A stretch of 63,644 bases of DNA, counting the filler. It is 6 parts of 6 records of this genome, joined end to end, with 100 filler letters (N's around TTAATTAATTAA, not from the genome) between each part and the next. Parts side by side here need not be neighbours in the genome. Positions count along the whole stretch, not along the records: positions 1 to 13,867 come from SRR20825019_1252; 5 more parts are not named here. One strand, given 5' to 3'. Positions within the stretch are counted from its first letter, which is position 1, and each line of letters opens with the position of its first letter. The notes beneath the pieces are model-generated. The model did no database searches, was not told the origin of the DNA, and saw only the letters and a list, made by a program, of their open reading frames with translations. Shown piece after piece: positions 1-63,644 of the stretch. The translations under genes were made by a program, and so were the position numbers.

Positions 1-37
1 CTCAGAAGGTTGCAGGTTTGAATCCTGCCGCGGTCAC
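1..37 (+). tRNA. 3' half of a tRNA, probably tRNA-Arg (truncated by contig start; anticodon not visible)
   Basis: T-arm GCAGG-TTTGAAT-CCTGC followed by acceptor 3' strand CGCGGTC-A; the GGTTTGAATCC T-loop and preceding TCAGAAGGTT resemble Bacteroidetes tRNA-Arg(ACG/CCG). Confidence 0.75.
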
Positions 38-38
38 A
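24..38 (+). repeat. att core, left copy CCTGCCGCGGTCACA
   Basis: Identical to 2338-2352. Confidence 0.9.
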
Positions 39-56
39 AGTTTGAACACCATTTTT

Positions 57-90
57 AAGCCTAAGTATTTGATACTTAGGCTTTTATTTT
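57..90 (+). terminator. Intrinsic terminator after the tRNA, inside the island
   Basis: 12-bp stem AAGCCTAAGTAT/ATACTTAGGCTT, 3-nt loop, T-rich tail. Confidence 0.8.
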
Positions 91-141
91 GAAATTTTTA
101 AGAGTCGCACTACCTTAAAATTGAATTTTCAAATATCTGAA

Positions 142-205
142 TATCAGTTATTTAACTTTTCAAAAATGCAATTTTGTCCCACTAATGACCCACTAGGACC
201 CAGCC
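142..205. promoter_or_regulatory. Left att arm: IHF-like site and tandem arm-like repeats
   Basis: TATCAG-TTAT-TTA (142-154) fits IHF consensus WATCARNNNNTTR; GTCCCACTA (176-184), GACCCACTA (187-195), GACCCAGCC (197-205) at 10-11 bp spacing. Confidence 0.55.
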
Positions 206-291
206 AATATTTAAATTATTAATCTTTTCTGACAGGTTTTTCTATCTTTAAGCCTCCCCCATTTGGTTATAACGTTATCAAAACACATTTA

Positions 292-2280
292 ATGAAGCTC
301 ACCCTTAAAAACAAGTATAAATCACTTGAGCCATTTGAAAGTGATGAATTAAACCCATTGGCAGTAATCACGGGGAAAAATGGATCTGGAAAGACACAAT
401 TGCTTAACCTTATAAGCAAAAAGTTTAATCAAGATAAAGAGGTCGTAAATATCAATATCACTTTTCTTCCAGAAATTAATACAATTCAAACTGAAGGTGT
501 GTCTACAACTGATTCACCAAAAATGAGTTATGAAATTTGGAAAAAATTTATCCACACTAAATACAAAGAATACCAAGCGATTAAGCCACATGCTAAAAAG
601 TTATATCATTTTTTAAAAGACAACGGATTATATCAAAAAATAGGTACCTCTCAAATTGACTATTTAGAGCTGAGGAAAAATTCCTATTTTATGGAATTAC
701 TTGTAGGGCACTCACGAGAAAAAAATCCGACACATAAAGGCGCTTTTAAATTCAATTCAATTTCCATTGGCAACATTCTTGTTTACGACATTTTATCAAT
801 AGATCAGCGTGTTATCGATATTTCCAGAAAAATTTCTGAGGAAACTGGTAAACCAGAAAATGAATTAGAATTCAATGATTTTTTGAACACCACCGTTGAT
901 GAAAATCTACTTGACAGCAATGATTTGTTTTTATCTAAAATTGAGTTGATATTCTTCCATTATGCCAAGAGAAGATATAAAAACGAAATAGCATTTTTCC
1001 GAAAAGAAAGATATGGTGAAAAGAATGATTCAATTTCGGATACTGACTTCATTGACAAATACCCACCTCCTTGGAAATTAATCAATCAAATATTTGATGA
1101 AAATAGAATTGATTTTAACATCAATCCAATAAGCACTAGCAATTTTGATCCTCAGTATGAGATTGAAATAAAACTCACAAAAATATCTTCTGGGGACAAC
1201 ATAGCATTCATCGACCTATCTTCTGGAGAAAAAATAATTATAGGCCTTATCGTAAAGTTATTTTCATCTGAGTATTATTCAGAGAACTTAAAATTTCCAG
1301 AACTATTAATTTTAGATGAACCTGATGCTCATTTGCATCCAGAAATGTCAAAACTTCTTTTGGATGTTCTTGAAAAAACATTTTCTGAGAAATTCGAAAT
1401 CAAAGTTATTTTAACAACGCATTCACCGACAACAGTTGCTCTTGCATCTGAAAACAGCATTTATAAATTAACAAACGGTCCACAAAGTTCTTTAAAGAAA
1501 ATCACAAAAGACGAGGCATTAAAATCTTTAACCGGTTTAATCCCTACCCTAAGTATCGATTACGAAAGCCATAGACAAGTATTTGTAGAAAGTCCAACCG
1601 ACACATATTATTATAGCAACATATATACTGCTTACCAACAACATCAAGACCTAAACCATAAATTATATTTTATATCGAACTCCTCTGGTAAGGGTAACTG
1701 TGAACAGGTATACAAGATTGTAAAGGATTTAAGAGATTCAGGAAATAAAACATGTTACGGAATCGCCGATTGGGATTTAAAAAACGTAGAAAAGAACTTT
1801 ACTGTTGTTCATGGCCTAGACAAACGCTACAGTATTGAAAATTATATTATGGATCCTCTTTACATTATTTGCCTATTGAATGAACTGGGCAATGCAAACG
1901 GGATAAAATCTAAAATTGGTATCCCAGAAATCTACAATGAATATTCAATTGGAAAAGAACCAATTGAAAGATTACAACATTTCATCATGGTTTTTTTCAA
2001 TGAATTTGAAAATGAATTTCCTGCTTACAAATATGAAAGTCCCAAAAAGACAATTAAATATTTTAATGGGAAGGAAATTGAAATCCCAGAATGGTATCTA
2101 GAAATGAAAGGACATGAAATAGTGGACAAACTAAAAAAAGTGTTCTCAGCTCTTGATAAATTTAAGAATGAAGGAGAGATTCAAAAAGCGGTAACCCAAA
2201 TAATAGTTAAGTGCTATCCTTTTGTTCCTATGGATACTATTGAAACATTAAATAAAATTGGAGAAAAAACGTCCCAATAA
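292..2280 (+). CDS. ABC-type (AAA_15/AAA_21-like) ATPase fused to a TOPRIM/DUF4435-like nuclease; candidate anti-phage protein
   Basis: Walker A GKNGSGKT, signature LSSGEK, Walker B LLILDEPD, H-loop TTHSP; TOPRIM VFVESPTD ... GIADWD and YSIENY. Confidence 0.8.
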   Translation: MKLTLKNKYKSLEPFESDELNPLAVITGKNGSGKTQLLNLISKKFNQDKEVVNINITFLPEINTIQTEGVSTTDSPKMSYEIWKKFIHTKYKEYQAIKPHAKKLYHFLKDNGLYQKIGTSQIDYLELRKNSYFMELLVGHSREKNPTHKGAFKFNSISIGNILVYDILSIDQRVIDISRKISEETGKPENELEFNDFLNTTVDENLLDSNDLFLSKIELIFFHYAKRRYKNEIAFFRKERYGEKNDSISDTDFIDKYPPPWKLINQIFDENRIDFNINPISTSNFDPQYEIEIKLTKISSGDNIAFIDLSSGEKIIIGLIVKLFSSEYYSENLKFPELLILDEPDAHLHPEMSKLLLDVLEKTFSEKFEIKVILTTHSPTTVALASENSIYKLTNGPQSSLKKITKDEALKSLTGLIPTLSIDYESHRQVFVESPTDTYYYSNIYTAYQQHQDLNHKLYFISNSSGKGNCEQVYKIVKDLRDSGNKTCYGIADWDLKNVEKNFTVVHGLDKRYSIENYIMDPLYIICLLNELGNANGIKSKIGIPEIYNEYSIGKEPIERLQHFIMVFFNEFENEFPAYKYESPKKTIKYFNGKEIEIPEWYLEMKGHEIVDKLKKVFSALDKFKNEGEIQKAVTQIIVKCYPFVPMDTIETLNKIGEKTSQ

Positions 2281-2322
2281 CTACCCAATAAATATTTAAA
2301 ATAACTGATTATCAATATATTA
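2271..2322. promoter_or_regulatory. Right att arm: tandem arm-like repeats and IHF-like site
   Basis: GTCCCAATA (2271-2279) and TACCCAATA (2282-2290), 11-bp period; TATCAA-TATA-TTA (2310-2322) fits IHF consensus. Confidence 0.55.
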
Positions 2323-2337
2323 AAAAATATAATTAAC

Positions 2338-2352
2338 CCTGCCGCGGTCACA
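2338..2352 (+). repeat. att core, right copy CCTGCCGCGGTCACA
   Basis: Identical to 24-38. Confidence 0.9.
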
Positions 2353-2359
2353 GACAAAT

Positions 2360-2393
2360 AAAAAAACGCCGAGGCTTTGCTTCGGCGTTTTTT
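2360..2393. terminator. Bidirectional intrinsic terminator (probably the original tRNA terminator)
   Basis: A-tract, CGCCGAGGC-TTT-GCTTCGGCG stem, T-tract, directly after the right att copy. Confidence 0.85.
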
Positions 2394-2419
2394 GTTATCC
2401 ATATTTTCCACTACAACAA

Positions 2420-2860
2420 TTAGTACGTTAGGACATTATAGCCCTTCGCCTGTAACTGAAGTACCCGTACAGTCCATGTGGCAACAGGTTCCATGCCCGA
2501 AATTAATTGGTCTTCAGAAACCCCCAATTTTTTCATGGCCACGCTGCATACACTCACTCGAACTTTTCCCTTATACTTTTGGTACAAGTCTTCCAACTCA
2601 GAACCTTTCACCAAGTTCTTCACGAATTTACCCTTTGCAACAATTTCATAATCGGTAATCTCCACACCGCTTGCCAAAAGTTTATCATACAAATGCAACA
2701 CCCCTCTAAAATGCCGCTCTTCACTGACACCAAAAGCAAATTGCTTTGATTTTTGTAGGTCCGATACAATTTCTGCATCAAACTTTTCCTGTGCAACGAG
2801 CATAGGTCCCGAAAAAACGGTCAGGATTGTTAAAATAATGGTGTAAAGAAATGGTTTCAT
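2420..2860 (-). CDS. DsrE-like family exported protein
   Basis: Signal peptide; EIVAKG and VSVCSVAM with conserved Cys; C-terminal LQAKGY typical of DsrE-like proteins. Confidence 0.65.
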   Translation of the reverse strand: MKPFLYTIILTILTVFSGPMLVAQEKFDAEIVSDLQKSKQFAFGVSEERHFRGVLHLYDKLLASGVEITDYEIVAKGKFVKNLVKGSELEDLYQKYKGKVRVSVCSVAMKKLGVSEDQLISGMEPVATWTVRVLQLQAKGYNVLTY

Positions 2861-2912
2861 GTTATACTGTTTTGAGTTGCTCTTTAAAAATACAATTACT
2901 GTTTTAAATAAT

Positions 2913-3515
2913 CTATTTCTGTAATGAATCCAACACGTGTTGGGCTTCTTTCAAATCGAGTTGAAGTTTTTGGTTCTCCAATATATACTGTTCACGCAAT
3001 TGCTCCATTCTGCGTTCAAATTCATCTGCGGGAACATACTCAGGTTTTAAAAGTGTTTCATTAAAAATACTGATGAGGGTAAACAAAAAACTGACTGCAA
3101 CCGCCGAAATCAATCCCATAAGCATCAGTTTTTCACGTTTTAAGTCGGGTGTAGCTTTTTTGATTTGCTTTTTCTCCTCCTTTGTCAGTTTTGGCATTCC
3201 CGACAGTTGTCCAAGGAAGGTATCCCACTTTTCCTCTTCTTTTACATAAAGATTCATAAATCCGCCCTCCTCTAAAAAGTCCTCTGTGCTCGAAGTGGAT
3301 GCCAACATAAATATATCCAATCCGTTACCTCCCATAACATCTAAAAGAGTGGAGTCATAAGCTAGGATTTCCCGTACCAGTTTCTGGACATATTCCAAAC
3401 TGTAATTGGGCCTCAAAAATTCGTCGTACAGGGTATATATTTGAAAGTAGTCGCTCCGCTCGAGAGCATATTCCAAAAAACGGTCTTTCAATTCAGCCTT
3501 AAAGAATTCACTCAT
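2913..3515 (-). CDS. Hypothetical protein with one TM helix and a C-terminal coiled coil
   Basis: 200-aa ORF, hydrophobic LMLMGLISAVAVSFLFTLISIF. Confidence 0.7.
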   Translation of the reverse strand: MSEFFKAELKDRFLEYALERSDYFQIYTLYDEFLRPNYSLEYVQKLVREILAYDSTLLDVMGGNGLDIFMLASTSSTEDFLEEGGFMNLYVKEEEKWDTFLGQLSGMPKLTKEEKKQIKKATPDLKREKLMLMGLISAVAVSFLFTLISIFNETLLKPEYVPADEFERRMEQLREQYILENQKLQLDLKEAQHVLDSLQK

Positions 3516-3666
3516 TTTTAAAAATGGGCGGTTTATGGTTGGTTTTGGTCGTTAGGCTAAATGTAAAGAAATGGGGAATCAGTAGAGTTAGGTCAGGATA
3601 AAAAATTCATAAACTTTGCTGTTAGGATGTTGGTTTTCTCTAATAAAATGTGTGGGATATGCTAAG

Positions 3667-3942
3667 CTAAACGATTTCCGCACTCAACCCGGCCTGAAGC
3701 AATTTACTGCATTTGGGTTCAAGAAAAGAATATTCACCTGTTTTTACTGTGCATTTTCCTTTATAATGCACAATCAGCGAGCATTGTTCCGCCTGTTCGG
3801 GAGTGTGCTCACATACATTGATCAAGGTGGTTATCACGTGGTCAAAGGTATTCACATCGTCGTTAAAAAGAACTATTTCGTGCTCATTTGTTGTCTCTTC
3901 TTCCAAGAGGACATCTTCCAACTCTTTTTCTCTAGTACTCAT
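3667..3942 (-). CDS. clpS: ATP-dependent Clp protease adaptor ClpS
   Basis: IVLFNDDVNTFDHV and IVHYKGKC motifs. Confidence 0.92.
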   Translation of the reverse strand: MSTREKELEDVLLEEETTNEHEIVLFNDDVNTFDHVITTLINVCEHTPEQAEQCSLIVHYKGKCTVKTGEYSFLEPKCSKLLQAGLSAEIV

Positions 3943-3966
3943 TTTATTAACGGAGTTTATGTCTAT

Positions 3967-4794
3967 CTAATTTACATATTTTGCCGCAACCCAATTGTTC
4001 TTCTCCAGATTTTTTTCAAATTCCAAACCATATGCACCACATTTTGAGGAAATTGCATCCAAATCCTCTAAATAGAAGCCACTTAAAAATAAGGAACCGT
4101 TTTTTTTGAGGCAGTTAGCGTAGACCGATATATCTTCCAGTAGAATATTTCGGTTGATATTGGCCAATATCACATCATATTTTTTGCCCTCTAGCAAACT
4201 ACTGTCTCCTTGAAAGGCTTTGATATCGGAGCAACCGTTTCGCTCTACATTTTCTTGGGTATTCAAAAAGCACCATTCATCAATATCTATAGCCTCGGTA
4301 TCTCCCGCGCCACGCTTTTTGGCCAAAATGGCCAGCACACCTGTTCCGCATCCCATATCCAGAACTGATTTTCCATCGAAATCATTGTCCAGAATATGTT
4401 GCAACATCATATGTGTGGTTTCGTGGTGCCCCGTACCAAAACTCATTTTTGGTTCTATAATGATATCGTATTCCACATTGGTCGCCTCATGAAATGGAGC
4501 TCGAACCATACACCTATCTCCTACTATTATGGGATGAAAATTCTTTTCCCATTCTGCATTCCAATTCTGCTGTTCGATTTCCTTCTGTGACCAACTTATT
4601 TCAAAATTTGGATTTTGGAACACAAATAGTTCTTCCAAGGCATCTTCTTTCCATTCTGATTTGAGAATGTAAGCCAATAGTCCTGTTTCATTTTCCACAA
4701 AACTCTCAAACCCCAATTCCCCCAACTCCGCAATCAAAATATCGGTTGCGGGTTGGAGCGGGCTTATTTTAAAGTCGTATTCTAGATAGACCAA
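3967..4794 (-). CDS. prmA: Ribosomal protein L11 methyltransferase
   Basis: PKMSFGTGHHETT, VLDMGCGTG, ANIN. Confidence 0.95.
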   Translation of the reverse strand: MVYLEYDFKISPLQPATDILIAELGELGFESFVENETGLLAYILKSEWKEDALEELFVFQNPNFEISWSQKEIEQQNWNAEWEKNFHPIIVGDRCMVRAPFHEATNVEYDIIIEPKMSFGTGHHETTHMMLQHILDNDFDGKSVLDMGCGTGVLAILAKKRGAGDTEAIDIDEWCFLNTQENVERNGCSDIKAFQGDSSLLEGKKYDVILANINRNILLEDISVYANCLKKNGSLFLSGFYLEDLDAISSKCGAYGLEFEKNLEKNNWVAAKYVN

Positions 4795-4805
4795 TGGATT
4801 TGCTT

Positions 4806-5555
4806 TTAAATGGCCTTGATGATATCCGAGAAATCTTCAGCTTTCAATGAAGCTCCTCCAATCAAACCACCATCTACATCTGGTTTTGAAAATATTTCGG
4901 CAGCGTTGGCAGGCTTAACACTTCCTCCGTACAAAATGGAAACATCCTCGGCAATAGACGAATTGAATCCATCTGCAATTGTTTTTCTGATGAACGCATG
5001 CATTTCCTGAGCTTGCTCTGGACTCGCCGTTTCTCCAGTACCAATGGCCCAAACGGGTTCGTAGGCAAGTACTATCTTGCTCCAAGCGCTGGCATCTAAA
5101 TCAAAAAGTGCGTTTTTTAACTGACTTTCCACTACGGCAAAATGGTTGTCGGATTTTCTATCCTCCAATTCCTCACCAAAGCAGAAAATTACTTTTAGAC
5201 CCTTCTCGATAGCTGTTTTTACCTTTTTGGCCAATAACTCATCGTCTTCACCAAAGTAGGCACGCCTTTCGGAGTGACCCAAAATGACAACATCCACATC
5301 CAAACTAAGTAACATATCAGCAGAAATTTCCCCGGTATATGCCCCACTTTCTGCAAAGTGCATATTTTGGGCTGCCACTTGTATTTTGGAATCTTGCAAT
5401 GCTTGTTTTGCGGCTTGAAGGTTCACAAATGTTGGCGCTACTATCACATCTGCATTGGTATCAGGTAGTTTGGCGGAAAGCTCGGCCAACAATTCCTCCG
5501 TTTCCTGAAGGTTTTTGTTCATCTTCCAATTTCCTGCTACAATCTTTGTTCTCAT
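4806..5555 (-). CDS. tpiA: Triosephosphate isomerase
   Basis: AGNWKMN, GHSERR, AYEPVWAIGTG, GGLIGGAS. Confidence 0.98.
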   Translation of the reverse strand: MRTKIVAGNWKMNKNLQETEELLAELSAKLPDTNADVIVAPTFVNLQAAKQALQDSKIQVAAQNMHFAESGAYTGEISADMLLSLDVDVVILGHSERRAYFGEDDELLAKKVKTAIEKGLKVIFCFGEELEDRKSDNHFAVVESQLKNALFDLDASAWSKIVLAYEPVWAIGTGETASPEQAQEMHAFIRKTIADGFNSSIAEDVSILYGGSVKPANAAEIFSKPDVDGGLIGGASLKAEDFSDIIKAI

Positions 5556-5580
5556 GTTATTTGTTGTTATGTTATACTCT

Positions 5581-5609
5581 TTTGGTGTTTGGTGTTTGGT
5601 GTTTGGTGT
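5581..5609. repeat. Heptamer tandem repeat (TTTGGTG)4 just downstream of a four-helix-bundle gene
   Basis: Read directly: tttggtg tttggtg tttggtg tttggtg t. Confidence 0.9.
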
Positions 5610-5614
5610 AAAAA

Positions 5615-6019
5615 TTATTCTTTTTCCCTATTGTTGAATTTTTGTCCTCTTATTTTAGTGTTTCGAAGGTAATACATAAACGCCCCAATTTTGTTGTTAC
5701 AGTGTTCTGTCATCTCCAGAGCTTTCATGTAATCCTCATTAGAGATTAGCTTCTTGTCGAAAGAACGATAAAATTGAGATTTCAACTCTGTACACGAACC
5801 TTTTGAAAAACTCAAAAAATTATGGAACTCTTTATTCCCACCTCTTCCAAAGCCTTCTGCTATATTATCCATAATTGAACCTGAACTTCGCTCCATTTGG
5901 TTACGCAACGCATAATTGTTCCCCAACTCAGTTGTTTGAAAAGGGTGCTCTACTAGTTGACACAGTTCCCTGGAAATTTTCCAGACTTCCAAATCTTCGA
6001 ACCTATCTATCCTACCCAT
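5615..6019 (-). CDS. Four-helix-bundle protein (23S rRNA IVP / TIGR02436-like)
   Basis: FEDLEVWK ... LRNQMERSSGSIMDNIAEGFGR ... FLSFSKGS.E family motifs. Confidence 0.9.
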   Translation of the reverse strand: MGRIDRFEDLEVWKISRELCQLVEHPFQTTELGNNYALRNQMERSSGSIMDNIAEGFGRGGNKEFHNFLSFSKGSCTELKSQFYRSFDKKLISNEDYMKALEMTEHCNNKIGAFMYYLRNTKIRGQKFNNREKE

Positions 6020-6020
6020 C

Positions 6021-6056
6021 TTACATCAAAACATTTAAACTGAAAAACAACAAACA
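6021..6056. repeat. Degenerate heptad-like repeat upstream of four-helix-bundle gene 1, complementary to 5581-5609
   Basis: Coding strand TGTTTGTTGTTTTTCAGTTTAAATGTTTTGATGT can pair with (ACACCAA)n. Confidence 0.55.
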
Positions 6057-7196
6057 TTAAAACTCCAGTTCCTCAAAATCGTTGTAATGTACCTTTTGTT
6101 GAATAGTCCCCTTGCTGAGCACTAAAATAGCTGGATTAGAGCGCACAATAGTCTTTAAAGTTGTTTCATCTGTAAAATAGAATTCAAAATCCAGTCCGTA
6201 GGTATCGATTAGCTGATTTGCCATATCGCTGCTCGAAGCGGACATTCCAATGACTTTGTAACCGTTTTCAATTGCCTTATCAGTAGTTTTCTTTACCTCT
6301 GGATAAACTTCCTTTTGTGCCTCCTTAATATCATCAACAGTTGCTCCTTTGGTCAAACCTGCTGTTTTGTTTAAATCATAAGCAATCACCATTACCAGCT
6401 TATCCTCTTCCAGCAGTTCAGGAGCATAGTCCTGCCCTTCTTGTTCAATGGTAAAGTCATGAATGGGAGGTTCATACCCTGCTTGTATCTGAGTAGTTTC
6501 CACATCAATAAATTCTCCATCTACCGTAGGATAGTCGCCCTCCGTTACATAAATTTGCTCTTCACCATTCACCTTAAAACGCCAAGCATACTCATAAATG
6601 GGTTTCGGAGCATTTTCGGGAACGGACATTCCTTCTTGTATGTTAGCACCAATTTTATAGGGCCTAAAATCCACCGATGGCAAATGGGCCAATACATGAT
6701 TTGCAAACAGGGCACAAGCCAGCAACGACACTACCCCAACTATCCAATTGACTTTGGAACTGAACAATGGTATAATATATTTTCTGCCAAAAAACAGAAT
6801 CAAAATAAACACCAATAGAATCACGTCTTTAGTAAAGGATTCCCAAGGCGTTAGCTTGACGGCGTCTCCAAAACAGCCACAATCCGTAACTTTATTGAAA
6901 TATGCTGAATAAAACGTCAAGAATGTGAAGAACACGATCATGAGCAGTAGGCTCCAAACCGTGAATTTGGGTTTAAATCCAATCAATAGTAAAATGCCCA
7001 AAATCACCTCAACAATAACCACAAAAATAGAAATGGCCAATGCCAAGGGAGTCAAAAAAGGAATGTCCAATACCCCTGGACTAAAATATTCTTCCAGTTT
7101 GAAGGAAAAACCCATGGGGTCGTTCAACTTTATCAACCCGCTGATAATGAACAACACCCCTACTATAATTCTTGATATCCAGACCAAATATTTCAT
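6057..7196 (-). CDS. DoxX/MauE-like membrane protein (BT_3928 family)
   Basis: N-terminal TM helices with SGLIKLNDP, DCGCFGD motif, C-terminal thioredoxin-like RSNP; ATG at 7196 preferred over TTG 7205. Confidence 0.85.
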   Translation of the reverse strand: MKYLVWISRIIVGVLFIISGLIKLNDPMGFSFKLEEYFSPGVLDIPFLTPLALAISIFVVIVEVILGILLLIGFKPKFTVWSLLLMIVFFTFLTFYSAYFNKVTDCGCFGDAVKLTPWESFTKDVILLVFILILFFGRKYIIPLFSSKVNWIVGVVSLLACALFANHVLAHLPSVDFRPYKIGANIQEGMSVPENAPKPIYEYAWRFKVNGEEQIYVTEGDYPTVDGEFIDVETTQIQAGYEPPIHDFTIEQEGQDYAPELLEEDKLVMVIAYDLNKTAGLTKGATVDDIKEAQKEVYPEVKKTTDKAIENGYKVIGMSASSSDMANQLIDTYGLDFEFYFTDETTLKTIVRSNPAILVLSKGTIQQKVHYNDFEELEF

Positions 7197-7204
7197 ATTT
7201 TTCA

Positions 7205-7240
7205 AAATAAATTTCCAATCCTAAAAAAACAAAACCCAAT
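7205..7240. repeat. Degenerate repeat downstream of four-helix-bundle gene 2
   Basis: Plus strand AAATAAATTTCCAATCCTAAAAAAACAAAACCCAAT, an imperfect inverse of 7601-7631. Confidence 0.5.
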
Positions 7241-7250
7241 TTCCTCTCGA

Positions 7251-7592
7251 TTAAGCCTTTTTCAAAATTGATGATAATATCTTTCTTAACTCGATAGATT
7301 CCTCAATCAAATTCTGCGCTAAATCACTATCAGGATTTGAATCCTTCAGCAAACGTAACCAATACCCCGATTCCTTTGCTTCTTTTCTTGCTATTTTCAA
7401 TCTAAACTTAAAATCCTTGTCCCCCAGTTTTTCATTTGCCTCAATATAATTGGCTCCAACAGAACCAGAAGAACGAATCAATTGTTTTCCATCTTCAATG
7501 TTTATGACGGAGGTTTTCAATGATTTGACATACTTTCTACAATTCTTTGCAAAATTGAATGTTCTATCTTCTAAATCATACTTGTTATTCAA
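7251..7592 (-). CDS. Four-helix-bundle protein (23S rRNA IVP / TIGR02436-like), second subfamily
   Basis: DLEDRT.NFA ... KQLIRSSGSVGANYIEA ... IARKEAKESGYWL. Confidence 0.9.
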   Translation of the reverse strand: MNNKYDLEDRTFNFAKNCRKYVKSLKTSVINIEDGKQLIRSSGSVGANYIEANEKLGDKDFKFRLKIARKEAKESGYWLRLLKDSNPDSDLAQNLIEESIELRKILSSILKKA

Positions 7593-7600
7593 AGTGAATT

Positions 7601-7631
7601 TTTGTTATTTGGATTTTATCATTTGGTATTT
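7601..7631. repeat. Degenerate heptad repeat upstream of four-helix-bundle gene 2
   Basis: Coding strand AAATACC AAATGAT AAAATCC AAATAAC AAA; overlaps the stop codon of the DUF1599 gene. Confidence 0.55.
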
Positions 7632-8164
7632 ACACCCAAATGAATGAGTGCAAAAACTGCATAATTTACCATATCCTGATAGTTGGCATCCACACCCTCG
7701 CTCACCAAAGTCGCACCTTGGTTGTTCTCAATCTGTTTTACGCGCAATAACTTTTGCAAAATCAAATCGGTAAGGGAGCTTACACGCATATCTCGCCACG
7801 CTTCACCATAATCGTGGTTTTTATCCTCCATCAACTTTTTGGTAATGGCTACTTGCTCATCATAAAGGGCAATGGCCTCTTCAGCAGTCAAATCTGGCTG
7901 TTCCACCACGCCTTTCTTAATCTGAATCAACGCCATAATGGAATAATTGATAATCCCGATAAACTCGGAACGCTCGTCTTCGTCCACCTTGCGCACATCG
8001 TTCTGTTGAAGACCGCGAATGCGCTGTGCCTTTATAAAAATCTGGTCTGTTAATGAGGGTAACCTAAGGATTCGCCAAGCGGTACCATAATCCTTGGCCT
8101 TTTTTGAAAACAATTCACGACAGGTTTGTATCACCTCATCGTATTGTTGGGAAGTCTGCTGCAT
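7619..8164 (-). CDS. DUF1599 domain protein (two repeats)
   Basis: Duplicated K..DYG.AWR ... SLTD motif. Confidence 0.85.
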   Translation of the reverse strand: MQQTSQQYDEVIQTCRELFSKKAKDYGTAWRILRLPSLTDQIFIKAQRIRGLQQNDVRKVDEDERSEFIGIINYSIMALIQIKKGVVEQPDLTAEEAIALYDEQVAITKKLMEDKNHDYGEAWRDMRVSSLTDLILQKLLRVKQIENNQGATLVSEGVDANYQDMVNYAVFALIHLGVNTK

Positions 8165-8259
8165 GTATTGTTGCTAATTTGCGTAAATTTCGTCCAACTT
8201 ATCCGTGCCCATGAGCACTTTGCCAAAGATAATGAAACCCGACAAAGCATATATTTTTT

Positions 8260-9093
8260 ATGACCATAAACTGCAAAGGTGAGCTTGTAGACTTAAAAAC
8301 GCCCAGAGTGATGGGCATCCTCAACCTAACGCCCGATTCCTTTTTTGATGGCGGCAAATACAAGGACGAAGCATCCATACTTGACCAAGTTGAGTATATG
8401 CTCAACCATGGCGCAACCTTTATTGATATGGGTGCCTATAGCTCCCGACCCGGTGCCGAGCATGTTCCGGAAGATGAGGAATTGAAACGGATGATTCCCG
8501 TTGTTGACCTTATCCTGAAGAAATTTCCTGATACTTTGATTTCGGTGGATACCTTTCGGAGCAAGGTGGCAACTGAAAGCATTGAACACGGTGCGGCCAT
8601 GATCAACGATATATCAGCTGGAAATCTGGATGAAGCAATGTTCGATACAGTCGCCAATCATCAAGTTCCGTACATTATGATGCACATGAAGGGCACTCCG
8701 AAATCCATGCAAAAGCAAGCGACCTACGACAACTTCATCAACGATCTCAGGTATTATTTTTCAGAGAAAATCAAAGAGACCACATCAAAAAAAATCAACG
8801 ATGTGATAATAGACCCAGGGTTTGGATTTGCCAAAACAACTGGGCAAAATTATACATTGCTCAACCACTTGGATATGTTTCAAACCTTTGGTTTACCCAT
8901 TTTGATAGGCCTGAGCAGAAAATCCATGATTTACAAAGTGCTGGAATCATCACCTCAAGAAGCTTTGAACGGAACCACCGCGCTGCATACCGCGGCACTT
9001 TTAAAAGGAGCCAATATTATTCGGGCCCACGATGTAAAAGAAGCCATGGAATGTGTTAAACTTGTAACGGCCTTAAAAGAGAATGCCCTCTAA
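8260..9093 (+). CDS. folP: Dihydropteroate synthase
   Basis: MGILNLTPDSFFDGG, DPGFGFAK, GLSRKS, RAHDV. Confidence 0.97.
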   Translation: MTINCKGELVDLKTPRVMGILNLTPDSFFDGGKYKDEASILDQVEYMLNHGATFIDMGAYSSRPGAEHVPEDEELKRMIPVVDLILKKFPDTLISVDTFRSKVATESIEHGAAMINDISAGNLDEAMFDTVANHQVPYIMMHMKGTPKSMQKQATYDNFINDLRYYFSEKIKETTSKKINDVIIDPGFGFAKTTGQNYTLLNHLDMFQTFGLPILIGLSRKSMIYKVLESSPQEALNGTTALHTAALLKGANIIRAHDVKEAMECVKLVTALKENAL

Positions 9094-9137
9094 TTTGAGG
9101 TTCTCCTATTTTTGCTAATTTTACAAAAACGCTGCGG

Positions 9138-9926
9138 TTGGATTTTTTAAATTTTATCGAATTCAAGATTACGGATGTCATCGACATAGTCCTAGTGGCC
9201 GCACTCCTCTATTACATTTACAAACTGGTAAAGGGAACGGTAGCCATCAATATTTTTATAGGTATCGTGATTGTTTGGGCATTATGGAAACTTACCGAAT
9301 TGCTTCAAATGAAAATGATCAGCAGTATGGTGGGTGGCTTTATGAACATAGGTCTTATCGCCCTGATCATTGTATTCCAACAAGAGATTCGAAAGTTTCT
9401 GTTAATGGTCGGCTCCACTAATTTTGCCTCCAAAAGAAATTTTTTAAGACGCTTTAAGTTTTTAAAACAAGAAGCTGTCTCCACCACCACGGATGTTGAT
9501 GCCATCATAAATGCCTGCGAACGCATGGCCTCATCCAAAACTGGTGCACTCATCGTTATAGAAAGGAACAACTCCTTGGATTTTGTAAAATCTACCGGAG
9601 ATACGATGGATATAAAAATAACACAGCCTATTTTAGAAAGTATCTTTTTCAAAAATAGTCCGCTGCACGATGGTGCCATTGTAATCCAAGAAAACTTCAT
9701 TACCGCTACCAGAGTGATTTTGCCCGTTTCCAACGACCGCAATATCCCCCTTCGTTTTGGCCTACGCCACAGAGCCGCTGTTGGCATTACCGAAAAAACA
9801 GATGCACTCTGTCTTGTGGTCAGTGAAGAAACAGGTTCCATATCCTACATAAAAAATGGCGATTTTATTCCTTTTAAAAACAAGGAGGAATTGGCAAAAC
9901 GCATTAAAAAGGACTTGGAGCAATGA
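9138..9926 (+). CDS. cdaA: Membrane-bound diadenylate cyclase (CdaA/DacA, DisA_N)
   Basis: Three TM helices, FQQEIR, PLHDGA and GLRHRAA motifs. Confidence 0.92.
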   Translation: MDFLNFIEFKITDVIDIVLVAALLYYIYKLVKGTVAINIFIGIVIVWALWKLTELLQMKMISSMVGGFMNIGLIALIIVFQQEIRKFLLMVGSTNFASKRNFLRRFKFLKQEAVSTTTDVDAIINACERMASSKTGALIVIERNNSLDFVKSTGDTMDIKITQPILESIFFKNSPLHDGAIVIQENFITATRVILPVSNDRNIPLRFGLRHRAAVGITEKTDALCLVVSEETGSISYIKNGDFIPFKNKEELAKRIKKDLEQ

Positions 9927-10705
9927 CGTGCAAAAATTGCGGTGACACCTTAAGAACGGACTTTCTTTATTGTCCCAACTGCGGAGGAAAAGTTATACGT
10001 AACAGAATTACAATTAAAAATCTCTGGACCGATATACTTGAACGGTATTTTAACCTCGACAATACATTCGTGAACACCTTTGTGCATCTGTTCACCAAAC
10101 CTGAGGTAGTTATAGAAGGGTACATACAGGGGCTTCGTAGGAAATACTTGAACCCCATAAGTTATTTAGGGATAGCCTTAACGCTTTCAGGAGTTCAAAT
10201 TTTCCTTATGTCGAAATCCATCGATTTGCTTGATTTCGATTTCTATGACACAGAAGAACAAATAAAATTTCAACAAAAATTGATGGGTTTCATAATGGAC
10301 TATCAATCTTTGGTATTTATTCTTTTCATTCCATTGATGGCCATTTCTGGGTGGCTGTGTTTTGATGAAAAGAAATATAATTTTGCAGAGCGCACCATCA
10401 TTTTCATGTACACGTTATCACATTATAGCGTCGTAATCTTTATCCCATCAGTTTTGATTCTCTTATTTGCTCCAGAAAACTTTATGATATTTTCATTAAT
10501 TGGCTCATTGATGATGCTTTTATATGCCTGCTTCGTAGTTATTCGCGTATCAAGTTCAAAAGGGTTGGCACTGGTTGGAAGGTTAATATTTTTCAATATG
10601 GGTTTTGTAATTCTTTATATGATGATTGCCACATTGATACCGCTTATCATGTTGTTAACCGGTATGTTAAACATTGATGATTTTGTGCCTCCACCTCAAA
10701 ATTAG
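9923..10705 (+). CDS. DUF3667-like membrane protein with N-terminal zinc ribbon
   Basis: CKNC...CPNCG, YIQGLRRKYLNP, several TM helices. Confidence 0.8.
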   Translation: MTCKNCGDTLRTDFLYCPNCGGKVIRNRITIKNLWTDILERYFNLDNTFVNTFVHLFTKPEVVIEGYIQGLRRKYLNPISYLGIALTLSGVQIFLMSKSIDLLDFDFYDTEEQIKFQQKLMGFIMDYQSLVFILFIPLMAISGWLCFDEKKYNFAERTIIFMYTLSHYSVVIFIPSVLILLFAPENFMIFSLIGSLMMLLYACFVVIRVSSSKGLALVGRLIFFNMGFVILYMMIATLIPLIMLLTGMLNIDDFVPPPQN

Positions 10706-10707
10706 AG

Positions 10708-12480
10708 TTAAGCCACTTCCTCTGCCAAAAACTGCGCCTGGTAAAGATCGTTGTAGTAGCCACCTTTTTCCAACAGTTCCTTGTGGGTTCCGACCTCAAT
10801 GATTTTACCGGCATCCATTACAATAATTTTATCCGCTTTTTTAATGGTCGCCAAACGGTGCGCTATAATAATGGAAGTCCTGCCTTCGGTAATCTTGTCG
10901 GTAGCTTCTTGTATCAGTATTTCGGAATAGGTATCCACGGATGATGTAGCTTCATCCAAAATAAGAATACTCGGGTTGCTCACATAGGCTCTTAAAAAGG
11001 CAATCAATTGACGCTGACCGCTGGAGAGCATCGTTCCACGCTCTTTTACGTTGTATTGGTACCCACCTGGAAGGCTCGAAATAAATTCGTGCACTCCAAT
11101 TTGCTTGGCGGCCGCCTCAATCTGTTCCGTGGTGATATCATTATCACGAAGTGAAATGTTATTCGCAATGGTATCTGCAAATAAGAATACATCTTGCAGT
11201 ACAATAGCGATATGTGAACGGAGCGACTTTAATGTATAGTCGTCCAAACACACATTGTCCACCAAAATTTTACCGGAGTTGATCTCGTAGAATCGGTTGA
11301 GCAGATTAATGATAGTCGATTTTCCTGCACCTGTGGCACCGACAATGGCTACGGTTTCACCTGCCTTTACATCAAACGAAATTCCATGGAGTACTTCTTC
11401 ATCGGGCACATAGCCAAAATGTACATCCTTGAATTCAATATCTCCTTTCACATCTTTTTTCTCCACGGTACCGTTATCGTCGATATGGCTATCGGTATCC
11501 AAAATCTTGAATACACGGTTGGCAGCTACCATTCCCATTTGCAGGGTATTGAACTTATCGGCGATTTGACGTAGGGGCCTAAACAGCAGATCCATCAAGA
11601 AAAAGAAAGCCAAAATGGCCCCCTTGTTGTCCATCCCCACATTTTCTATATTCTGAATCACACCAAAATACACCACCAACCCAATACCAATGGAGTTGGA
11701 TATTTCAGCGATAGGGAAGAATATGGAGTTGTACCAGACCGTTTTCAACCAAGCATTCTGATGCTTTTCGTTGATAACACGGAACTTCTCCTTTTCAATC
11801 TCCTCACGGTTGAAGAGTTGAACGATTTTCATTCCAGCTATTCGCTCCTGTACAAATGAATTAAGATTGGATACCTGTGCCCTAACTTCCACAAATGCCA
11901 CCTTCATGGCTTGTTGAAATAGCCGTGTAGCAATTAGGATAATTGGCATAATGGCAAATACGATTAAGGCCAACTTCCAGTTAATGACCACCATAATAAT
12001 GGCTGCGGATAGCATTTTAAGAGCATCGGCAACTATCATAAAAAACCCTTGGCTAAATATTTCGCCAATGCGCTGCATATCCGCTACGGCCCTGGTCACC
12101 AAAACTCCAATGGAAGAATTGTCGAAGTAGGTCATTTTAAAACCTGTCATCTTTTCAAAAAGATTGATACGAATATCCCTGATGACCGACTCGCCCAATA
12201 GGTTCGCATAATAATTGAACAATAATTGCGTAATTACCTGGCCGAGCAAAAAAGCAAGCATGAGCATAACATTGTTGAGCAATTGCTCAGAATCCTTACT
12301 TTCCAGAGACTTGTTGATGATTTCCTTGACCAACAAGGGAATTCCGATAGCAAATGCCGCCGATAAAATGGCCACTATGGCCACCAGCCAAAAAATGCCT
12401 CGATAGGGCCTGGTCCGTGAAAAAACACGCTTGAACAATCGAAAATCAAACGCTTTTCCTACATCATCCTTTTTGCTCAT
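10708..12480 (-). CDS. ABC exporter, fused TMD-NBD (MdlB-like)
   Basis: GATGAGKS, LSSGQRQ, ILILDEATSSVD. Confidence 0.93.
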   Translation of the reverse strand: MSKKDDVGKAFDFRLFKRVFSRTRPYRGIFWLVAIVAILSAAFAIGIPLLVKEIINKSLESKDSEQLLNNVMLMLAFLLGQVITQLLFNYYANLLGESVIRDIRINLFEKMTGFKMTYFDNSSIGVLVTRAVADMQRIGEIFSQGFFMIVADALKMLSAAIIMVVINWKLALIVFAIMPIILIATRLFQQAMKVAFVEVRAQVSNLNSFVQERIAGMKIVQLFNREEIEKEKFRVINEKHQNAWLKTVWYNSIFFPIAEISNSIGIGLVVYFGVIQNIENVGMDNKGAILAFFFLMDLLFRPLRQIADKFNTLQMGMVAANRVFKILDTDSHIDDNGTVEKKDVKGDIEFKDVHFGYVPDEEVLHGISFDVKAGETVAIVGATGAGKSTIINLLNRFYEINSGKILVDNVCLDDYTLKSLRSHIAIVLQDVFLFADTIANNISLRDNDITTEQIEAAAKQIGVHEFISSLPGGYQYNVKERGTMLSSGQRQLIAFLRAYVSNPSILILDEATSSVDTYSEILIQEATDKITEGRTSIIIAHRLATIKKADKIIVMDAGKIIEVGTHKELLEKGGYYNDLYQAQFLAEEVA

Positions 12481-13219
12481 CAAAAATCTCTTTTGGATAT
12501 GAAACCTTGGTCAAATATAATCCTTTTGCCGGGACGGAGACACCCGCCTCTCCCCTATCTTTACTTGCTATAATCTTATGAATATCCTCAGGGGACATTT
12601 TACCCTGCCCCACATCCAACAACGTTCCTACCACTGCACGGACCATGTTCCGTAAAAAACGGTCGGCCGTAATGGTAAAGACCCATTTTTCCTTATCTAC
12701 TGTCCAAACTGCCTCGCGGACATCACATTTGAATGTTTTTACATCGGTATTGGATTTGGAAAAACATTCAAAATCAGTGTAATTCAACATCAATTGCGCC
12801 GCCCTGTTCATCGATGGCAAGTTCAAAGGGTGCTTTACCAAGTGGGCATAATCAAAAAGAAAGGGGCTCTTTTCCTTGACCAGCCAATATTCGTAAGTGC
12901 GTTCCACAGCATCAAAACGGGCATGGGCTGTATCGATAACAGGAAATATGGCCTGTACGGCAATATCATCCGGTAAAAAGGCATTCAATCGGTACACCAA
13001 TTCATCAATATCCGATATTGAATCAACATCCATATGGCAGAACATCTGCTTGGCATGCACTCCTGCATCGGTTCTCCCGGCACCTATCACCTCAACCTTT
13101 TCACGTAACAATGTGGACAGTGCTTTTTCCAAAACCTCTTGCACGGTGATGGCATTGGGCTGGTTCTGCCAACCATGATATGCCTTGCCGAAATAAGAAA
13201 ATTGGACGAAATATCTCAA
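12464..13219 (-). CDS. truA: tRNA pseudouridine(38-40) synthase
   Basis: HGWQ.Q, GAGRTDAGVHA, FLRNMVR. Confidence 0.97.
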   Translation of the reverse strand: MRYFVQFSYFGKAYHGWQNQPNAITVQEVLEKALSTLLREKVEVIGAGRTDAGVHAKQMFCHMDVDSISDIDELVYRLNAFLPDDIAVQAIFPVIDTAHARFDAVERTYEYWLVKEKSPFLFDYAHLVKHPLNLPSMNRAAQLMLNYTDFECFSKSNTDVKTFKCDVREAVWTVDKEKWVFTITADRFLRNMVRAVVGTLLDVGQGKMSPEDIHKIIASKDRGEAGVSVPAKGLYLTKVSYPKEIFDEQKG

Positions 13220-13307
13220 TGGAATGGATTACTTTTAAGCCTGTAAAGATAATTGAATCCTTTCCAACATAAATCCGACCGTTGGTTTTTAGCATATTTT
13301 TAGCGAA

Positions 13308-13802
13308 ATGAAGAAAATCCTGTTGCTTTCCGACACGCATGGCCATATGGACCCAACCATTTTAAAATATGCAGCGCAAGCTGATGAAGTTTGGCATGCA
13401 GGCGACATTGGAAGCCTATCTGTTACCGATGAGCTGGAAGCCCTAAAACCGGTTAGAGGCGTGCACGGAAATATTGATGACCATGTGATCCAAAAAGAAT
13501 TTCCAGAAAATAACCGATTTATGTGCGAAGGGGTCGATGTTTGGATTACGCACATTGGCGGTTATCCGAACCGCTATAATATTCGGGTACGGGATGAAAT
13601 CAGAAACAATCCGCCCAAACTATTTATTTGTGGACATTCCCATATATTAAAGGTAATGCACGACAAAAAATTGGGGCTGTTGCACATGAATCCAGGGGCA
13701 TGTGGAAAACATGGTTTTCATCAGGTACGCACTATGTTGCGTTTTGTTATCGATGGGGAAAAAATATCGGATTTAGAAGTTGTGGAATTGGGCAAGCGAT
13801 AG
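13308..13802 (+). CDS. YfcE-family metallophosphoesterase
   Basis: LSDTHG, HAGDIG, GNID, GHSH, NPGA. Confidence 0.9.
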   Translation: MKKILLLSDTHGHMDPTILKYAAQADEVWHAGDIGSLSVTDELEALKPVRGVHGNIDDHVIQKEFPENNRFMCEGVDVWITHIGGYPNRYNIRVRDEIRNNPPKLFICGHSHILKVMHDKKLGLLHMNPGACGKHGFHQVRTMLRFVIDGEKISDLEVVELGKR

Positions 13803-13812
13803 CCAAATACAT

Positions 13813-13841
13813 AAAAACCCCGGCCAAAGCCAGGGTTTTTT
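13813..13841 (+). terminator. Intrinsic terminator
   Basis: AAAAACCCCGGC-CAAA-GCCAGGGTTTTTT. Confidence 0.7.
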
Positions 13842-13867
13842 CGCACTAATACTACTAAGAGGTTAGG

Positions 13868-13967
13868 NNNNNNNNNNNNNNNNNNNNNNNNNNNNNNNNN
13901 NNNNNNNNNNNTTAATTAATTAANNNNNNNNNNNNNNNNNNNNNNNNNNNNNNNNNNNNNNNNNNNN
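13868..13967. other. Artificial contig linker
   Basis: N-run, TTAATTAATTAA (stops in all six frames), N-run; GC content jumps across it. Confidence 0.98.
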
Positions 13968-15051
13968 CGGCGCCGCCGAAAACAGCGAACCAGAAGATGG
14001 AAAAGGCGGTCGGGATCAGGATGACGCCCATGCAGAATTCGCGGATCGTTCGCCCGCGCGAGATGCGCGCGATGAACACGCCGACAAATGGCCCCCAGGC
14101 CAGCCACCAGATCAGATAGGTCAGCGTCCAGTTTGCCGACCACTCCGTCAGGCCCTCGAACGGGAAAAGGCGGAACGACATGCTGACGAACTGCGACACA
14201 TAGGCGCCGATGGTCGTCACGAATGTTTCCATGATGAAGGCGGTCGGCCCGAAAATCAGGATGAAGGCCATCAGTGCAAGGCCGAGCACCATGTTGATGT
14301 CGGAGAGCAGTTTCATGCCTTTCTCGACGCCTGTGAGCGTCGAAATCATGTACATGGCAAACAGGACGGCCAGGACCGCCAGCGAAACGGCATTGATGGC
14401 GGGAAAATCAAAAAGCGCCGTCAGGCCCGAGCGCACCTGAAGTGCGCCCATCGCCAGAGAGCCTGCAAGGCCGAAGACCACGGCAACAACGCCAAGAACA
14501 TCGGCGGTGGTCGCCGCGACATCGGATGAGCGGCCGGAAAAAAGACTGCGCAGCGGTGTCGAGATCAGCGGTGGCTTGTCCAGCCGGAAGGTGAAATAGG
14601 CAATGACGAGGGCGCAGACGCCGTAGATCGACCAGGCGTGCAAACCCCAGTGCAGGTTGGTGATCACCATGGCCTGCCGCGCGGCTTCCGCCGATGCGGG
14701 CGTGCCGACGGGCGGATTTTCAAAATGCGTCACCGGTTCGGCAACGCCCCAGAACAACAGGCCGGCGCCCATGCCGCCGGCAAACAACATGGCGATCCAC
14801 GAGGAATAGGAAAATTCCGGCTTTTCATCATCCTTGCCCAGACGAATGGAGCCGTAAGGGCCAAATGCCAGAAACGCGGCCAGAAGCACAAAGCTCGAGC
14901 ACAGCCCCAGCCACCACCAGCTCGCCCCGACCATGAAATAGCTGGTGAAGCCCAGAACGCTTGCAGCCATCTGATCGGGGGCAATCACGCCCCATGCGCC
15001 AATCGGCAGGCAAAGGAGGAGCGAAATGACGACGACTCTGTTGATCTGCAC
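13968..15051 (-). CDS. BCCT (betaine/carnitine/choline) transporter, 3'-truncated by contig end
   Basis: SWIAMLFAGGMGAGLLFWGVAEP, HWGLHAW, WWLAWGPFVGVFIARISRGRTIREF; GTG start at 15051 inferred. Confidence 0.92.
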
Positions 15052-15167
15052 GATTGAACTGACCCCGTTTTTATACTGCTTTCGAGCCCGGAGGCTCCGC
15101 ACAACCATCCCAGGGTTGCCCAACATGTTTGTCGGTCGATGTCAACGAATGCGCGCGAAAAGTGACG

Positions 15168-15778
15168 TCAGAGGCATTGCGCGTTAAGGTGGAGCGCGTC
15201 CTCCAGGAACGGGTCGCGCGCCGTGCTGCGCATGTCCAGTTCCCGATGTTCGGGGAGGTTGTCCGGATCGAGGCCGGCGGCGGCGAGGGACGGCCGCAGG
15301 AAATTCGCGTGAACCCCGGAAATGTTCTTCGTATACAGCACGTCGGCGGCGCTTGAAGCCACCATCCTCTGCTTTTGCGCATCGCTCGCCATGGCTTCGT
15401 CCGTGGCCATGAACCGCGTGCCCATATAGGCGAAAACCGCTCCCATCATCCGTGCCGTAGCGACGTCGCGGCCGTGGCTGATCGCGCCTGCGAGCGCGAC
15501 GATGCCGTCGAAGAATGACCGGATCTCATTGACCAGCGCGAACGGGCTCATCAGTCCGCCATGCCCTCCGGCCCCGGCCGCAACCGCCACGATCCCGTCC
15601 ACCCCGGCCTCCGCCGCCTTTTCGGCGTGGCGGGTCCGGATCACGTCATGCAGTATGATCCCGCCATAGGTCGCCGCATGCCCGGCGACGGCCCGGCGCT
15701 CCTCGATCACGTTGAGCCAGTCGGAAAACCCTTCGGTGGTCCTCTGGTTCAGCGCCGGAAACGTGCCGATGAGCGCTC
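15168..15778 (-). pseudogene. Nitronate monooxygenase (2-nitropropane dioxygenase) family remnant
   Basis: IGTFPALNQR joined almost directly to YGGIILHDV...AGAGGHGG...YMGTRF; N-terminus, an internal segment and the C-terminus appear missing. Confidence 0.7.
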
Positions 15779-15909
15779 ACTGTGTTCGCTCTTGGCGTAT
15801 GCCTGGAACCAATTTCTGTTCCGCCCCTGTTATACCAAGGCGCGAAGATGCTGACGTATCCCTGCCTTGAAGGAATTGCGAGTTTACCAATTGTCCTGGT
15901 GACTTGGTA

Positions 15910-17421
15910 TTACTCCCTCGCCATCCCCCTGATTTTCCGCAGCGCCTGCCACACCACAAGCGCGGCGATGGCGGCCAGCAGCGCGCCGCTGATCGGGCGG
16001 GTGACAAAGGCCGTGATGTCGCCGTGATTGGCGAGAAGTCCGTTACGGAAGTTGACCTCGATGATCGGCCCGAGCACCAGGCCGATAACGATCGGCGGCA
16101 TCGGGAAGCGGAAGCATGCAAGCACGAAGCCGATTACGCCGAGGATGACCGCCAGAACGATTTCGAACGGACTGTTGTTGACGGCATAGACCCCGGTGAC
16201 GCAGAGGATCGCGACGACAGGGGTCAGCACGGGATAGGGGATCGCAAGAATCTTCGGCAAAAGCCGTCTTGCGCCAAGACCGAGCACGGTGATCAGCGCG
16301 GCCGAAATCAGCAGCACGCCCAGAATGACGAGAAACAGGTCACCGTTCTGGATGATGAAGAACGGTCCGGGATCGATGCCCTGGATCAGAAGCGCGCCGA
16401 CCAGCACCGCCGTCACCGTGTCGCCGGGAATGCCGAGCGTCAGCAGCGGCACCAGCGCGCCCCCGGTGACCGCATTGTTGGAGACTTCGGAGGCCACCAG
16501 CCGTCGCGTATCCTCTTCGGTTTCCCGCGCGGCTTCGTCCAGCCTGTCATCGCCGCGACCGCGCCCGGTCATGCCATAGGCGATCCAGGAGGCGATGGTG
16601 GGGCCGGTACCGGGCAGGATGCCGATGAAGGTGCCGACGGCCGCGCTTTGCAGAACCACCCACCAGTTGCGGATCAACACCGGCACGAGGCCCGAGATGG
16701 GCGTGCTGCGCTGCGCCGGAAGCGCGCCTTCGCTGGCATGGCGGTCGATCTGGGTGAGGATCTCGGCGATCGCGAAGAAGGCGATCAGCGCCGGGATCAG
16801 CGGAATGCCGCCCTGCAGATCGGGCAGGCCGAAGGAAAACCGCGTGACGCCGCCAACCTGATCGATGCCGACCGTGCCGATCAGCATGCCGAACGCGGCC
16901 GCGATGATGCCCTTGATGATCGATCCGCCGGAGACGGCGGCCACGCACATCAGCCCGAACAGGCCGAGAGAGAAGTATTCGACGGAGGTGAATTTCAGCG
17001 CAAAGGTGGAAAGCTTCGGGGCCAGAAACAGCAAAACGATCAGAGACAGCAGGCCTCCGAGCGAGGAACTGACCGTGGAAATGCCGATGGCGTAGTCGGC
17101 AAGCCCGCGCCGGGCCAGCCGGTAGCCGGGAAGGGCCGTGGCGGCATTGCCGGGCGAGCCCGGCGTGTTGATCAGGATTGCCGGGATCGAACCCGCGTAA
17201 TAGCCGGCGGCATAGATACCGAGCAGCAGCGCCATGGCCGCATTGAAATCGAGGCCGAAGGTGAGCGGGGTCGCGATCGCAACGCCGGTCGTGGCCGTCA
17301 ACCCCGGCGAGGCGCCGAAGATGAAGCCGACGATCACCCCGATCAGACACCACAGCAGGACGTCCGGGGCGAACAGCGCCTCGGCGGCGGCAGCGAACAT
17401 CGAGGCCGGAATCATATCCAT
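15910..17421 (-). CDS. tctA: Tripartite tricarboxylate transporter large permease TctA
   Basis: AILINTPG.P, E..NNA..GGALVPLLTLGIPG, GLVLGP.IE.NFR. Confidence 0.92.
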   Translation of the reverse strand: MDMIPASMFAAAAEALFAPDVLLWCLIGVIVGFIFGASPGLTATTGVAIATPLTFGLDFNAAMALLLGIYAAGYYAGSIPAILINTPGSPGNAATALPGYRLARRGLADYAIGISTVSSSLGGLLSLIVLLFLAPKLSTFALKFTSVEYFSLGLFGLMCVAAVSGGSIIKGIIAAAFGMLIGTVGIDQVGGVTRFSFGLPDLQGGIPLIPALIAFFAIAEILTQIDRHASEGALPAQRSTPISGLVPVLIRNWWVVLQSAAVGTFIGILPGTGPTIASWIAYGMTGRGRGDDRLDEAARETEEDTRRLVASEVSNNAVTGGALVPLLTLGIPGDTVTAVLVGALLIQGIDPGPFFIIQNGDLFLVILGVLLISAALITVLGLGARRLLPKILAIPYPVLTPVVAILCVTGVYAVNNSPFEIVLAVILGVIGFVLACFRFPMPPIVIGLVLGPIIEVNFRNGLLANHGDITAFVTRPISGALLAAIAALVVWQALRKIRGMARE

Positions 17422-17846
17422 GTCGGTACCAGAACGGTAAAGCCGTAGCGGAAGATCACAAAGACGGTGAGCGCGACCGCGACGGGCAGGATCGCGAGCA
17501 TGAGCGATCTGCGCTCGCCGAGCAACGCCATGCTGGCCAGCATGAAGGCCCAGGCGCCCAGGCGGAAATCGATATGGCGGAAGCTCAGCGCATAGATCGC
17601 CAGCAGCGCGATGAAGGCCAGTGCATGGCGGTTGAGGATCGGCCCAAGCGCGATCTCAAGCGCGGCCGAAGAGGGGCGAATCATCAACAACGCGCTGCCC
17701 GCGCCGATGATGACGCAGAGCGCCATCGGCAGGGTGCGGGCATTGACCGCGCCGCTTCCTGGCAGCACGTCGATGCCGGTGGCGAAATAGAGCATGACGA
17801 GCGAAAACAGCAATATGGCGCCGCCGATAGCGCGGTCTGCATGCAT
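17412..17846 (-). CDS. tctB: Tripartite tricarboxylate transporter small permease TctB
   Basis: About four TM helices, located between tctC and tctA. Confidence 0.8.
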   Translation of the reverse strand: MHADRAIGGAILLFSLVMLYFATGIDVLPGSGAVNARTLPMALCVIIGAGSALLMIRPSSAALEIALGPILNRHALAFIALLAIYALSFRHIDFRLGAWAFMLASMALLGERRSLMLAILPVAVALTVFVIFRYGFTVLVPTWI

Positions 17847-17906
17847 GAAAGGTCTCCGGATGAAGAGGCAAGCGGGCGCCGTTGCCCGCCGGCGACACGG
17901 CAAATC

Positions 17907-18866
17907 CTACCTGGCAAGGCCAAGTTCGGTGAGAACCTTCCGGTTCTGGGCGCTCGATGCCTCGATCACCGCGGCAAAACCGGCGGAATCCTTGAAGGCA
18001 TCGGTGTAGCTGAACTTGGCGTAGAGTTCGGCAAGCTCGTCGGATGCGGCGATTTCCTTCAGCGCCGCGTCAAGCCTGGCAATCACGTCATCCGGCACGC
18101 CCTTGCGGGTCACGAGGCCGAACCAGACGCTGGAGGTGAAGTCGAAACCCTGTTCCTTGAAGGTCCTGGCGCCCGGCAGGTAGTCGACCTCTTCATCGGC
18201 GGCAAGGCCAATGACCTTGAGCTGGCCAGCCTGCGCCAGCGACTTGTAGACCGGTGCGCCGACGAAGGAGAAGTCGACCTCGCCCGATAGCGCCTTCGTA
18301 ACCGCGCCCTTGCCGCCCTGACCGCTGATATGGGTCAGTGCAATGCCCTGCTGATCGGCAAAATCCGACATGCTGACATGCTGGCTGGAACCGGGGCCGG
18401 GGGTGGAGAAGGTGACGTCTTCGGATTTGGCCTTTTCGACGATATCCGAGATCGAATTGAGCGGGCTGTCGGCCGCCACCGCTACCGCGATCGGGGTTTC
18501 GACCAGTTCTGCGAGCGGAATGAAATCACTGGTTTCGTAACCGGCCTCCGCCATGATCGGGCGGGCGGTCAGGGCGCCGGTCGAGGCGATCAGCAGGGTG
18601 TAGCCGTCGGCCGGCGCCTTGGCGGCTTCCAGCGTGCCGACACTGCCGCCGGCGCCATCGACATTGCGCACGATGAAGGGTTTGCCGAAATAATTCTGAA
18701 GCTGCCTGGCAATGACGCGTGCTGTGCCGTCGATCGCATCACCGGCCCCGAAGGGAACGATGATCTGGACAGGCTTTTCGGGATATTCCGCGCGGGCCGC
18801 CGCCGGGGCCAGCATGAGGGCTGCGAGCGCGCCGAGCGCGAACTGTTTTGTCCTGGAAAAATTCAT
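17907..18866 (-). CDS. tctC: Tripartite tricarboxylate transporter substrate-binding protein (TctC/Bug)
   Basis: Signal peptide, YPEKPV.IIVPFGAG, GAGG..G, APADGYTL. Confidence 0.92.
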   Translation of the reverse strand: MNFSRTKQFALGALAALMLAPAAARAEYPEKPVQIIVPFGAGDAIDGTARVIARQLQNYFGKPFIVRNVDGAGGSVGTLEAAKAPADGYTLLIASTGALTARPIMAEAGYETSDFIPLAELVETPIAVAVAADSPLNSISDIVEKAKSEDVTFSTPGPGSSQHVSMSDFADQQGIALTHISGQGGKGAVTKALSGEVDFSFVGAPVYKSLAQAGQLKVIGLAADEEVDYLPGARTFKEQGFDFTSSVWFGLVTRKGVPDDVIARLDAALKEIAASDELAELYAKFSYTDAFKDSAGFAAVIEASSAQNRKVLTELGLAR

Positions 18867-18933
18867 GTCATGTTCCCTTCTATCTGATTATTGCGGGGCG
18901 TTTGCTTGTTTTTTGAACAGTGCCCCGTATAGT

Positions 18934-18947
18934 GCAGTATATACAAC
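18934..18947. promoter_or_regulatory. Imperfect HutC-type operator between divergent tctC and hutC
   Basis: GCAGTATATACAAC shares the GTATATACAA core with the perfect site at 19808. Confidence 0.65.
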
Positions 18948-18972
18948 ACCAGGATGGGGTCAACGAATTCAC

Positions 18973-19737
18973 ATGCAGAATCCGCCACTGCCGCGCTACG
19001 AGGCCTTGAAGGGCTTCATTTGCGGAAAGATCGACAACGGCGAATGGAAGCCGGATGACCGGATCCCCTCCGAAACAGTGCTTGCCGAAGATTTCGGCGT
19101 CTCGCGGATGACGGCAAACCGGGCAATAAGGGAGCTGACCGCCGAGGGCCGGCTGATGCGCATCGCCGGCGTCGGGACCTTTGTGCTTGCGCCCAAGGTG
19201 CGCGGCACAATCCTTGAAATCCGCAGTATTTCCGATGAAATCGCAGCACGCGGCCACACCCATAGCAGCCGGCTGATCTATCTGGGCAAGATCAGGGCGA
19301 CGAGCCGTATCGCCGGCGTTCTGGAAGTGGCAGAGGGGACGCTGGTCTTCAACGTCGTCATCGTGCACATGGAAAACGGCGAGCCGGTGCAGCTTGAGAC
19401 CCGCTACGTCAATCCGCTGGCGGCGCCCGATTTTCTCGAACTCGATTTCTCCGCGCGGACGCCGAGTGATTATCTGCTTGGTCGTTTGCCGGTCGCCGAG
19501 ATCGAACAGACCATCGAGGCCCGACTGCCGACGCCGGACGAAGCAGAGCATCTGCATATGGATCTCTCGGAGCCGTGCCTGGTGCTGGATCGGCGGTCGC
19601 GCTCCGGTCGGCTGGTGGTGACCTATGTAAAGCTGGTGCATCCCGGCCGGCGGGTGACGCTCGGCGGCCTCACGGTCGGCGGTGCGCAGGATTCACCGAT
19701 GGCAGGCGAGGCCGCGTTTGGCGAGAGTGCGGTTTAA
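18973..19737 (+). CDS. hutC: GntR/HutC-subfamily repressor (HTH + UTRA)
   Basis: IPSE..LAEDFGVSRMTANRA, GVGTFV, I.DEIAARGH.H, HMENGEPVQLETRYVN. Confidence 0.9.
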   Translation: MQNPPLPRYEALKGFICGKIDNGEWKPDDRIPSETVLAEDFGVSRMTANRAIRELTAEGRLMRIAGVGTFVLAPKVRGTILEIRSISDEIAARGHTHSSRLIYLGKIRATSRIAGVLEVAEGTLVFNVVIVHMENGEPVQLETRYVNPLAAPDFLELDFSARTPSDYLLGRLPVAEIEQTIEARLPTPDEAEHLHMDLSEPCLVLDRRSRSGRLVVTYVKLVHPGRRVTLGGLTVGGAQDSPMAGEAAFGESAV

Positions 19738-19807
19738 CAGGCCATCCGCGCCCTGCTGAATTTACGGTCAATGCTATTTTTTGCCTTGCGAATGGGCAAT
19801 TCGCATG

Positions 19808-19821
19808 CTTGTATATACAAG
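19808..19821. promoter_or_regulatory. HutC operator, perfect palindrome CTTGTATATACAAG
   Basis: Matches the known HutC TGTA-N2-TACA consensus; lies 50 bp upstream of the lyase gene. Confidence 0.85.
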
Positions 19822-19870
19822 TACAGACATTCAAAAGCGCCGTCGGGCGCTTCGATCGAAGGGTACGTCC

Positions 19871-21373
19871 TTGAAAGCGCAGGCTCCCGTCATTCTCAGC
19901 GCCAACCCGCCCGGCCTTGCCGAAATCGTGCGCATCGCCCGTCACGGCGCTCCGGTCAAGATCGCCGGTGAGCTGACGGCGCTGCTGGAGAAGAGCCGCG
20001 CGGTGATCGAGCGGCAGCTTGCGGACAATGCGCCGGTTTACGGGCTCACCACCGGGCTTGGCGCGGGCGTCGACACGAGGCTCGAAACCTCCGACATTGT
20101 CGCCTTCCAGCAGCGCGTGCCGGAAGCGCGCGCGGTCGGGGTTGGTTCCGGTCTTTCCCGTGAGGTCGTGCGTGCGGTCATGGCCGCGCGGCTGGCGGGC
20201 TTTGCCTCGGGCGGGGCAGGGGTTTCGCCGGGGGTCGCGGCATCGCTTGCCGCAGCCCTCAATGCCGGTTTCCATCCGGTGATCCGCGCTCTCGGCTCGA
20301 TCGGCGCCGCCGACCTCGCGCCGCTTTCCGACATGGCGCGCGGGCTGTTGGGCCACGGCGAGGTGGAATTCGGCGGCGAGATCATGGATGCAGGCAAGGC
20401 GCTTGAAAAAGCCGGACTGGCGTCATTGACGCTCGGACCGCGCGACGGCCACGCGCTGGTGGTTGGCAACAGCCTGTCGATCGGCCAGGCCTGCCTTGCA
20501 GTCGATGATCTGGCCCGCACGCTCGACTGGTCTGTTGCAGCCCTTGCGCTGAACTTCGAAGCGTTTCGCGCCAATGTCACCGTCATCGACCCGCGCGCGC
20601 TGTCGCGCCGCCCGGCGTTCGGGCAGGAGGCTGCCGGCAGGAGACTTGCGGATATGCTCGCGGGAAGCGGCCTTTTCGAACCGGACGCGGCCAGGCGGCT
20701 GCAGGATCCGGTCAGCTATCGCTGCGCGCCGCAGATCTGGGGCGCGCTCATTCATGCACTGGAAGAGGCGACGGTGGCGGCCGAAATAGAGATCGCCGGC
20801 GCCGGTGACAATCCGGTGGTGCTTGTCGAAGACAACGCGCTGATCCACAACGGCAATTTCGATACAACGGCCTTCGCGCTCTCCTTCGAGCGCCTCGGCC
20901 TTGCGATCGCCCAGTGCGCCTCGGCAACCGCCCATCGGACCATGAAGATCATGTCGCCCGGGATTTCCGAACTGCCGCGTTTCCTGACGCCGAGAGGCGC
21001 AAGCCGCACCGGGTTTGCCACGGTGCAGAAGACGGTTTCTGCGCTGGAGGCGGAGATCCGCCATCTTGCCAATCCGGTGGCGTTTTCGCCGATCCCGGTT
21101 GCGGACGGCATCGAGGATCACGCGTCGATGGCGCCTTCGGTGATGGCCAAGACCGCCGCGATCATCGAGCGCTTCCGCTATCTCGTCGCCATCGAACTGA
21201 TCGCCGCAAGCCAGGCGGTCGAACTGCGCGGCGTCGAAAGCCTCGGCGCTGGCGCTTCCGCCGCATACGCCAAGGTGCGCTCAATCGTCGAGCCGCTCGA
21301 TGAAGACCGCGCCCAGGCGCCCGATTTTTCCAGAATGTCCGATTTCATCCGGGTGAACGCGCCCGGCTCATGA
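19871..21373 (+). CDS. HAL/PAL-family aromatic amino acid lyase lacking the Ala-Ser-Gly MIO motif (ergothionase-like)
   Basis: VYGLTTGLGA, GSIGAADLAPL, LQDPVSYRCAPQ, DNP, NGNF, GIEDH; TTG start inferred from RBS. Confidence 0.85.
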   Translation: MKAQAPVILSANPPGLAEIVRIARHGAPVKIAGELTALLEKSRAVIERQLADNAPVYGLTTGLGAGVDTRLETSDIVAFQQRVPEARAVGVGSGLSREVVRAVMAARLAGFASGGAGVSPGVAASLAAALNAGFHPVIRALGSIGAADLAPLSDMARGLLGHGEVEFGGEIMDAGKALEKAGLASLTLGPRDGHALVVGNSLSIGQACLAVDDLARTLDWSVAALALNFEAFRANVTVIDPRALSRRPAFGQEAAGRRLADMLAGSGLFEPDAARRLQDPVSYRCAPQIWGALIHALEEATVAAEIEIAGAGDNPVVLVEDNALIHNGNFDTTAFALSFERLGLAIAQCASATAHRTMKIMSPGISELPRFLTPRGASRTGFATVQKTVSALEAEIRHLANPVAFSPIPVADGIEDHASMAPSVMAKTAAIIERFRYLVAIELIAASQAVELRGVESLGAGASAAYAKVRSIVEPLDEDRAQAPDFSRMSDFIRVNAPGS

Positions 21374-21437
21374 AGTCCAATAACAAGGGTCGTAAAGACC
21401 TCCCAAAACCTCCAACCCCGATATCAGAGGGAATGAC

Positions 21438-22319
21438 ATGAAATTCGCATCCATCCTCGCCGCTGCCCTGATCGCCGCAGCGGCGGCAGCGCCCGCCAAG
21501 GCCGATCCGATCCAGGTCGGCTCCAAGAACTTCACCGAGCAGTATATTCTCGGCGAAATGTATGCCGCGCTGCTGGAAAACGCCGGCTATGAGGTCGATC
21601 GCAAGATCAATCTCGGCGGCACGCTGATCGCCCATCAGGCGCTGACCACCGGCGAGATCGACCTCTATCCGGAATATACCGGCACGGCGCTCAGCGCTGT
21701 CGTCAAGGGCGAAATCTCCTCGGACCCCGACGCCGTTTACGCCACGGTGAAGGATTATTACGCCGGAGAACTCGGCCTCGTCTGGCTGGAGCCGACCGGC
21801 ATCAACAACGGCTATGCCATCGTCGTGCGCCAGGATACCGCCGATGAATACAAGCTTGCCACGCTTTCCGATCTCGCCGCAGCCGCCGGCGACCTCATCA
21901 TGGGCGGCGGGCCCGAATTTCCCGACCGCGCCGACGGCCTGCCGGGCCTGAAGGATGTTTACGGTATCGAATTCAAGGAATTCAAGCAGTTCGCCAAGCT
22001 CGGCCTGCGCTACGACGCGCTGCTGCAGGGCGATATCGACGTGGCCAACGGCTATGCCACCGACTGGCAGATCGGCGCCGAGGGTCTTGTACCCCTCGAT
22101 GACGACAAGGGCCTGTTCCCGCCCTATTACGTCGCCCCGGTCGTGCGCGCCGAGGTGCTCGAGGCCAATCCGGGCATGGCCGAGGTGCTGAACGCGCTGG
22201 CACCGCATGTCGACAACGCCGTGATGCGCAAGCTCAACGCCGAAGTCGAACAGAACCGCGAAGAACCCGAGGACGTCGCCAAGGCGTATCTCGAGGAAAT
22301 CGGCCTTATCAACAATTGA
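21438..22319 (+). CDS. Quaternary-amine ABC substrate-binding protein (OpuCC/OsmX/YehZ/EgtU-like)
   Basis: Signal peptide, VGSKNFTEQ, LGGT, DLYPEYTGT, DDDKGLFPPY. Confidence 0.9.
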   Translation: MKFASILAAALIAAAAAAPAKADPIQVGSKNFTEQYILGEMYAALLENAGYEVDRKINLGGTLIAHQALTTGEIDLYPEYTGTALSAVVKGEISSDPDAVYATVKDYYAGELGLVWLEPTGINNGYAIVVRQDTADEYKLATLSDLAAAAGDLIMGGGPEFPDRADGLPGLKDVYGIEFKEFKQFAKLGLRYDALLQGDIDVANGYATDWQIGAEGLVPLDDDKGLFPPYYVAPVVRAEVLEANPGMAEVLNALAPHVDNAVMRKLNAEVEQNREEPEDVAKAYLEEIGLINN

Positions 22320-22374
22320 GGCCCGCCGGCCGGGCCTTGTGCCCGGCCCTTCTCTATCTTGCCGGAGCGATAAA

Positions 22375-23379
22375 ATGCAGGAAATCTGGATCGACTACCT
22401 CAACGCGATCGACGCCAAGGCGCTGTCGCTCACCGATGACGAGATCTTGTCCGCCGTCGAAAGGGCGCTTGCCGACCAGGGCCGCGGCGAAACCGTGATC
22501 GAGCCGCGCGTGCATCTGGTGCCGGAAAGCTCCGACAAGGGGCATTTCAATGTGCTGCGCGGCTATGTGAAGTCGCTTGGCTTTGCCGGCGTCAAGGTGG
22601 TCGGCGATTTCGTCGACAACTACAAGCACGGCCTTCCCTCCGAACTCGCCGTGCTCAACCTGTTCGATCCCGAGACCGGCATTCCCAAAGCCGTGATCGA
22701 TGCGACCGCGATTACCGACATGCGCACCGGCGCCGTCACCGCGCTCGGCGCCAAGTATCTGGCGCGAAAGGACAGCAAGATCCTTGGCCATGTCGGCGCG
22801 CGCGGCACCTCCTACTGGAATGTCCGCCTGCTCAATCATCTCTTCGATTTCGATGAGATCCGCGTCCATTCCCGACGCCCGGAAAGCCGGAATGCCTTCG
22901 CGGAACGGCTGGAACGCGACCTCGGCAAGAAAATCATCGTCACCGACAACTGGCAGGACTGCCTGGACGGCGCGGACATCATGATCGAGGCGAGCCGTCT
23001 GCCGGAACCGACGCCGCTGTTCAAGACCGAATGGGTCAGGAAGGGCGCGTTCGTGGTGCCGTACGGCACCATGAGCGCGCTCGAATTCGACCTCACCGAC
23101 ATCATGGACAAGGTGGTCGTCGACGACTGGGGCCAGTGCGGGCCGGGCCGGCCTTACGGCGCGCTGCGCCGCCATGTCGACGAAGGCAAGGTGACGGCGG
23201 AAAACCTTCATGCCGAGATCGGCCAGATCGTCTGTGGCGCAAAGCCCGGTCGCGAGAGCGAGGACGAAACCATCCTGTTCTGGCATCGAGGCCTTTCCAC
23301 CACCGATGTCGCGCTTGGCGCGGCGATGGTGGAAAAGGCGAGGACGCTCGGCATCGGCCAGCGCCTGCGCTTTGCCTGA
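22375..23379 (+). CDS. Ornithine cyclodeaminase / mu-crystallin family protein
   Basis: GVKVV, ITDMRTGAVTA, GHVGARG, GRE...E.ILFWHRGL...DVA. Confidence 0.88.
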   Translation: MQEIWIDYLNAIDAKALSLTDDEILSAVERALADQGRGETVIEPRVHLVPESSDKGHFNVLRGYVKSLGFAGVKVVGDFVDNYKHGLPSELAVLNLFDPETGIPKAVIDATAITDMRTGAVTALGAKYLARKDSKILGHVGARGTSYWNVRLLNHLFDFDEIRVHSRRPESRNAFAERLERDLGKKIIVTDNWQDCLDGADIMIEASRLPEPTPLFKTEWVRKGAFVVPYGTMSALEFDLTDIMDKVVVDDWGQCGPGRPYGALRRHVDEGKVTAENLHAEIGQIVCGAKPGRESEDETILFWHRGLSTTDVALGAAMVEKARTLGIGQRLRFA

Positions 23380-23388
23380 GGACGCCTG

Positions 23389-24183
23389 ATGGGCCTGATC
23401 GCCAACACACGGATGTATAATCTGACGCCGCCGATCCGCGCGCGGTTCGACGCGCTGGTCATGGCGGCGTCGGAAGCATCCGGCGTCGCGCTCGATGTGA
23501 TCGCCCACGAGGCCCCCAGGCCGCTCGGGGATCTCTGGAGCCGCGACGATATGGGCATGGTGTTCATGTGTTCCTATCCCTATGCGCAGCGCATGCCCCC
23601 GGCGCGGCCGCAGCCGCTGGCGGCCCCGGTTTCCACCGCCGATTGGGCGGCGGGCCGGCCGGTCTATGCAAGCCGGATCGTGGTGCGCGCCGACGATCCG
23701 CCGGCGGACCTCGGCAAGGCCCGATGGGTCTGGACGGTGCGGGATTCGCAATCCGGCTATAACGCCGCGCGCGAGTTTCTCGCCGGCCTCGACCTCAAGG
23801 GCGAGGTCGAAACGGTGGGCCCGGTGGTCACGCCCGCCGGCGTCATGGAGGCCGTGCGTTCCGGCAAGGCCGATGCCGGGGCCGTCGATGCCTATGCCTG
23901 GCAGCTTCTGGAAATGCACGCGCCGGAGATGATCGCCGACCTTGCGGTTGCCGCGACCACGGCGCCTGCGCCATTCCCGATGCTGGTCGCCGCCGCCGCC
24001 GCGCCTAAGGAAAGCATCGAGAAGCTGCGGGGAGCCTTGCTCGCGCTCCATGAAACCGAAGGCGGAAGGGCGGTGCTCGTCTCGCTCGGGCTTTCCCGCT
24101 TCGCCATGCCGGATCTTGCCGCGGTCGAGGCCTTGACCGGGCGCGCCCGCGAGACCGACGCCCGTCTTGGCGCGCGATGGTGA
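23389..24183 (+). CDS. PhnD/SsuA/transferrin-fold protein without signal peptide
   Basis: N-terminal ANTRMYN, CSYPY, Y.SRIVVRAD, SQSGYNA, GKADAGAVD. Confidence 0.75.
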   Translation: MGLIANTRMYNLTPPIRARFDALVMAASEASGVALDVIAHEAPRPLGDLWSRDDMGMVFMCSYPYAQRMPPARPQPLAAPVSTADWAAGRPVYASRIVVRADDPPADLGKARWVWTVRDSQSGYNAAREFLAGLDLKGEVETVGPVVTPAGVMEAVRSGKADAGAVDAYAWQLLEMHAPEMIADLAVAATTAPAPFPMLVAAAAAPKESIEKLRGALLALHETEGGRAVLVSLGLSRFAMPDLAAVEALTGRARETDARLGARW

Positions 24184-24247
24184 CGCAATCTTTCTGCGCA
24201 GCAAGGGCGCGCGGCCCGGCTGCATCGATCAACAAAGGAGGCTGCCG

Positions 24248-24877
24248 ATGAAATGGCTGCCAGGACATCTCGACGACGTGGGGGAGGCGCTGTTGCAGCA
24301 TCTCTATCTCGTGGTCGTCTCGGTCGGCATCGCGCTTGCGATCTCGCTGGTGATCGGCATCTGGTCGGCGCACCGACCGAAGACCTTCAACGCAGCGCTG
24401 ATGATCACCGGCGTGCTGTTCGCGATCCCGAGTCTTGCGCTGTTCGCGCTGTTCATTCCGGTGCTCGGCATCGGCGCGGCACCCGCAATCACCGGGCTCT
24501 CGCTCTATTCGCTGATGATCCTGATCCGCAATATCGGCCTCGGTTTCCAGTCGATCCCCGCCGACGTCATGGAAGCGGCTCACGGCATGGGCTATGGCTC
24601 TTTCCGCAGGCTTTGGGAAGTCGAATTGCCGATCGCGCTGCCCTTCATCGTCGGCGGCATCCGGATCGCGACCGTCACCGTGATCGGCATCGCCACAGTG
24701 GCTGCCTACATCAATGCCGGCGGGCTTGGCGCGATCATCTTCCAGGGCATCGACCAGCGCTTTCCCGAAAAGATCATCGTCGGCGGGCTGCTGACTTCGG
24801 CACTCGCGCTTTCGGCGGATTACGCGTTGTCGGCGCTTGAAACCCGGTTGCGGCGCAGAAGCGGGAGGCCCGCATGA
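24248..24877 (+). CDS. Osmoprotectant-type ABC permease
   Basis: IPSLAL, EAAHGMG, VELPIALP.I..GIR, AGGLG. Confidence 0.9.
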   Translation: MKWLPGHLDDVGEALLQHLYLVVVSVGIALAISLVIGIWSAHRPKTFNAALMITGVLFAIPSLALFALFIPVLGIGAAPAITGLSLYSLMILIRNIGLGFQSIPADVMEAAHGMGYGSFRRLWEVELPIALPFIVGGIRIATVTVIGIATVAAYINAGGLGAIIFQGIDQRFPEKIIVGGLLTSALALSADYALSALETRLRRRSGRPA

Positions 24878-25509
24878 TCGTTATCGAAGCCTTTCAGTGG
24901 ATCGCCGAAAACCAGTCGGCCTTCTTTTCCGCCTTCGACCGGCATCTCCTCCTGTGTTTCGTCTCGCTCGCCATCGCGCTTGGCATCTCGCTGCCGCTCG
25001 GCTTCAAGGTTGCCCATTCGCCGCGCGCGGCCTTTGCCGCGATCAATGTCGCCGGTTCGCTGCGGTCGATCCCGAGCCTCGCCATTCTCGCCGCCGCCAT
25101 GCCGCTGCTCGGCATCGGGCTGTGGCCCTCGGTGGTGGCGCTGGTGGTGCTGGCCGTGCCGCCGCTGCTGCTCAACACCGTGATCGGAATTCGCGAAATC
25201 GACAGCGCCATTCTCGACGCCGCGACCGGCATGGGCATGGGCCGGCGCGACATACTGTGGCAGATCGAGATTCCGCTTGCCGTCCCCTCGATCATTGCCG
25301 GGGTGCGCACCAGCGCAATCCAGGTGATTGGCGGGGCGGCGCTCGCCTCCTTCATCGGCGGCGGCGGGTTGGGCGATTTCATCAACGCCGGCATTGCGCT
25401 GATGAACATGCCGCGCCTGCTTGTCGGCGCACTTCCGATCGCGGCGCTCGCGATCTTTGCCGAACTGTTCTTCGGCTGGCTCGAACGCCGCCTCACCAAC
25501 AGACGCTGA
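24874..25509 (+). CDS. Osmoprotectant-type ABC permease
   Basis: IPSLA, DAATGMGM, IEIPLAVP.IIAGVR, GGGGLG. Confidence 0.9.
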   Translation: MIVIEAFQWIAENQSAFFSAFDRHLLLCFVSLAIALGISLPLGFKVAHSPRAAFAAINVAGSLRSIPSLAILAAAMPLLGIGLWPSVVALVVLAVPPLLLNTVIGIREIDSAILDAATGMGMGRRDILWQIEIPLAVPSIIAGVRTSAIQVIGGAALASFIGGGGLGDFINAGIALMNMPRLLVGALPIAALAIFAELFFGWLERRLTNRR

Positions 25510-25525
25510 CCGCAAGGGCCGAACC

Positions 25526-25642
25526 ATGATTACCATCGAACACGTTTCCAAGAACTACGACGACGGCGGCCATCTTGCGGTCGACAATCTCGATCTCACC
25601 ATCGAGACCGGAACCACCGTGGCGCTGATCGGCCCGTCGGGC
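25526..25642 (+). CDS. ABC ATP-binding subunit (5' fragment)
   Basis: MITIEHVSKNY...LIGPSG, runs into linker. Confidence 0.85.
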
Positions 25643-25742
25643 NNNNNNNNNNNNNNNNNNNNNNNNNNNNNNNNNNNNNNNNNNNNTTAATTAATTAANN
25701 NNNNNNNNNNNNNNNNNNNNNNNNNNNNNNNNNNNNNNNNNN
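25643..25742. other. Artificial contig linker
   Basis: N-TTAATTAATTAA-N. Confidence 0.98.
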
Positions 25743-26031
25743 GTTCAAGGGCAAGAAGATGGCCGGTCACCTTGGTGACGTTCGCAAGACGGTACAAAGC
25801 GTTGAAATCATTGAAACGCGGGTTGAAGACGGTCTCATCCTCGTTAAAGGCGGTATCCCAGGCTCGAAAGAGGGTTGGGTGCTGATCTCTGACGCTGCGA
25901 AGAAAGCCGCTCCGGAAGGTTTGCCGATGCCGGCAGCATTCCGCGCACCTGCGCAAGCAGAAGCTCCTGTAGAAGCACCGGCTGAAACGCCTGCTGAAAC
26001 AGAAGCCGCTGCAGAAGGTAACGAGGAATAA
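25743..26031 (+). CDS. rplC: 50S ribosomal protein L3 (3' part)
   Basis: [21 protein letters not shown]. Confidence 0.95.
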
Positions 26032-26036
26032 GCGTC

Positions 26037-26657
26037 ATGAAGACCGACGTCCTTACACTTGACGCCAAAAAAGCTGGTGACATCGATCTCGATGAAGCCA
26101 TCTTCGGCGTAACTGCACGTGCAGACATCCTGCACCGTGTAGTAAACTGGCAGCTCGCAAAGCGCCGTGCTGGTACTCACGCTGTGAAGTTCCGCTCGGA
26201 TATCGCTCGCACTGGCAAGAAGTTCGGCAAACAAAAAGGTGGTGGTGGCGCACGTCACGGTAACCGCCGTTCGAACATCTTCGTTGGTGGTGGTCGTGCC
26301 TTTGGCCCGATCCCGCGTGATCACGGTTTCGACCTGCCGAAGAAAATTCGCAAGCTTGGCCTGAAATCGGCTCTGTCCGCTAAAGTAGCAGACGGCAAGC
26401 TCATCATCGTTGATGTTGCGGAATTGAAAGACGGTAAAACGAAAGAGTTGAAAGTGAAGCTCGAGAAACTCGGCCTCGCAAATGCTCTCTTCGTTGATGG
26501 CGCTGAAGTGAATGAAAACTTCAAGCGTGCTGTCGCGAACATTCCAAACGTTGACGTGCTGCCAAGCCAAGGTGCTAACGTGTACGACATTCTCCGTCGC
26601 GACACGCTGGTTCTGACCAAAGCTGCAGTTGCTAAACTCGAGGAGAGGCTCAAATGA
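26037..26657 (+). CDS. rplD: 50S ribosomal protein L4
   Basis: [18 protein letters not shown]. Confidence 0.98.
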
Positions 26658-26947
26658 CCGCGATCAAGCATTATGACGTGATCAAGAGCCCAGTGATCAC
26701 CGAGAAGGCAACGCTCGGCTCTGAAAATAACCAGGTAACCTTCAAAGTAGCGATCGACGCGACCAAGCCGGAAATTAAAGCGGCTGTGGAAGCACTCTTC
26801 GACGTGAAAGTGAAGAAAGTCAACACGCTCCGCCAAGAAGGCAAAGTAAAGCGTTTCCGTGGTGTAAACGGCCGTCGTGCCGAATACAAAAAAGCCATGG
26901 TAACACTTGCCGAAGGCAGCAGCATTGACGTGACGACGGGGGTTTAA
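26654..26947 (+). CDS. rplW: 50S ribosomal protein L23
   Basis: [15 protein letters not shown]. Confidence 0.98.
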
Positions 26948-26950
26948 CCG

Positions 26951-27787
<837 letters not shown>

Positions 27788-27799
27788 GGAGTCCTGAAT

Positions 27800-28081
27800 A
27801 TGGCACGCTCTGTATGGAAAGGCCCTTTCGTTGACATGCACCTTCTCAAGAAGGTGGAAGCGGCTATGGAAAGCGGTAAAACTTCGGCAATTATCCAGAC
27901 TTGGTCACGTCGTTCGACCATTCTGCCGAATTTCGTTGGGCTGACCTTCAATGTCTACAATGGGCAAAAGTTCATTCCTGTCTACGTGACGGAAGACATG
28001 GTTGGTCACAAGCTCGGTGAATTCGCTCCGACACGTACCTACTACGGTCACGCTGCGGACAAGAAAGCGAAGAGGAAGTAA
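27800..28081 (+). CDS. rpsS: 30S ribosomal protein S19
   Basis: [21 protein letters not shown]. Confidence 0.99.
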
Positions 28082-28083
28082 CT

Positions 28084-28464
28084 GTGGGTAAGCAATCTGC
28101 AAAACGCCGTTTGGCGGATAATGAAGCAGTAGCAACCGCTACGATGCTTCGCGGCTCGCCCCAGAAACTTAATCTGGTGGCTGCTAGCATTCGCGGTATG
28201 AAAGTGGAAAAAGCTCTGGCTAGCCTGAGCTTCAACCGCCGCCGTAGCGCGATTGAGGTGAAGAAAGTTCTGCAGTCTGCAGTCGCAAACGCAGAAAACA
28301 ACCATAATCTGGACGTCGACAGCCTTGTCGTGGCCGAAGCAACTGTGGGTAAGGCGCTCGTTATGAAACGCTTCCGCGCCCGTGCTCGTGGTCGTGTAGG
28401 TAAGATCGTCAAGCCGTTCAGTCGTCTGCGCATTGTTGTGCGCGAAGTAGAGGAGACTGCATAA
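28084..28464 (+). CDS. rplV: 50S ribosomal protein L22
   Basis: [16 protein letters not shown]. Confidence 0.98.
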
Positions 28465-29159
28465 TGGGTCAGAAAGTAAGTCCCGTTGGTCTGCGCCTGG
28501 GTGTGAACCGCACCTGGGACTCGCGCTGGTATGCCGAAGGCGATGACTATGGCACGCTGTTGCACGAAGACCTGAATATCCGCAAGTTCGTGATGAAAGA
28601 ACTGTCACAAGCTGGCATTTCAAAAGTGATCATCGAACGTCCGGCCAAAAAATGCCGCGTGACCATTTACTCGGCTCGTCCGGGTGTGATCATCGGTAAA
28701 AAAGGCGCCGACATTGAGAAGCTCCGTCGTAAGGTTGCAAACTTTACGAAGTCTGACGTGAGCCTGAACATTGTCGAAGTCCGTAAGCCGGAAATCGATG
28801 CTAAACTGATCGCTGACAACATCGCACAGCAGCTTGAGCGTCGTGTTGCGTTCCGTCGCGCCATGAAGCGCGCGGTACAAAGCGCAATTCGTCTCGGTGC
28901 CGGCGGTATCCGTATCAACTGTGCAGGCCGTCTTGGTGGCGCAGAGATCGCACGGACCGAGTGGTACCGCGAAGGCCGCGTGCCGTTGCACACCCTGCGT
29001 GCAGACATCGACTACGGTGTCTCTGAAGCCCTGACCGCTTATGGTATCTGCGGTATCAAGGTTTGGGTGTTCAAAGGCGAGATCATGGAACACGATCCGA
29101 TGGCTCACGAACGTCGTGCAAACGAAGTTCAAAGCCAAGGTGGTCCGTCCCGCCGTTAG
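28464..29159 (+). CDS. rpsC: 30S ribosomal protein S3
   Basis: [24 protein letters not shown]. Confidence 0.99.
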
Positions 29160-29190
29160 GCCGGACGGTAAGTGATAGGAGCGACATAAA

Positions 29191-29601
29191 ATGTTGCAAC
29201 CGAAACGTACGAAGTTCCGTAAGGCCCACAAAGGCCGTATCCATGGCAATGCCAAGGGCGGAACCGATCTTAACTTTGGTCAGTTTGGTCTTAAAGCGAC
29301 CGCACCTGGCCGTGTAACTGCTCGCCAAATCGAGGCGGCTCGTCGTGCCATGAACCGTCACATGAAGCGGTCTGGTAAAGTGTGGATCCGGATTTTCCCG
29401 GATGTGCCTGTGACAGCCAAGCCTGCCGAGGTTCGGATGGGTAAAGGTAAAGGCTCTGTCGATCGTTGGGTGTGCAAGGTAAAACCTGGCCGCATCATGT
29501 TTGAGATCGATGGTGTCTCTGAAGAACTGGCGCGTGGTGCGTTCGAACGTGCAGCTGCAAAGCTGGCCGTTGGTACTCGCATCGTGCAACGGATGCATTA
29601 G
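29191..29601 (+). CDS. rplP: 50S ribosomal protein L16
   Basis: [19 protein letters not shown]. Confidence 0.99.
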
Positions 29602-29619
29602 AGCGAACGGAGAAGTAAG

Positions 29620-29811
29620 ATGAAGGCAGCTGATATTCGTGCCAAGTCGCAAGACGAGCTCCGTGAAGAGCTCGAGAACCTGAAAAAAGAGCAGTTGAAC
29701 CTGCGTTTTCAGGCGGCTTCCGGCCAATTGGAAAACACTGCTCGTGTTCGTGAGATCCGCCGCGATGTGGCCCGGATCAAAACGATCCTGAGCCAGTCGG
29801 CTGAGGCGTAA
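29620..29811 (+). CDS. rpmC: 50S ribosomal protein L29
   Basis: NLRFQ...[14 protein letters not shown]. Confidence 0.97.
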
Positions 29812-29822
29812 GGAGTAAACCC

Positions 29823-30059
29823 ATGCCAAAGCGTATTCTGCAAGGAACTGTGGTCAGCAACAAAGGCGATAAAACCGTTGTTGTTAATGTTGAACGTCGT
29901 ATTAAGCATCCATTGCTTGACAAAATTATTCGACGCTCTAAGAAGTACCACGCTCATGATGAGAGCAACACTATTCAGGTTGGGGAGACAGTCCGCATTG
30001 AGGAATGTCGTCCTATTTCTAAACTGAAGACCTGGCGCGTAGTTGGCGGTGAGGCCTAA
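29823..30059 (+). CDS. rpsQ: 30S ribosomal protein S17
   Basis: GTVVS.K.DKT, ECRPISK.K.W. Confidence 0.98.
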
Positions 30060-30106
30060 GGCCTCATCGTTTTGCTGTTCGCCGGTAATAACAAAGGGTG
30101 TAACCC

Positions 30107-30475
30107 ATGATTCAGATGCAAACCAACCTCGACGTGGCCGATAACTCCGGGGCCAAGAGGGTGCAGTGCATTAAAGTGCTTGGTGGTTCCAAGCGCAAAA
30201 CTGCTGGAGTAGGCGACATTATTGTCGTCTCCGTAAAGGAAGCGATCCCACGGGGCCGCGTAAAAAAAGGTGACGTGCACCGCGCTGTCATCGTTCGTAC
30301 TGCTAAAGAAGTGCGTCGTCAGGATGGTACTACCATTCGTTTCGACCGCAACGCAGCAGTGCTTGTTAACAAAAACCACGAACCAATCGGCACACGTATT
30401 TTTGGCCCGGTTGTTCGTGAACTGCGTGCAAAGAAGCATATGAAGATCATCTCGCTTGCACCGGAGGTACTATAA
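30107..30475 (+). CDS. rplN: 50S ribosomal protein L14
   Basis: [18 protein letters not shown]. Confidence 0.99.
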
Positions 30476-30793
30476 ATGGCCGCGAAACTGAAAAAAGGTG
30501 ACAAGGTCGTTGTGGTTGCCGGTAAAGACAAAGGCAAGCGCGGCGAAATCACGTCTGTACTGCCCGTTGAAGGCCGTGCGTTTGTATCGGGAGTGAACCT
30601 GATCAAGAAGCACAACCGCCCAACACAGACCAGTGCAGGTGGTATCGAGACGAAGGAAGCAGCAATTCAGCTCTCCAATCTGATGATTGAAGATCCGAAA
30701 GATGGCGCGCCTACTCGTGTTGGTTTCAAAACACTCGAAGACGGTCGCAAGGTTCGCTTTGCGAAGAAGTCCGGGGAGGTGATTGATGGCTAA
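30476..30793 (+). CDS. rplX: 50S ribosomal protein L24
   Basis: [16 protein letters not shown]. Confidence 0.98.
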
Positions 30794-31346
30794 AGCAACT
30801 AAGGCTCTGCCACGTCTTCGTAGCGTATACGAAGAAAAAGTTCGTGCTTCCATGCTGGAGCAGTTCGGCTACAAAAACCCGATGCAGGTTCCAAAACTGG
30901 ACAAAGTGGTTATCAACGTTGGTGTTGGTGAAGCTGTTCAGGACAAGAAAAAGATCGACAAGGTAGTAGAAGAAATCGCTGCTATCTCCGGTCAGAAGCC
31001 TGTTGTTACGATCGCTCGCAAGTCTATCGCTAGCTTTAAGCTTCGCGAAGGCATGCCAATCGGCGTGAAAGTAACGCTGCGCTCTGAGCGTATGTACGAG
31101 TTTCTTGACCGGCTGATTACCATTGCACTGCCACGCGTACGTGACTTCCAGGGCGTTAACCCGAAGTCATTTGACGGCCGCGGTAACTACGCAATGGGCC
31201 TGAAGGAACAAATCGTCTTCCCGGAAATCAACTATGATCAGATTGATCAGGTTCGCGGGATGGACATTATCATCTGCACCACGGCTCAGACCGACGACGA
31301 AGCGCGTGCGCTTCTGACCGGTTTTGACATGCCGTTCAAAAAGTAA
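30786..31346 (+). CDS. rplE: 50S ribosomal protein L5
   Basis: GQKPVVT.ARKSIA.FKLREG, FDGRGNY. Confidence 0.98.
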
Positions 31347-31370
31347 CGGCAGCCGAAGGAGGGTTTTGAT

Positions 31371-31676
31371 ATGGCTAAGAAAAGTGCCATCAACAAGAAC
31401 GCACGGCGTGAAAAGCTGGTTGCGAAATACGCTAAAAAGCGTGCTGAACTCAAAGAACAGATCTACAACAAGGATCTGGGTGAGGAAGAGCGCTGGATGG
31501 TTGTTATGCAACTGGCAGCACTGCCACGTAACAGCGCAAAGACGCGTGTTCGCAATCGTTGCGAAGTAACAGGTCGTCCGCGCGGTTATTATCGTAAATT
31601 TAAGATGTCTCGTATCGGTCTGCGTGAGCTTGGCTCCGCTGGCAAGATACCTGGCGTTGTTAAGTCAAGCTGGTAA
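31371..31676 (+). CDS. rpsN: 30S ribosomal protein S14 (101-aa, non-Zn type)
   Basis: [20 protein letters not shown]. Confidence 0.98.
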
Positions 31677-31688
31677 GGGGGTAGGCTC

Positions 31689-32087
31689 ATGTCGATGACT
31701 GATCCGATCGGCGATATGCTGACCCGTATCCGCAACGGTCTGCAAGCTCGCAAAACTGTTGTATCCACACCTGCATCCAAAACGCGTCAGCGTATTTTGG
31801 ATGTGTTGCAGCGTGAAGGTTTCATCCGTGGTTATTCCCGGATTGAAGGCGAGGCCAATAAGGCTGAGCTGACCATCGAGCTAAAATATCACGAAGGTGA
31901 GCCGGTTATCCGCACGATCAATCGTGTGTCCAAACCTGGTCGCCGCGTGTATAGCTCGGTTCGTGACCTGCCACGCGTTCACAACGGCCTTGGTATTTCG
32001 ATCGTTTCCACACCGAAAGGTGTTCTCTCGGACGCAGAAGCGCGTGAGAACAATGTGGGCGGCGAGATCCTCTGCACCGTATTCTAA
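31689..32087 (+). CDS. rpsH: 30S ribosomal protein S8
   Basis: [20 protein letters not shown]. Confidence 0.99.
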
Positions 32088-32101
32088 GGAAGGGAGAAAT
32101 C

Positions 32102-32635
32102 ATGTCCCGTATCGGTAAAAAGCCAGTGGCTATTCCGTCCGGCGTGACCGTTTCCTTGAACGGTTCGGACCTGACGGTAAAAGGCCCTAAGGGTGAGCTG
32201 GCGATGTCTTTTGTTCCTGAAGTAACTGTTGCTCAGGAAGAAAAAGGTATCGTTGTATCGCCTGTTAATGACACGAAGCGTGCCCGCTCCATGTGGGGTA
32301 TGCAGCGCACGATGATTTCCAACCTGTTTGAAGGCGTAACCGCAGGTTACTCTAAAAAGCTTCAGATCACTGGTGTTGGTTATCGCGCTGCTATGAAAGG
32401 CTCTGCTCTGAACCTACAACTTGGCTACAGCCACGATATCGATTTTCCGGTCCCACAAGGCATCAAGATTGAGACGCCTGATCAGACCACGATCGTTATC
32501 TCCGGCATCGACAAACAACAAGTCGGTGAAACGGCAGCCAAGATCCGTGAGTTCCGCAAGCCTGAGCCCTACAAAGGTAAGGGTATCAAGTACGAAGGTG
32601 AATATATCTTCCGCAAGGAAGGTAAGAAGAAGTAA
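32102..32635 (+). CDS. rplF: 50S ribosomal protein L6
   Basis: [17 protein letters not shown]. Confidence 0.99.
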
Positions 32636-32638
32636 CGG

Positions 32639-33004
32639 ATGGCACGAATGGCTTCTAAGAACAAACTTTTTGAACGGCGCCGTCAGCGCAACCGCACTCA
32701 ACTTCGTAAGAAGAGTGTCGGGCGGCCGCGTCTTTCTATTCACCGTACAAACCAGCATATCTATGCGCAGATTATCGACGATGTTAAGGGCGCGACTGTT
32801 GTTGCCGCCTCCACCGCCGAGAAGGACCTGCGTGACGCTGCAACCTCTAATGTAGAGGCTGCAACGAAAGTTGGGAAATTGATTGCCGAGCGTGCTAAAG
32901 CTGCCGGCGTTGCTGAAGTAGTGTTCGACCGGGGAGGTTTCCTCTATCACGGTCGTGTTAAAGCACTTGCAGATGCAGCGCGTGAAGGCGGCTTGGCATT
33001 CTAA
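32639..33004 (+). CDS. rplR: 50S ribosomal protein L18 (start may be ATG 32648)
   Basis: [23 protein letters not shown]. Confidence 0.97.
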
Positions 33005-33031
33005 GGTCAGAGATAAGGAAAAGGATGTCAA

Positions 33032-33613
33032 ATGGCACGCCCAGAACGCAATCGTGAAGAAAGTGAACTGATTGAAAAATTGGTTCACATCAACCGCGTA
33101 GCCAAAGTTGTTAAAGGTGGTCGTCGCTTCGGTTTCGCTGCTCTCGTAGTAGTCGGTGACCAGCGTGGCCGCGTCGGCTTCGGGAACGGTAAGGCACGTG
33201 AAGTGCCGGAAGCGATCCGGAAGGCAACTGAAGCTGCTAAGAAAAATATGATCCGTGTACCGCTTCGTGAAGGCCGTACGCTGCACCACGACATTAAGGG
33301 CCGTCACGGCGCTGGTCGGGTACTGCTGCGCACCGCTTCTGCGGGTACCGGTATCATCGCAGGTGGTCCGATGCGCGCAGTGTTTGAAGCACTAGGCGTA
33401 CAGGACGTAGTGACGAAGTCGCAAGGCAGTTCGAACCCATACAACATGGTTCGCGCAACTTTCGACGCTCTGGTTAACCAGAACTCACCGCGTCAGATCG
33501 CTGCCAAGCGTGGCAAAAAAGTTGCTGATATCGTAGCACGTCGTGGCGACATTAAAGTCGTCGGTGGTACGGACGAAGGCGACGATGCTGCAGAAGCAAA
33601 TTCGGCGGAGTAG
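33032..33613 (+). CDS. rpsE: 30S ribosomal protein S5
   Basis: [22 protein letters not shown]. Confidence 0.99.
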
Positions 33614-33619
33614 TGACCA

Positions 33620-33811
33620 ATGGCTGCGAAGAAAAAAGCAACGATTAAAGTAACACAGATCGGTAGCCCGATCCGCCGTGAACAAGACCAGCGTGCAACG
33701 CTGGTCGGCCTCGGGCTTAACAAAATGCACAAGACACGCGAGCTGGAAGATACGCCAGCTGTCCGTGGCATGATCAACAAGGTGCACCATCTCGTGCGCG
33801 TTGAAGATTAA
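33620..33811 (+). CDS. rpmD: 50S ribosomal protein L30
   Basis: [22 protein letters not shown]. Confidence 0.97.
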
Positions 33812-33835
33812 GCCCGGCGTGATCGGAGAAGACGC

Positions 33836-34291
33836 ATGAAAATCAATGAACTTCGTGACAACGACGGCGCCCGTAAAGAGCGCACTCGTGTTGGTCGCGG
33901 TATCGGTTCCGGCAAAGGTAAAACCGCCGGTTCTGGTCACAAGGGTCAGAAAGCGCGTTCGGGCGTAGCGATCCACGGTTTTGAAGGTGGTCAGATGCCA
34001 ATCTACCGCCGCCTTCCTAAGCGTGGCTTCAAAAGCTTGAACAAAGGTGACTTCCAGGTGCTGAACATCGGCCGTCTACAACAGGCGATTGATGCGAAGA
34101 AACTGGACGCCAAGAAACCAATCACTGTTGAAACACTGGTGGAAGCTGGTGTTGTTGGCAAGGTTGTGGATGGCGTACGTCTCCTCGCGAAAGGTGAACT
34201 TAAAGCCAAGGTGGATATCACGGTAACGGGCGCATCCAAGGGTGCAATCGAAGCTGTTGAAAAAGCCGGTGGTAAAGTTACCGTCGCCTAA
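33836..34291 (+). CDS. rplO: 50S ribosomal protein L15
   Basis: [20 protein letters not shown]. Confidence 0.99.
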
Positions 34292-34349
34292 TAAAGCGAT
34301 ACAGGCCGAGATAACCGGAAAAACAGATAAGGGGCTGAGGTAAGCGTAT

Positions 34350-34879
34350 ATGGCTTCCGCTGCAGAACAACTAGCGTCCAATATTAGCTTTGCTTCCATC
34401 GGTAAAGCCGAGGAACTTAAAAAGCGTATTTGGTTCGCTCTTGGTGCACTTATTGTGTACCGACTATGCACTTATATCCCACTTCCTGGCATCGATGCAG
34501 ATGCCCTTGCGAATATGTTCGCGAGCATGGGGGGCGGTTTCATCGATATGGTGAATACCTTCTCGGGTGGTGCATTGCAGCGGATGTCGATCATTACGCT
34601 TGGTATCATGCCCTATATCTCGGCCTCTATCATCATGCAGCTCCTCACCACCATGAGCCCAACACTGGCTCAATGGAAAAAAGAGGGTGAAACGGGCCGC
34701 AAGAAGATCAACCAGTATACCCGTTTCGGTACCGTGCTTCTCACCATCGTGCAGGGCTATGCGGTTGCGACAGGCCTTGAAGGCCAGCCGGGCGTTGTGG
34801 TCGAACCAGGTTTCTTTTTCCGCTTTGTCACGGTTATTACGCTTGTAGGCGGCACCATGTTCCTGATGTGGCTCGGTGA
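34350..34879 (+). CDS. secY: Preprotein translocase SecY (5' part)
   Basis: [31 protein letters not shown]. Confidence 0.98.
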
Positions 34880-34979
34880 NNNNNNNNNNNNNNNNNNNNN
34901 NNNNNNNNNNNNNNNNNNNNNNNTTAATTAATTAANNNNNNNNNNNNNNNNNNNNNNNNNNNNNNNNNNNNNNNNNNNN
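34880..34979. other. Artificial contig linker
   Basis: N-TTAATTAATTAA-N. Confidence 0.98.
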
Positions 34980-35023
34980 TGCCTTTCTCACGTGGGAAAC
35001 CCGGTCTGCAAAGACCGAGCTAG

Positions 35024-35346
35024 ACAACTTTCCATTTCTTAAAGTATATAATTCTTATATAGACGGAAAGTTGTATACCAGTTCCGTCAAAGTTAGCTGT
35101 ACATCAATGCACAGCAGGAAGGATATCGACTGAACCCGGTTTCAGTAAAAGGAATAAGAGTGCATGGGGCGGATACATCGCTCAGGTCATCGCCGTCCTC
35201 AATAACTCATCCCAGATCACCCTCTGCTTCGGGGGAGGTGGCACACCGTGCGAACGAAATCACAACGTGCGGACAGCTTCAACAGCAAGGAAGATAACTT
35301 TCCATATCTAAAGTTGAATTTCTTATTTATAGATGGGAATTTATCT
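35024..35346. repeat. Two related ~50-55 bp self-complementary units (35024-35074 and 35292-35346)
   Basis: ACAACTTTCC...GGAAAGTTGT and AGATAACTTTCCAT...ATGGGAATTTATCT. Confidence 0.55.
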
Positions 35347-35575
35347 ACGTCCAAATTAGGGCAAATATGATTATCTGAAGATTATCACACAGCAGCAGCA
35401 CCGTCGGCAAATGAAAATACTCCGTTTCAATCCGGGGTTTCTCCCAAGGTGTTTGAGCAGCGCGTGGAGAAGTTCGGATGGATTTTCTCCGATGCTGGCG
35501 TCTCAGATATGCATGCTAGCGAATTGCTCCTGATCAGGCCTTGTCTCAAGGCCCAAAGCCATTCCAAGCATCCCA

Positions 35576-36836
35576 TCACACATCACCAACACGGTGGGGA
35601 GGGCCCGTGGATGCTGCGGCAAGCTCATCGACTTCGTCCTCGTCATACTCCAGGCACACCTCCTGGAAACGGACGCCCCCAGTCACCTTCCGTTGGGCAA
35701 TGGCGACTTGTCTACAGAAGCTGCTTCAGCCCTGGGGGCATGTGTGCGCACAGTACTACCACCATACCTGAGCAGTTCATCAGGGTCACGAGGGGTCAGT
35801 GATAGCATGCGACACCCAAAGCAGCTGTTGGCCACATTTTGCCGGAACATTACGCATCGTACCAGGCTGGACGTGTACCTGCGCGGTGTCGTGAGAAACT
35901 GGGTGAAGGGCGCGATGACAACACTAGTCGGCGGACTCACCAGTCGGTCAAAAACACAGACAGCCTATAGCGAACCCAGAGTGGTCCCGTGAGGGCACGC
36001 TCAGTCAGAGTATAGCCAAAGTAGGGGTGGTCCATGTGACACATGTCCACTATGTTCATCAAGGGCACATACACTGGTGCGAGCGGCCTGCACGATGCGG
36101 TCAGTCGTTGTGATAGCCTGCGCCCGGTAGTGCCATACCACAGGCGGCCCACCCTGAGCGAATCTTCATACACCATATACTTCACAGGGTAACGCCCCAC
36201 AAACAACCCAACTTCCAACATAGCGAGAATCTAAACGCCTAGTCAGTCGCCCTCGACAAAGACACCGCCATAGACTGCACTCACGAATGCACCGAAGCTT
36301 TGCTGGAGGCCCTGCACCAGCACGGTCATGGAGTACGGGAGCACCACCATGAACACGATGGCGGTGATATAGAGCGGGTCTAATCGTGCCCGCTGGGAGT
36401 GCAACAGCTGTCAAACACACTCCACTGGTCAATACCGATGCCCCACGCACACTGTGAACAACGACGCACCTCAGGCTCGCTGGTCTCGGCCGGTCCTTCT
36501 TCCGCAGCGGTATTGTCAGAGTCGTGCCTGAAGCAGAGCCACGTGAGATCCCTCGGAGAAACGATAGACTACATTCGCCCACCAGTCTACAATAAGTGGT
36601 TCGCTCATCCCATCTCCGCTTCGTTCAACTGTCCGCCTGCCGCTCCGCACCTCTCGCGCTGCGAGAGCCGCCGCGACACTGACAGGCTCTGGCATGTCCT
36701 CGCGGTGGGCCACGTGGGGTAGTCCGTCCTCTTGCGCTCCGCTTTCATTGCCGGAGAGTGGTGGTGCTGGCGTGGACGGTGTTACGCCTCCACTACTTGT
36801 GCTCTCAATGGGCAGGGCCTTATAGCGGTCACCCAT
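35576..36836 (-). CDS. Eukaryotic 7-exon gene, about 306 aa, two-TM membrane protein with possible PH-like domain. Exons 36836-36583, 36527-36470, 36407-36285, 36230-36139, 36087-35941, 35878-35768, 35711-35576
   Basis: Six GT-AG introns of 51-62 nt (donors GTGGGC, GTGCGT, GTGAGT, GTATGG, GTGAGT, GTATGG) join into one stop-free frame; hand-built model. Confidence 0.7.
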
Positions 36837-37663
36837 AAGACTGATTGTGCCTGGGTGACAGATAATCTATTCATTTTGTTACAGCGCAGGAAGCATTATT
36901 TCATAGCACGGAGGCTTGGTGCTTCTGGCAGGTTCTCCATAGCAATGACCCCGCAGGGTAGGACGCGAGAAGGGTGGACCCACCCGTCGTCGGCCGGGGG
37001 GCCATTGGAAATTTGGGCATGGCAAGGAGTGACCGCCTCGCGCGGGGCCCGGGCGGGCGCCCAGGCCCGCCGCCCCGTGGGCCGTCCGGTCACCACGCGA
37101 CTCAGCCGACGAAGTGGGACCGCGCCGACCATGGCGCGGCCGCCGCGCGGCGGGGCCGGCGCCGCCGGGGCCGCGCGTCACGGCTGCCCCGTGGGGAGCG
37201 TCGGTCAGAGGCGGCCGGGCGGCGGCTCACCGGGCCCGGCCCCCGGCCCGGCCGAGGGCCCGGTGACAGTGGAAGGCCAGGCGGCGGCCAGAGTCCGGCA
37301 AGCCCGGCCGTGGACACGGCCGTACCCGGGTCCGACCGGTCCGGTCCGCAGGCAACCTTTTAATTTGCTACTAAATTTAGAAAATATCACTTGTTCTGAA
37401 CTTCCCGCGCCGCCCGAAGGCGAGAGCCGTAGGCCCCGGCGCTGGCCAATCCTTGTGCAGGTCTTACTGCCCCAGGAATAGCTCGCCGTCCTTCAAAGTT
37501 TCTCAAAGAAAGACAAGCTATCACCCAGTCTTATATTGCCCCCCAACTTCAGAACAAATGCGATAACATTTGTAGTTTCTACACCGGAAGGTACTGGTTT
37601 AGGCACATGCACTGAGTACTCATCTGACCGTGTTCTTGCAGCGATCCCCATTTAGTTGAGTTC

Positions 37664-39616
37664 ATGAAAGCCCTCGCGGCTGTTTTATTTGTGCTCCTCA
37701 CCGTTGTCGTGCTACCGTGCTATGAATCAGTGAGGTTCTATGGGAAGATTAAGGCCCAAGACCCAACCCAGGTCGAGCGGAATCTTCACTTACGCACTCT
37801 AGGCCGGAGTTTACCTAAGTATGTAGTGAAGCACGTAGACTTGTGGACAAGGCGCTTGAACGAGGAATTGTTCACTAAGGCCCAAAGAATGGTGTCGAAG
37901 GACGGGAGAGTGCATGAATGTACGCATCCTCAACCTCCAACTATAAATCCTTCCGATTCAAATTTTTCGGACAGGCAACTGTTGGATATGGCAAGGCAAA
38001 ATGTACGAAAAGGGCGGGGAGGAAAGTCCGGGCCATGTTACAAAAGAAACGTTGCAAAGAGGACTGGTAGTGGCCAAATTGAGTGGATGGCATGCTTTGA
38101 GAGATTTGTTCGGCTTGAGGTACCATAACACCATCACCCACCCACCTTCCACTGTTTTAATATCACATAGAATTCCGCGCCGAACGCCTTTGGTGCCATG
38201 GTTGGCACCTCGGAGTGGGTCGATTATACCCGGGACAGCATAGTGAGAAGCGCGGGTGAGGATGGTAATGCCCTACCAGTATCTGTATATTATTCGCAGT
38301 TCTATGAGTCGAGAGGTAATAGCACACTAAATGCTGAGGTACATGTTTGGCTCCACGACAAGAATTGATCTTAATGCCAGCTTGTGGAATAGGTGCGTTT
38401 CATATGCGATGGGCTTCAATGGGGTCCTCGCGATGGTGTACCTCAAAATGTACCCCGGTTTGTGAGCTATCGTGAACACCAAAAAGGGAACCTAGTTTTG
38501 ACTTTCAGCATGCACACGTTGTGCAACCATCCCTCATTCGCAGCTATTAGCAACCCATCAATGTCAAGCATATTCTGCAGGTTCGTTTCACGTTCAGGAA
38601 CATTTTGTTTTCTTTGCTGATGGATTCATTAGCTGCATAAGCCAACCGGATAGGATGTATGAACATCGCATCTCGGGGTACGATCCTGATCCTTGGGCTG
38701 TTCCTGAAGGTATATGTTTTCTGACCAAGGGTTAGTGTAATGTACTTAGGTTCGTTTTCAGATTGGCACTACGTCGGGTCGACGGGGAGTGAGATACGTA
38801 GTTTCCCTGAAAGTCCTACTCCCATTCAATTTAGCACAACGTACTTCAACTGTCATGACTTAATTTTGTAAGCGAGCTAACTTTTTACCTCGAGGCAACA
38901 CACAATAGGCATCAGCAACACAGTTGGTATTTATGAAATTCATGCCAACCGCCAAACCATTCTAGGTTATCGAGTGGGAGCATGGGTGGCTGTCTTGCTT
39001 CAAAATCAAGAAGCCCCTTTCTGTCTACTTGTGACCTCTGAATCAGTATGTATTGCGACTTTTGATCTCATACGTCCCATCATGTAATATGATATCCAAC
39101 AGAAATCGATTCAGCCGTATCATGGGCTATGGCGAGATCCCGGGTCAACTTCTCCAATTCATACTTCATGGAAGCTACTTGATAACAACGATGGCACACA
39201 TTATCTTTTTGGTCAATCCTTAGAAGCAGGCATGGTAAATATGGTTAAGGTCTCTTTTTCATTTATATGCATAATATATCGCCGTAGGTTTTATCACAGA
39301 AAGAAAGAGGGGCTGCCTGCTTAGTGTCAAAAGTTAATGCAACAGTCTCGTGTCACACCAATGATCAAATATCTTGTGAGGCTTTCATATTAGGTGAACT
39401 TGTGGATACTAACAATAGTTATTTGGAAGATGTGGGGTCTGTCTTTGAATTTCCAGGAGTTTTATTTATGTTGTTCAACACAAGCAGCACAGCAGCTTTG
39501 CTGAGATGGAAAGGGCCTGGAAGGTGCGTAGGAAGGCTCTTGCATTGCCTATATTGAGTATAGGTATTATAGGGTTTTAGGTCATGCAGTTGGAAGGGGA
39601 AGGGTACCATCACTGA
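37664..39616 (+). CDS. Eukaryotic multi-exon secretory protein with an OS-9/PRKCSH-like MRH domain (3' exons tentative)
   Basis: Signal peptide; introns 38120-38170, 38339-38392, 38581-38632, 38710-38761 join EWMACFERFVR / YYSQFYE...AEVRFICD / SYREHQ...HTLCNHPSF...IFC, a spacing typical of MRH domains. Confidence 0.55.
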
Positions 39617-39949
39617 TTAAGTTGAAGCGGCGGGCCATAGCACTTGGTTAATTGTTATTCAATGAAAACACAGATTTTTTTAATATATCTTGTAAGTGAA
39701 TTTCATGATACGAACAAGACTATAAAGTATCAAGAAATATCAAAATATCATCAAAGAACTGTGTCAATATCTAATGGTCGGGACCTTGCTTGCCGCATAT
39801 TCAACATATCCATCCGATGATTTGTTTGGTTCGTACATACTGAGCTCGATTGTCTTAAGGTGGGTGGGGTGGTCCTCCGTCTCCAATGAGTAAGGTTGGT
39901 ATAGGAATGTATTTCATCTATTCACCATCATTTTCCCATGGACGCAAAA

Positions 39950-40605
39950 CTATAACTCATCTCTTTCCACCTTATGAAACTGAACGTGAAAGGATAGCCG
40001 TCAGAAATCACAAAACAGGCACCTAATATCTGATAATACCGTCATGGCAAGGCTATTGATACAATATCGGTTTCCAGTGGGAACTGGCCCATCCTCAAAA
40101 ACATGTCCAAGATGCGACCCACACTAGCCACACTCTCTAATTAGAAACAACCAGAACATTATTGCACAACTCTCTTTTACCTTGGTGCACCGTACCTCAG
40201 TACGGGGCGGGTGTCCCGGCAGAGAATTGTCCTCCAGAAGTTGAACAGAACCTGGGATGGCATCGAAGAAAGACGGCCAGCCTGAGCCCGAGTCATATTT
40301 TGTTGCAGAAGTGAACAAGTGGTTGCCACAACAGGCACACGCATAGTGACCATCTCCTTTTTCGGTCACCAAACTACCAGAAAACGCTCTCTCAGTACCG
40401 CACTCTCGCAATATGTTTAAGCGCCGAGGACCAAGCTTGTTCTCACAAGTGTACTCTTTAAGCTGGCATGAACCACCTATGAAGGACCATAAGTACCGAG
40501 TCAGTACTGTAGAGACTAGTTGTACATGCCTCCAAGTGATGACCCCGCGAAACAGGCGAGTAGGAACGCCGCCGTCACACACGTGGTAAGTGTTGTTGAT
40601 GCCAT
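39950..40605 (-). CDS. msrB: Eukaryotic methionine-R-sulfoxide reductase B, 4 exons (40605-40530, 40476-40181, 40123-40040, 39979-39950), 161 aa, signal peptide and C-terminal RDEL
   Basis: [53 protein letters not shown], final exon FHKVERDEL-stop; introns of 53, 57 and 60 nt. Confidence 0.9.
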
Positions 40606-40988
40606 TATTGTCATGCTGGCCAGCAAGGCATCCTTCCTTCGAATGTCTATTTTTGTAGTTTGGGCACTGGCGTTCAAGGATCTGAGAAAATACACTTCAC
40701 GCCCAGGGTACTCTGCGGAAAGGGTTAGTAGTCTTGGAAGAGCCCTGCCGGCGACCGCCGTGCTGGGGATTAGTCGCGCTACCACTCCTCGCTGAGAGAC
40801 CCTGAGCGACTGACTACTCCCCGACGGCCGGGTTCAACTGGTCGCCACGATTCGTCCGAAACTTGTTGAACACAGGAGTTAGTCTGTCTGACGGGAGTTT
40901 GACCGGCGCAGGAGTCGGGCACGGGCGTCCAGTCCCACGGAGCGGCCGCCGCGGGCGAGGAGCCGGGGGGGGGGGGGGGGGGGGGGGG

Positions 40989-41088
40989 NNNNNNNNNNNN
41001 NNNNNNNNNNNNNNNNNNNNNNNNNNNNNNNNTTAATTAATTAANNNNNNNNNNNNNNNNNNNNNNNNNNNNNNNNNNNNNNNNNNNN
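40989..41088. other. Artificial contig linker
   Basis: N-TTAATTAATTAA-N. Confidence 0.98.
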
Positions 41089-41218
41089 TCGACTTGCCGC
41101 AGCCGGACGGGCCGACGAACACCACGAACTCGCCATCGGCGATTTCGAGATCGATGCCGTGAACCGCCTCGACCTTGTCGTAGCGCTTCACCAGTTTTTC
41201 CAATGCGATTGAAGCCAT
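41089..41218 (-). CDS. Sugar ABC ATP-binding subunit (MalK/UgpC-like, 5' fragment)
   Basis: [16 protein letters not shown]. Confidence 0.9.
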
Positions 41219-42726
41219 TATGCTTTTCCCCTCAACCGTTCGAAACGGACACCGAGTTCCGCGCCAGCGCTGCCAAGACGGGCGGCCTGCTCATCGGTTT
41301 GTTGCTGATATTTTTTGAGCGTGTCGCGGTAGCCGGCAATGGCGCGGCCGAGCGGTTCTTCCGCCGGACCGCCGAAACGGGAGCGCACGCTGACAAAATA
41401 TTCCGGCGAGACGATCTCGCGGAAGGCGGCCTCGTCAAGCGCGGTCTCGCGGCCGGCATGGGCGGCGAAGGCCTTGCGGAACGGCGCATAGCCATCGCTT
41501 GCAAGCGCGCCGGAGGCGGCAACGACCGCACGGGCGACATCGGCGGCGATCTCGTGGGCCTGGCGGAACGAGAGTTCCTCGCGCCGCACCAGCGAATCCG
41601 CAAGCTCGGTGATGGTGATGCAGGAGCGGTCGAGATTGGCGGCCACCTTCTCACCATTGACACGGACGGCGGCGATCATGCTCGCCATCAGATCGAGCAC
41701 GCGGAAGCCGGTGTCGAAGGCCTGGTAGCCCATCGCCTGGGTCTCGCCCTCGCTGTCGTTCATGTCGGTGAACGGGGTGTTGTGCATCACCGTCAGCACG
41801 GTCTGCGCCCGCCCGACGGTCTGGCTGGCGAGATGGCGCATATGCTCGATCGGCACCGGGTTGCGCTTTTGCGGCATGATCGAGGAAATCTGCACCAGCG
41901 CGTTCGGCACGTAGAGCTGGCCGACCTCGAAGCTGGTCCAGAACTGGAAATCCTGGATCAGCCGGCCGAGGTGGAGGAACATCAGTTCGAGCGCCGAATA
42001 GGTGCCGGTGATATAGTCGACGGCGGCGATGCAGCTGTAGGAATTCTGCAGCGGAGCCTCGAAGCCGAGAAGCTCCGCCATGAGATGCCGGTCGATCGGA
42101 AAACCCGACGTGGTGATCGCGGCAGCGCCCATCGGCGACAGGTCGACCGTCTTGCGGGCCGCAAACAGCCGTTCGATATCGCGGGCAAGCACCTCGATCG
42201 CGGCGGCGAGATAATGGCCGAACGTGGTCGGCTGGGCTGGCTGACCGTGGGTATAGGCAACGATCAGCGTCGCCTTCTCGCGCTCCGCGGTGTCGATCAT
42301 CGCCGCGAGCAGGCCGAGCGCCTTGTGAAGCGCTAAATCGATGTAGCGGCGCAGGCCGAGCTTGAACAGCGTGTGGTCGATGTCGTTGCGCGAGCGGGCG
42401 GTGTGCAGCCTGCCGCCGAGATCAGGGCCGAGCCGGGCCTTCAGCTCCTTCTCGATCAGGAAGAAGAAATCCTCGACCTCGCCGGTATATTCGAGCGCCG
42501 CCGGATCGACCTCGGCGTCGATGGCGACCAGCGCCTCCGCGATCTTTCCCGCCTGTTCGGCGCTGAGGATTCCGGTCTGGGCCAGCATCACGAGATGGGC
42601 GCGGTCGATGGCGCGGAAACCGTCGACGAAATGGGTTTTTGCGCCGTCAAACAATGGCTTGAGCACGGTTTCCTTGTAAACGGGGTCGGGAAAACGGCTG
42701 GTGTCGGATATTGCGGGGTTCTGCAT
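41218..42726 (-). CDS. Argininosuccinate-lyase-like C-N lyase (fumarase/aspartase superfamily), probably not housekeeping ArgH
   Basis: [36 protein letters not shown]; embedded in a sugar ABC operon. Confidence 0.85.
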
Positions 42727-42729
42727 GGT

Positions 42730-43587
42730 TTATCCCTTGACGCCGGCGAGCATGACCCCGCGCACGATATAGCGCTGGAAGATCAGGAACACGAGCAACG
42801 TCGGTATGGTGGCAAGAGCGGCGCCAGTCATGATCATCTCCCACTCGATCTGGGCCTCGACGGCAAAGGAGGAGAGGCCGACCGGCAGCGTGTAGAGCTC
42901 GCTGGAGGTGGTGACGATCAGCGGCCAGAAGAACGCCGTCCAGTTGCCGAGGAAGGTGAAGATCGCGAGCGCCGAGAGCGCGGGTGCGACCAGCGGCATC
43001 GCGATCTTCCACCAGATGACGAATTCATTCATGCCGTCGATGCGGGCGGCCTCCATGAAATCGTCCGGCACGCCCTCGAAGAACTGGCGCATCAGGAAGG
43101 TGCCGAACCCGGTCATCATGCCGGGGAACATGATGCCCCAGTAGCTGTCGAGCCAGCCGAAATTGGCCGACATCAGATACCACGGGATCACCAGCATCTC
43201 GGTCGGGATCATCAGCGTCGACAGGATCGCGAGGAAGATGAAGCGGCGGCCGCGGAACCGGAACTTTGCCAGCGTATAGCCAACCAGACTGTCGAAGAAC
43301 ACGTTCGAGCAGGTGACAATGGTGGCGACCAGCAGCGAGTTGAAGAACCAGCGCGTGAAACCGGACGAGGTCAGCACCTCGATATAATTGGCGAAGGTCG
43401 GGTCCTGCGGGATCAGCCGCAGGTCGTAGACCTGGCTCGACGGCTTCAGCGAGGTCGAGAACATGAACAGGATCGGCGTGATCATCACGATGCCGCCAAT
43501 CAGCAGCAGCGTCCACATCAGCACATAGCCGGGACGCACTTTCGGGCGATAGCGCGCGGCCGCGTTCTCGCGGGTGATATCGGTCAT
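42730..43587 (-). CDS. Carbohydrate ABC permease (MalG-like)
   Basis: EAARIDG loop, TLPVGL; ATG 43587 overlaps the upstream stop. Confidence 0.92.
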   Translation of the reverse strand: MTDITRENAAARYRPKVRPGYVLMWTLLLIGGIVMITPILFMFSTSLKPSSQVYDLRLIPQDPTFANYIEVLTSSGFTRWFFNSLLVATIVTCSNVFFDSLVGYTLAKFRFRGRRFIFLAILSTLMIPTEMLVIPWYLMSANFGWLDSYWGIMFPGMMTGFGTFLMRQFFEGVPDDFMEAARIDGMNEFVIWWKIAMPLVAPALSALAIFTFLGNWTAFFWPLIVTTSSELYTLPVGLSSFAVEAQIEWEMIMTGAALATIPTLLVFLIFQRYIVRGVMLAGVKG

Positions 43588-44546
43588 GTCTTGTCCCTCA
43601 GTATCCAGAGCTGCAGGAGCGAGATGACCAGCAAAATCAGGAAGAGAACCACGGTCTGCGCGGCGGCATAGCCCATCTGGTAGGATGAGAAGGCCGACTG
43701 GTAGATCATCAGCACCAGCGGTTTTGTGGAGCCGAGCGGGCCGCCGGGATCGTTGGTGGTCATGTTGTAGACCTGATCGAATATCCGGAGGAATCCGATC
43801 GAGGACAGAACCACGAGGAAGACGGTGGTGGGTTTCAAAAGCGGCAGCGTAATCCGGCGCAGGATCGCCCATTCGCCGAGCCCATCGATGCGCGCGGCCT
43901 CGTAGAAGGTCGTCGGGATGGCGCGCAGGCCCGCCATGAAGATAATGATCTGGAAGCCGAGCCCGGCCCAGATTGCCGTCACCATGATCGAGGGCAGCGC
44001 CTGCGTTGTCGAGCGCAGGAACGGCTGCTGCGCAAGGCCGAACTGGGCGAGCACATCGTTGATAACGCCGATCGGCGCAGGCTGATAGAACCAGCGCCAG
44101 ACCCAGGCCATCGCTGCGGCCGTCGTCAGAAACGGCAGGAAATAGAGCGCGCGGATGAAGCCGTGGCCGAAGCGGACACGGTCGAGAAAGAAGGCGATCG
44201 TGAACGACAGCACCAGCGAGATCGGCGTGCCGAACACCAGATAGGCGAAGGTGTTCTTGAACACCTTCCAGAACGCCGGATCGGCGAACATTTTCCGGTA
44301 GTTTTCCAGGCCGATGAATTTCGGCGGCTTCATCAGGTTCCAGTCCGTCAACGACAGCCGGAAGGCGTCGAGTGTCGGATAGAACCGGATGACGCTGTAA
44401 AACAGCACCGGCAGCGCCAGAAAGGTCCAGACCCAGATCAGCCGCTTGGTGTGCATGGAGAAACGGTCGGAAAAGCCGCCGCCTTCGGGGCGGCCATGGG
44501 GGCGGCTCGTGGCCGCCCCTCTGATTGTTTCAGCCTGAACGGGCAT
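43584..44546 (-). CDS. Carbohydrate ABC permease (MalF-like)
   Basis: FIGLENY, YEAARIDG, ITLPLLKP, GYAAA. Confidence 0.92.
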   Translation of the reverse strand: MPVQAETIRGAATSRPHGRPEGGGFSDRFSMHTKRLIWVWTFLALPVLFYSVIRFYPTLDAFRLSLTDWNLMKPPKFIGLENYRKMFADPAFWKVFKNTFAYLVFGTPISLVLSFTIAFFLDRVRFGHGFIRALYFLPFLTTAAAMAWVWRWFYQPAPIGVINDVLAQFGLAQQPFLRSTTQALPSIMVTAIWAGLGFQIIIFMAGLRAIPTTFYEAARIDGLGEWAILRRITLPLLKPTTVFLVVLSSIGFLRIFDQVYNMTTNDPGGPLGSTKPLVLMIYQSAFSSYQMGYAAAQTVVLFLILLVISLLQLWILRDKT

Positions 44547-44554
44547 TTGGCGCC

Positions 44555-45805
44555 TCACATCGCTTCGTCGATGATCTTCTGTTCCTGCGCGGCTGCTTCC
44601 TTGATGCTGTCAGCAGGCGACTGGCCATTGAGGAGCACCCGGTTCGCCATATCGATGGCGACCTGACGCTGCGCCGATTCATCAACAAACAGCGTGGTGT
44701 GGGCATATTCCAGGCCCTTCAGGAACGGACCGTAGATCGGGTTCGACACATTTTTTTCGGTGAGCGCCACTTCGCGACGGGCCGGCAGTTCGCCGACGAC
44801 GTCGAGCCAGACTTCCATGGCTTCAGGCGAGGTCAGATAGGCCAGGAATTTTTCCGAGGCTTCAAGCTCCTCACCCTTCACCTTGGCGCCGATGCCATTG
44901 GCGAAATAGCTCGAATAGTTGGAACGCATTCCGTCGGCATTGGCCGGAAGCTCGGTGACGCCCCATTCGAAATCCTCGATCCCGCCGAACGAGCCGAGAC
45001 GGAACGTGCCGTCAATGGTCATACCGGCGCGGCCGCCCTTGAAGGCTGCCTGGGCTTCATCCATGAAGCCTGCCTGGCCGACCTTCTCCTTGAGCTGGAG
45101 ATCGGTGTAGAAGGCCAGTGCTTCCGTGCCTTCGGGGCTGTCATAGGTGACCTTGCGATAGTCATCGGTATAGGGAACGCCGCCATACTGGCGCACCAGC
45201 ACTTCGCGCCACCACTGGTGGTCCTGACCGGCCATGTCGAGCGTCATGCCTTCAACGGTAATGTTGCCGGCATCGTCATGCTTGGCGATCGCCTTGGCGG
45301 CGGTGACCAGTTCGTCCAGCGTCTGCGGCGGGCTGTTGGGATCAAGGCCGTTCTCTTCGAACAGCTTCTTGTTATAAAACAGCGCCAGCGAACGCACCGC
45401 CGTCGGCAGGCCGTAATATTCGCCGTCGCGCTTCATCGCAGTCACGATCGGGAAGAACTCGCTCTCGATCTTGTCCTGCGGAAAGGCATCGTGCGACAAT
45501 GGCTGCAGCAGGTTTCCGGCCACGAACTTGTCAAGCCAGCCATAGAACAGCTGCATCACGTCCGGACCCTTGCCGGCCATGTTGGCGGCGACGATGCGGG
45601 TCTGGTAATCGGCGTAGGGGAAAGTCACCTGCTTGACGGTGATATCCGGATTGGCTTCCTCGAATTTCTCGATCAGCTGATCCATCGCGGTGACGCGGGT
45701 TTCATAGATATACTGCCAGTATTCGATCTCGACCGCGTTGGCCGGTGCGACGGAATAGAGGCTGATACCGGACATCAGTCCGGCGAGCAAAAGTGCCTTG
45801 CGCAT
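44555..45805 (-). CDS. Carbohydrate ABC substrate-binding protein (SBP family 1)
   Basis: Signal peptide, FEEANPDITV, GPDV, YGLP......LFYNKKLFEE.GL. Confidence 0.9.
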   Translation of the reverse strand: MRKALLLAGLMSGISLYSVAPANAVEIEYWQYIYETRVTAMDQLIEKFEEANPDITVKQVTFPYADYQTRIVAANMAGKGPDVMQLFYGWLDKFVAGNLLQPLSHDAFPQDKIESEFFPIVTAMKRDGEYYGLPTAVRSLALFYNKKLFEENGLDPNSPPQTLDELVTAAKAIAKHDDAGNITVEGMTLDMAGQDHQWWREVLVRQYGGVPYTDDYRKVTYDSPEGTEALAFYTDLQLKEKVGQAGFMDEAQAAFKGGRAGMTIDGTFRLGSFGGIEDFEWGVTELPANADGMRSNYSSYFANGIGAKVKGEELEASEKFLAYLTSPEAMEVWLDVVGELPARREVALTEKNVSNPIYGPFLKGLEYAHTTLFVDESAQRQVAIDMANRVLLNGQSPADSIKEAAAQEQKIIDEAM

Positions 45806-45977
45806 AAATCTCTCCACTTCCCTTGCAGGCCACAATAGACCTCAGGGCTCTTGTTCCCGAAAACCGCGCTGCCATAAGGCGGCGGCCTGTTCCACTCCAT
45901 CGGCGCCCGCTTTTACGATGCGCCGGGACGCCGTATTCCGGCGCCTCTCCATTACGGTCGCGTGACATCGGGGTTTT

Positions 45978-46013
45978 GTCAATAACATAATCTAATTGAA
46001 TTAATATATTGAC
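45978..46013. promoter_or_regulatory. AT-rich palindrome: likely ROK operator overlapping divergent promoters
   Basis: GTCAATA-acaTAATctAATTgaATTAata-TATTGAC; gives TTGAC(A/G) on both strands. Confidence 0.6.
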
Positions 46014-46061
46014 GTTAGAAAAGTCCCGCATCAGACTGACGACATCAGAAAGCGGAATGAA

Positions 46062-47273
46062 ATGAACGAGAAGACGCGCGGGCAGTTCGCCATCGGCAAC
46101 AATCCGGAACGCAACAGGGAGCACAATCGCAGGGTCGTGCTCGACCTCGTGCGCCAGCACGGCATGCTCGGCCGCATGGAGATTGCGCGCCAGACGCTTC
46201 TCACCGCGCAGGCTGTGGCCAACATCGTTGATGACCTCGTGGGGTCCGGCCTGCTGATCAGCACGGGACGACGGCGTACCGGTCGCGGCCAGCCACCGAT
46301 CCAGTTCGCCGTCAACCCGGAGGGTGCTGCCACCATCGGCGTCGAAATCGCCACCGACCAGATGGTGGTCACGGTGCTCGACCTGACCGGCGTGCTCCGC
46401 TACAAGCGCATCATTCCGCTCGCCGACACCAGCCCGGAACGCTGCCTGCCGGTGTTCGCCCTCGAGGTCGAGCGCGCGCGCAAATCGTTCGATTCGCCGC
46501 TGCTCGGCGTCGGCGTGGTGATGCCGGGGCCGTTCGGCATCGAAGGCATGAGCTTCGTCGGCCCCACGACGTTGCCCGGCTGGAGCGGCATCGACGTGAA
46601 GGCGGCGCTGACGGAGGCCTGCGGCATCGAGGTCGCGCTCGAAAACGACGCGGCCGCCGCAGCCGTTGCCGAACGGCTGTTCGGCGCGGGCCACGCGATA
46701 TCGCATTTCTGCATGCTCTATTTCGGCACCGGCATCGGCCTCGGCATGATCCAGGACGGCGCGCCCTATCGCGGCGCGTTCGGCAATGCCGGCGAGATCG
46801 GCCATGTGCCGGTGGTGCCGTCGGGCCGCCTCTGCCCCTGCGGCCAGCACGGCTGCCTGGAACGCTATGCCTCGCTCCACGCGCTCCATGAAAAATTCGA
46901 TCAAAGCGGCAGGGAACGCCCCCAGATATCTGAAATCGAAAGCCTTTTCGAATCCGGCGACGTCGTGGTTCAGGCGTGGATCGAGGAAGCCGCCTCCCAC
47001 CTGTCGACCGTTATCGGCCTGCTCGAAAACATATTCGATCCGGAAACCATCATCTTCAGCGGCGCGTTTTCCGACAGCGTCATGGACGCCGTGATCGCCC
47101 GCCTGCCGCCGCTGCCGCCCTCCGTCGCCGCCCGCGCCGGGCGCACCCAGCCACGGGTGATGCGCGGCCAGACCGGACAGTACACGGCGGCGCTCGGCGC
47201 TGCCGCTTTGCCGCTCTTCGAAATCCTGACACCGAAACTCGAAACATCGCCATCCGACCAACAGGTGGCCTGA
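46062..47273 (+). CDS. ROK-family transcriptional repressor (NagC/XylR-like)
   Basis: N-terminal HTH, ENDA.AAA.AE, GNAGEIGH, CPCG..GCLE.YAS. Confidence 0.93.
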   Translation: MNEKTRGQFAIGNNPERNREHNRRVVLDLVRQHGMLGRMEIARQTLLTAQAVANIVDDLVGSGLLISTGRRRTGRGQPPIQFAVNPEGAATIGVEIATDQMVVTVLDLTGVLRYKRIIPLADTSPERCLPVFALEVERARKSFDSPLLGVGVVMPGPFGIEGMSFVGPTTLPGWSGIDVKAALTEACGIEVALENDAAAAAVAERLFGAGHAISHFCMLYFGTGIGLGMIQDGAPYRGAFGNAGEIGHVPVVPSGRLCPCGQHGCLERYASLHALHEKFDQSGRERPQISEIESLFESGDVVVQAWIEEAASHLSTVIGLLENIFDPETIIFSGAFSDSVMDAVIARLPPLPPSVAARAGRTQPRVMRGQTGQYTAALGAAALPLFEILTPKLETSPSDQQVA

Positions 47274-47292
47274 AACAACCACGGGGACTAGC

Positions 47293-49668
47293 ATGCTTAC
47301 GCCGCGCCAGCGCATCGAACAGGAAATGGCTTCGTCTTCTCACGTCCGGCTCTACCGGGCGCTCACCCGGCTGACCTCGCCGGTGACGCTGATGAACACC
47401 GGTGCTCATCCCGACGACGAGCAGTCCGGCATGCTGGCCTGGTTCAGCCTCGGCCTTGGCATGCGCGTCATCATCGCCTGCTCGACACGCGGCGAAGGCG
47501 GACAGAATGTGCTCGGGCCGGAGCGGCTCGGCGCGCTCGGCGTGATGCGCACCCGCGAACTGGAAGAGGCCGCCCGCGCACTCGACGCCGATATCCACTG
47601 GCTCGGCCACGGGCCGGACGACCCGGTGCATGATTTCGGCTTTTCCAAGGACGGCGACGCCACCTTTGCCCGCTGGGGCGAGGAACGCACGATCGAGCGG
47701 CTGGTGCGCGCCTACCGCACCGAGCGGCCCGACATTGTCATCCCGACATTCCTCGACGTCCCCGGCCAGCACGGCCACCACCGCGCCATGACCCGCGCGG
47801 CCGAGACCGCGATCCGGCTCGCCGCCGACGACAGCGCCTATCCGGAGCATTTTGCCGAGGGGCTGAAGCCGTGGAAGGTCGCCAAATACTACCTCCCCGC
47901 ATGGTCCGGCGGCGGCGGCACCTATGACGACGACCTGCCGCCGCCGCCGGCGACGCTCACCATCGATGTTCGGGGGACCGACCCCGTGACCGGGGCCGAC
48001 TACGGCCGCATCGGCGAGTGGTCGCGCTATTACCATGCCTCGCAGGGCATGGGCTGGTGGCCGGAGCGCCCGGACCATGACTGGCAGCTTCATCTGCTGC
48101 GCTGCGACGATGCCGGCAAAGAGGAAGCCACGATCCTCGACGGCCTGCCCGCCTCGCTCAGGGATCTTGCCCCCGAGGGCGCGCTCGGCGAGGCGCTGTC
48201 CGCCGTCGACGAGGTCATAGCCGCAGCACTGGCCGCTTTCCCGAATGCCGATGCAGTGCAGCATTGCCTTGCCGAGGCGGCGGGCCGGATCGAGGCGGCG
48301 GAAGCCGCGGCCGACGACGCGTTCCTGGGCCTTCACGGCCATCGCCTGACACGCAAGCGCGCCGAGATCGACGCGGCGCTGCTCGAAAGCGCCCGGATCT
48401 TCGAACGCGCCTATGGCGAGGCCGAATATCTGACGCCGGGCGGGACTGCCACGCTCGCCGTCGTGCTCGGCGAAGGCACGTCCGCCACCGTTGCGCCGAA
48501 CCTGCCGGAGGGCGTCCGCGCCACTGAGGCCACCGAGGCCGCCGGCATCCATCGCTTCACGCTCGCCGCCGATACCGGCGCGCCGCTCTCCAGCCAGTAC
48601 CCGCCGCTGTGGTCCTCGCTCGGCGGCAACGGCCCGGTTTCGGTGACGCTGTCGGCCGAGATCGCCGGACGCGAGGTGACGCGCAGCTTCGATCTCGAAA
48701 CCGCGCTGCCGCTTGCGCCCGCCCACTCCGTCACGCTGAAGCCAAACGCTTTTATCGTTCCGCTTCAAAAGGTTCCGCCGGAACTCTCATTCACCGCCGA
48801 CACCGATCTACCACTTCACTTTAAGACGGTTAACGGCTTCGAGGTCACCGGCGAAGGCGAAAGTTTCAAGGTTAAAATACCTACCAGCCCGACCGCCGGC
48901 CTCACCATCCTGACGCCGGAAGTCGAGGGTCAACCGGCGGCCAACATCACGTCCTTCAGCTATCCGCATATCGGCCGCAACCGCTTTGTCCGGCCGGAGG
49001 TCCTGAGCGTGCTGTCACTCGATCTCAAGCTGCCCGAGGGTGCCCGTGTCGGCTATGTCGGTGGCGGGGCCGACAATGTCGGCACCTGGCTGCAGCGCAT
49101 GGGTCTCGACGTCACCGAGCTCGATGCCAATGCGCTTTCCGGCGACCTTTCGGCCTTCACCACCATCGTCATCGGCATCTTCGCCTTCGGCACACGGCCG
49201 GATCTTGCGGCGGCCACCAAGAAGCTCCATCGCTTCGTCGAGGAGGGTGGCCATCTGGTCACGCTCTATCACCGCCCCTCCGATGGCTGGAACCCGGAGA
49301 CGACGCCGCCGCGCTATCTCAAGATCGGCACGCCGTCGCTGCGTTGGCGCGTCACCAACCCGGCCGCCGATGTCGATGTGCTGCTGCCCGGCCACAAACT
49401 TCTCGCCGGCCCGAATGTCATCGGCCCGCAGGACTGGGCCGGCTGGCACAAGGAACGCGGGCTCTATTTTTCCGCCGAATGGGACGAGGCCTACGAGCCG
49501 CTGCTCGCCATGCACGATGCCGACGAAAAGCCGCTTCTCGGCGCCCTCGTTTCCGCCGCCATCGGCAAGGGACGGCATACGCATACGAGCCTCGTGCTGC
49601 ACCACCAGATGGACCGGCTGACGCCCGGCGCGTTCCGGCTGATGGCGAACCTCGTTCAGCCGGCATGA
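47293..49668 (+). CDS. Large PIG-L/LmbE-family N-deacetylase with C-terminal GATase-like domain
   Basis: AHPDDE, TRGEGGQN..G.E, HGHH; C-terminal W..ERGLYF region; no signal peptide. Confidence 0.85.
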   Translation: MLTPRQRIEQEMASSSHVRLYRALTRLTSPVTLMNTGAHPDDEQSGMLAWFSLGLGMRVIIACSTRGEGGQNVLGPERLGALGVMRTRELEEAARALDADIHWLGHGPDDPVHDFGFSKDGDATFARWGEERTIERLVRAYRTERPDIVIPTFLDVPGQHGHHRAMTRAAETAIRLAADDSAYPEHFAEGLKPWKVAKYYLPAWSGGGGTYDDDLPPPPATLTIDVRGTDPVTGADYGRIGEWSRYYHASQGMGWWPERPDHDWQLHLLRCDDAGKEEATILDGLPASLRDLAPEGALGEALSAVDEVIAAALAAFPNADAVQHCLAEAAGRIEAAEAAADDAFLGLHGHRLTRKRAEIDAALLESARIFERAYGEAEYLTPGGTATLAVVLGEGTSATVAPNLPEGVRATEATEAAGIHRFTLAADTGAPLSSQYPPLWSSLGGNGPVSVTLSAEIAGREVTRSFDLETALPLAPAHSVTLKPNAFIVPLQKVPPELSFTADTDLPLHFKTVNGFEVTGEGESFKVKIPTSPTAGLTILTPEVEGQPAANITSFSYPHIGRNRFVRPEVLSVLSLDLKLPEGARVGYVGGGADNVGTWLQRMGLDVTELDANALSGDLSAFTTIVIGIFAFGTRPDLAAATKKLHRFVEEGGHLVTLYHRPSDGWNPETTPPRYLKIGTPSLRWRVTNPAADVDVLLPGHKLLAGPNVIGPQDWAGWHKERGLYFSAEWDEAYEPLLAMHDADEKPLLGALVSAAIGKGRHTHTSLVLHHQMDRLTPGAFRLMANLVQPA

Positions 49669-49672
49669 TTCC

Positions 49673-50560
49673 GTGAGCGCCGAGACCCCGGCAACCAAGC
49701 CCGAGGAGAAGAACGCGGCAGGCCAGGGTGTCGCCTGGCTGTTCGCAGACATGACGCTGGTGACCTTCATGAGCGCGCTGGTGAAAGCCAACAGCGTCGC
49801 CTATCCGGCGATCCAGCTGGTGTTCATCCGCGCGCTGATCGGCCTTGTCTTCATCGCGCCGATGATCGTGAGGAACCGGGCCGAGCTCGCGGACATGCGC
49901 TATCCGCTGCGCAATGCCTTTCGCGTGACCTGCAACGCGATAGCGCTGACCTCGAACTTCCTCGCCTTCGCCATGCTGCCGCTGGTGATGGTGAACGCGC
50001 TCGGTTTCACCCGGCCGCTGGTGACCATGGGGCTTGCAGCGCTTCTTCTGGGCGAAAAGGTCAGCCGGCTCAGATGGCTCGGCGCAGCCCTTGCGTTCGG
50101 GGGCGCGCTGATCATTGTCTCGCCCGGCGAGATCGCGCTGCATCCGGGCATTCTGGTGGTCGCCGCCAGCATTCTCTTCGGCGCCATGGCGACGATCCAG
50201 ACCCGGAGGATGAAGGACGAGAGCACGATCGTGATGATGGTGTTCTATACGGTCGGCCTCGCCCTTCTCACGGGCATCCCGGCCGTCATCATGTGGCAAC
50301 CCGTGCCGCTCGCCCACTGGCCGGTCCTCGCCCTGATCGGGCTTCTGGCGCAGGCGGGGCAATATTGCTGGCTGAAGGCCTACCAGAAGAGTGACGCCAG
50401 CGTGCTCGCCCCGTTCGGCTATCTGTCGGTGTTCTTTTCCGCCGCCGCCGGTTTCTTCTTCTTTGCCGAAGTCCCGCCGCCGCGCATTTTCGTCGGCGTG
50501 GCGGTAATCCTGCTCGCCTTGCAGGGAACCCGGCTCATCGAGGCGCGGCGGCGGAGATAG
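49673..50560 (+). CDS. DMT/EamA-family transporter
   Basis: About ten TM helices, LLGEKV...RW, LAPF.Y. Confidence 0.88.
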   Translation: MSAETPATKPEEKNAAGQGVAWLFADMTLVTFMSALVKANSVAYPAIQLVFIRALIGLVFIAPMIVRNRAELADMRYPLRNAFRVTCNAIALTSNFLAFAMLPLVMVNALGFTRPLVTMGLAALLLGEKVSRLRWLGAALAFGGALIIVSPGEIALHPGILVVAASILFGAMATIQTRRMKDESTIVMMVFYTVGLALLTGIPAVIMWQPVPLAHWPVLALIGLLAQAGQYCWLKAYQKSDASVLAPFGYLSVFFSAAAGFFFFAEVPPPRIFVGVAVILLALQGTRLIEARRRR

Positions 50561-50565
50561 CTGGC

Positions 50566-51558
50566 CTACGCCACCTTCACAATCATGCGCCCGCGCACCT
50601 TGCCGGCCAGAATATCCTCCGCTGCCTGCGGCAAACCCTGAAGGTCGATTTCCTCGGCGGTGACGAGATCGATATGCTCCGGCGTCAGATTGTTCTGCAG
50701 CAGCCGCCATGCGGCCTCCCGGCGACGTGGCGGCGCGAATACGGAATCGACCCCGATCAGGGTTACCGAGCGCAGGATATGCGGCATCACGGTTGCCGGT
50801 AGGTCGGGCCCGCCCGCAAGACCGCAGGCCGCCACCGCGCCATCGCGCACCGTCTGGGCCAGAACATTGGCAAGCGTGGTGGAGCCGACGCTGTCGATAG
50901 CGCCGATCCAGCGCTCCTCCTGCAACGGCCTGCCGGCCTCCGAAAGTGTCTTGCGATCGACGAAGTCCTTTGCGCCGAGCTGACGCAGGTAGTCATGGGT
51001 CTCGGGTCTGCCTGTCGACGCTGTGACGTGAAAACCGAGCGCGGCAAGCAGCGCCACGGCATAGGAGCCCACGCCGCCCGCAGCACCCGTGACAAGCACG
51101 CTGCCGCCATCCGTCGACAGATTACCCCAGGCAAGAAGCTGATTGACGCAGAGCGCCGCCGTCACGCCCGCCGTGCCGATCGCCATCGTCTGGCGCTGGT
51201 CGAAGCGTTCCGGCTGCTTCATCAGCCATTCGGGCTTCAGCCGCTGATAGGCTGAGAAAGCGCCCCACTCGGTTTCGGAAAGACCGGATCCGGTGGCAAC
51301 CACACGGTCTCCGGGCTGGAACGCAGTGCTTTCCGATTCGATCACCGTGCCGGCGATATCGATGCCCGGCACCATCGGAAACCGGCGCGCGATCCGACCC
51401 TTCCCCGTGACGGAAAGTCCGTCCTTGTAGTTCAGGCTGGAATAGTCGACGCGCACCAGCACCGGCAGGGCGGGCAGATCGTCACGCGTCAGCTCCGTCA
51501 GGATGGCGGCGGGGTGCTCCTTGTCGCGGATCAGCAGCGCGGGAAAGGTCTCGGTCAT
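50566..51558 (-). CDS. YhdH/AcuI-family MDR oxidoreductase (acryloyl-CoA reductase-like)
   Basis: YSSLNYKDGL, VPGIDIAG, VTGAAGGVGS, P.ILR.V.L.GVDSV. Confidence 0.9.
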   Translation of the reverse strand: MTETFPALLIRDKEHPAAILTELTRDDLPALPVLVRVDYSSLNYKDGLSVTGKGRIARRFPMVPGIDIAGTVIESESTAFQPGDRVVATGSGLSETEWGAFSAYQRLKPEWLMKQPERFDQRQTMAIGTAGVTAALCVNQLLAWGNLSTDGGSVLVTGAAGGVGSYAVALLAALGFHVTASTGRPETHDYLRQLGAKDFVDRKTLSEAGRPLQEERWIGAIDSVGSTTLANVLAQTVRDGAVAACGLAGGPDLPATVMPHILRSVTLIGVDSVFAPPRRREAAWRLLQNNLTPEHIDLVTAEEIDLQGLPQAAEDILAGKVRGRMIVKVA

Positions 51559-51626
51559 CGCGGTCTCCTCGGGTTCTGCGATTTTCTCGGGAGAGTAACG
51601 GGGTGCAGGCGAAACGCAATCCGCCT

Positions 51627-52550
51627 TCAGGAGAGCGCTGCAATTCGCGCCGCCGCAATCCGTGCCGCAAGCGCCGCATTGTTCTTCACCAGCGCGATAT
51701 TCGCCTTCAGGCTGCGGCCCTCGGACAATTCATTGATCCGCGCCAGCAGGAACGGCGTCAGTTCCTTGCGGGCGATGCCGCGTTCCTCTGCCTCGCGCAC
51801 CGCATCGTCGATGGTGCCGTCGATGAATTCCGGCGTCAGCGCATCGGCTTCCGGCACCGGATTGGCGATCAGCATGCCGGTCCCGGTCGCAAGCCGGTCA
51901 TGGGCGATCATCGTCCGCGCGATCTCTTCGGCGCTGTCCAGCCTGTGGTCGGCCTTGCGACCGCTGGAACGGGTGAAAAAGGCCGGGAAATCGTCGCTGC
52001 GATAGGCGATCACCGGCACGCGCTGGGTTTCCAGATATTCGAGTGTCTTCGGAATATCGAGAATCGATTTCACCCCGGCGCAGATCACCGTCACGGGCGT
52101 GCGTCCGAGTTCCGTCAGATCGGCGGAGATATCGAAGGTCTGTTCCGCGCCGCGATGCACGCCGCCGACGCCGCCGGTGGCAAAGATCGGAATACCCGCC
52201 AGCGCGGCGACCTTCATCGTCGCCGAAACCGTGGTGCCGGCCGTCTGGCCCTTGACCATCGCCACCGCAAGGTCGCGGCTTGAGGCCTTGACGACGCCCT
52301 TTTCAACCTTCGCCAGCCGCTCGATCACGTCGCGGTCGAGGCCGGCATGGAGCTTGCCGTCGATCACCGCGATGGTGGCCGGCACCGCGCCATTTTCCCG
52401 CACCACGGCTTCAACGCCGAGCGCGGTTTCAAGATTTGCGGGATACGGCATGCCGTGGGTGATGATGGTCGATTCCAGTGCCACGACCGGCCTGCCCTGA
52501 GACAGCGCCTCTTTAACATCCGTGCCGAGAATGATTTCGATATCAGACAC
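51627..52550 (-). CDS. psuG: Pseudouridine-5'-phosphate glycosidase
   Basis: VVALESTIITHGMPYP, FATGGVGGVHRGA, DISADL.EL, AGVKSILD; GTG start inferred. Confidence 0.95.
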   Translation of the reverse strand: MSDIEIILGTDVKEALSQGRPVVALESTIITHGMPYPANLETALGVEAVVRENGAVPATIAVIDGKLHAGLDRDVIERLAKVEKGVVKASSRDLAVAMVKGQTAGTTVSATMKVAALAGIPIFATGGVGGVHRGAEQTFDISADLTELGRTPVTVICAGVKSILDIPKTLEYLETQRVPVIAYRSDDFPAFFTRSSGRKADHRLDSAEEIARTMIAHDRLATGTGMLIANPVPEADALTPEFIDGTIDDAVREAEERGIARKELTPFLLARINELSEGRSLKANIALVKNNAALAARIAAARIAALS

Positions 52551-53673
52551 GTATTTCTCCTTCGATTGGTCCGAGGCGGTGAAGATTGGCCTCGACAAGG
52601 TGGATGGACATTTTCGGATGGACGCTTGCGGCGCTTTCGGTGGTCAGCGCCGCGATCAACGCGCCCCGCCGCACGGCCTCATGAAGCGCGCCGCTCTCAA
52701 GATAGTGGTGAAGGGTTCCGGCAATCATCGCATCGCCGGCGCCGGTCATATCCACCGGCCTTGCGGCCACCACCGGCACCGTGCTTGCCGTGCCACCTGC
52801 AGAGATCACGGCGCCGAGGGTGCCGGAGGTCAGGATCACAATCGTCGCGCCAGCCTCATTCAGCGCTTTCGCTGCCTGCTGCATTCCATTGATATCTCTC
52901 GAAAATGGTGAGCCAATATAGGCGCAAGCCTCGTCCAGGTTGAGGAACAGAAGATCGACGCCCGAAAGATCTTCGGGAAGCTTCTTCACCTTCGGCGTCG
53001 AGACCGCGTCGATCGCCAGTTCGAACCGCCCGGCGCGCCGTTGTTCGATCAGGGCGGCAAGCGTTGGCTCCGGCAGGTTGCAATCGGCAAACACCAGCCT
53101 TGCGGCGGCAAGGGACGGTGCTGCATTGGCAAGAAGCTCCGGCGTCAACCGGTCGAAGATCGCCATGTCGGCAATGCCGTAGGCAAGGTCGCCGCCGGGT
53201 TCCAGAATGGCGGCATATTCCGCTGTCCGCTCGTCCGGCAATGCATAGAGATTGGCGACATCGACGCCCCGCGCGCCGAGATGGCGGGCGAGATCGCGCC
53301 CGCTTTCATCCGCGCCCACGGCGGAGACGAAGCTGACGCTGGCGCCAAGCGCCGCCAGGTTTTCGGCGACATTGCGGGCGACGCCGCCGAAGCTGCGCAT
53401 GCCCTCGACCGGGTTCGAGGTTCCCGCGATCAGTGGCGCGCGGGCGAGATATTTCCGGTCGATCACCGCCCCGCCGATGACAACCACACGCCCCTCCTCC
53501 GGCAGCAGATAGCCGCGACCGAGAATATGGCCGCGCTCGGTGAGCCTCACCACTTGGGCCGCAACCGCAGAACGCGACAGGCCAAGCTGATCGGCCATCT
53601 GCTGCTGGCCGGCAAACGGGTTTTCTCGGATGAGAGCGAGCAGCGCCTGCTCGGTTTCGCTGAGCTCATGCAT
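52543..53673 (-). CDS. psuK: HTH-PfkB fusion, pseudouridine kinase-like
   Basis: N-terminal HTH, GGVARNVAENLA.LG, DMTGAGDA; overlaps psuG. Confidence 0.85.
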   Translation of the reverse strand: MHELSETEQALLALIRENPFAGQQQMADQLGLSRSAVAAQVVRLTERGHILGRGYLLPEEGRVVVIGGAVIDRKYLARAPLIAGTSNPVEGMRSFGGVARNVAENLAALGASVSFVSAVGADESGRDLARHLGARGVDVANLYALPDERTAEYAAILEPGGDLAYGIADMAIFDRLTPELLANAAPSLAAARLVFADCNLPEPTLAALIEQRRAGRFELAIDAVSTPKVKKLPEDLSGVDLLFLNLDEACAYIGSPFSRDINGMQQAAKALNEAGATIVILTSGTLGAVISAGGTASTVPVVAARPVDMTGAGDAMIAGTLHHYLESGALHEAVRRGALIAALTTESAASVHPKMSIHLVEANLHRLGPIEGEIRV

Positions 53674-53978
53674 GGCGCGCGGACGCCTTCATCAATGGAA
53701 AACATTTAAAAACAGATAGTTGCATTGATTTCACAAACCGTTTTCCGCTGCCGTCGTCATCCTGGGGTCAGGCCAGAGCATGGATTGCCGCGCGCGACGC
53801 CGTAACAATTGTTTTCAATTTAACATTTGTTACGGCGTCGCGCCAGAGATGAACTGCTCGAGGCGCACTTTTCGCGAAGTTTCCGCGCGCCATGCCTTTT
53901 TTCCCCGCGACCGCGATGCTATAGCCCTCGGGAAACGTTGAAACACGGGCTTTCAGGCCCCGCAGACGAGGAAGAAGC

Positions 53979-54065
53979 ATGACGAAGATCAAGGTGGCAA
54001 ATCCGGTTGTCGATCTCGACGGCGATGAAATGACGCGCATCATCTGGCAGTTCATCAAGGAAAAG
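53979..54065 (+). CDS. icd: NADP-dependent isocitrate dehydrogenase (5' fragment)
   Basis: [29 protein letters not shown]. Confidence 0.93.
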
Positions 54066-54165
54066 NNNNNNNNNNNNNNNNNNNNNNNNNNNNNNNNNNN
54101 NNNNNNNNNTTAATTAATTAANNNNNNNNNNNNNNNNNNNNNNNNNNNNNNNNNNNNNNNNNNNN
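54066..54165. other. Artificial contig linker
   Basis: N-TTAATTAATTAA-N. Confidence 0.98.
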
Positions 54166-54758
54166 TCCGCCAGCCACCAGCACTGCACGCCGCCCATTGA
54201 GCCACATGCGACAAACACGGGCGCGCCCGGCGAAGCGGCCGCGTAATGGGAGATGAGCGCCGCGATCTGTTGTTTCCCACGTGCCTCGAAATCCGCGACA
54301 TCAGGCGACAGATACAGCCCGCCGCTCTTCACCATCAGGTTCTTGATGCGGTTGAAATTGCCGCCGAAGGTGAAATCGTTCACACCCTGCCGTCGGTTGC
54401 CGCCCTGCCCATGCAGATAGATCACGATGGCGCTCGCGCCCCTGGTCTTCCCCACTGCAAAATATCGAACCGGGCCGGCTTCTGTCCGAAGTGAAAGCTC
54501 CTGCTGCGCGCTGCGCACACCAGTGGAGACATAGCGGCCCTCGACGCGGCGCTCCGGCACAGCATCGCGGCCATTGATGTCACGCATTTCCTGGTAGTCG
54601 ACAACGCGGTAGGCGCCGCCATCACTTGCCCCAAGAAAAGCCGGATAGGCAAAGAGCCGGTCCTTGTGCGCAGCGAGTTCGAAAGCCTGCGTCGCTGTTA
54701 CTCCACAAAACGCGAAAATGGAGAAAAAACAGAGGTTTGTAATGGAAATGAAACTCAT
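54166..54758 (-). CDS. Exported alpha/beta hydrolase (3'-truncated)
   Basis: Signal-like N-terminus, IYLHGQGG, nucleophile elbow CGSMGG. Confidence 0.7.
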
Positions 54759-56362
54759 TGATTCAACACGCCACCCGCTTTTTCCAGGGCCTCCGGCGTG
54801 TCCACGTCGATATGTGCCGCCGCACCCGTCTCCACATCGATCACCGAAACCAGCCCCTGTTCCACCACATGCCTTGCGCCCGTGTCGCCTTCAAGCCGCG
54901 CCACTTCGGCAAAGAGCACGCGTGGAAGGATCACCGGATTGCCGCGTTTGCCATTGTGGGTTGCCCGAACCACGGAATTGCCGCCCGCCTTCACAAACGC
55001 GTCCACGAGCCGGTTGAGATCCTCGCTTCCGATCTGCGGCATGTCCGCCAGCATGATAAGCGCACCAGCAGCCTCTTCCGGCAGTGCGGAAATGCCGGTT
55101 TTGAGAGAGGTCGACAGCCCCTCCTGATAGGCTCCGTTGATCGCAATGCCCAGACCAAGTCCGTCAAGCGCCGTCTTCACCCGCTCCGCCTCATGCCCGA
55201 GCACGGCCACAGCCCCTTTGATGTAGGCCTTCGCAAGTTCGGCTCCAGTCCGGCGCACCAGCGGCACGTCATCGAAACTGGCGAGGAGCTTGTTGTGGGC
55301 TCCCATCCGCCGCGACTGTCCAGCCGCCAGAAGCACGCCCCACACAGCCAACTCGCGCGACGGGGCTTTTCCTTCGCGCGGCTGAGGCCGCGTCGGAATT
55401 TCGGCGAGCAGCCCGCCGACCCCCATCCCGGCAATATCTGACGATAAAACGGCGATCCCGGCCATCAGCCGATCGAGTACCCAGTCGAAACCATTCGTTT
55501 TCGGGCTGCGCGCGCACCCGGGCGCGCCGATCACCGGCTTGCCATCAATGGTGCCAATCACCAGAAGATTACCCGGATCAACCGGCATGCCGACCCGCTC
55601 CACAGTCCCGCCGGCTTTGTGGATCGCAGCCGGGATCACGTCGTCCGCGTCACACACGGCCGATGCGCCGAAAACGAGCAGCATGTCGCTTTCATCCTTG
55701 AGCGCCGTGATGGCGCGCGCGACGGCGTCGGCCTCATGTGCAGGCCGCAGCTCGCGCGTGACATGGCTCCCCGAACGCGCCAGCCGCTCACCAGTGATCC
55801 GCGCCGTTTTGTCGAGAACGCTGTCTTTCAGGCCCGGCAGCGCCGTCTGCACCACGCCAACCGAATGCGGCCGGAACGGTGCAACGCGAAACACGTCCTC
55901 ACGGATCTCGTCCACCGCCTCGCTCACCCTGCGAGCAGGGACGGCAAAGGGGATGATCTTCACCGTCGCCACCATCTGCCCTTCGGTCACCGGGCTGTAA
56001 TCTGGCAGCGTGGCAAGCGTGATGGCCGGGTCAACGGCGTTCAGCCGGTCCACAGCCTCCTTGTCGACGATGAAGAGACCTGCCTTTTCAGCATAAAAGT
56101 TCACCCGCCCCGTGGAGGGAGGCCGCACGGCAATTCCGTCAACGGCAAGCCGTTTCGCCAGCCGTTCTGCCGCCTGATCCTCGTCCAGATCGTCAGGTTC
56201 GAGCTTGGCCGCAATCACGGTCGAAACACCTTCCGCCCGCAAAAGTGCAACGTCTTCTGCCGTCAGCCGGTGCGCCTTGCGCAGGCGCGTGCCGCCGGCC
56301 AGCGTCGAATGCGCAAGCACCGCCCCTTCGGCGTCCTTGATGGCGAGCGGCCCAAACTTCAC
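54755..56362 (-). CDS. Molybdopterin-binding domain + MocA-like nucleotidyltransferase fusion
   Basis: GMPVDPGNLL, GAPGCARS; LLAAGQSRRMG..NKLL, LADMP, GNPV, DVDTPE. Confidence 0.9.
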   Translation of the reverse strand: MKFGPLAIKDAEGAVLAHSTLAGGTRLRKAHRLTAEDVALLRAEGVSTVIAAKLEPDDLDEDQAAERLAKRLAVDGIAVRPPSTGRVNFYAEKAGLFIVDKEAVDRLNAVDPAITLATLPDYSPVTEGQMVATVKIIPFAVPARRVSEAVDEIREDVFRVAPFRPHSVGVVQTALPGLKDSVLDKTARITGERLARSGSHVTRELRPAHEADAVARAITALKDESDMLLVFGASAVCDADDVIPAAIHKAGGTVERVGMPVDPGNLLVIGTIDGKPVIGAPGCARSPKTNGFDWVLDRLMAGIAVLSSDIAGMGVGGLLAEIPTRPQPREGKAPSRELAVWGVLLAAGQSRRMGAHNKLLASFDDVPLVRRTGAELAKAYIKGAVAVLGHEAERVKTALDGLGLGIAINGAYQEGLSTSLKTGISALPEEAAGALIMLADMPQIGSEDLNRLVDAFVKAGGNSVVRATHNGKRGNPVILPRVLFAEVARLEGDTGARHVVEQGLVSVIDVETGAAAHIDVDTPEALEKAGGVLNQ

Positions 56363-57063
56363 GACGGGAGGTCCCCGCCATCAAATCCGCGCGTCCTCAG
56401 CGCCCTGATAACCGCGCCGAGCACCGCCACGGCGATCTCGGCCGGCGTCGCTGCTCCGATATCGAGGCCGATGGGCGCATCGATCCGCTCCAGCGCGGCG
56501 CTGGCGACGCCCGTATCCATCAAACGCTCCACACGCCTGGCATGGGTCTTCCGGCTTCCCAGCGCACCGATGTAAAAACACTTCGCCTCGAAGGCTGCCT
56601 TCAAGGCCGGATCGTCGATTTTCGGGTCATGGGTGAGAGCTGCCAGTGCCGTATAGGCATCGAGCGGCTGGCGCGCCAGCGCTTCATCCGGCCATTCGGC
56701 GTGTAGCGCCACACCGGGAAACCGCTCCGGCGAGGCAAAGGCCGTGCGCGGGTCGATGATCGTCAGGTCAAACCCGGCAATCTTCGCCATCGGCGCCAGC
56801 GCCTGGCTGATATGCACCGCGCCAATCACCACGAGACGCGGCGCGGGCAGATGCACGTTGAGGAAAAAATTCCGACCGTCGACCTCCGCCACACCAGATT
56901 TTCCGGAACGGAAGACGCGCGCCACGGCCTCACCCAGGGCTCCCGCCACCGCATCGCCCTCGCAGATCACCCGGTCTCGTCCGTCGCCCAGATCCGTCAA
57001 CAGGATCGCGGCCCTGCGGTCGCGCCGCAGCGCGTTCAGCTTCTTCAGCGAATGCGGATCCAC
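56359..57063 (-). CDS. XdhC/CoxF-family accessory protein (XdhC_C)
   Basis: GAVHI, THDPKIDD, YIGALGSRKT, PIGLDIGA.TPAEIA. Confidence 0.92.
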   Translation of the reverse strand: MDPHSLKKLNALRRDRRAAILLTDLGDGRDRVICEGDAVAGALGEAVARVFRSGKSGVAEVDGRNFFLNVHLPAPRLVVIGAVHISQALAPMAKIAGFDLTIIDPRTAFASPERFPGVALHAEWPDEALARQPLDAYTALAALTHDPKIDDPALKAAFEAKCFYIGALGSRKTHARRVERLMDTGVASAALERIDAPIGLDIGAATPAEIAVAVLGAVIRALRTRGFDGGDLPS

Positions 57064-57401
57064 TAGCCAAGCCTCTCCACATAAACCCTGATGCGTCCGC
57101 CGCAGGAAAGGCCCACCTCCCAGGCGGCCTCGTCGGCGACACCGAATTCCAGCATGCGCGCCTTGCCCTCGGCAAGCACATCTGCAGCTTCTGCGATCAC
57201 CGCGCCTTCCACACAGCCGCCCGAAACCGAGCCCTCGAAACTGCCGTCCGCGTCGATCACGAGATGGCTGCCAACCGGACGCGGCGCAGATCCCCAGGTT
57301 TCAACCACGGTGGCAATCACCACATCGCGGCCGGCCTTCATCCATTCTTCCGCGATCATCAGCGGATCGCGCGCATGGTCTCTTTCAACAAGATCAGACA
57401 T
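57063..57401 (-). CDS. XdhC/CoxI N-terminal domain protein
   Basis: ATVVETWGSAPRP.G, GSVSGGCVE, VGLSCGG. Confidence 0.92.
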   Translation of the reverse strand: MSDLVERDHARDPLMIAEEWMKAGRDVVIATVVETWGSAPRPVGSHLVIDADGSFEGSVSGGCVEGAVIAEAADVLAEGKARMLEFGVADEAAWEVGLSCGGRIRVYVERLG

Positions 57402-58656
57402 TGGCGTTTCTCCCGCCTTTCATATGGGCACGCTGGAAGTGCCGTGCCAAGTCCCCGCTGCTTGTCGGTGCCGTCAGCGCGGCCACGAGATCACCAAGCG
57501 CGTCGAGCGTGTGCACCGCGCGCAGCTCATCCACATATGGCAGCATGGCCCGCATGCCGCGTGCGCGCGGCTCGAACCCGTCAAACCCGAGCAAGGGGTT
57601 CAGCCAGATCAACCGCCGGCAGGATTTCGAAAGCCGCTCCATCTCGCGTGACAGAACCTCGATATGGTCGCGCTCCAGTCCGTCCGTGATCAAAAGCACG
57701 ATGGCGCCCTGCCCCAGAACCCGGCGCGACCAGAGGCGGTTGAAGTCACCGAGCGCCGTGCCGATCCGTGTGCCGCCCGACCAGTCGCGCACGGTCCCCG
57801 AAGCCTCGTCCATCGCCTCGTCGGGATCGCGACGGCTGAGCGCACGCGTGATGTTGGTCAGCCGCGTGCCGAAGGTGAAACTGTGAACGCGCCGGCGCTT
57901 CTCCGTCAGCGCATGCAAAAAATGCAGGAAAACACGCGAATACTGGCTCATCGAGCCCGAAATATCCACCAGCGCCACCAGCGGTGGGGCGGTCTCACGC
58001 GGTGAGCGGAATTTCGGAAGGATCAGGTCCCCGCCCGTGCGCAGGCTCGACCGCAGCATGGCGTGAGGGTCGATCCGCACGCCATGGGGATCGGGTCTGA
58101 AGCGGCGCGTCGCTATCCTGTCGAACGGCAGGGCAAGGTCGCGCATCGCAAGGCGGGCCTCCGCCAGCTCCGCAGCCGACATCTGCGCGAAATCCTTGCC
58201 GCGCAGCACCTCCATCGCCGTAAAGGAAAGGCGCGCATCCAGCTCGAATTCCGGGCGTTTCCTGATGATCGCGCGCCGTTCCTCCTCGAGCGCATCTTCC
58301 GCACGGCGGTCGCCGGCGCGCTTTTTCTCGCGCAGCACTTCCGCCTCCTCGCCATCCTCGCCGCCGTCCGCATCGTCGCGATCCTCGCGACGGGCCCAGT
58401 AAAGACGGAACACGGCATCGAACACTGCGTGGTCCTCGCGCCGTGAAATCATGGTCGAATGCAGCGTCCAGTAGAAATCGGAGCGGTTCTCAATGCCGAC
58501 CGAAAGCACGGCGCGCACCGCATCCATCACTGACGCAGGCCCGATCCTGAGACCGGCGCGGCGCAGCATCCGGGCAAAGCCGACAATGCGGTTTGCAAGC
58601 CGCGCGCCCTCGGGTTCTGGCAGGGCGTCTTTGGGCATTGCCGGGGCGGCGGCCAT
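57394..58656 (-). CDS. coxE: CoxE-like VWA domain protein
   Basis: DISGSM, FGTRLTNIT, WSGGTRIG, ITDG, WLNPL. Confidence 0.85.
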   Translation of the reverse strand: MAAAPAMPKDALPEPEGARLANRIVGFARMLRRAGLRIGPASVMDAVRAVLSVGIENRSDFYWTLHSTMISRREDHAVFDAVFRLYWARREDRDDADGGEDGEEAEVLREKKRAGDRRAEDALEEERRAIIRKRPEFELDARLSFTAMEVLRGKDFAQMSAAELAEARLAMRDLALPFDRIATRRFRPDPHGVRIDPHAMLRSSLRTGGDLILPKFRSPRETAPPLVALVDISGSMSQYSRVFLHFLHALTEKRRRVHSFTFGTRLTNITRALSRRDPDEAMDEASGTVRDWSGGTRIGTALGDFNRLWSRRVLGQGAIVLLITDGLERDHIEVLSREMERLSKSCRRLIWLNPLLGFDGFEPRARGMRAMLPYVDELRAVHTLDALGDLVAALTAPTSSGDLARHFQRAHMKGGRNANV

Positions 58657-59574
58657 TCAGCCGACCCTCACCTCTTCCAGAACCCGCACGCCCTCGCCCT
58701 CCTCCATCCGTGCAATATCGTCCTGGTATTTCAGGAGAACGCCCATTGTGTCGGACACGGTTTCGGCATCGAGCGCCTCCTTGCCCAGCGCGGTCAGCGC
58801 TGTGGCCCAGTCGATCGTTTCGGCAACGCCGGGGGCCTTGAAGAGATCGAGCTCACGCAATTTCTGAACGAACACCACGACCTGTTTTGCGAGCGTCGCG
58901 TTGGCATTCGGCACCTTGCGGGCAAGAATATCGAGCTCGCGCTGCGCGTCCGGGTAATCGACCCAGTGGTATAGGCAGCGCCGCTTCAGCGCGTCGTGGA
59001 TTTCGCGCGTGCGGTTGGTGGTGATGACGACAATCGGCGGTTCGGCAGCCTTTATCGTGCCCAGTTCCGGCACGCTCACCTGAAAGTCGGATAGCACTTC
59101 CAGAAGATAAGCCTCGAAGGCCTCGTCGGCCCGGTCAAGCTCATCGATCAGAAAGACCGGCGGTCCGCCGGTGCTGCTCTCCAGCGCTTCCAGAACTGGA
59201 CGCCGGATCAGGTATTTTTCAGAAAAAACACCGCTTTCCATTTCCGCGCGGTCATCAATGCCCGATGCCTCGGCCATGCGGATCTCGATCATCTGCGCGG
59301 CGTAGTTCCACTCATAGACGGCGGAGGAGACGTCGAGACCCTCATAACATTGCAGCCGGATGAGTTTACGGCCGAGCCGGTCGGCAAGCACCTTGGCGAT
59401 CTCTGTCTTGCCGACACCCGCCTCGCCTTCCAGAAACAGCGGCCGCTGCATGGTCAGGCTGAGAAAAAGCACGGTGGCAAGCGAGCGGTCGGCCACATAG
59501 CCGCCCTCGGTCAGAAGCGCCAGTGTTTCATCGATGGATTGCGGCAGGCCGCGGGTGCTCGATTGGGCCATCAT
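58657..59574 (-). CDS. coxD: CoxD-like MoxR AAA+ ATPase
   Basis: GEAGVGKT, RLQCYEGLD, LIDELD, HDALKRRC. Confidence 0.85.
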   Translation of the reverse strand: MMAQSSTRGLPQSIDETLALLTEGGYVADRSLATVLFLSLTMQRPLFLEGEAGVGKTEIAKVLADRLGRKLIRLQCYEGLDVSSAVYEWNYAAQMIEIRMAEASGIDDRAEMESGVFSEKYLIRRPVLEALESSTGGPPVFLIDELDRADEAFEAYLLEVLSDFQVSVPELGTIKAAEPPIVVITTNRTREIHDALKRRCLYHWVDYPDAQRELDILARKVPNANATLAKQVVVFVQKLRELDLFKAPGVAETIDWATALTALGKEALDAETVSDTMGVLLKYQDDIARMEEGEGVRVLEEVRVG

Positions 59575-59615
59575 TCCCCCAAAGTGTTTCCCGGATGGAG
59601 CTCAGGATCGAGAAG

Positions 59616-60116
59616 CTACAATACCCGGTAGCCGCGTTCATGATAGAGGAGCGGGCTGGATTTTTCGCCGATGCTGAGACCGGCAACCCGGCCGAAATAG
59701 ACCCGGTGCGTGCCCAGTTCCACGGTCTCGACCACGTGGCAGTCGAAAACAGCCAGCGCGTCGGGAAGTGTGGGCGCGCCGGTGGCGATCGTTTCCCAAT
59801 TCGCAAGAGCAAAGCGATCTTCGGGCGAAAGCCCGGTTAGTCCAGAGAATGCGTTGGAGAGATCCTGATGGTCCGCCGTCAATGTGTTGAGTGCGAACAC
59901 ACCATTCTTCACAAAGCTGTCATTGTTCGGGTTTTCGCGATTGAGGCAAACCAGTACCGTGGGTGGATTGTCGGAAACCGAACAGGCTGCAATGGCCGTC
60001 ACGCCGCGCCTGCCAGCCGGCCCATCGGTGGTGACCACATGAACGGCGCCGGCAAAACGTGCCATGGCATCGCGATAGTGGCGTGGCTCGATCTCGTTGG
60101 TCTTAAGCACAGTCAA
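59616..60116 (-). CDS. Flavin reductase (RutF/HpaC-like); start may be GTG 60110
   Basis: YRDAMARFAGAVHVVTT, SVSDNPP, GTH.VYFG, PLLY. Confidence 0.9.
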   Translation of the reverse strand: MTVLKTNEIEPRHYRDAMARFAGAVHVVTTDGPAGRRGVTAIAACSVSDNPPTVLVCLNRENPNNDSFVKNGVFALNTLTADHQDLSNAFSGLTGLSPEDRFALANWETIATGAPTLPDALAVFDCHVVETVELGTHRVYFGRVAGLSIGEKSSPLLYHERGYRVL

Positions 60117-60362
60117 CTCTTTTCAACTCTCATGCGCGATATAGGGTCGGTGGAGAGCCATACCAAGGCGCACCGATACCCGACAGTGCAAAAAGCAGAA
60201 AAAGCGGTACGCCAGCCGAACACTTCAGGCACGAGACTATTACCAGAAGTGCTTTATGACACAGTTATTTACCAGTTCAGCAGCTTTGCGGTTAAGTTCT
60301 GATGCCGGCGGGCTGATTCCCATGCTACTGCGTGACCGTCAAACGGGTAACTGAACCACGAT

Positions 60363-61421
60363 ATGCGTCGCTTCGCCATTTTCATCTTTTGCAGCCTCGC
60401 TGCCTTCAGTCAGCCTGCCGCCCATGCGCAGGAGCCGCTCGTGGGGCTGGCCGCGCCATTGACCGAGAATTTTGAGCTGCTTGGACAGCAGATGCGTGAC
60501 GGAGCGCGTGTGGCGGCTCAGTCCACCGGTGCGCAGATCGTTGAAGCCGATACGCAGTGCAGCACTGAAGGTGGGCAGGCCGCGGCCCGCTCACTCATCG
60601 ATCAGAAAGTGTCAGTGGTGGTGGGCTTTCTGTGTACAGACGCCATCGACGCAGCTCTCCCTCTCCTGGCGGAAGCCGGCATTCCCGTCATAACGCCCGG
60701 GGTGCGCACCTCAGCCCTGACCGATCAGCGCGAGCGCACAGGCTGGCCGATTTTTCGTACGGCACCGCGAGCTGATGCGGAGCGCGATGCTGTAGCTCGC
60801 CTACTCCTGCCCCGCTGGCGTGATGCCTTCTTTGCCATTGTGGACGATGGGACGATCTATGGGCGCGAACTGGCGGAAAACCTGCGCGCCACTGCCGAGC
60901 TGCAGGAACTCAAGCCCGTCTTCCTCGATACGTTCCGCCCGCAGCTCGACAACCAGATCGCACTGGCCGGCCGCCTGAAACGCTCGGGCGCGACCCATGT
61001 ATTCGTGGGTGGTGATCGCAGCGATATTGCCATTCTGGCTCGCGACGCAGCGGGCATGGAGTACGATCTGGTCATTGCTGGCGGCGAAGCGTTGCGCGCG
61101 GAGGAAAGCGCCATACCGCTTGCGGAGGGAACGCTGATGATTGGTCTGCCGCGGTGGGCCGATATTGCCACCGAGACCGCCAGAAGCGCCCTCGATGATG
61201 CAGGCATCGTTCCCGACGGATACGTTTTGCCTGCCTTTGCAGCCACCGAACTTGCCGTCGCCGCGCTTCGTGCCGGGTCCGGCCCCATCGTCCAGGCACT
61301 CCAGTCCGGCACGTTCCAGACAGCGCTCGGACCTTATTCCTTCGATGAGAAGGGCGATCTGGAGCAACCCCTTTACCGGCTGTTCTTCTTTGACGGGCAG
61401 ACGTTTGAGGAGGTTGAGTGA
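60363..61421 (+). CDS. Branched-chain amino acid ABC substrate-binding protein (LivJ/K-like)
   Basis: Signal peptide, APLT......G, DTQC, VVGFLC, DDGTIYGR.LA, FDEKGD. Confidence 0.85.
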   Translation: MRRFAIFIFCSLAAFSQPAAHAQEPLVGLAAPLTENFELLGQQMRDGARVAAQSTGAQIVEADTQCSTEGGQAAARSLIDQKVSVVVGFLCTDAIDAALPLLAEAGIPVITPGVRTSALTDQRERTGWPIFRTAPRADAERDAVARLLLPRWRDAFFAIVDDGTIYGRELAENLRATAELQELKPVFLDTFRPQLDNQIALAGRLKRSGATHVFVGGDRSDIAILARDAAGMEYDLVIAGGEALRAEESAIPLAEGTLMIGLPRWADIATETARSALDDAGIVPDGYVLPAFAATELAVAALRAGSGPIVQALQSGTFQTALGPYSFDEKGDLEQPLYRLFFFDGQTFEEVE

Positions 61422-62434
61422 TGTGGCGCAAGGGGCCCCGCAACCTGATCACCGATGTGGCGGGGCTCACGGTCGGCAATCACACCGACCAGCGCGTCAA
61501 ATCCGGTGTCACGACAATTTTGTGCGAAACACCTGCGACGGCAGGTGTTCAGGTTCTTGGCGGCGCACCGGGGACACGCGAAACCGATGCGCTGGAGCCG
61601 CATAACCTGGTCGACGGGGTGGACGCCATCACACTGTCGGGCGGTTCGGCCTTCGGCATCGATGCGGCGGCAGGCGTTCAGGCGGCGCTGCGCGAGATGG
61701 GCCGGGGTTTTGAAATTCTGGGTTTTCGCGTGCCCATCGTGCCCGGCGCCATCCTCTTCGACCTGCCGAATGGTGGCGACAAGGACTGGGGTCGTTTCTC
61801 CCCCTACCGGGATTTCGGCTTTTCGGCCGCCATGGCCGCATCACGGGATTTCGAGATTGGCACGGCTGGTGCTGGCACCGGCGCAACCACGGCCACGCTT
61901 AAAGGCGGCCTCGGCTCTGCTTCCACCTTGCTTGAAAATGGCATCACTGTCGGTGCGCTCGTTGCCGTGAATGCGGTGGGCTCCGTCACCGTGGGCGACA
62001 CACCGCACTTCTGGGCCGCCCCCTTTGAACTCGATGACGAGTTTGGCGGTCTCGGCCTGCCTCATCCAATGCCGGCGGATGCTTCCGCCGTCACCACCAA
62101 GATGCGCACGGCGGCGCGCGGCAATACAACCATTGCAGTCATCGCCACCGATGCAAAGCTCGACAAACCTGCCGCAAAACGTCTCGCCATCGCTGCTCAT
62201 GACGGTTTCGCGCGCGCCATCTGGCCGGCGCACACACCGGTCGACGGTGACCTTGTCTTTGCGCTATCGACCGGCCGCAGCGAAACGCCCCTTGACCTTG
62301 AAGCCGTGATCGATCTCAACGCCGCTGCCGCCGCAACTATGGCACGAGCCATTGCCAGGGGCGTTTTCGCGGCGAAACCGGACAAAAGTGATATATTTCC
62401 CACTTGGGCGGAAAAATCTGTCGTAGGGCAGTGA
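61418..62434 (+). CDS. P1/S58-family (DmpA-like) peptidase
   Basis: NLITDVAGL.VG, GGAPGTRET, SGGSAFG, GNTT cleavage site, DGD.VF. Confidence 0.9.
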   Translation: MMWRKGPRNLITDVAGLTVGNHTDQRVKSGVTTILCETPATAGVQVLGGAPGTRETDALEPHNLVDGVDAITLSGGSAFGIDAAAGVQAALREMGRGFEILGFRVPIVPGAILFDLPNGGDKDWGRFSPYRDFGFSAAMAASRDFEIGTAGAGTGATTATLKGGLGSASTLLENGITVGALVAVNAVGSVTVGDTPHFWAAPFELDDEFGGLGLPHPMPADASAVTTKMRTAARGNTTIAVIATDAKLDKPAAKRLAIAAHDGFARAIWPAHTPVDGDLVFALSTGRSETPLDLEAVIDLNAAAAATMARAIARGVFAAKPDKSDIFPTWAEKSVVGQ

Positions 62435-62464
62435 GACCAGCATTCAGCCGAAAGGAATTTCATC

Positions 62465-63190
62465 ATGAAGCACTTTCTCATGGCACTGTGCGCCGCCACA
62501 CTTCTTGCCACCTCATCTTCGGCTCATGCGGGAGATACGGCCTCGGTCGAGGTCCTCGGCTTTTCAGCGGACGGTGCCACATTCGCCTTCGAGGAATTCG
62601 GCATTCAGGACGGATCCGGCTTCCCCTACGCAAATCGCTATTACATCGACACCGCCAATGACAGTTTCCTCCCCGGCACACCCATCCGCGTGACCCTTGA
62701 GCAGGATGGTGCTGGCATTTCCGATGCACGCGCTCTGGCAAGAACGCAGGCTCAATCCGTCATTGCCGACACCATACTTGCTGAAAATCGTGGTTTCACT
62801 GCGGGTTGGAACGCCGTGACGGAGCAATCCGCAGATCCTTTCCGGATGGCCGTCAATCCGCGTCCGGTTTTTCCCGCCATCGACAGCCCTCTTGAATTCC
62901 GCCTGGCTGAACTGCCCATGCCGGACGGAGCAGAATGTTATGGTTTTGGCGAACCGGCCGGCTTCCGCCTCACCCGCATTGCCACAGAGGCCGGGGCTGA
63001 AACCGTGCTTGTGCATGAAGACAGTGCGATCCCACAGAGCCGCGGTTGCCCTCTCGGTTATGCAATCAGCGGCATCCAGACCTTCTATCCGGACGGTGGC
63101 ACACCGGTCTTCGCAGTGATGATTGCCGTGCGCAAAGTGGGCTTTGAAGGGCCTGACCATCGATTTATCGCCGTTACCGGTCGGCTTTAG
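62465..63190 (+). CDS. DUF2259-like secreted protein
   Basis: Signal peptide, LGFSADG..FAFEEFGIQDGSGFPY, GFEGP..R. Confidence 0.75.
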   Translation: MKHFLMALCAATLLATSSSAHAGDTASVEVLGFSADGATFAFEEFGIQDGSGFPYANRYYIDTANDSFLPGTPIRVTLEQDGAGISDARALARTQAQSVIADTILAENRGFTAGWNAVTEQSADPFRMAVNPRPVFPAIDSPLEFRLAELPMPDGAECYGFGEPAGFRLTRIATEAGAETVLVHEDSAIPQSRGCPLGYAISGIQTFYPDGGTPVFAVMIAVRKVGFEGPDHRFIAVTGRL

Positions 63191-63228
63191 ACGCTGATGT
63201 TCGGCGGCGACGAAAGCCTGGTTTGTCC

Positions 63229-63644
63229 GTGAGGCGGTGTCTGGTCAGACTCCGGCAGGCGCTGCCGTCGCCGATACTGGCATTGAAGGGCGCACTCGTC
63301 TGGGGCGTGCTCATGGGTGTCAACATGCTCGTGTTCCTGTGGTCACGCGGATGGCAGACATTGCCGCAAGTGACGGCGCTGACCTTCATCTTTGCGCTTG
63401 GTGCGGCTCTCGCTTTTCCTCTCGGCCACACTTTTCAGGCGCTTCTTGCACGCAGATCCGAACCGGAAACTCGCTTCGCTGCCGCGTTTGTCTCCTTCGC
63501 GACCGCCACCATCTGCATCACAGCAGCGCTGTACGCGTTGCAGTATCGTGCCTATTACGCTCAGTGGCACGGTGATCCCTTTTCGATCCGGTGGATACTT
63601 CATTTCGTTTTCACCACTGCGGGTGCTGTCTATCAATTTGCCGT
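63229..63644 (+). CDS. Hypothetical membrane protein (runs off window end; not in ORF track)
   Basis: Open frame from GTG 63229 with several TM stretches and RFAAAF / QYRAYYAQWH motifs. Confidence 0.65.
   Translation, partial: MRRCLVRLRQALPSPILALKGALVWGVLMGVNMLVFLWSRGWQTLPQVTALTFIFALGAALAFPLGHTFQALLARRSEPETRFAAAFVSFATATICITAALYALQYRAYYAQWHGDPFSIRWILHFVFTTAGAVYQFA

Follow-up and report, generated by a model that had tools for sequence, protein, structure and literature searches.

What are two small four-helix-bundle (4HB) genes doing on either side of a single gene of a housekeeping operon, and does the low-complexity DNA around each of them carry a meaning of its own? The locus in question is on a contig of a Flagellimonas-like marine flavobacterium, in a window (the whole stretch of DNA analyzed, 63,644 nucleotides including filler) in which the two genes, here called hbA and hbB, are inserted in the co-oriented minus-strand run DUF1599-hbB-BT_3928-hbA-tpiA-prmA-clpS (Table 1). 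The original prediction, made from the sequence of the window, was that each gene is wrapped in complementary heptad repeats and that the two might be intervening-sequence (IVS) elements of mRNA.

Table 1. Genes and flanks at the two cassette sites (positions are those of the window).
Feature	Position	Strand	Remarks
tpiA, host gene downstream of site 2	4806..5555	-	PF00121, 332 bits
hbA downstream flank, also the tpiA leader	5556..5614	-	A/C-rich; (CACCAAA)x4.1 at 5581-5609
hbA	5615..6019	-	134-aa 4HB gene, PF05635/TIGR02436; cassette at site 2 (between BT_3928 and tpiA)
hbA upstream flank	6020..6056	-	U/G-rich (TGTTTGT TGTTTTT ...); weak partner of the A/C-rich flank
BT_3928-family host gene between the cassettes	6057..7196	-	NF045576, 436 bits; DoxX/MauE N-terminal matches
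hbB downstream flank, upstream of BT_3928	7197..7250	-	U/G-rich; degenerate remains of the relatives' (TTTGGAA)n array
hbB	7251..7592	-	113-aa 4HB gene, PF05635/TIGR02436; cassette at site 1 (between DUF1599 and BT_3928)
hbB upstream flank	7593..7640	-	A/C-rich, running into the last DUF1599 codons; weak 14-nt repeat, x2.2 (AAATACCAAATAAC)
DUF1599, host gene upstream of site 1	7619..8164	-	PF07659, 199.5 bits

Two 4HB proteins of different subfamilies

Both genes are genuine members of the PF05635/TIGR02436 four-helix-bundle family: hbA and hbB score 94.7 and 54 bits, respectively, against PF05635 (cut-off 33.8) and 86.8 and 76.1 bits against TIGR02436 (cut-off 24). The presence of two dissimilar TIGR02436-like genes in intergenic gaps of the co-oriented run is thereby borne out, both lying above the two curated cut-offs and sharing 21% identity, on which ground we reject that they are duplicates of one another; the cassettes at site 1 and site 2 belong to different subfamilies. 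The AF2 model of hbA (pLDDT 92.8) comprises four long helices, and Foldseek searches with it recovered 2gsc (TM 0.79/0.90) and 2rld (TM 0.70/0.85), as well as the Avd protein of DGRs (4dwl_C, TMq 0.67/TMt 0.80) and Avd chains of DGR RNPs (8ub7 and others), as expected from the proposal that the fold is common to Avd. In phmmer searches, hbA matches PDB 2GSC (E 1.8e-8) and hbB matches PDB 2RLD (BT_0352, 'S23 ribosomal protein family'; E 1.8e-10), the fold of hbB being assigned from this sequence match only; these nearest PDB entries have 5 chains each. The likeness to Avd is one of fold, with sequence identity of 5-11%, and a DGR context for the 4HB genes was rejected because the Pfam matches on contig 1 (1-13867), where 16 ORFs were scanned out of the 18 with 110 aa or more, include no reverse transcriptase. 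PADLOC returned no defence-system match for either protein. The family is a large one, with 7,246 cluster representatives (50% identity) matching hbA at E <= 1e-3, and we know of no function for it apart from DGR Avd. The dN/dS values of the hbA type (0.062) and the hbB type (0.088), set beside those of tpiA (0.045) and BT_3928 (0.048), indicate that both window proteins are still under purifying selection.

Filled and empty sites among relatives

Across 81 loci, i.e., the window and 80 relatives, 4HB genes are confined to the two sites flanking BT_3928. Site 1 is filled by an hbB orthologue in 13 loci, two of these being truncated, and site 2 holds intact hbA orthologues in 10, plus one remnant in L059. 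The usual empty state consists of a 4-nt ATGA overlap at site 1 and a BT_3928-tpiA gap of 20-36 nt. Since DUF1599 and BT_3928 overlap by these 4 nt in 41 of the 81 loci, hbA and hbB are insertions; filled and empty states of both sites coexist within one genus, as the notion of genes inserted around a single host gene had implied. DUF1599 ends in ...GAAGAATGA in empty alleles, overlapping the start of BT_3928, and has a remodelled C-terminus, ...CCAAATGA/TAA, in filled ones; the comparison of the relatives' loci places the conserved BT_3928 start at the ATG at 7196, ATGAAATAT (homologues in Flagellimonas/Muricauda are 97-66% identical). None of the 41 empty alleles with the ATGA overlap has the heptad arrays described below, which hence arrive with the cassette.

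On the core-gene tree the presence of the cassettes is patchy, with at least 15 state changes at site 1 and at least 8 at site 2; in L004, the sister of the window, site 1 is empty and site 2 carries an hbA that is 99% identical. The window locus is itself a mosaic, BT_3928 being nearest to L001, tpiA to L004 and hbB to L014, and so homologous recombination can explain the patchiness. Throughout the genus, either cassette has its orthologues at the same site, and its divergence tracks that of the flanking core genes; we see no sign of recent transposition. At site 1, identical outer boundaries enclose different interiors, either a 4HB gene (L075/L001) or an unrelated filler of ~150 nt (L002/L017). 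Folded as a consensus, the 180-nt filler of site 1 yields a weak structure (-3.8 kcal/mol) with a single compensatory pair.

Neither cassette is in an rRNA gene: the neighbours of each encode proteins, and Rfam detects no rRNA in 3000-9000. Searches of L002, L022 and L040 at the gathering threshold, and of 3000-9000 by E-value, returned just tRNAs and two chance-level matches, with no known RNA family in the flanks or in the site 1 filler. A sigma-70 promoter and terminator scan, which does not model Bacteroidota promoters, found none on the gene strand of the four gaps; a Bacteroidota promoter consensus (TTTG-N17-21-TAnnTTTG) is likewise missing from the flanks, its sole match in the window being 10697-10729.

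Eroded arms in the window

The flanks of both genes are strongly skewed in composition, and the skew is reversed between them (hbA: upstream T21 G8 A7 C1, downstream A32 C16; hbB: upstream A15 C5 G0 T6, downstream G12 T21 A11 C1), in agreement with the opposite polarity ascribed to the two genes at the outset. The 7-nt periodicity claimed for all of these flanks stands for one of them. TRF finds one true heptad array in the window, at 5581-5609, with 4.1 copies at 100% match of a unit that reads TTTGGTG on the plus strand and CACCAAA on the mRNA strand; the hbA downstream flank, in which it lies, also has significant lag-7 autocorrelation (z 3.9, p 0.001), but the other three window flanks do not (p 0.10-0.28). 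Taken as head-to-tail 7-nt copies of variable number, heptamer SSRs are represented here by 5581-5609 and not by the other three flanks. Among orthologues at the filled site 2 the CACCAAA copy number ranges from 1 to 12.4, and the U/G-rich upstream flank of hbA is conserved. The 3' part of the downstream flank (AAACACCAAACAGTATAACATAA...) is common to gene-less alleles of 48-64 nt; hence, some of the A/C-rich arm downstream of hbA may be leader sequence native to tpiA.

Arm complementarity beyond composition is not borne out in the window, where we see no excess over shuffles (z -0.5 to -1.2). RNAduplex gives -16.9 kcal/mol (z -1.2) for the intergenic flanks of hbA and -11.1 kcal/mol (z -0.9) for those of hbB, and with 100-nt flanks and dinucleotide shuffles the z-scores of the two window genes are -0.7 and -0.5; none of the 25 longest inverted repeats listed in the window joins either gene's own flanks. 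In MFE folds of the whole element, hbA forms 45 cross pairs between its flanks, a value reached by 2% of 129 random 600-nt windows, and hbB forms 17, reached by 22%. To judge from sequence, the window arms have decayed to a skewed composition and one short heptad array, and because of this any stem here is marginal. Within the genus, a duplex z <= -2 is seen in none of the 10 site 2 orthologues and in four of the 13 at site 1, where L075 retains clear arms, (AAAATCC)n/(AATTTGG)n, with z -4.4; relatives have up to 9 copies of AATTTGG in the hbB downstream flank and, upstream of site 1, (AAAATCC)x4.4 within the 3' end of DUF1599.

These observations might be read as ordinary low-complexity intergenic DNA of Bacteroidota around small accessory genes, any complementarity being a functionless by-product of composition. 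The flanks would then amount to A-rich unstructured leaders before starts, T/G-rich pre-gene sequence and one slippage-prone microsatellite. Such a reading accommodates window duplex energies inside the shuffle range, the missing lag-7 periodicity of three flanks out of four, the spread of CACCAAA from 1 to 12 copies that slippage predicts, the A/C-rich tpiA leaders of empty sites too (e.g., ACATAACACTAAGAAAAACCAAATAAC) and the general occurrence of heptamer arrays in the intergenic DNA of some Bacteroidota, cyanobacteria and Xanthomonas (PMC4679880; PMC4692102). It sits poorly, however, with the complementary (AAAATCC)n/(AATTTGG)n arms kept by same-genus site 1 orthologues, with the lack of arrays in the 41 overlapping empty alleles, with the absence of any full match to a Bacteroidota promoter consensus from the window flanks and with the family at large.

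Inverted heptamer arms across the family

We examined 25 independent plasmid-borne 4HB genes from Cyanobacteriota, Bacteroidota, Chloroflexota, Spirochaetota and Gemmatimonadota, with 25 neighbour genes as the control. Tandem arrays of equal period lie on both sides of the gene in 22 of the 25 (period 7 in 18, period 8 in 3), and three are without tandem arrays on both sides; the array units are reverse complements with at most one mismatch in 15, and the best-matching arrays are direct rather than inverted in 6. The duplex z-score is <= -2 in 18/25 4HB genes versus 0/25 neighbour genes (<= -3 in 13/25), and in 18/25 the MFE fold closes the ORF off with 30 or more cross pairs, as against 9% of random windows. 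The pairing is partner-specific: the repeat unit is different in nearly every element, with the arms of each element still matching, and an element's own partner arm ranks first among 25 candidates in 12 cases. The downstream arm begins 0-5 nt past the stop codon in 13. Thus, the proposed wrapping of a 4HB gene in complementary heptad repeats is recurrent in the family, in five phyla, but is eroded in the window. On the strength of these comparisons, inverted heptamer arms are a typical, recurrent architecture of the 4HB family genes. Partner-specific inverted arrays in 15-18 of the 25 family members, against none of the 25 neighbour genes, speak against ordinary flanks, an explanation of the window copies that we regard as unlikely.

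The annotated plasmid cassettes are co-oriented with both neighbours in 19 of 24 cases, the settings including those between cas6 and cas4, cas10 and cmr3, a helicase and a methylase, and an RND adaptor and permease; the remaining 5/24 are antisense to their neighbours, among which L089 and L094 also have arms. In the 14 elements with well-paired arms, 478 of 543 positions are Watson-Crick and the mismatches comprise 11 G.U, 19 A.C and 35 transversions. The excess of G.U over A.C, i.e., sense-strand wobble, that would be an RNA signature was not found in these 14 elements; as G.U is not above A.C (11 vs 19), the arms carry no RNA-specific signature, and the lack of wobble tolerance is compatible with complementarity that arose at the DNA level or, alternatively, with very young arms.

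This raises a second alternative, namely that the arms act on DNA, as terminal inverted repeats or hairpin ends of a cassette that is or once was mobile, the 4HB protein perhaps serving as a cofactor, or that template switching or gene conversion preserves their complementarity, the RNA stem being incidental. The symmetric mismatches predicted by DNA-level maintenance, the near-perfect Watson-Crick pairing, the arms on the antisense cassettes, the patchy distribution, the swaps of 4HB gene and filler inside identical outer boundaries at site 1 and the older proposals, cited in PMC4990558, that IVSs are left over from transposition or are mobile elements whose ORF promotes mobility would all be in keeping with it. 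Against it, we saw no transposase or recombinase in the cassettes, no target-site duplication at the filled/empty boundaries and, among the loci compared, no near-identical copy in other contexts, the copies being site-specific orthologues that diverge with the host genes; moreover, recombination at a mosaic locus can account for patchiness. Plasmids of Nostoc flagelliforme carry three identical copies of a 4HB gene, which proved uninformative as a mobility test since the identity runs far past the arms into a shared plasmid backbone: they are within larger duplicated plasmid segments. We deem action at the DNA level quite unlikely.

A third option, by analogy with Avd, would have the heptad arrays serve as putative RNA or DNA binding sites of the element's own pentameric 4HB protein, for autoregulation or in an RNP, with the repeat number tuning the downstream gene; a fold like that of a component of DGR ribonucleoproteins (4dwl, 8ub7 and others), the five chains of each of 2GSC and 2RLD and arrays directly adjoining the gene notwithstanding, it is improbable, given that the array units differ in almost every element, making a conserved sequence-specific binding site unlikely, and that heptad arrays or heptad hairpins occur without any 4HB gene (L040, L064, L068).

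A plausible mode of action

We propose, with about an even chance of being right, that two IVS-type 4HB cassettes entered the operon of the window long ago and that, by pairing with each other, the arms of such a cassette loop its gene out of the host transcript. In this family the cassette recurrently consists of a tandem array, usually of a 7-nt unit, a short spacer, a 4HB gene of ~110-135 codons and the reverse-complement array, and its usual place is between two operon genes, in their orientation. Most likely, the two arms would pair once transcribed, so that the cassette would form the loop above a long stem; this would insulate the host operon, and the paired arms would offer a double-stranded substrate to RNase III, as in rRNA IVSs. 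Family membership, insertion, orthology and the partner-specific arm design of the family are shown, whereas we infer that the RNA arms pair in vivo, that RNase III cleaves them and that the operon is insulated. Against this reading stand the window arms, which pair no better than shuffles, the share of the hbA downstream arm that recurs in gene-less alleles, the missing wobble tolerance, the direct arrays of 6 of the 25 plasmid elements and the want of two-sided tandem arrays in 3, the heptad arrays and hairpins that occur away from 4HB genes, and the five antisense cassettes.

MITEs, REP/BIME and integron attC cassettes are hairpin-capable intergenic inverted repeats or promoter-less cassettes inside operons, and the phage T7 intercistronic RNase III sites are processing stems between cistrons. 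Unlike all of these, the arms of the 4HB elements are element-specific tandem arrays around a conserved protein gene, and no recombinase or transposase is associated with the 4HB cassettes. Close parallels are the ORF-bearing 23S rRNA IVSs of Leptospira and Coxiella, with which the cassettes share: (i) the same loop protein family, after which PF05635 is named; (ii) complementary termini that would form a stem, here in most of the family members examined, although the window arms are weak and pair no better than shuffles; (iii) sporadic presence in relatives, here 13/81 at site 1 and 10/81 at site 2; and (iv) the published layout, in which a long stem carries the S23p gene in its loop. The differences are that rRNA IVSs occupy helix 9, 25 or 45 of the 23S rRNA, as against positions between protein-coding operon genes; that their stems, taken as unique inverted repeats, contrast with the tandem heptamer arrays of the family at large; and that the Coxiella IVS ORF is reported to be decaying (PMC4990558), whereas hbA and hbB are under purifying selection. 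For one S23p-bearing IVS, RNase III has been shown by experiment to excise the element within its terminal stem of 28 bp (PMC4990558).

Heptamer repeats and wider implications

The design of a 4HB gene between mirror-image heptamer arrays looks undescribed so far: we found no prior description of it in the literature, in which subscription journals were thinly covered. Catalogues of intergenic heptamer repeats go back to 1990, and to our knowledge the repeats have no explanation. If the 4HB-heptamer association is indeed fixed, it would show rRNA IVSs, repeats of the STRR type and an orphan protein family to be parts of a single element, predict processing sites of RNase III (or another enzyme) in many operons, CRISPR-cas and restriction-modification ones included, and furnish a simple annotation signature for the cassettes and their relics. 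The window by itself is more modest, with two conserved accessory genes and largely decayed arms. A broader conjecture, which we advance tentatively and hold to have more chance of being wrong than right, is that PF05635 cassettes with inverted heptamer arms might be pan-bacterial protein-coding intervening sequences that colonise operons and rRNA and are looped or cut out via their arms; gene loss would leave solo arrays and hairpins, and a large share of the intergenic heptamer repeats seen in cyanobacteria (STRR), Xanthomonas and Bacteroidota would thereby trace back to such cassettes. The operon types with such cassettes would, on that broader view, be housekeeping, CRISPR-cas, restriction-modification and efflux.

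The heptamer SSRs available for comparison, i.e., the cyanobacterial STRR, GGGAATC/GGGGAYT of Xanthomonas and Nostoc, and TAACTGA of Beggiatoaceae, cyanobacteria and Bacteroidetes, resemble the arrays here in being intergenic tandem 7-nt units whose copy number varies among relatives. They differ from ours in that the latter are tied to one gene family, as complementary pairs around the gene. Xanthomonas has ~186 GGGAATC arrays, and its heptamers form 70-75 convergent inverted pairs per genome (PMC4692102); such repeats are also recorded in Flavobacteriaceae, e.g., Gramella and Aequorivita (PMC4679880). Neither paper gives a function or mentions 4HB/S23p genes. Two published heptamer catalogues (PMC4692102) list, uncommented, arrays just ahead of 4HB genes, one of them beside XCC0516, which is PDB 2GSC, and the other 55 nt before alr0549.

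Genomic setting and identity of the two proteins

The two genes for four-helix-bundle (4HB) proteins, hbA and hbB, lie together with their flanking arms entirely within contig 1 (1-13867, GC about 0.40), one of six unrelated contigs that make up the window. The joins are marked by sharp jumps in GC (0.40 to 0.67) and by N40-TTAATTAATTAA-N40 linkers at 13912 (13868-13967), 25687, 34924, 41033 and 54110, with 440 N in total; as the contigs are unrelated and not one molecule, features are not to be read across the linkers. The core proteins of contig 1 are 82-99% identical to those of Flagellimonas/Muricauda (Flavobacteriaceae) species, and it is this contig only that represents a Flagellimonas-like organism. 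The gap between DUF1599 and BT_3928 (hereafter site 1) holds hbB, and that between BT_3928 and tpiA (site 2) holds hbA. For BT_3928 the ORF caller returned a TTG start at 7205, but conservation points to the ATG at 7196, and the TTG call is probably an error.

Features of the window discussed in the text, in window coordinates
Feature	Position	Strand	Remark
DUF1599	8164..7619	minus	
hbB	7592..7251	minus	113 aa
BT_3928-family membrane protein	7196..6057	minus	
hbA	6019..5615	minus	134 aa
(CACCAAA)x4.1 array	5581-5609		downstream flank of hbA; unit as on the mRNA strand
tpiA	5555..4806	minus	followed by prmA and clpS
AAA_21/AAA_15 ATPase	292-2280		662 aa
24-G run	40965-40988		

Both proteins score above the curated cut-offs of the 23S rRNA intervening-sequence protein family, PF05635, and of the four helix bundle protein family, TIGR02436, while sharing only 21% identity, in keeping with the original prediction of two dissimilar 4HB genes in operon gaps. 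An AlphaFold model of hbA from 41 aligned sequences (pLDDT 92.8) has four long helices, and its top structural matches are 2GSC (Xanthomonas XCC0516) and 2RLD (Bacteroides BT_0352, 'S23 ribosomal protein family'), followed by the DGR protein Avd (4dwl_C, TMq 0.67/TMt 0.80), which bears out the predicted sharing of a fold with Avd. At the sequence level, hbA matches 2GSC and hbB matches 2RLD. In a Pfam scan that covered 16 of the 18 contig 1 ORFs with at least 110 aa no reverse-transcriptase family turned up, and PADLOC gave no match for hbA or hbB; they are therefore ruled out as Avd genes of a DGR. The dN/dS values, which are rough because dS exceeds 1, are 0.062 for the hbA type and 0.088 for the hbB type, as against 0.045 for tpiA and 0.048 for BT_3928.

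Arms of the two cassettes in the window

The base skew of the flanks is strong and, as predicted, opposite in the two cassettes: that of hbB is A/C-rich upstream and U/G-rich downstream, with the reverse in hbA. The further claim of ~7-nt periodicity holds for a single flank, the downstream one of hbA, with its perfect CACCAAA array (100% match by TRF; lag-7 autocorrelation z 3.9, p 0.001), but not for the other three (p 0.10-0.28). The claim that each gene is wrapped in complementary heptads is weak on the window alone. RNAduplex energies between the arms (-11.1 kcal/mol, z -0.9; -16.9 kcal/mol, z -1.2), like those with 100-nt flanks against dinucleotide shuffles (z -0.7 and -0.5), place complementarity no higher than the level set by base composition. 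In whole-element folds the hbA flanks form 45 cross pairs, a count reached by 2% of 129 random 600-nt windows, and those of hbB form 17, reached by 22%. The stems of these two cassettes are thus marginal.

For hbA, the A/C-rich arm is at the same time the leader of tpiA, and the predicted pairing covers the tpiA start region, which could be relevant to tpiA translation or of no relevance at all. The DUF1599 reading frame enters the upstream heptad arm in filled alleles (7619-7640 in the window; about 9504-9544 in the related loci L001, L002, L017 and L075); hence, it is from the arm that the host protein takes a new C-terminus and a new stop codon.

A design of complementary arrays across the 4HB family

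What is faint in the window becomes plain in the wider family. Using hbA, hbB and a homologue from a cyanobacterium, we queried the PLSDB plasmids by tblastn (20, 30 and 45 records, respectively), and took 25 non-redundant plasmid-borne 4HB loci (L081 upward), eight from the first list and seventeen from the later ones. The latter comprise thirteen hbB-list loci, one per organism, from cyanobacteria or Bacteroidota except for Chlorohelix (L101), along with Treponema (hbB list) and Picosynechococcus, Leptolyngbya and Gemmatirosa (third-query list), which were added for wider spread. Two extra Nostoc flagelliforme copies, duplicates of L091, were left out of all counts. The common design is a tandem array upstream of the gene and an array of its reverse complement downstream.

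Repeat units of the upstream and downstream arms in representative plasmid loci
Locus	Upstream array	Downstream array
L085	(GGGAACA)n	(TGTTCCC)n
L095	(AATTCGC)n	(GCGAATT)n
L090	(TTCGTAA)n	(TTACGAA)n
L094	(CCAGTGA)n	(TCACTGG)x12
L088	(CAGGTGA)n	(TCACCTG)n
L081, Riemerella	(AAGGTTY)n	(AACCTTR)n
L105, Gemmatirosa (8-mer)	(GAGGGCAG)n	(CTCCTGCC)n

Arrays of equal period are present on both sides in 22 of the 25 loci (period 7 in 18, 8 in three and 6-7 in one), the remaining 3/25 having no tandem arrays on both sides, and the units are reverse-complementary within one mismatch in 15/25. The best match is a direct repeat in 6/25, two of which also have inverted arms by eye. The downstream arm sets in 0-5 nt past the stop codon in 13 loci. 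Duplex energies reach z <= -3 in 13/25 and z <= -2 in 18/25, as against none of 25 annotated neighbour genes of the same loci at z <= -2 (median z +0.53). Likewise, at least 30 cross pairs enclose the ORF in the whole-element folds of 18/25, with a random-window baseline of 9%. The own downstream arm is the best partner among 25 candidates in 12/25 and first or second in 15/25. The repeat unit varies in almost every element, yet the arms are complementary, which, read from the sequences, amounts to covariation at the level of the whole array. We conclude that the 4HB module enclosed by a predicted stem is a real family-wide design, although arm complementarity is not significant in the window, and that the hbA and hbB cassettes are eroded copies of it.

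One plasmid element, L083 of Pseudanabaena galeata (470-1056), is an exception in which ~15 AAAAGCT units upstream and ~14 AAAAGCC units downstream are direct, not inverted; its upstream flank gives a duplex of -137.5 kcal/mol once the downstream flank is reverse-complemented.

The association can also be traced in published catalogues of heptamer arrays. The catalogue of G-rich heptamer arrays by Rehm et al. 2015 (PMC4692102) places its Xanthomonas repeat #15 between bccP (XCC0517) and XCC0516, partly over the start of the latter, which codes for the 2GSC protein and is the closest solved relative of hbA. Nostoc PCC 7120 repeat #14 of that catalogue, about 18 copies of GGGGATT over 129 nt, lies 1 nt past alr0548 and 55 nt ahead of alr0549, which is annotated as a four helix bundle protein in a table of PMC8491059. 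PMC4692102 also reports 70-75 convergent inverted array pairs per Xanthomonas genome, nowhere mentions 'S23' or 'helix bundle', and does not remark on XCC0516 or alr0549 as 4HB genes; the arrays beside these genes provide independent support for the association. MacGregor 2015 (PMC4679880) describes heptamer arrays in Flavobacteriaceae and cyanobacteria and makes no link to 4HB genes. Within the full-text literature, which largely leaves out subscription journals, we found no paper linking 4HB genes with heptamer arms; thus, the design is apparently new to the literature.

Filled and empty sites in Flagellimonas

We fetched 80 loci around BT_3928 homologues (L001-L080), called ORFs and homologues by script, and give counts out of 81 with the window included. 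In 1.6 Mb of loci, 4HB genes occur only at the two gaps flanking BT_3928, and a broader HMM from 41 diverse homologues recovered no further ones there. Site 1 is filled in 13/81 loci, with two copies truncated (L005, L070); in 41/81 DUF1599 and BT_3928 overlap by 4 nt (ATGA), 13 more have at most 30 nt between them, six have gaps of 64-113 nt and eight hold an unrelated conserved filler of ~180 nt. Site 2 is filled in 10/81, with a decayed remnant in L059 (tblastn E 2.6e-8), whereas in about 50 loci the leader measures 10-36 nt and 17 have gaps of 41-88 nt. Five of these 17 gaps (L002, L003, L005, L009, L075; 48-64 nt) share with the filled alleles the final CACCAAA unit together with the AGTATAACATAA after it, and are either deletion derivatives or places where the array grew from native leader sequence. 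This comparison upholds the original reading of the genes as inserted.

All site 1 genes are of the hbB type and all site 2 genes of the hbA type, and 4HB protein identity parallels that of the flanking core genes (hbA 72-99%, tpiA 79-99%). On a FastTree phylogeny of four concatenated core proteins, presence changes at least 15 times at site 1 (filled versus empty) and at least 8 times at site 2. The sister of the window, L004, has an empty site 1 with the ATGA overlap and an hbA that is 99% identical. The window locus is itself a mosaic, with BT_3928 nearest to L001 and L075, tpiA to L004, and hbB to L014; therefore, the patchy distribution is accounted for by homologous recombination that exchanges alleles within the genus, with no need for active transposition. 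There is no sign of recent mobility in these cassettes: they are old insertions with maintained proteins, polymorphic in the genus and decaying now and then.

The site 1 relatives further show arms that the window cassette has lost. At site 1 the upstream arm is (AAAATCC)x4.4, extending into the 3' end of DUF1599, and the downstream one is (AATTTGG) in up to 9 copies. In L035, L075, L040 and L044 the units are reverse-complementary within 1-2 mismatches, and the duplex reaches z -4.4 in L075 and z <= -2 in 4/13 elements. At site 2 the upstream flank is U/G-rich and conserved (TGTTTGTTGTTTTT...), the (CACCAAA)n array ranges from 1 to 12.4 copies, and z <= -2 is reached in 0/10 elements.

Some features of these loci deserve separate mention. 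The ~180-nt filler of site 1 (L002, 9819-10000; L017, L021, L022, L024, L027, L034, L026; mean identity 70%) has the invariant core TTGGTGAAAATT.GTG..AT..GTGTCAGA, and lies between the same outer boundaries as the 4HB cassette does in L075 and L001, which are sister genomes. It has no Rfam match and a weak consensus fold; a small RNA, a relic and a further kind of cassette are all candidates for what it is. In two outgroup genera (L068, L069), the site 2 gap of about 510 nt holds a different small gene with no tblastn match to 4HB proteins; thus, the position takes other insertions too. BT_3928 of the window, L001, L002, L026 and L075 exceeds that of the other 76 loci by 45 nt (15 aa).

Operon setting and possible working

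Of 24 annotated plasmid cassettes, 19 lie within operons, co-oriented with both neighbours, and five are antisense (two-sided binomial p about 0.007, for cases that are not fully independent). The flanking pairs include DUF1156|HEPN, RND adaptor|permease, KAS III|peptidase and, three times, helicase|methylase, the last in restriction-like systems with the cassette between helicase and methyltransferase genes (L090, L096, L101). Six others (L083, L088, L092, L093, L097, L103) are inside CRISPR-cas operons: cas6|cas4 twice, cas10|cmr3, csx2|cas1 and, in antisense orientation, cas2|cas1 twice. Such settings may be the reason why the 4HB family is scored as CRISPR-linked in a figure legend of PMC10910872.

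The layout is that of ORF-bearing 23S rRNA intervening sequences (IVSs), in which a long terminal stem has an S23p gene in its loop; whereas those sit in rRNA, the cassettes sit in operons, and with this module the IVS concept reaches beyond rRNA. The IVS of Coxiella has, according to PMC4990558, a 28-bp stem that is cut by RNase III in vitro, with ends mapping to mid-stem. From this analogy we infer that the arms would pair in the host polycistronic RNA, looping the cassette out and bringing the upstream stop near the downstream start, and that RNase III might find a double-stranded substrate in the paired arms. A stem made of tandem arrays would tolerate slippage, with every register pairing and one-sided expansion staying complementary. 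Being complementary, the arms would pair whichever strand is transcribed; the five antisense cassettes, two with clear arms (L089, L094), fit this.

Two results temper the RNA-pairing model. First, the mismatches in 14 well-paired elements (543 aligned positions: 11 G.U, 19 A.C, 35 transversions) display no sense-strand tolerance of wobble. This is as expected if the arms are maintained at the DNA level, through inverted repeats that undergo conversion or template switching with each other, or if the arrays are very young. Second, a 4HB gene is missing from some heptad arrays and even heptad hairpins, those of L040 (15723-15812), L064 (3736-4251) and L068 (9213-9344). In L064 a single 560-nt gap contains three arrays (TAGTTGA, ACTGTTC, ACTGCTC), and L068 has complementary arms (AGTACAAAGTA... 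/ TACTTTGTACT...) around only about 40 nt between divergent genes. These may be relics of lost cassettes, an origin suggested for solo arrays by the gene-less site 1 alleles L047, L052 and L054, three of the six with gaps of 64-113 nt, which consist purely of (GAACTTG)n heptad arrays, or else an independent genomic feature exploited by the cassettes.

Elsewhere in the window, the run of G ~45 nt ahead of a contig linker is likely a sequencing or assembly artefact at the contig end. The ATPase at the start of contig 1, whose family matches are AbiEii-like or OLD-like, is a candidate defence gene.

Follow-up and report, generated by a model that had tools for sequence, protein, structure and literature searches.

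A putative MIO-independent trimethylammonia-lyase with arginine at the imidazole-binding position, and its gene neighborhood

The window analyzed here, a stretch of 63,644 nucleotides made of six joined genome parts, carries a gene for an enzyme with the histidine ammonia-lyase (HAL) fold that lacks the Ala-Ser-Gly triad from which the MIO cofactor is formed. The enzyme belongs to a clade with Arg87 and Lys387, the members of which are linked to genes for an ornithine cyclodeaminase-like (OCD-like) protein and an oxyanion-binding-fold (PhnD-like) protein. We favor, with moderate confidence, the reading that it is a cytoplasmic MIO-independent trimethylammonia-lyase for a histidine betaine with an anionic C2 substituent, most likely ergothioneine sulfonate (or sulfinate), and that its operon leads to urocanate. 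The features of the region are collected in Table 1.

TABLE 1 Features of the lyase region, with positions in the window
Feature	Position	Strand	Basis or remark
BCCT betaine/choline/carnitine transporter gene, cut at contig end	13968..15126	-	PF02028, 427 bits
TctA, TctB, and TctC tripartite carboxylate transporter genes, divergent	15910..18866	-	Pfam; link to operon uncertain
HutC-type GntR/UTRA regulator gene	18865..19737	+	TIGR02018, Pfam GntR and UTRA; ATG at 18865, start inferred from Martelella annotation
Perfect palindrome CTTGTATATACAAG, candidate HutC-type operator upstream of lyase	19808..19821	.	1 match in window versus 0.02 expected
MIO-less HAL-fold lyase P0001, 500 aa, Arg87/Lys387 subfamily, putative trimethylammonia-lyase	19871..21373	+	PF00221, hutH equivalog, PDB, predicted model
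Arg87 codon, site of the imidazole N-tau-binding His (HAL His83, ergothionase)	20129..20131	+	Alignments
GSIGAADLAPL, position of the MIO-forming Ala-Ser-Gly, without Ser and 1 residue shorter	20294..20326	+	Translation; 16/16 relatives
Lys387 codon, equivalent of T. denticola ergothionase Lys384 (thiolate binder)	21029..21031	+	Alignment
Periplasmic OpuAC-type quaternary-amine-binding protein gene, signal peptide	21438..22319	+	PF04069, 240 bits; N terminus
Ornithine cyclodeaminase/mu-crystallin-family (OCD-like) gene	22375..23379	+	PF02423
Cytoplasmic PhnD/AioX/PtxB-like oxyanion-binding-fold protein gene, no signal peptide	23389..24183	+	PF12974; N terminus
ABC permease gene	24167..24877	+	PF00528
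ABC permease gene	24874..25509	+	PF00528
ABC ATPase gene, 5' end only, cut at contig end	25526..25642	+	ATG at 25526; tblastn to related loci; pMM593 annotation

The lyase gene and its shortened motif

The lyase reading frame is open over all of its 500 codons and begins with TTG. This start agrees with that of the Martelella homologue P0002 (92% identical), and in the alignment with ergothionase, the N terminus that it gives, LKAQAPVILSANPPG, falls at residue 3 of that chain; by inspection, the protein is leaderless. A start at 19781 would give a longer reading frame, within which the 14-bp operator-like palindrome would lie, and this argues against the earlier start.

The initial annotation had read GSIG-AA-DLAPL at the site of the triad, one residue short and without a Ser, and both the translation and the alignment with HAL confirmed this reading. 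A one-residue gap was required to align the motif with that of Pseudomonas putida HAL ("gsigaa.dlapl" versus "GSVGASgDLAPL"), and no gap was required with Treponema denticola ergothionase ("SSIGEGDITTL"). The remaining motifs that had been named, VYGLTTG, QD..S.RC.PQ, DNP, and GNF, were all found in P0001 (VYGLTTG at residues 56 to 62, QDPVSYRCAPQ at 278 to 288, GDNP at 312 to 315, and GNFD at 328 to 331).

A 3-bp assembly error at the motif had been put forward as one of the results that would overturn this description. Such an error is excluded because the shorter motif is common to all 16 of the aligned relatives, which are 60% to 92% identical to the query; in the wider family, it was found in 104 of 137 full-length representatives. 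As judged from these sequences, the short motif is neither chance nor an assembly artifact. A Logan contig from run X1 (11,690 nt, depth 112) covers the lyase gene from end to end without any difference or gap, although it is possibly the window's own source and then not independent. A contig from run X2 equals positions 19871 to 20307 without a difference and ends inside the motif; coverage of the motif is incomplete for the contigs of both X2 and X3. Each run also gave a further contig that matched only positions 20293 to 20325, with 3 differences, and presumably comes from a homologue in another organism.

Family placement and active-site residues

The full-length match to PF00221 (435 bits, profile positions 3 to 465 of 466) and the HAL-like predicted structure place the protein in this family. 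Its score against the hutH equivalog TIGR01225 was 374.1 bits, under the cut-off of 539.15. The best PDB relative was T. denticola ergothionase, 6s7j (264 bits, 2.1e-77), and P. putida HAL (1gkm/1b8f) gave 217 bits. The predicted model (pTM, 0.86) superposed with a TM score of 0.84 on 6s7j, which ranked first, and on HALs. Its pLDDT fell below 50 at residues 58 to 66, 84 to 90, 142 to 146, and 406 to 415, which include Arg87 and the active-site loops; the active site of the lyase forms in the tetramer.

The query shares with HutH the fold and the Tyr, Asn, Gln, Arg, Phe, and Glu substrate positions. It differs in having no Ala-Ser-Gly triad, and hence no MIO, and at two further sites, where HAL His83 aligns with Arg87 and HAL Tyr280 aligns with Val281 (P. 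putida numbering). Both of these residues belong to the HAL active site, and Tyr280 is tied to MIO chemistry. Public records name the gene hutH or histidine ammonia-lyase, and the overall fold is indeed that of HAL; nevertheless, with no Ser for MIO, a score under the hutH cut-off, His83 and Tyr280 replaced, and a true ASG-type hutH elsewhere in cluster-bearing genomes (e.g., L168:5718-7538, 729 bits), it is extremely improbable that the enzyme is either the HAL of its annotation or a catalytically dead paralogue. A dead enzyme is disfavored because the active-site residues are strongly conserved over more than 10 genera. The hutH or histidine ammonia-lyase label stands in the Martelella record and in some Rhizobium plasmid records; others read "HAL/PAL/TAL family ammonia-lyase." Because the enzyme cannot make MIO and yet is labeled hutH, metabolic reconstructions that take the label at face value misassign histidine use.

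Preprints on the cofactor-less trimethylammonia-lyases assign active-site positions to the proton acceptor (Tyr) and to the binding of the carboxylate, the imidazole N-pi (Glu), and the thiolate (Lys). In the same work, the imidazole N-tau is bound by a His (HAL His83, and likewise in ergothionase), thiolate binding needs Lys384, and in two lyases whose betaine substrates contain no sulfur, Lys384 is replaced by Asn or Gln. The charting of this family is under way, with one new substrate added by each of two preprints of 2025-2026. The query has what such an enzyme needs, namely, a HAL fold without Ala-Ser-Gly, the catalytic Tyr57, and the carboxylate binders Gln278, Arg284, and Asn314. In the alignment of relatives, these four residues, Glu415, and Lys387 are invariant in the query's clade; Lys387 lies in VQKT, which aligns with IQKT of ergothionase and with QVT of HAL.

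With 6s7j, the query thus shares the HAL fold without the triad, an equal motif length, the Tyr, the carboxylate-binding Gln, Arg, and Asn, the N-pi-binding Glu, and the thiolate-binding Lys. It differs from 6s7j in overall sequence (∼30% identity), in having Arg87 in place of the N-tau-binding His, and in reading NFD rather than NFE at residues 329 to 331. P0230, from the ergothionase clade, gave 422 bits to 6s7j versus 264 for the query, and the query fell into a different clade of the family tree than ergothionase. The assignment to the trimethylammonia-type lyases made in that annotation is therefore carried by the MIO-less fold, the likeness to ergothionase over HAL, the low hutH score, and the retained thiolate Lys; as for the substrate and the release of trimethylamine, we infer both.

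Arg87 is invariant in the alignment of relatives and is present in 63 of 64 focal lyases. The same position is His in 28 of 29 ASG- or SSG-type sequences (Asn in the other one) and in all of the ergothionase-type representatives examined, and it is also His in P0230. Among the 79 control lyases, 63 are His87/Lys387 and 77 have His87, the other two being an ASG-type His and a gapped row. The sequence comparison indicates that the change from His to Arg at position 87 is the real class distinction. The Ala-Ala pair, which the initial annotation had thought might mark a substrate class, was rejected as a marker: among the one-residue-shorter representatives, it occurs in both groups (10 Arg87 and 4 His87 sequences), and within the query's own clade the pair may also be EA, VA, AD, ES, AS, QA, MA, CA, or AG. 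The suggestion of a substrate class different from that of ergothionase is supported in spirit by Arg87, by the distinct gene neighborhood, and by coexistence with a complete ert cluster in Rhizobium rhizogenes.

Two Shewanella enzymes, Swoo_3913 (histidine betaine lyase) and SO_3299 (N-pi-methyl-histidine betaine lyase), are likewise MIO-less trimethylammonia-lyases with a specificity set around the imidazole. They differ from the query, a leaderless protein encoded in an uptake and catabolic operon, in being periplasmic and coupled through a flavocytochrome reductase to anaerobic respiration. Where the query retains the thiolate-binding Lys and has Arg87 in addition, they have Asn or Gln in place of Lys384.

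Gene neighborhood

The regulator encoded upstream of the lyase gene scored 264 bits against the HutC equivalog TIGR02018, over the cut-off of 220, and its homologue in the Martelella record pMM593 is annotated hutC. The HutC consensus is TGTA-N2-TACA, and the palindrome is a candidate for an operator of this type. In 29 of the 80 loci of the query's clade, the homologous operon is headed by a related TGTATATACA palindrome with at most 2 mismatches. The 80 loci come from Rhizobium, Hoeflea, Aminobacter, Bosea, Methylobacterium, Inquilinus, Ancylobacter, Azospirillum, Dongia, and Burkholderiales metagenome-assembled genomes (MAGs). The divergent arrangement of the Tct genes is also present in Hoeflea (L001) and Martelella; conservation of the BCCT gene was not found across the 80 loci.

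Among the products of the downstream genes, the OpuAC-type protein has as PDB relatives ProX, OpuBC/CC, and the ergothioneine-binding EgtUC (2e-48). In Sinorhizobium meliloti, hutH2 presumably lies beside the HutXWV histidine/betaine transporter. The OCD-like protein scored under all NCBIfam equivalog cut-offs, the PDB structures related to it are those of alanine dehydrogenase and imine reductases, and its gene is 83% to 90% identical among Rhizobiales. The PDB relatives of the PhnD-like protein are AioX (Pbl/PtxB-like, 1.5e-16) and ArrX; its solved relatives bind the oxyanions arsenite, phosphite, or arsenate. The motif TxxDSQSG is invariant in the PhnD-like proteins, and a protein-atlas search with this query returned PF12974 clusters only. 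A complex prediction for the OCD-like and PhnD-like proteins, run with no alignments and no controls, scored 0.00, which counts neither for nor against a contact.

The OCD-like gene was found in 65 to 66 of the 80 loci and the PhnD-like gene in 61 to 62, the ranges reflecting two sets of thresholds; the two occurred together in 59 loci, and the ABC permease genes were syntenic in 46. Neither gene was found in the 80 ergothionase-type control loci (0/80, versus 65 and 62 of 80 for the query's clade), but these controls are from other phyla, mostly gut metagenomes, and taxonomy may contribute to the difference.

Genes of the hut pathway lie beside the module in only 3 of the 80 loci (L070, L071, and L075), which belong to two Burkholderiales MAGs and one Rhodospirillaceae MAG. 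The gene order in L070 is hutU (927 bits), hutD, hutI, hutF, OCD, TctC, PhnD-like, OpuAC, lyase, permeases, ATPase, so that here a TctC gene lies within the module. The hutU of L070 is a true hutU, under the thiourocanate hydratase cut-off, and L070 is the only one of the 80 loci with a urocanase gene. By Pfam, there is no urocanase-like gene on the window's contig; in the 5 cluster-bearing genomes, urocanase was present in all 5. The hut linkage, the HutC-type regulator, and the betaine importer would also suit a hercynine trimethylammonia-lyase like Swoo_3913, making urocanate directly, and the known hercynine lyase is MIO-less as well. We consider this very unlikely, since the characterized lyases for sulfur-free substrates have Asn or Gln at Lys384, whereas here the Lys is invariant and Arg87 is added; furthermore, if urocanate were formed directly, nothing would be left for the strictly linked OCD-like and PhnD-like genes to do, and the query has no periplasmic leader.

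In R. rhizogenes OV677, an Arg87 cluster coexists with a complete but separate ert cluster, a five-gene cluster of the Burkholderia type that encodes a His87/Lys387 lyase of its own (L167). Like the query, the ErtA-type L167 lyase is a MIO-less PF00221 protein with Lys at 387, encoded in the same genome as a query homologue. It differs in having His87 and only 27% identity to the query, and in lying beside genes for thiourocanate hydratase, thiohydantoin desulfurase, ErtD, and ErtE, all over their NCBIfam cut-offs; none of these thiourocanate-processing neighbors accompany the query's clade. Thiohydantoin desulfurase was over its cut-off in 1 of 5 genomes searched, and the ert cluster was lacking in the other 4. 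In 15 of the 80 loci, all of one Rhizobium lineage, a PF03601 gene heads the cluster. In the literature, PF03601 is described as a putative sulfate exporter family, one member of which, YeiH, gives sulfite resistance.

These observations bear on the possibility that the enzyme is an ordinary ergothionase, converting ergothioneine to thiourocanate and trimethylamine, and that the OCD-like enzyme removes sulfide to give urocanate, an aerobic alternative to the five-step ert route. Ergothioneine is far commoner than ergothioneine sulfonate, Lys387 is the ergothionase hallmark, the best PDB match is an ergothionase, the OpuAC-type protein is about as similar to EgtUC as to other betaine binders, and 4 of the 5 genomes checked have no ert cluster. 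We nevertheless regard this reading as unlikely: all ergothionase-type sequences examined have His where the query has Arg, R. rhizogenes bears the Arg87 cluster besides a full ert cluster, and an oxyanion-fold partner and a neighbor of the sulfite/sulfate exporter family suit sulfite better than sulfide.

A CoA-transferase gene is present in 33 of the 80 loci and a MaoC hydratase gene in 35, and in Rhizobium-type loci the CoA-transferase, SDR, and MaoC genes share the operon and the palindrome with the lyase. The pathway proposed below does not explain this trio. The substrate might instead be a betaine other than a C2-sulfur histidine derivative, such as another substituted hercynine, an anionic amino acid betaine, or an aromatic betaine (e.g., hypaphorine), the enoate from which would be processed as a CoA thioester by the three enzymes. 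That lyases of this family may have unexpected substrates is evident from SO_3299 (preprint). However, the histidine-specific binders, Glu415 among them, do not vary, the regulator passes as a HutC equivalog, three loci have linked hut genes, and neither the window nor Martelella, Hoeflea, or the Burkholderiales MAGs have the trio; a betaine of this kind seems improbable.

Proposed pathway

Under the reading that we favor, a C2-anionic histidine betaine would be taken up by the OpuAC-type binding protein and the ABC transporter, and the lyase would convert it to a 2-substituted urocanate and trimethylamine. As in ergothionase, Tyr57 would take the beta-proton and trimethylamine would depart without an electrophilic cofactor; Lys387 and Arg87, the latter replacing the N-tau-binding His, may together hold the anionic C2 substituent. 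The OCD-like protein, which we propose is an NAD(P)H-dependent enzyme for the removal of that substituent, would with the PhnD/AioX-like protein strip it off as sulfite, leaving urocanate. Urocanate would then relieve repression by the HutC-type regulator at the upstream palindrome and enter the ordinary Hut pathway.

A bolder version, which we offer tentatively and with some doubt, is that the Arg87 lyase, the OCD-like protein, and the leaderless PhnD-like protein form an undescribed three-protein module. By its action, oxidized (sulfonated or sulfinated) ergothioneine would first lose trimethylamine and then have its C2 oxyanion removed by a reduction driven by NAD(P)H, giving urocanate. Within the module, the PhnD-fold protein would serve as an intracellular sulfonate- or sulfite-binding partner and not as a transport receptor, and rhizobia would have a CoA-dependent branch.

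A bacterial route for oxidized ergothioneine appears to have a precedent: judging by its title and its citation in a review, the work of Yan, Huang, and Zhang (ACS Catal. 2022, 12:4825) concerns an ergothioneine sulfonate catabolic pathway in Agrobacterium radiobacter that involves an ergothionase-type activity. Relatives of that species carry the cluster described here (L007, with HutC, lyase, OpuAC, OCD, PhnD-like, and ABC genes; the R. rhizogenes homologues P0070 and P0071 are 64% identical to the query). That pathway may be the one proposed above, although the correspondence with the cluster is a guess. In the open full-text literature, we found neither a description of the enzymes of the sulfonate pathway nor a link between ergothioneine and the OCD family.

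If oxidized ergothioneine is the true substrate, root-associated and marine Alphaproteobacteria would recycle an antioxidant of fungi and actinobacteria, once spent, to glutamate, trimethylamine, and sulfite, and ergothioneine turnover would be tied to the methylamine and sulfur cycles of soil and sea. For the sequences examined, residue 87 (His or Arg) and residue 387 (Lys, Asn, Gln, or Tyr), taken jointly, group the lyases by the genes that accompany them and give a practical rule for choosing assays.

Motif and setting of the lyase gene

The lyase gene spans 500 codons of open frame, and the motif in it translates to GSIGAADLAPL. Thus, the shortened motif without Ala-Ser-Gly that the initial annotation described is borne out, and the remaining motifs that it named are all present in the protein (P0001). 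P0001 matches PF00221 over the full length (435 bits); its score against the curated hutH equivalog is 374 bits versus a cut-off of 539. In pairwise alignments, the motif has a one-residue gap relative to the P. putida HAL and none relative to the Treponema denticola ergothionase (structure 6s7j). All 16 relatives with 60 to 92% identity to P0001 have GSIG[A/T/E]ADL. A HMMER search gave 8,453 proteins at E values up to 0.001; the best 150, minus 13 shorter than 430 amino acids (aa), gave 137 full-length representatives, of which 104 have the one-residue-shorter motif and 29 have ASG or SSG; of the other four, 3 lack three residues and 1 is gapped. Its recurrence among both the relatives and the wider family marks the shorter motif as a lineage property.

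A Logan contig from sequencing run X1 (11,690 nt, depth 112) covers the whole lyase gene without a difference; this contig may itself be the source of the window. Each of runs X1 to X3, which belong to one study, also has a second, more abundant contig (depths of 153, 23, and 65, respectively) that matches only the 33 motif bases (window positions 20293 to 20325), with 3 differences. These contigs presumably carry a homologous lyase from another organism in the same samples.

The window is not one molecule but six contigs with GC contents from 32 to 67%, joined by linkers (N44-TTAATTAATTAA-N44); adjacent pieces therefore need not share one organism. The lyase contig (11,675 bases) has a GC content of about 60 to 66%. 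It carries a truncated BCCT transporter gene and a nitronate monooxygenase-like open reading frame (ORF) of 180 aa that covers only profile positions 146 to 262 of 331 and is probably a gene remnant. TctABC genes are divergent from the lyase operon, which also includes two ABC permease genes and, at the contig end, the 5' part of an ATPase gene.

Positions of features (window coordinates unless a locus, L, is named)
Feature	Position	Strand	Remarks
Linkers	13868-13967, 25643-25742, 34880-34979, 40989-41088, 54066-54165
Lyase contig	13968-25642
Nitronate monooxygenase-like ORF	15168-15710	-
HutC-equivalog regulator	18865-19737		264 bits; cut-off, 220
Perfect palindrome CTTGTATATACAAG	19808-19821		Between regulator and lyase
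Lyase (P0001)	19871-21373	+
Shortened motif	20294-20326	+
OpuAC-type quaternary-amine binding protein	21438-22319		Secreted
Ornithine cyclodeaminase/mu-crystallin-family (OCD-like) protein	22375-23379
PF12974 (PhnD-like) protein	23389-24183		Without signal peptide
Three-residue-deleted homologue	L007:517-2067	-	GS(V/A)GY---L
Three-residue-deleted homologue	L168:11089-12579	+	GS(V/A)GY---L
Aminoglycoside 3-N-acetyltransferase gene (annotated), pMM593	L081:23253-24086		About 0.7 kb downstream of operon
Complete ert-type cluster, R. rhizogenes OV677 (G002 contig C3)	L167:7413-14926		Four downstream enzymes above NCBIfam cut-offs

Active site and family position

The best solved relative of P0001 is ergothionase 6s7j (2.1e-77, 264 bits), followed by the Thermoplasma and P. 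putida HALs (217 bits for the latter). A structure search with an AlphaFold model (pLDDT, 80; pTM, 0.86; active-site loops of low confidence) also ranked 6s7j at the top (TM, 0.84), narrowly ahead of HALs. In their 2025 and 2026 preprints, Bertsova and co-workers define the family by the lack of Ala-Ser-Gly, a beta-proton-abstracting Tyr, Gln, Arg, and Asn that bind the carboxylate, and His and Glu that bind the imidazole N-tau and N-pi, respectively. Lys384 of the T. denticola enzyme binds the thiolate of ergothioneine; at this position, the hercynine lyase Swoo_3913 has Asn, and SO_3299, whose substrate is N-pi-methyl-hercynine, has Gln. In P0001, the corresponding positions are filled by Tyr57, Gln278, Arg284, Asn314, Glu415, and Lys387, all invariant in its clade. 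Thus, Lys384 is kept, unlike in Swoo_3913 and SO_3299, but the N-tau-binding His is replaced by Arg87, which is also invariant in the clade; HAL Tyr280 is replaced by Val281. Sequence, fold, and active-site residues agree that P0001 is very probably a trimethylammonia-lyase, as had been proposed, whereas the identity of its substrate is a reasoned guess (see below).

A position table of 210 sequences combined the HMMER representatives with lyases of related loci. Among the 137 representatives (from the best 150 of 8,453), the shorter motif occurs with Arg87 and Lys387 in 53, with His87 and Lys387 in 19, and with His87 and Tyr387 in 12; 28 of the 29 ASG/SSG forms have His87, and position 387 is Tyr or Val in these forms. 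A FastTree tree of 177 sequences places P0001 inside an Arg87/Lys387 clade, separate from a His87/Lys387 clade; among the tree sequences listed, L050 is the one His87 exception in the clade of P0001. The T. denticola enzyme belongs to the latter, since P0230, a member with NFE at 329 to 331, scores 422 bits to 6s7j. Ala-Ala is present in 10 Arg87 and 4 His87 representatives, and the clade of P0001 also shows EA, VA, AD, ES, and others at this position. The suggestion that Ala-Ala marks a substrate class thus fails, but a different substrate class is supported by Arg87 and by the company the gene keeps. No lyase scanned gave an ergothionase-specific NCBIfam match.

Another MIO-less kind of HAL homologue is three residues shorter than the ASG forms and has His87 and Tyr387. 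It occurs in L007 and L168 and also in L011 and L077, and is possibly a hercynine-type lyase. With scores to hutH of 507 and 469 bits, just below the cut-off, two such forms are near true HALs, and an OpuAC binding protein and ABC importer of its own accompany one copy.

Conserved neighborhood and the ert pathway

The closest relative of P0001 (92% identity) is on Martelella mediterranea plasmid pMM593 in an eight-gene unit of the same makeup, annotated as hutC, hutH, glycine betaine substrate-binding protein (SBP), ornithine cyclodeaminase family, PhnD/SsuA/transferrin family SBP, two permeases, and ATPase. We assumed that the acetyltransferase gene downstream has no functional link to the operon. 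The window's proteins were searched by tblastn against 80 loci taken from contigs of one genome per species. The OCD-like gene was present in 66 of these loci and the PhnD-like gene in 61 (65 and 62 at other thresholds), and 59 had both; a permease occurred in 46, the OpuAC gene in 44, and a HutC-like gene in 31. Nine of the 14 loci without an OCD-like gene are shorter than 14 kb. Among Rhizobiales, the OCD-like protein is 83 to 90% identical, and the lyase is less conserved (62 to 68%). As a control, 80 metagenome loci were fetched with an alignment of ergothionase-type lyases; none had an OCD-like or PhnD-like gene, but this contrast may be partly taxonomic because the control loci are largely from gut metagenomes of other phyla. 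Of the 79 control lyases read, 63 are His87/Lys387, 14 are His87/Asn387, 1 is ASG type, and 1 is partial.

Could P0001 be an ordinary ergothionase? R. rhizogenes OV677 argues otherwise. It has five PF00221 genes: a true hutH beside hutU, a three-residue-deleted form near hut genes, a second such form with its own OpuAC/ABC importer, an Arg87 form with an OCD-like gene, and a divergent form inside a complete cluster of the five-gene ert (ergothioneine catabolic) type. The last lyase is His87/Lys387, unlike P0001, to which it is 27% identical, and scores only 196 bits to hutH. Its partners are thiourocanate hydratase (1060 bits; cut-off, 930), thiohydantoin desulfurase (608; 440), ErtD (788; 600), and ErtE (623; 520). 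Since the two clusters coexist in OV677, and since the ert marker, thiohydantoin desulfurase, exceeded its cut-off in one of five genomes examined, the Arg87 cluster is a separate system that can coexist with the known ergothioneine pathway and does not depend on it.

Candidate substrate and link to urocanate

Solved relatives of the OpuAC protein bind betaine, choline, and carnitine, and include the ergothioneine binder EgtUC. Those of the OCD-like protein, which is below every NCBIfam equivalog cut-off, are an NAD(P)-dependent alanine dehydrogenase and imine reductases; those of the PhnD-like protein are AioX, a PtxB-like protein, and ArrX, binders of the oxyanions arsenite, phosphite, or arsenate. 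All 13 PhnD-like sequences compared share a TxxDSQSG motif. Fifteen of the 80 loci, which all belong to the R. leguminosarum group, have a PF03601 gene at the head of the cluster. This family is named "putative sulfate exporter"; in Salmonella, sulfite resistance is determined mainly by one of its members, YeiH. Together with the two cationic residues near the imidazole C2, Arg87 and Lys387, these partners point to a substrate with an anionic sulfur-oxygen substituent at C2. Ergothioneine sulfonate (or sulfinate) is the substrate we favor, a reasoned guess with slightly better than even chances.

The palindrome between regulator and lyase (1 match; 0.02 expected) fits TGTA-N2-TACA, which we take to be the HutC site. 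A related palindrome is just upstream of the lyase in Hoeflea, and others head the operon in Rhizobium-type loci (29 of 80 loci, up to two mismatches). In L070, a locus of a Burkholderiales metagenome-assembled genome (MAG), the module is inside a hut operon (hutU, hutD, hutI, hutF, OCD, TctC, PhnD-like, OpuAC, lyase, permeases, ATPase) whose hutU (927 bits) is below the thiourocanate hydratase cut-off. Hut genes are also present in L071 and L075, and urocanase is in all five cluster-bearing genomes examined.

We propose that a quaternary ammonium compound would be imported and would lose trimethylamine by a Tyr57-driven, MIO-independent E1cB-type elimination. The OCD-like reductase, with the PhnD-like protein in a putative role, might then strip the C2 substituent from the substituted urocanate, and the resulting urocanate would lift the HutC-type repressor and enter the Hut pathway. 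This pathway has probably already been published for A. radiobacter: a review cites Yan, Huang, and Zhang (ACS Catal.) in the context of the favored substrate. Full-text literature searches found no open text describing their enzymes; R. rhizogenes proteins of the Arg87 clade are 64% identical to P0001.

In loci of Rhizobium, Aminobacter, Bosea, Ancylobacter, Inquilinus, and Methylobacterium, the operon with its palindrome also takes in a fused CoA-transferase (33 of 80 loci), a MaoC hydratase (35 of 80), and often an SDR. The proposed model gives these proteins no role and does not account for them; they are absent from the Burkholderiales MAGs, Hoeflea, Martelella, and the window itself. In L005 to L008 and relatives, a HutC-type palindrome, CCTGTATATACAGG (e.g., L005:5979), heads an extended operon in which the CoA-transferase gene, about 45 nt downstream of the palindrome, is followed by SDR, MaoC hydratase, HutC, lyase, SBP, OCD, PhnD-like, and ABC genes.

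In two Rhodospirillaceae-type loci (L063 and L071), the Arg87 lyases adjoin an MttB-family methyltransferase (693 bits) and GFA-family and fatty-acid-desaturase-family proteins, which hints at local handling of the methylamine or of another betaine.
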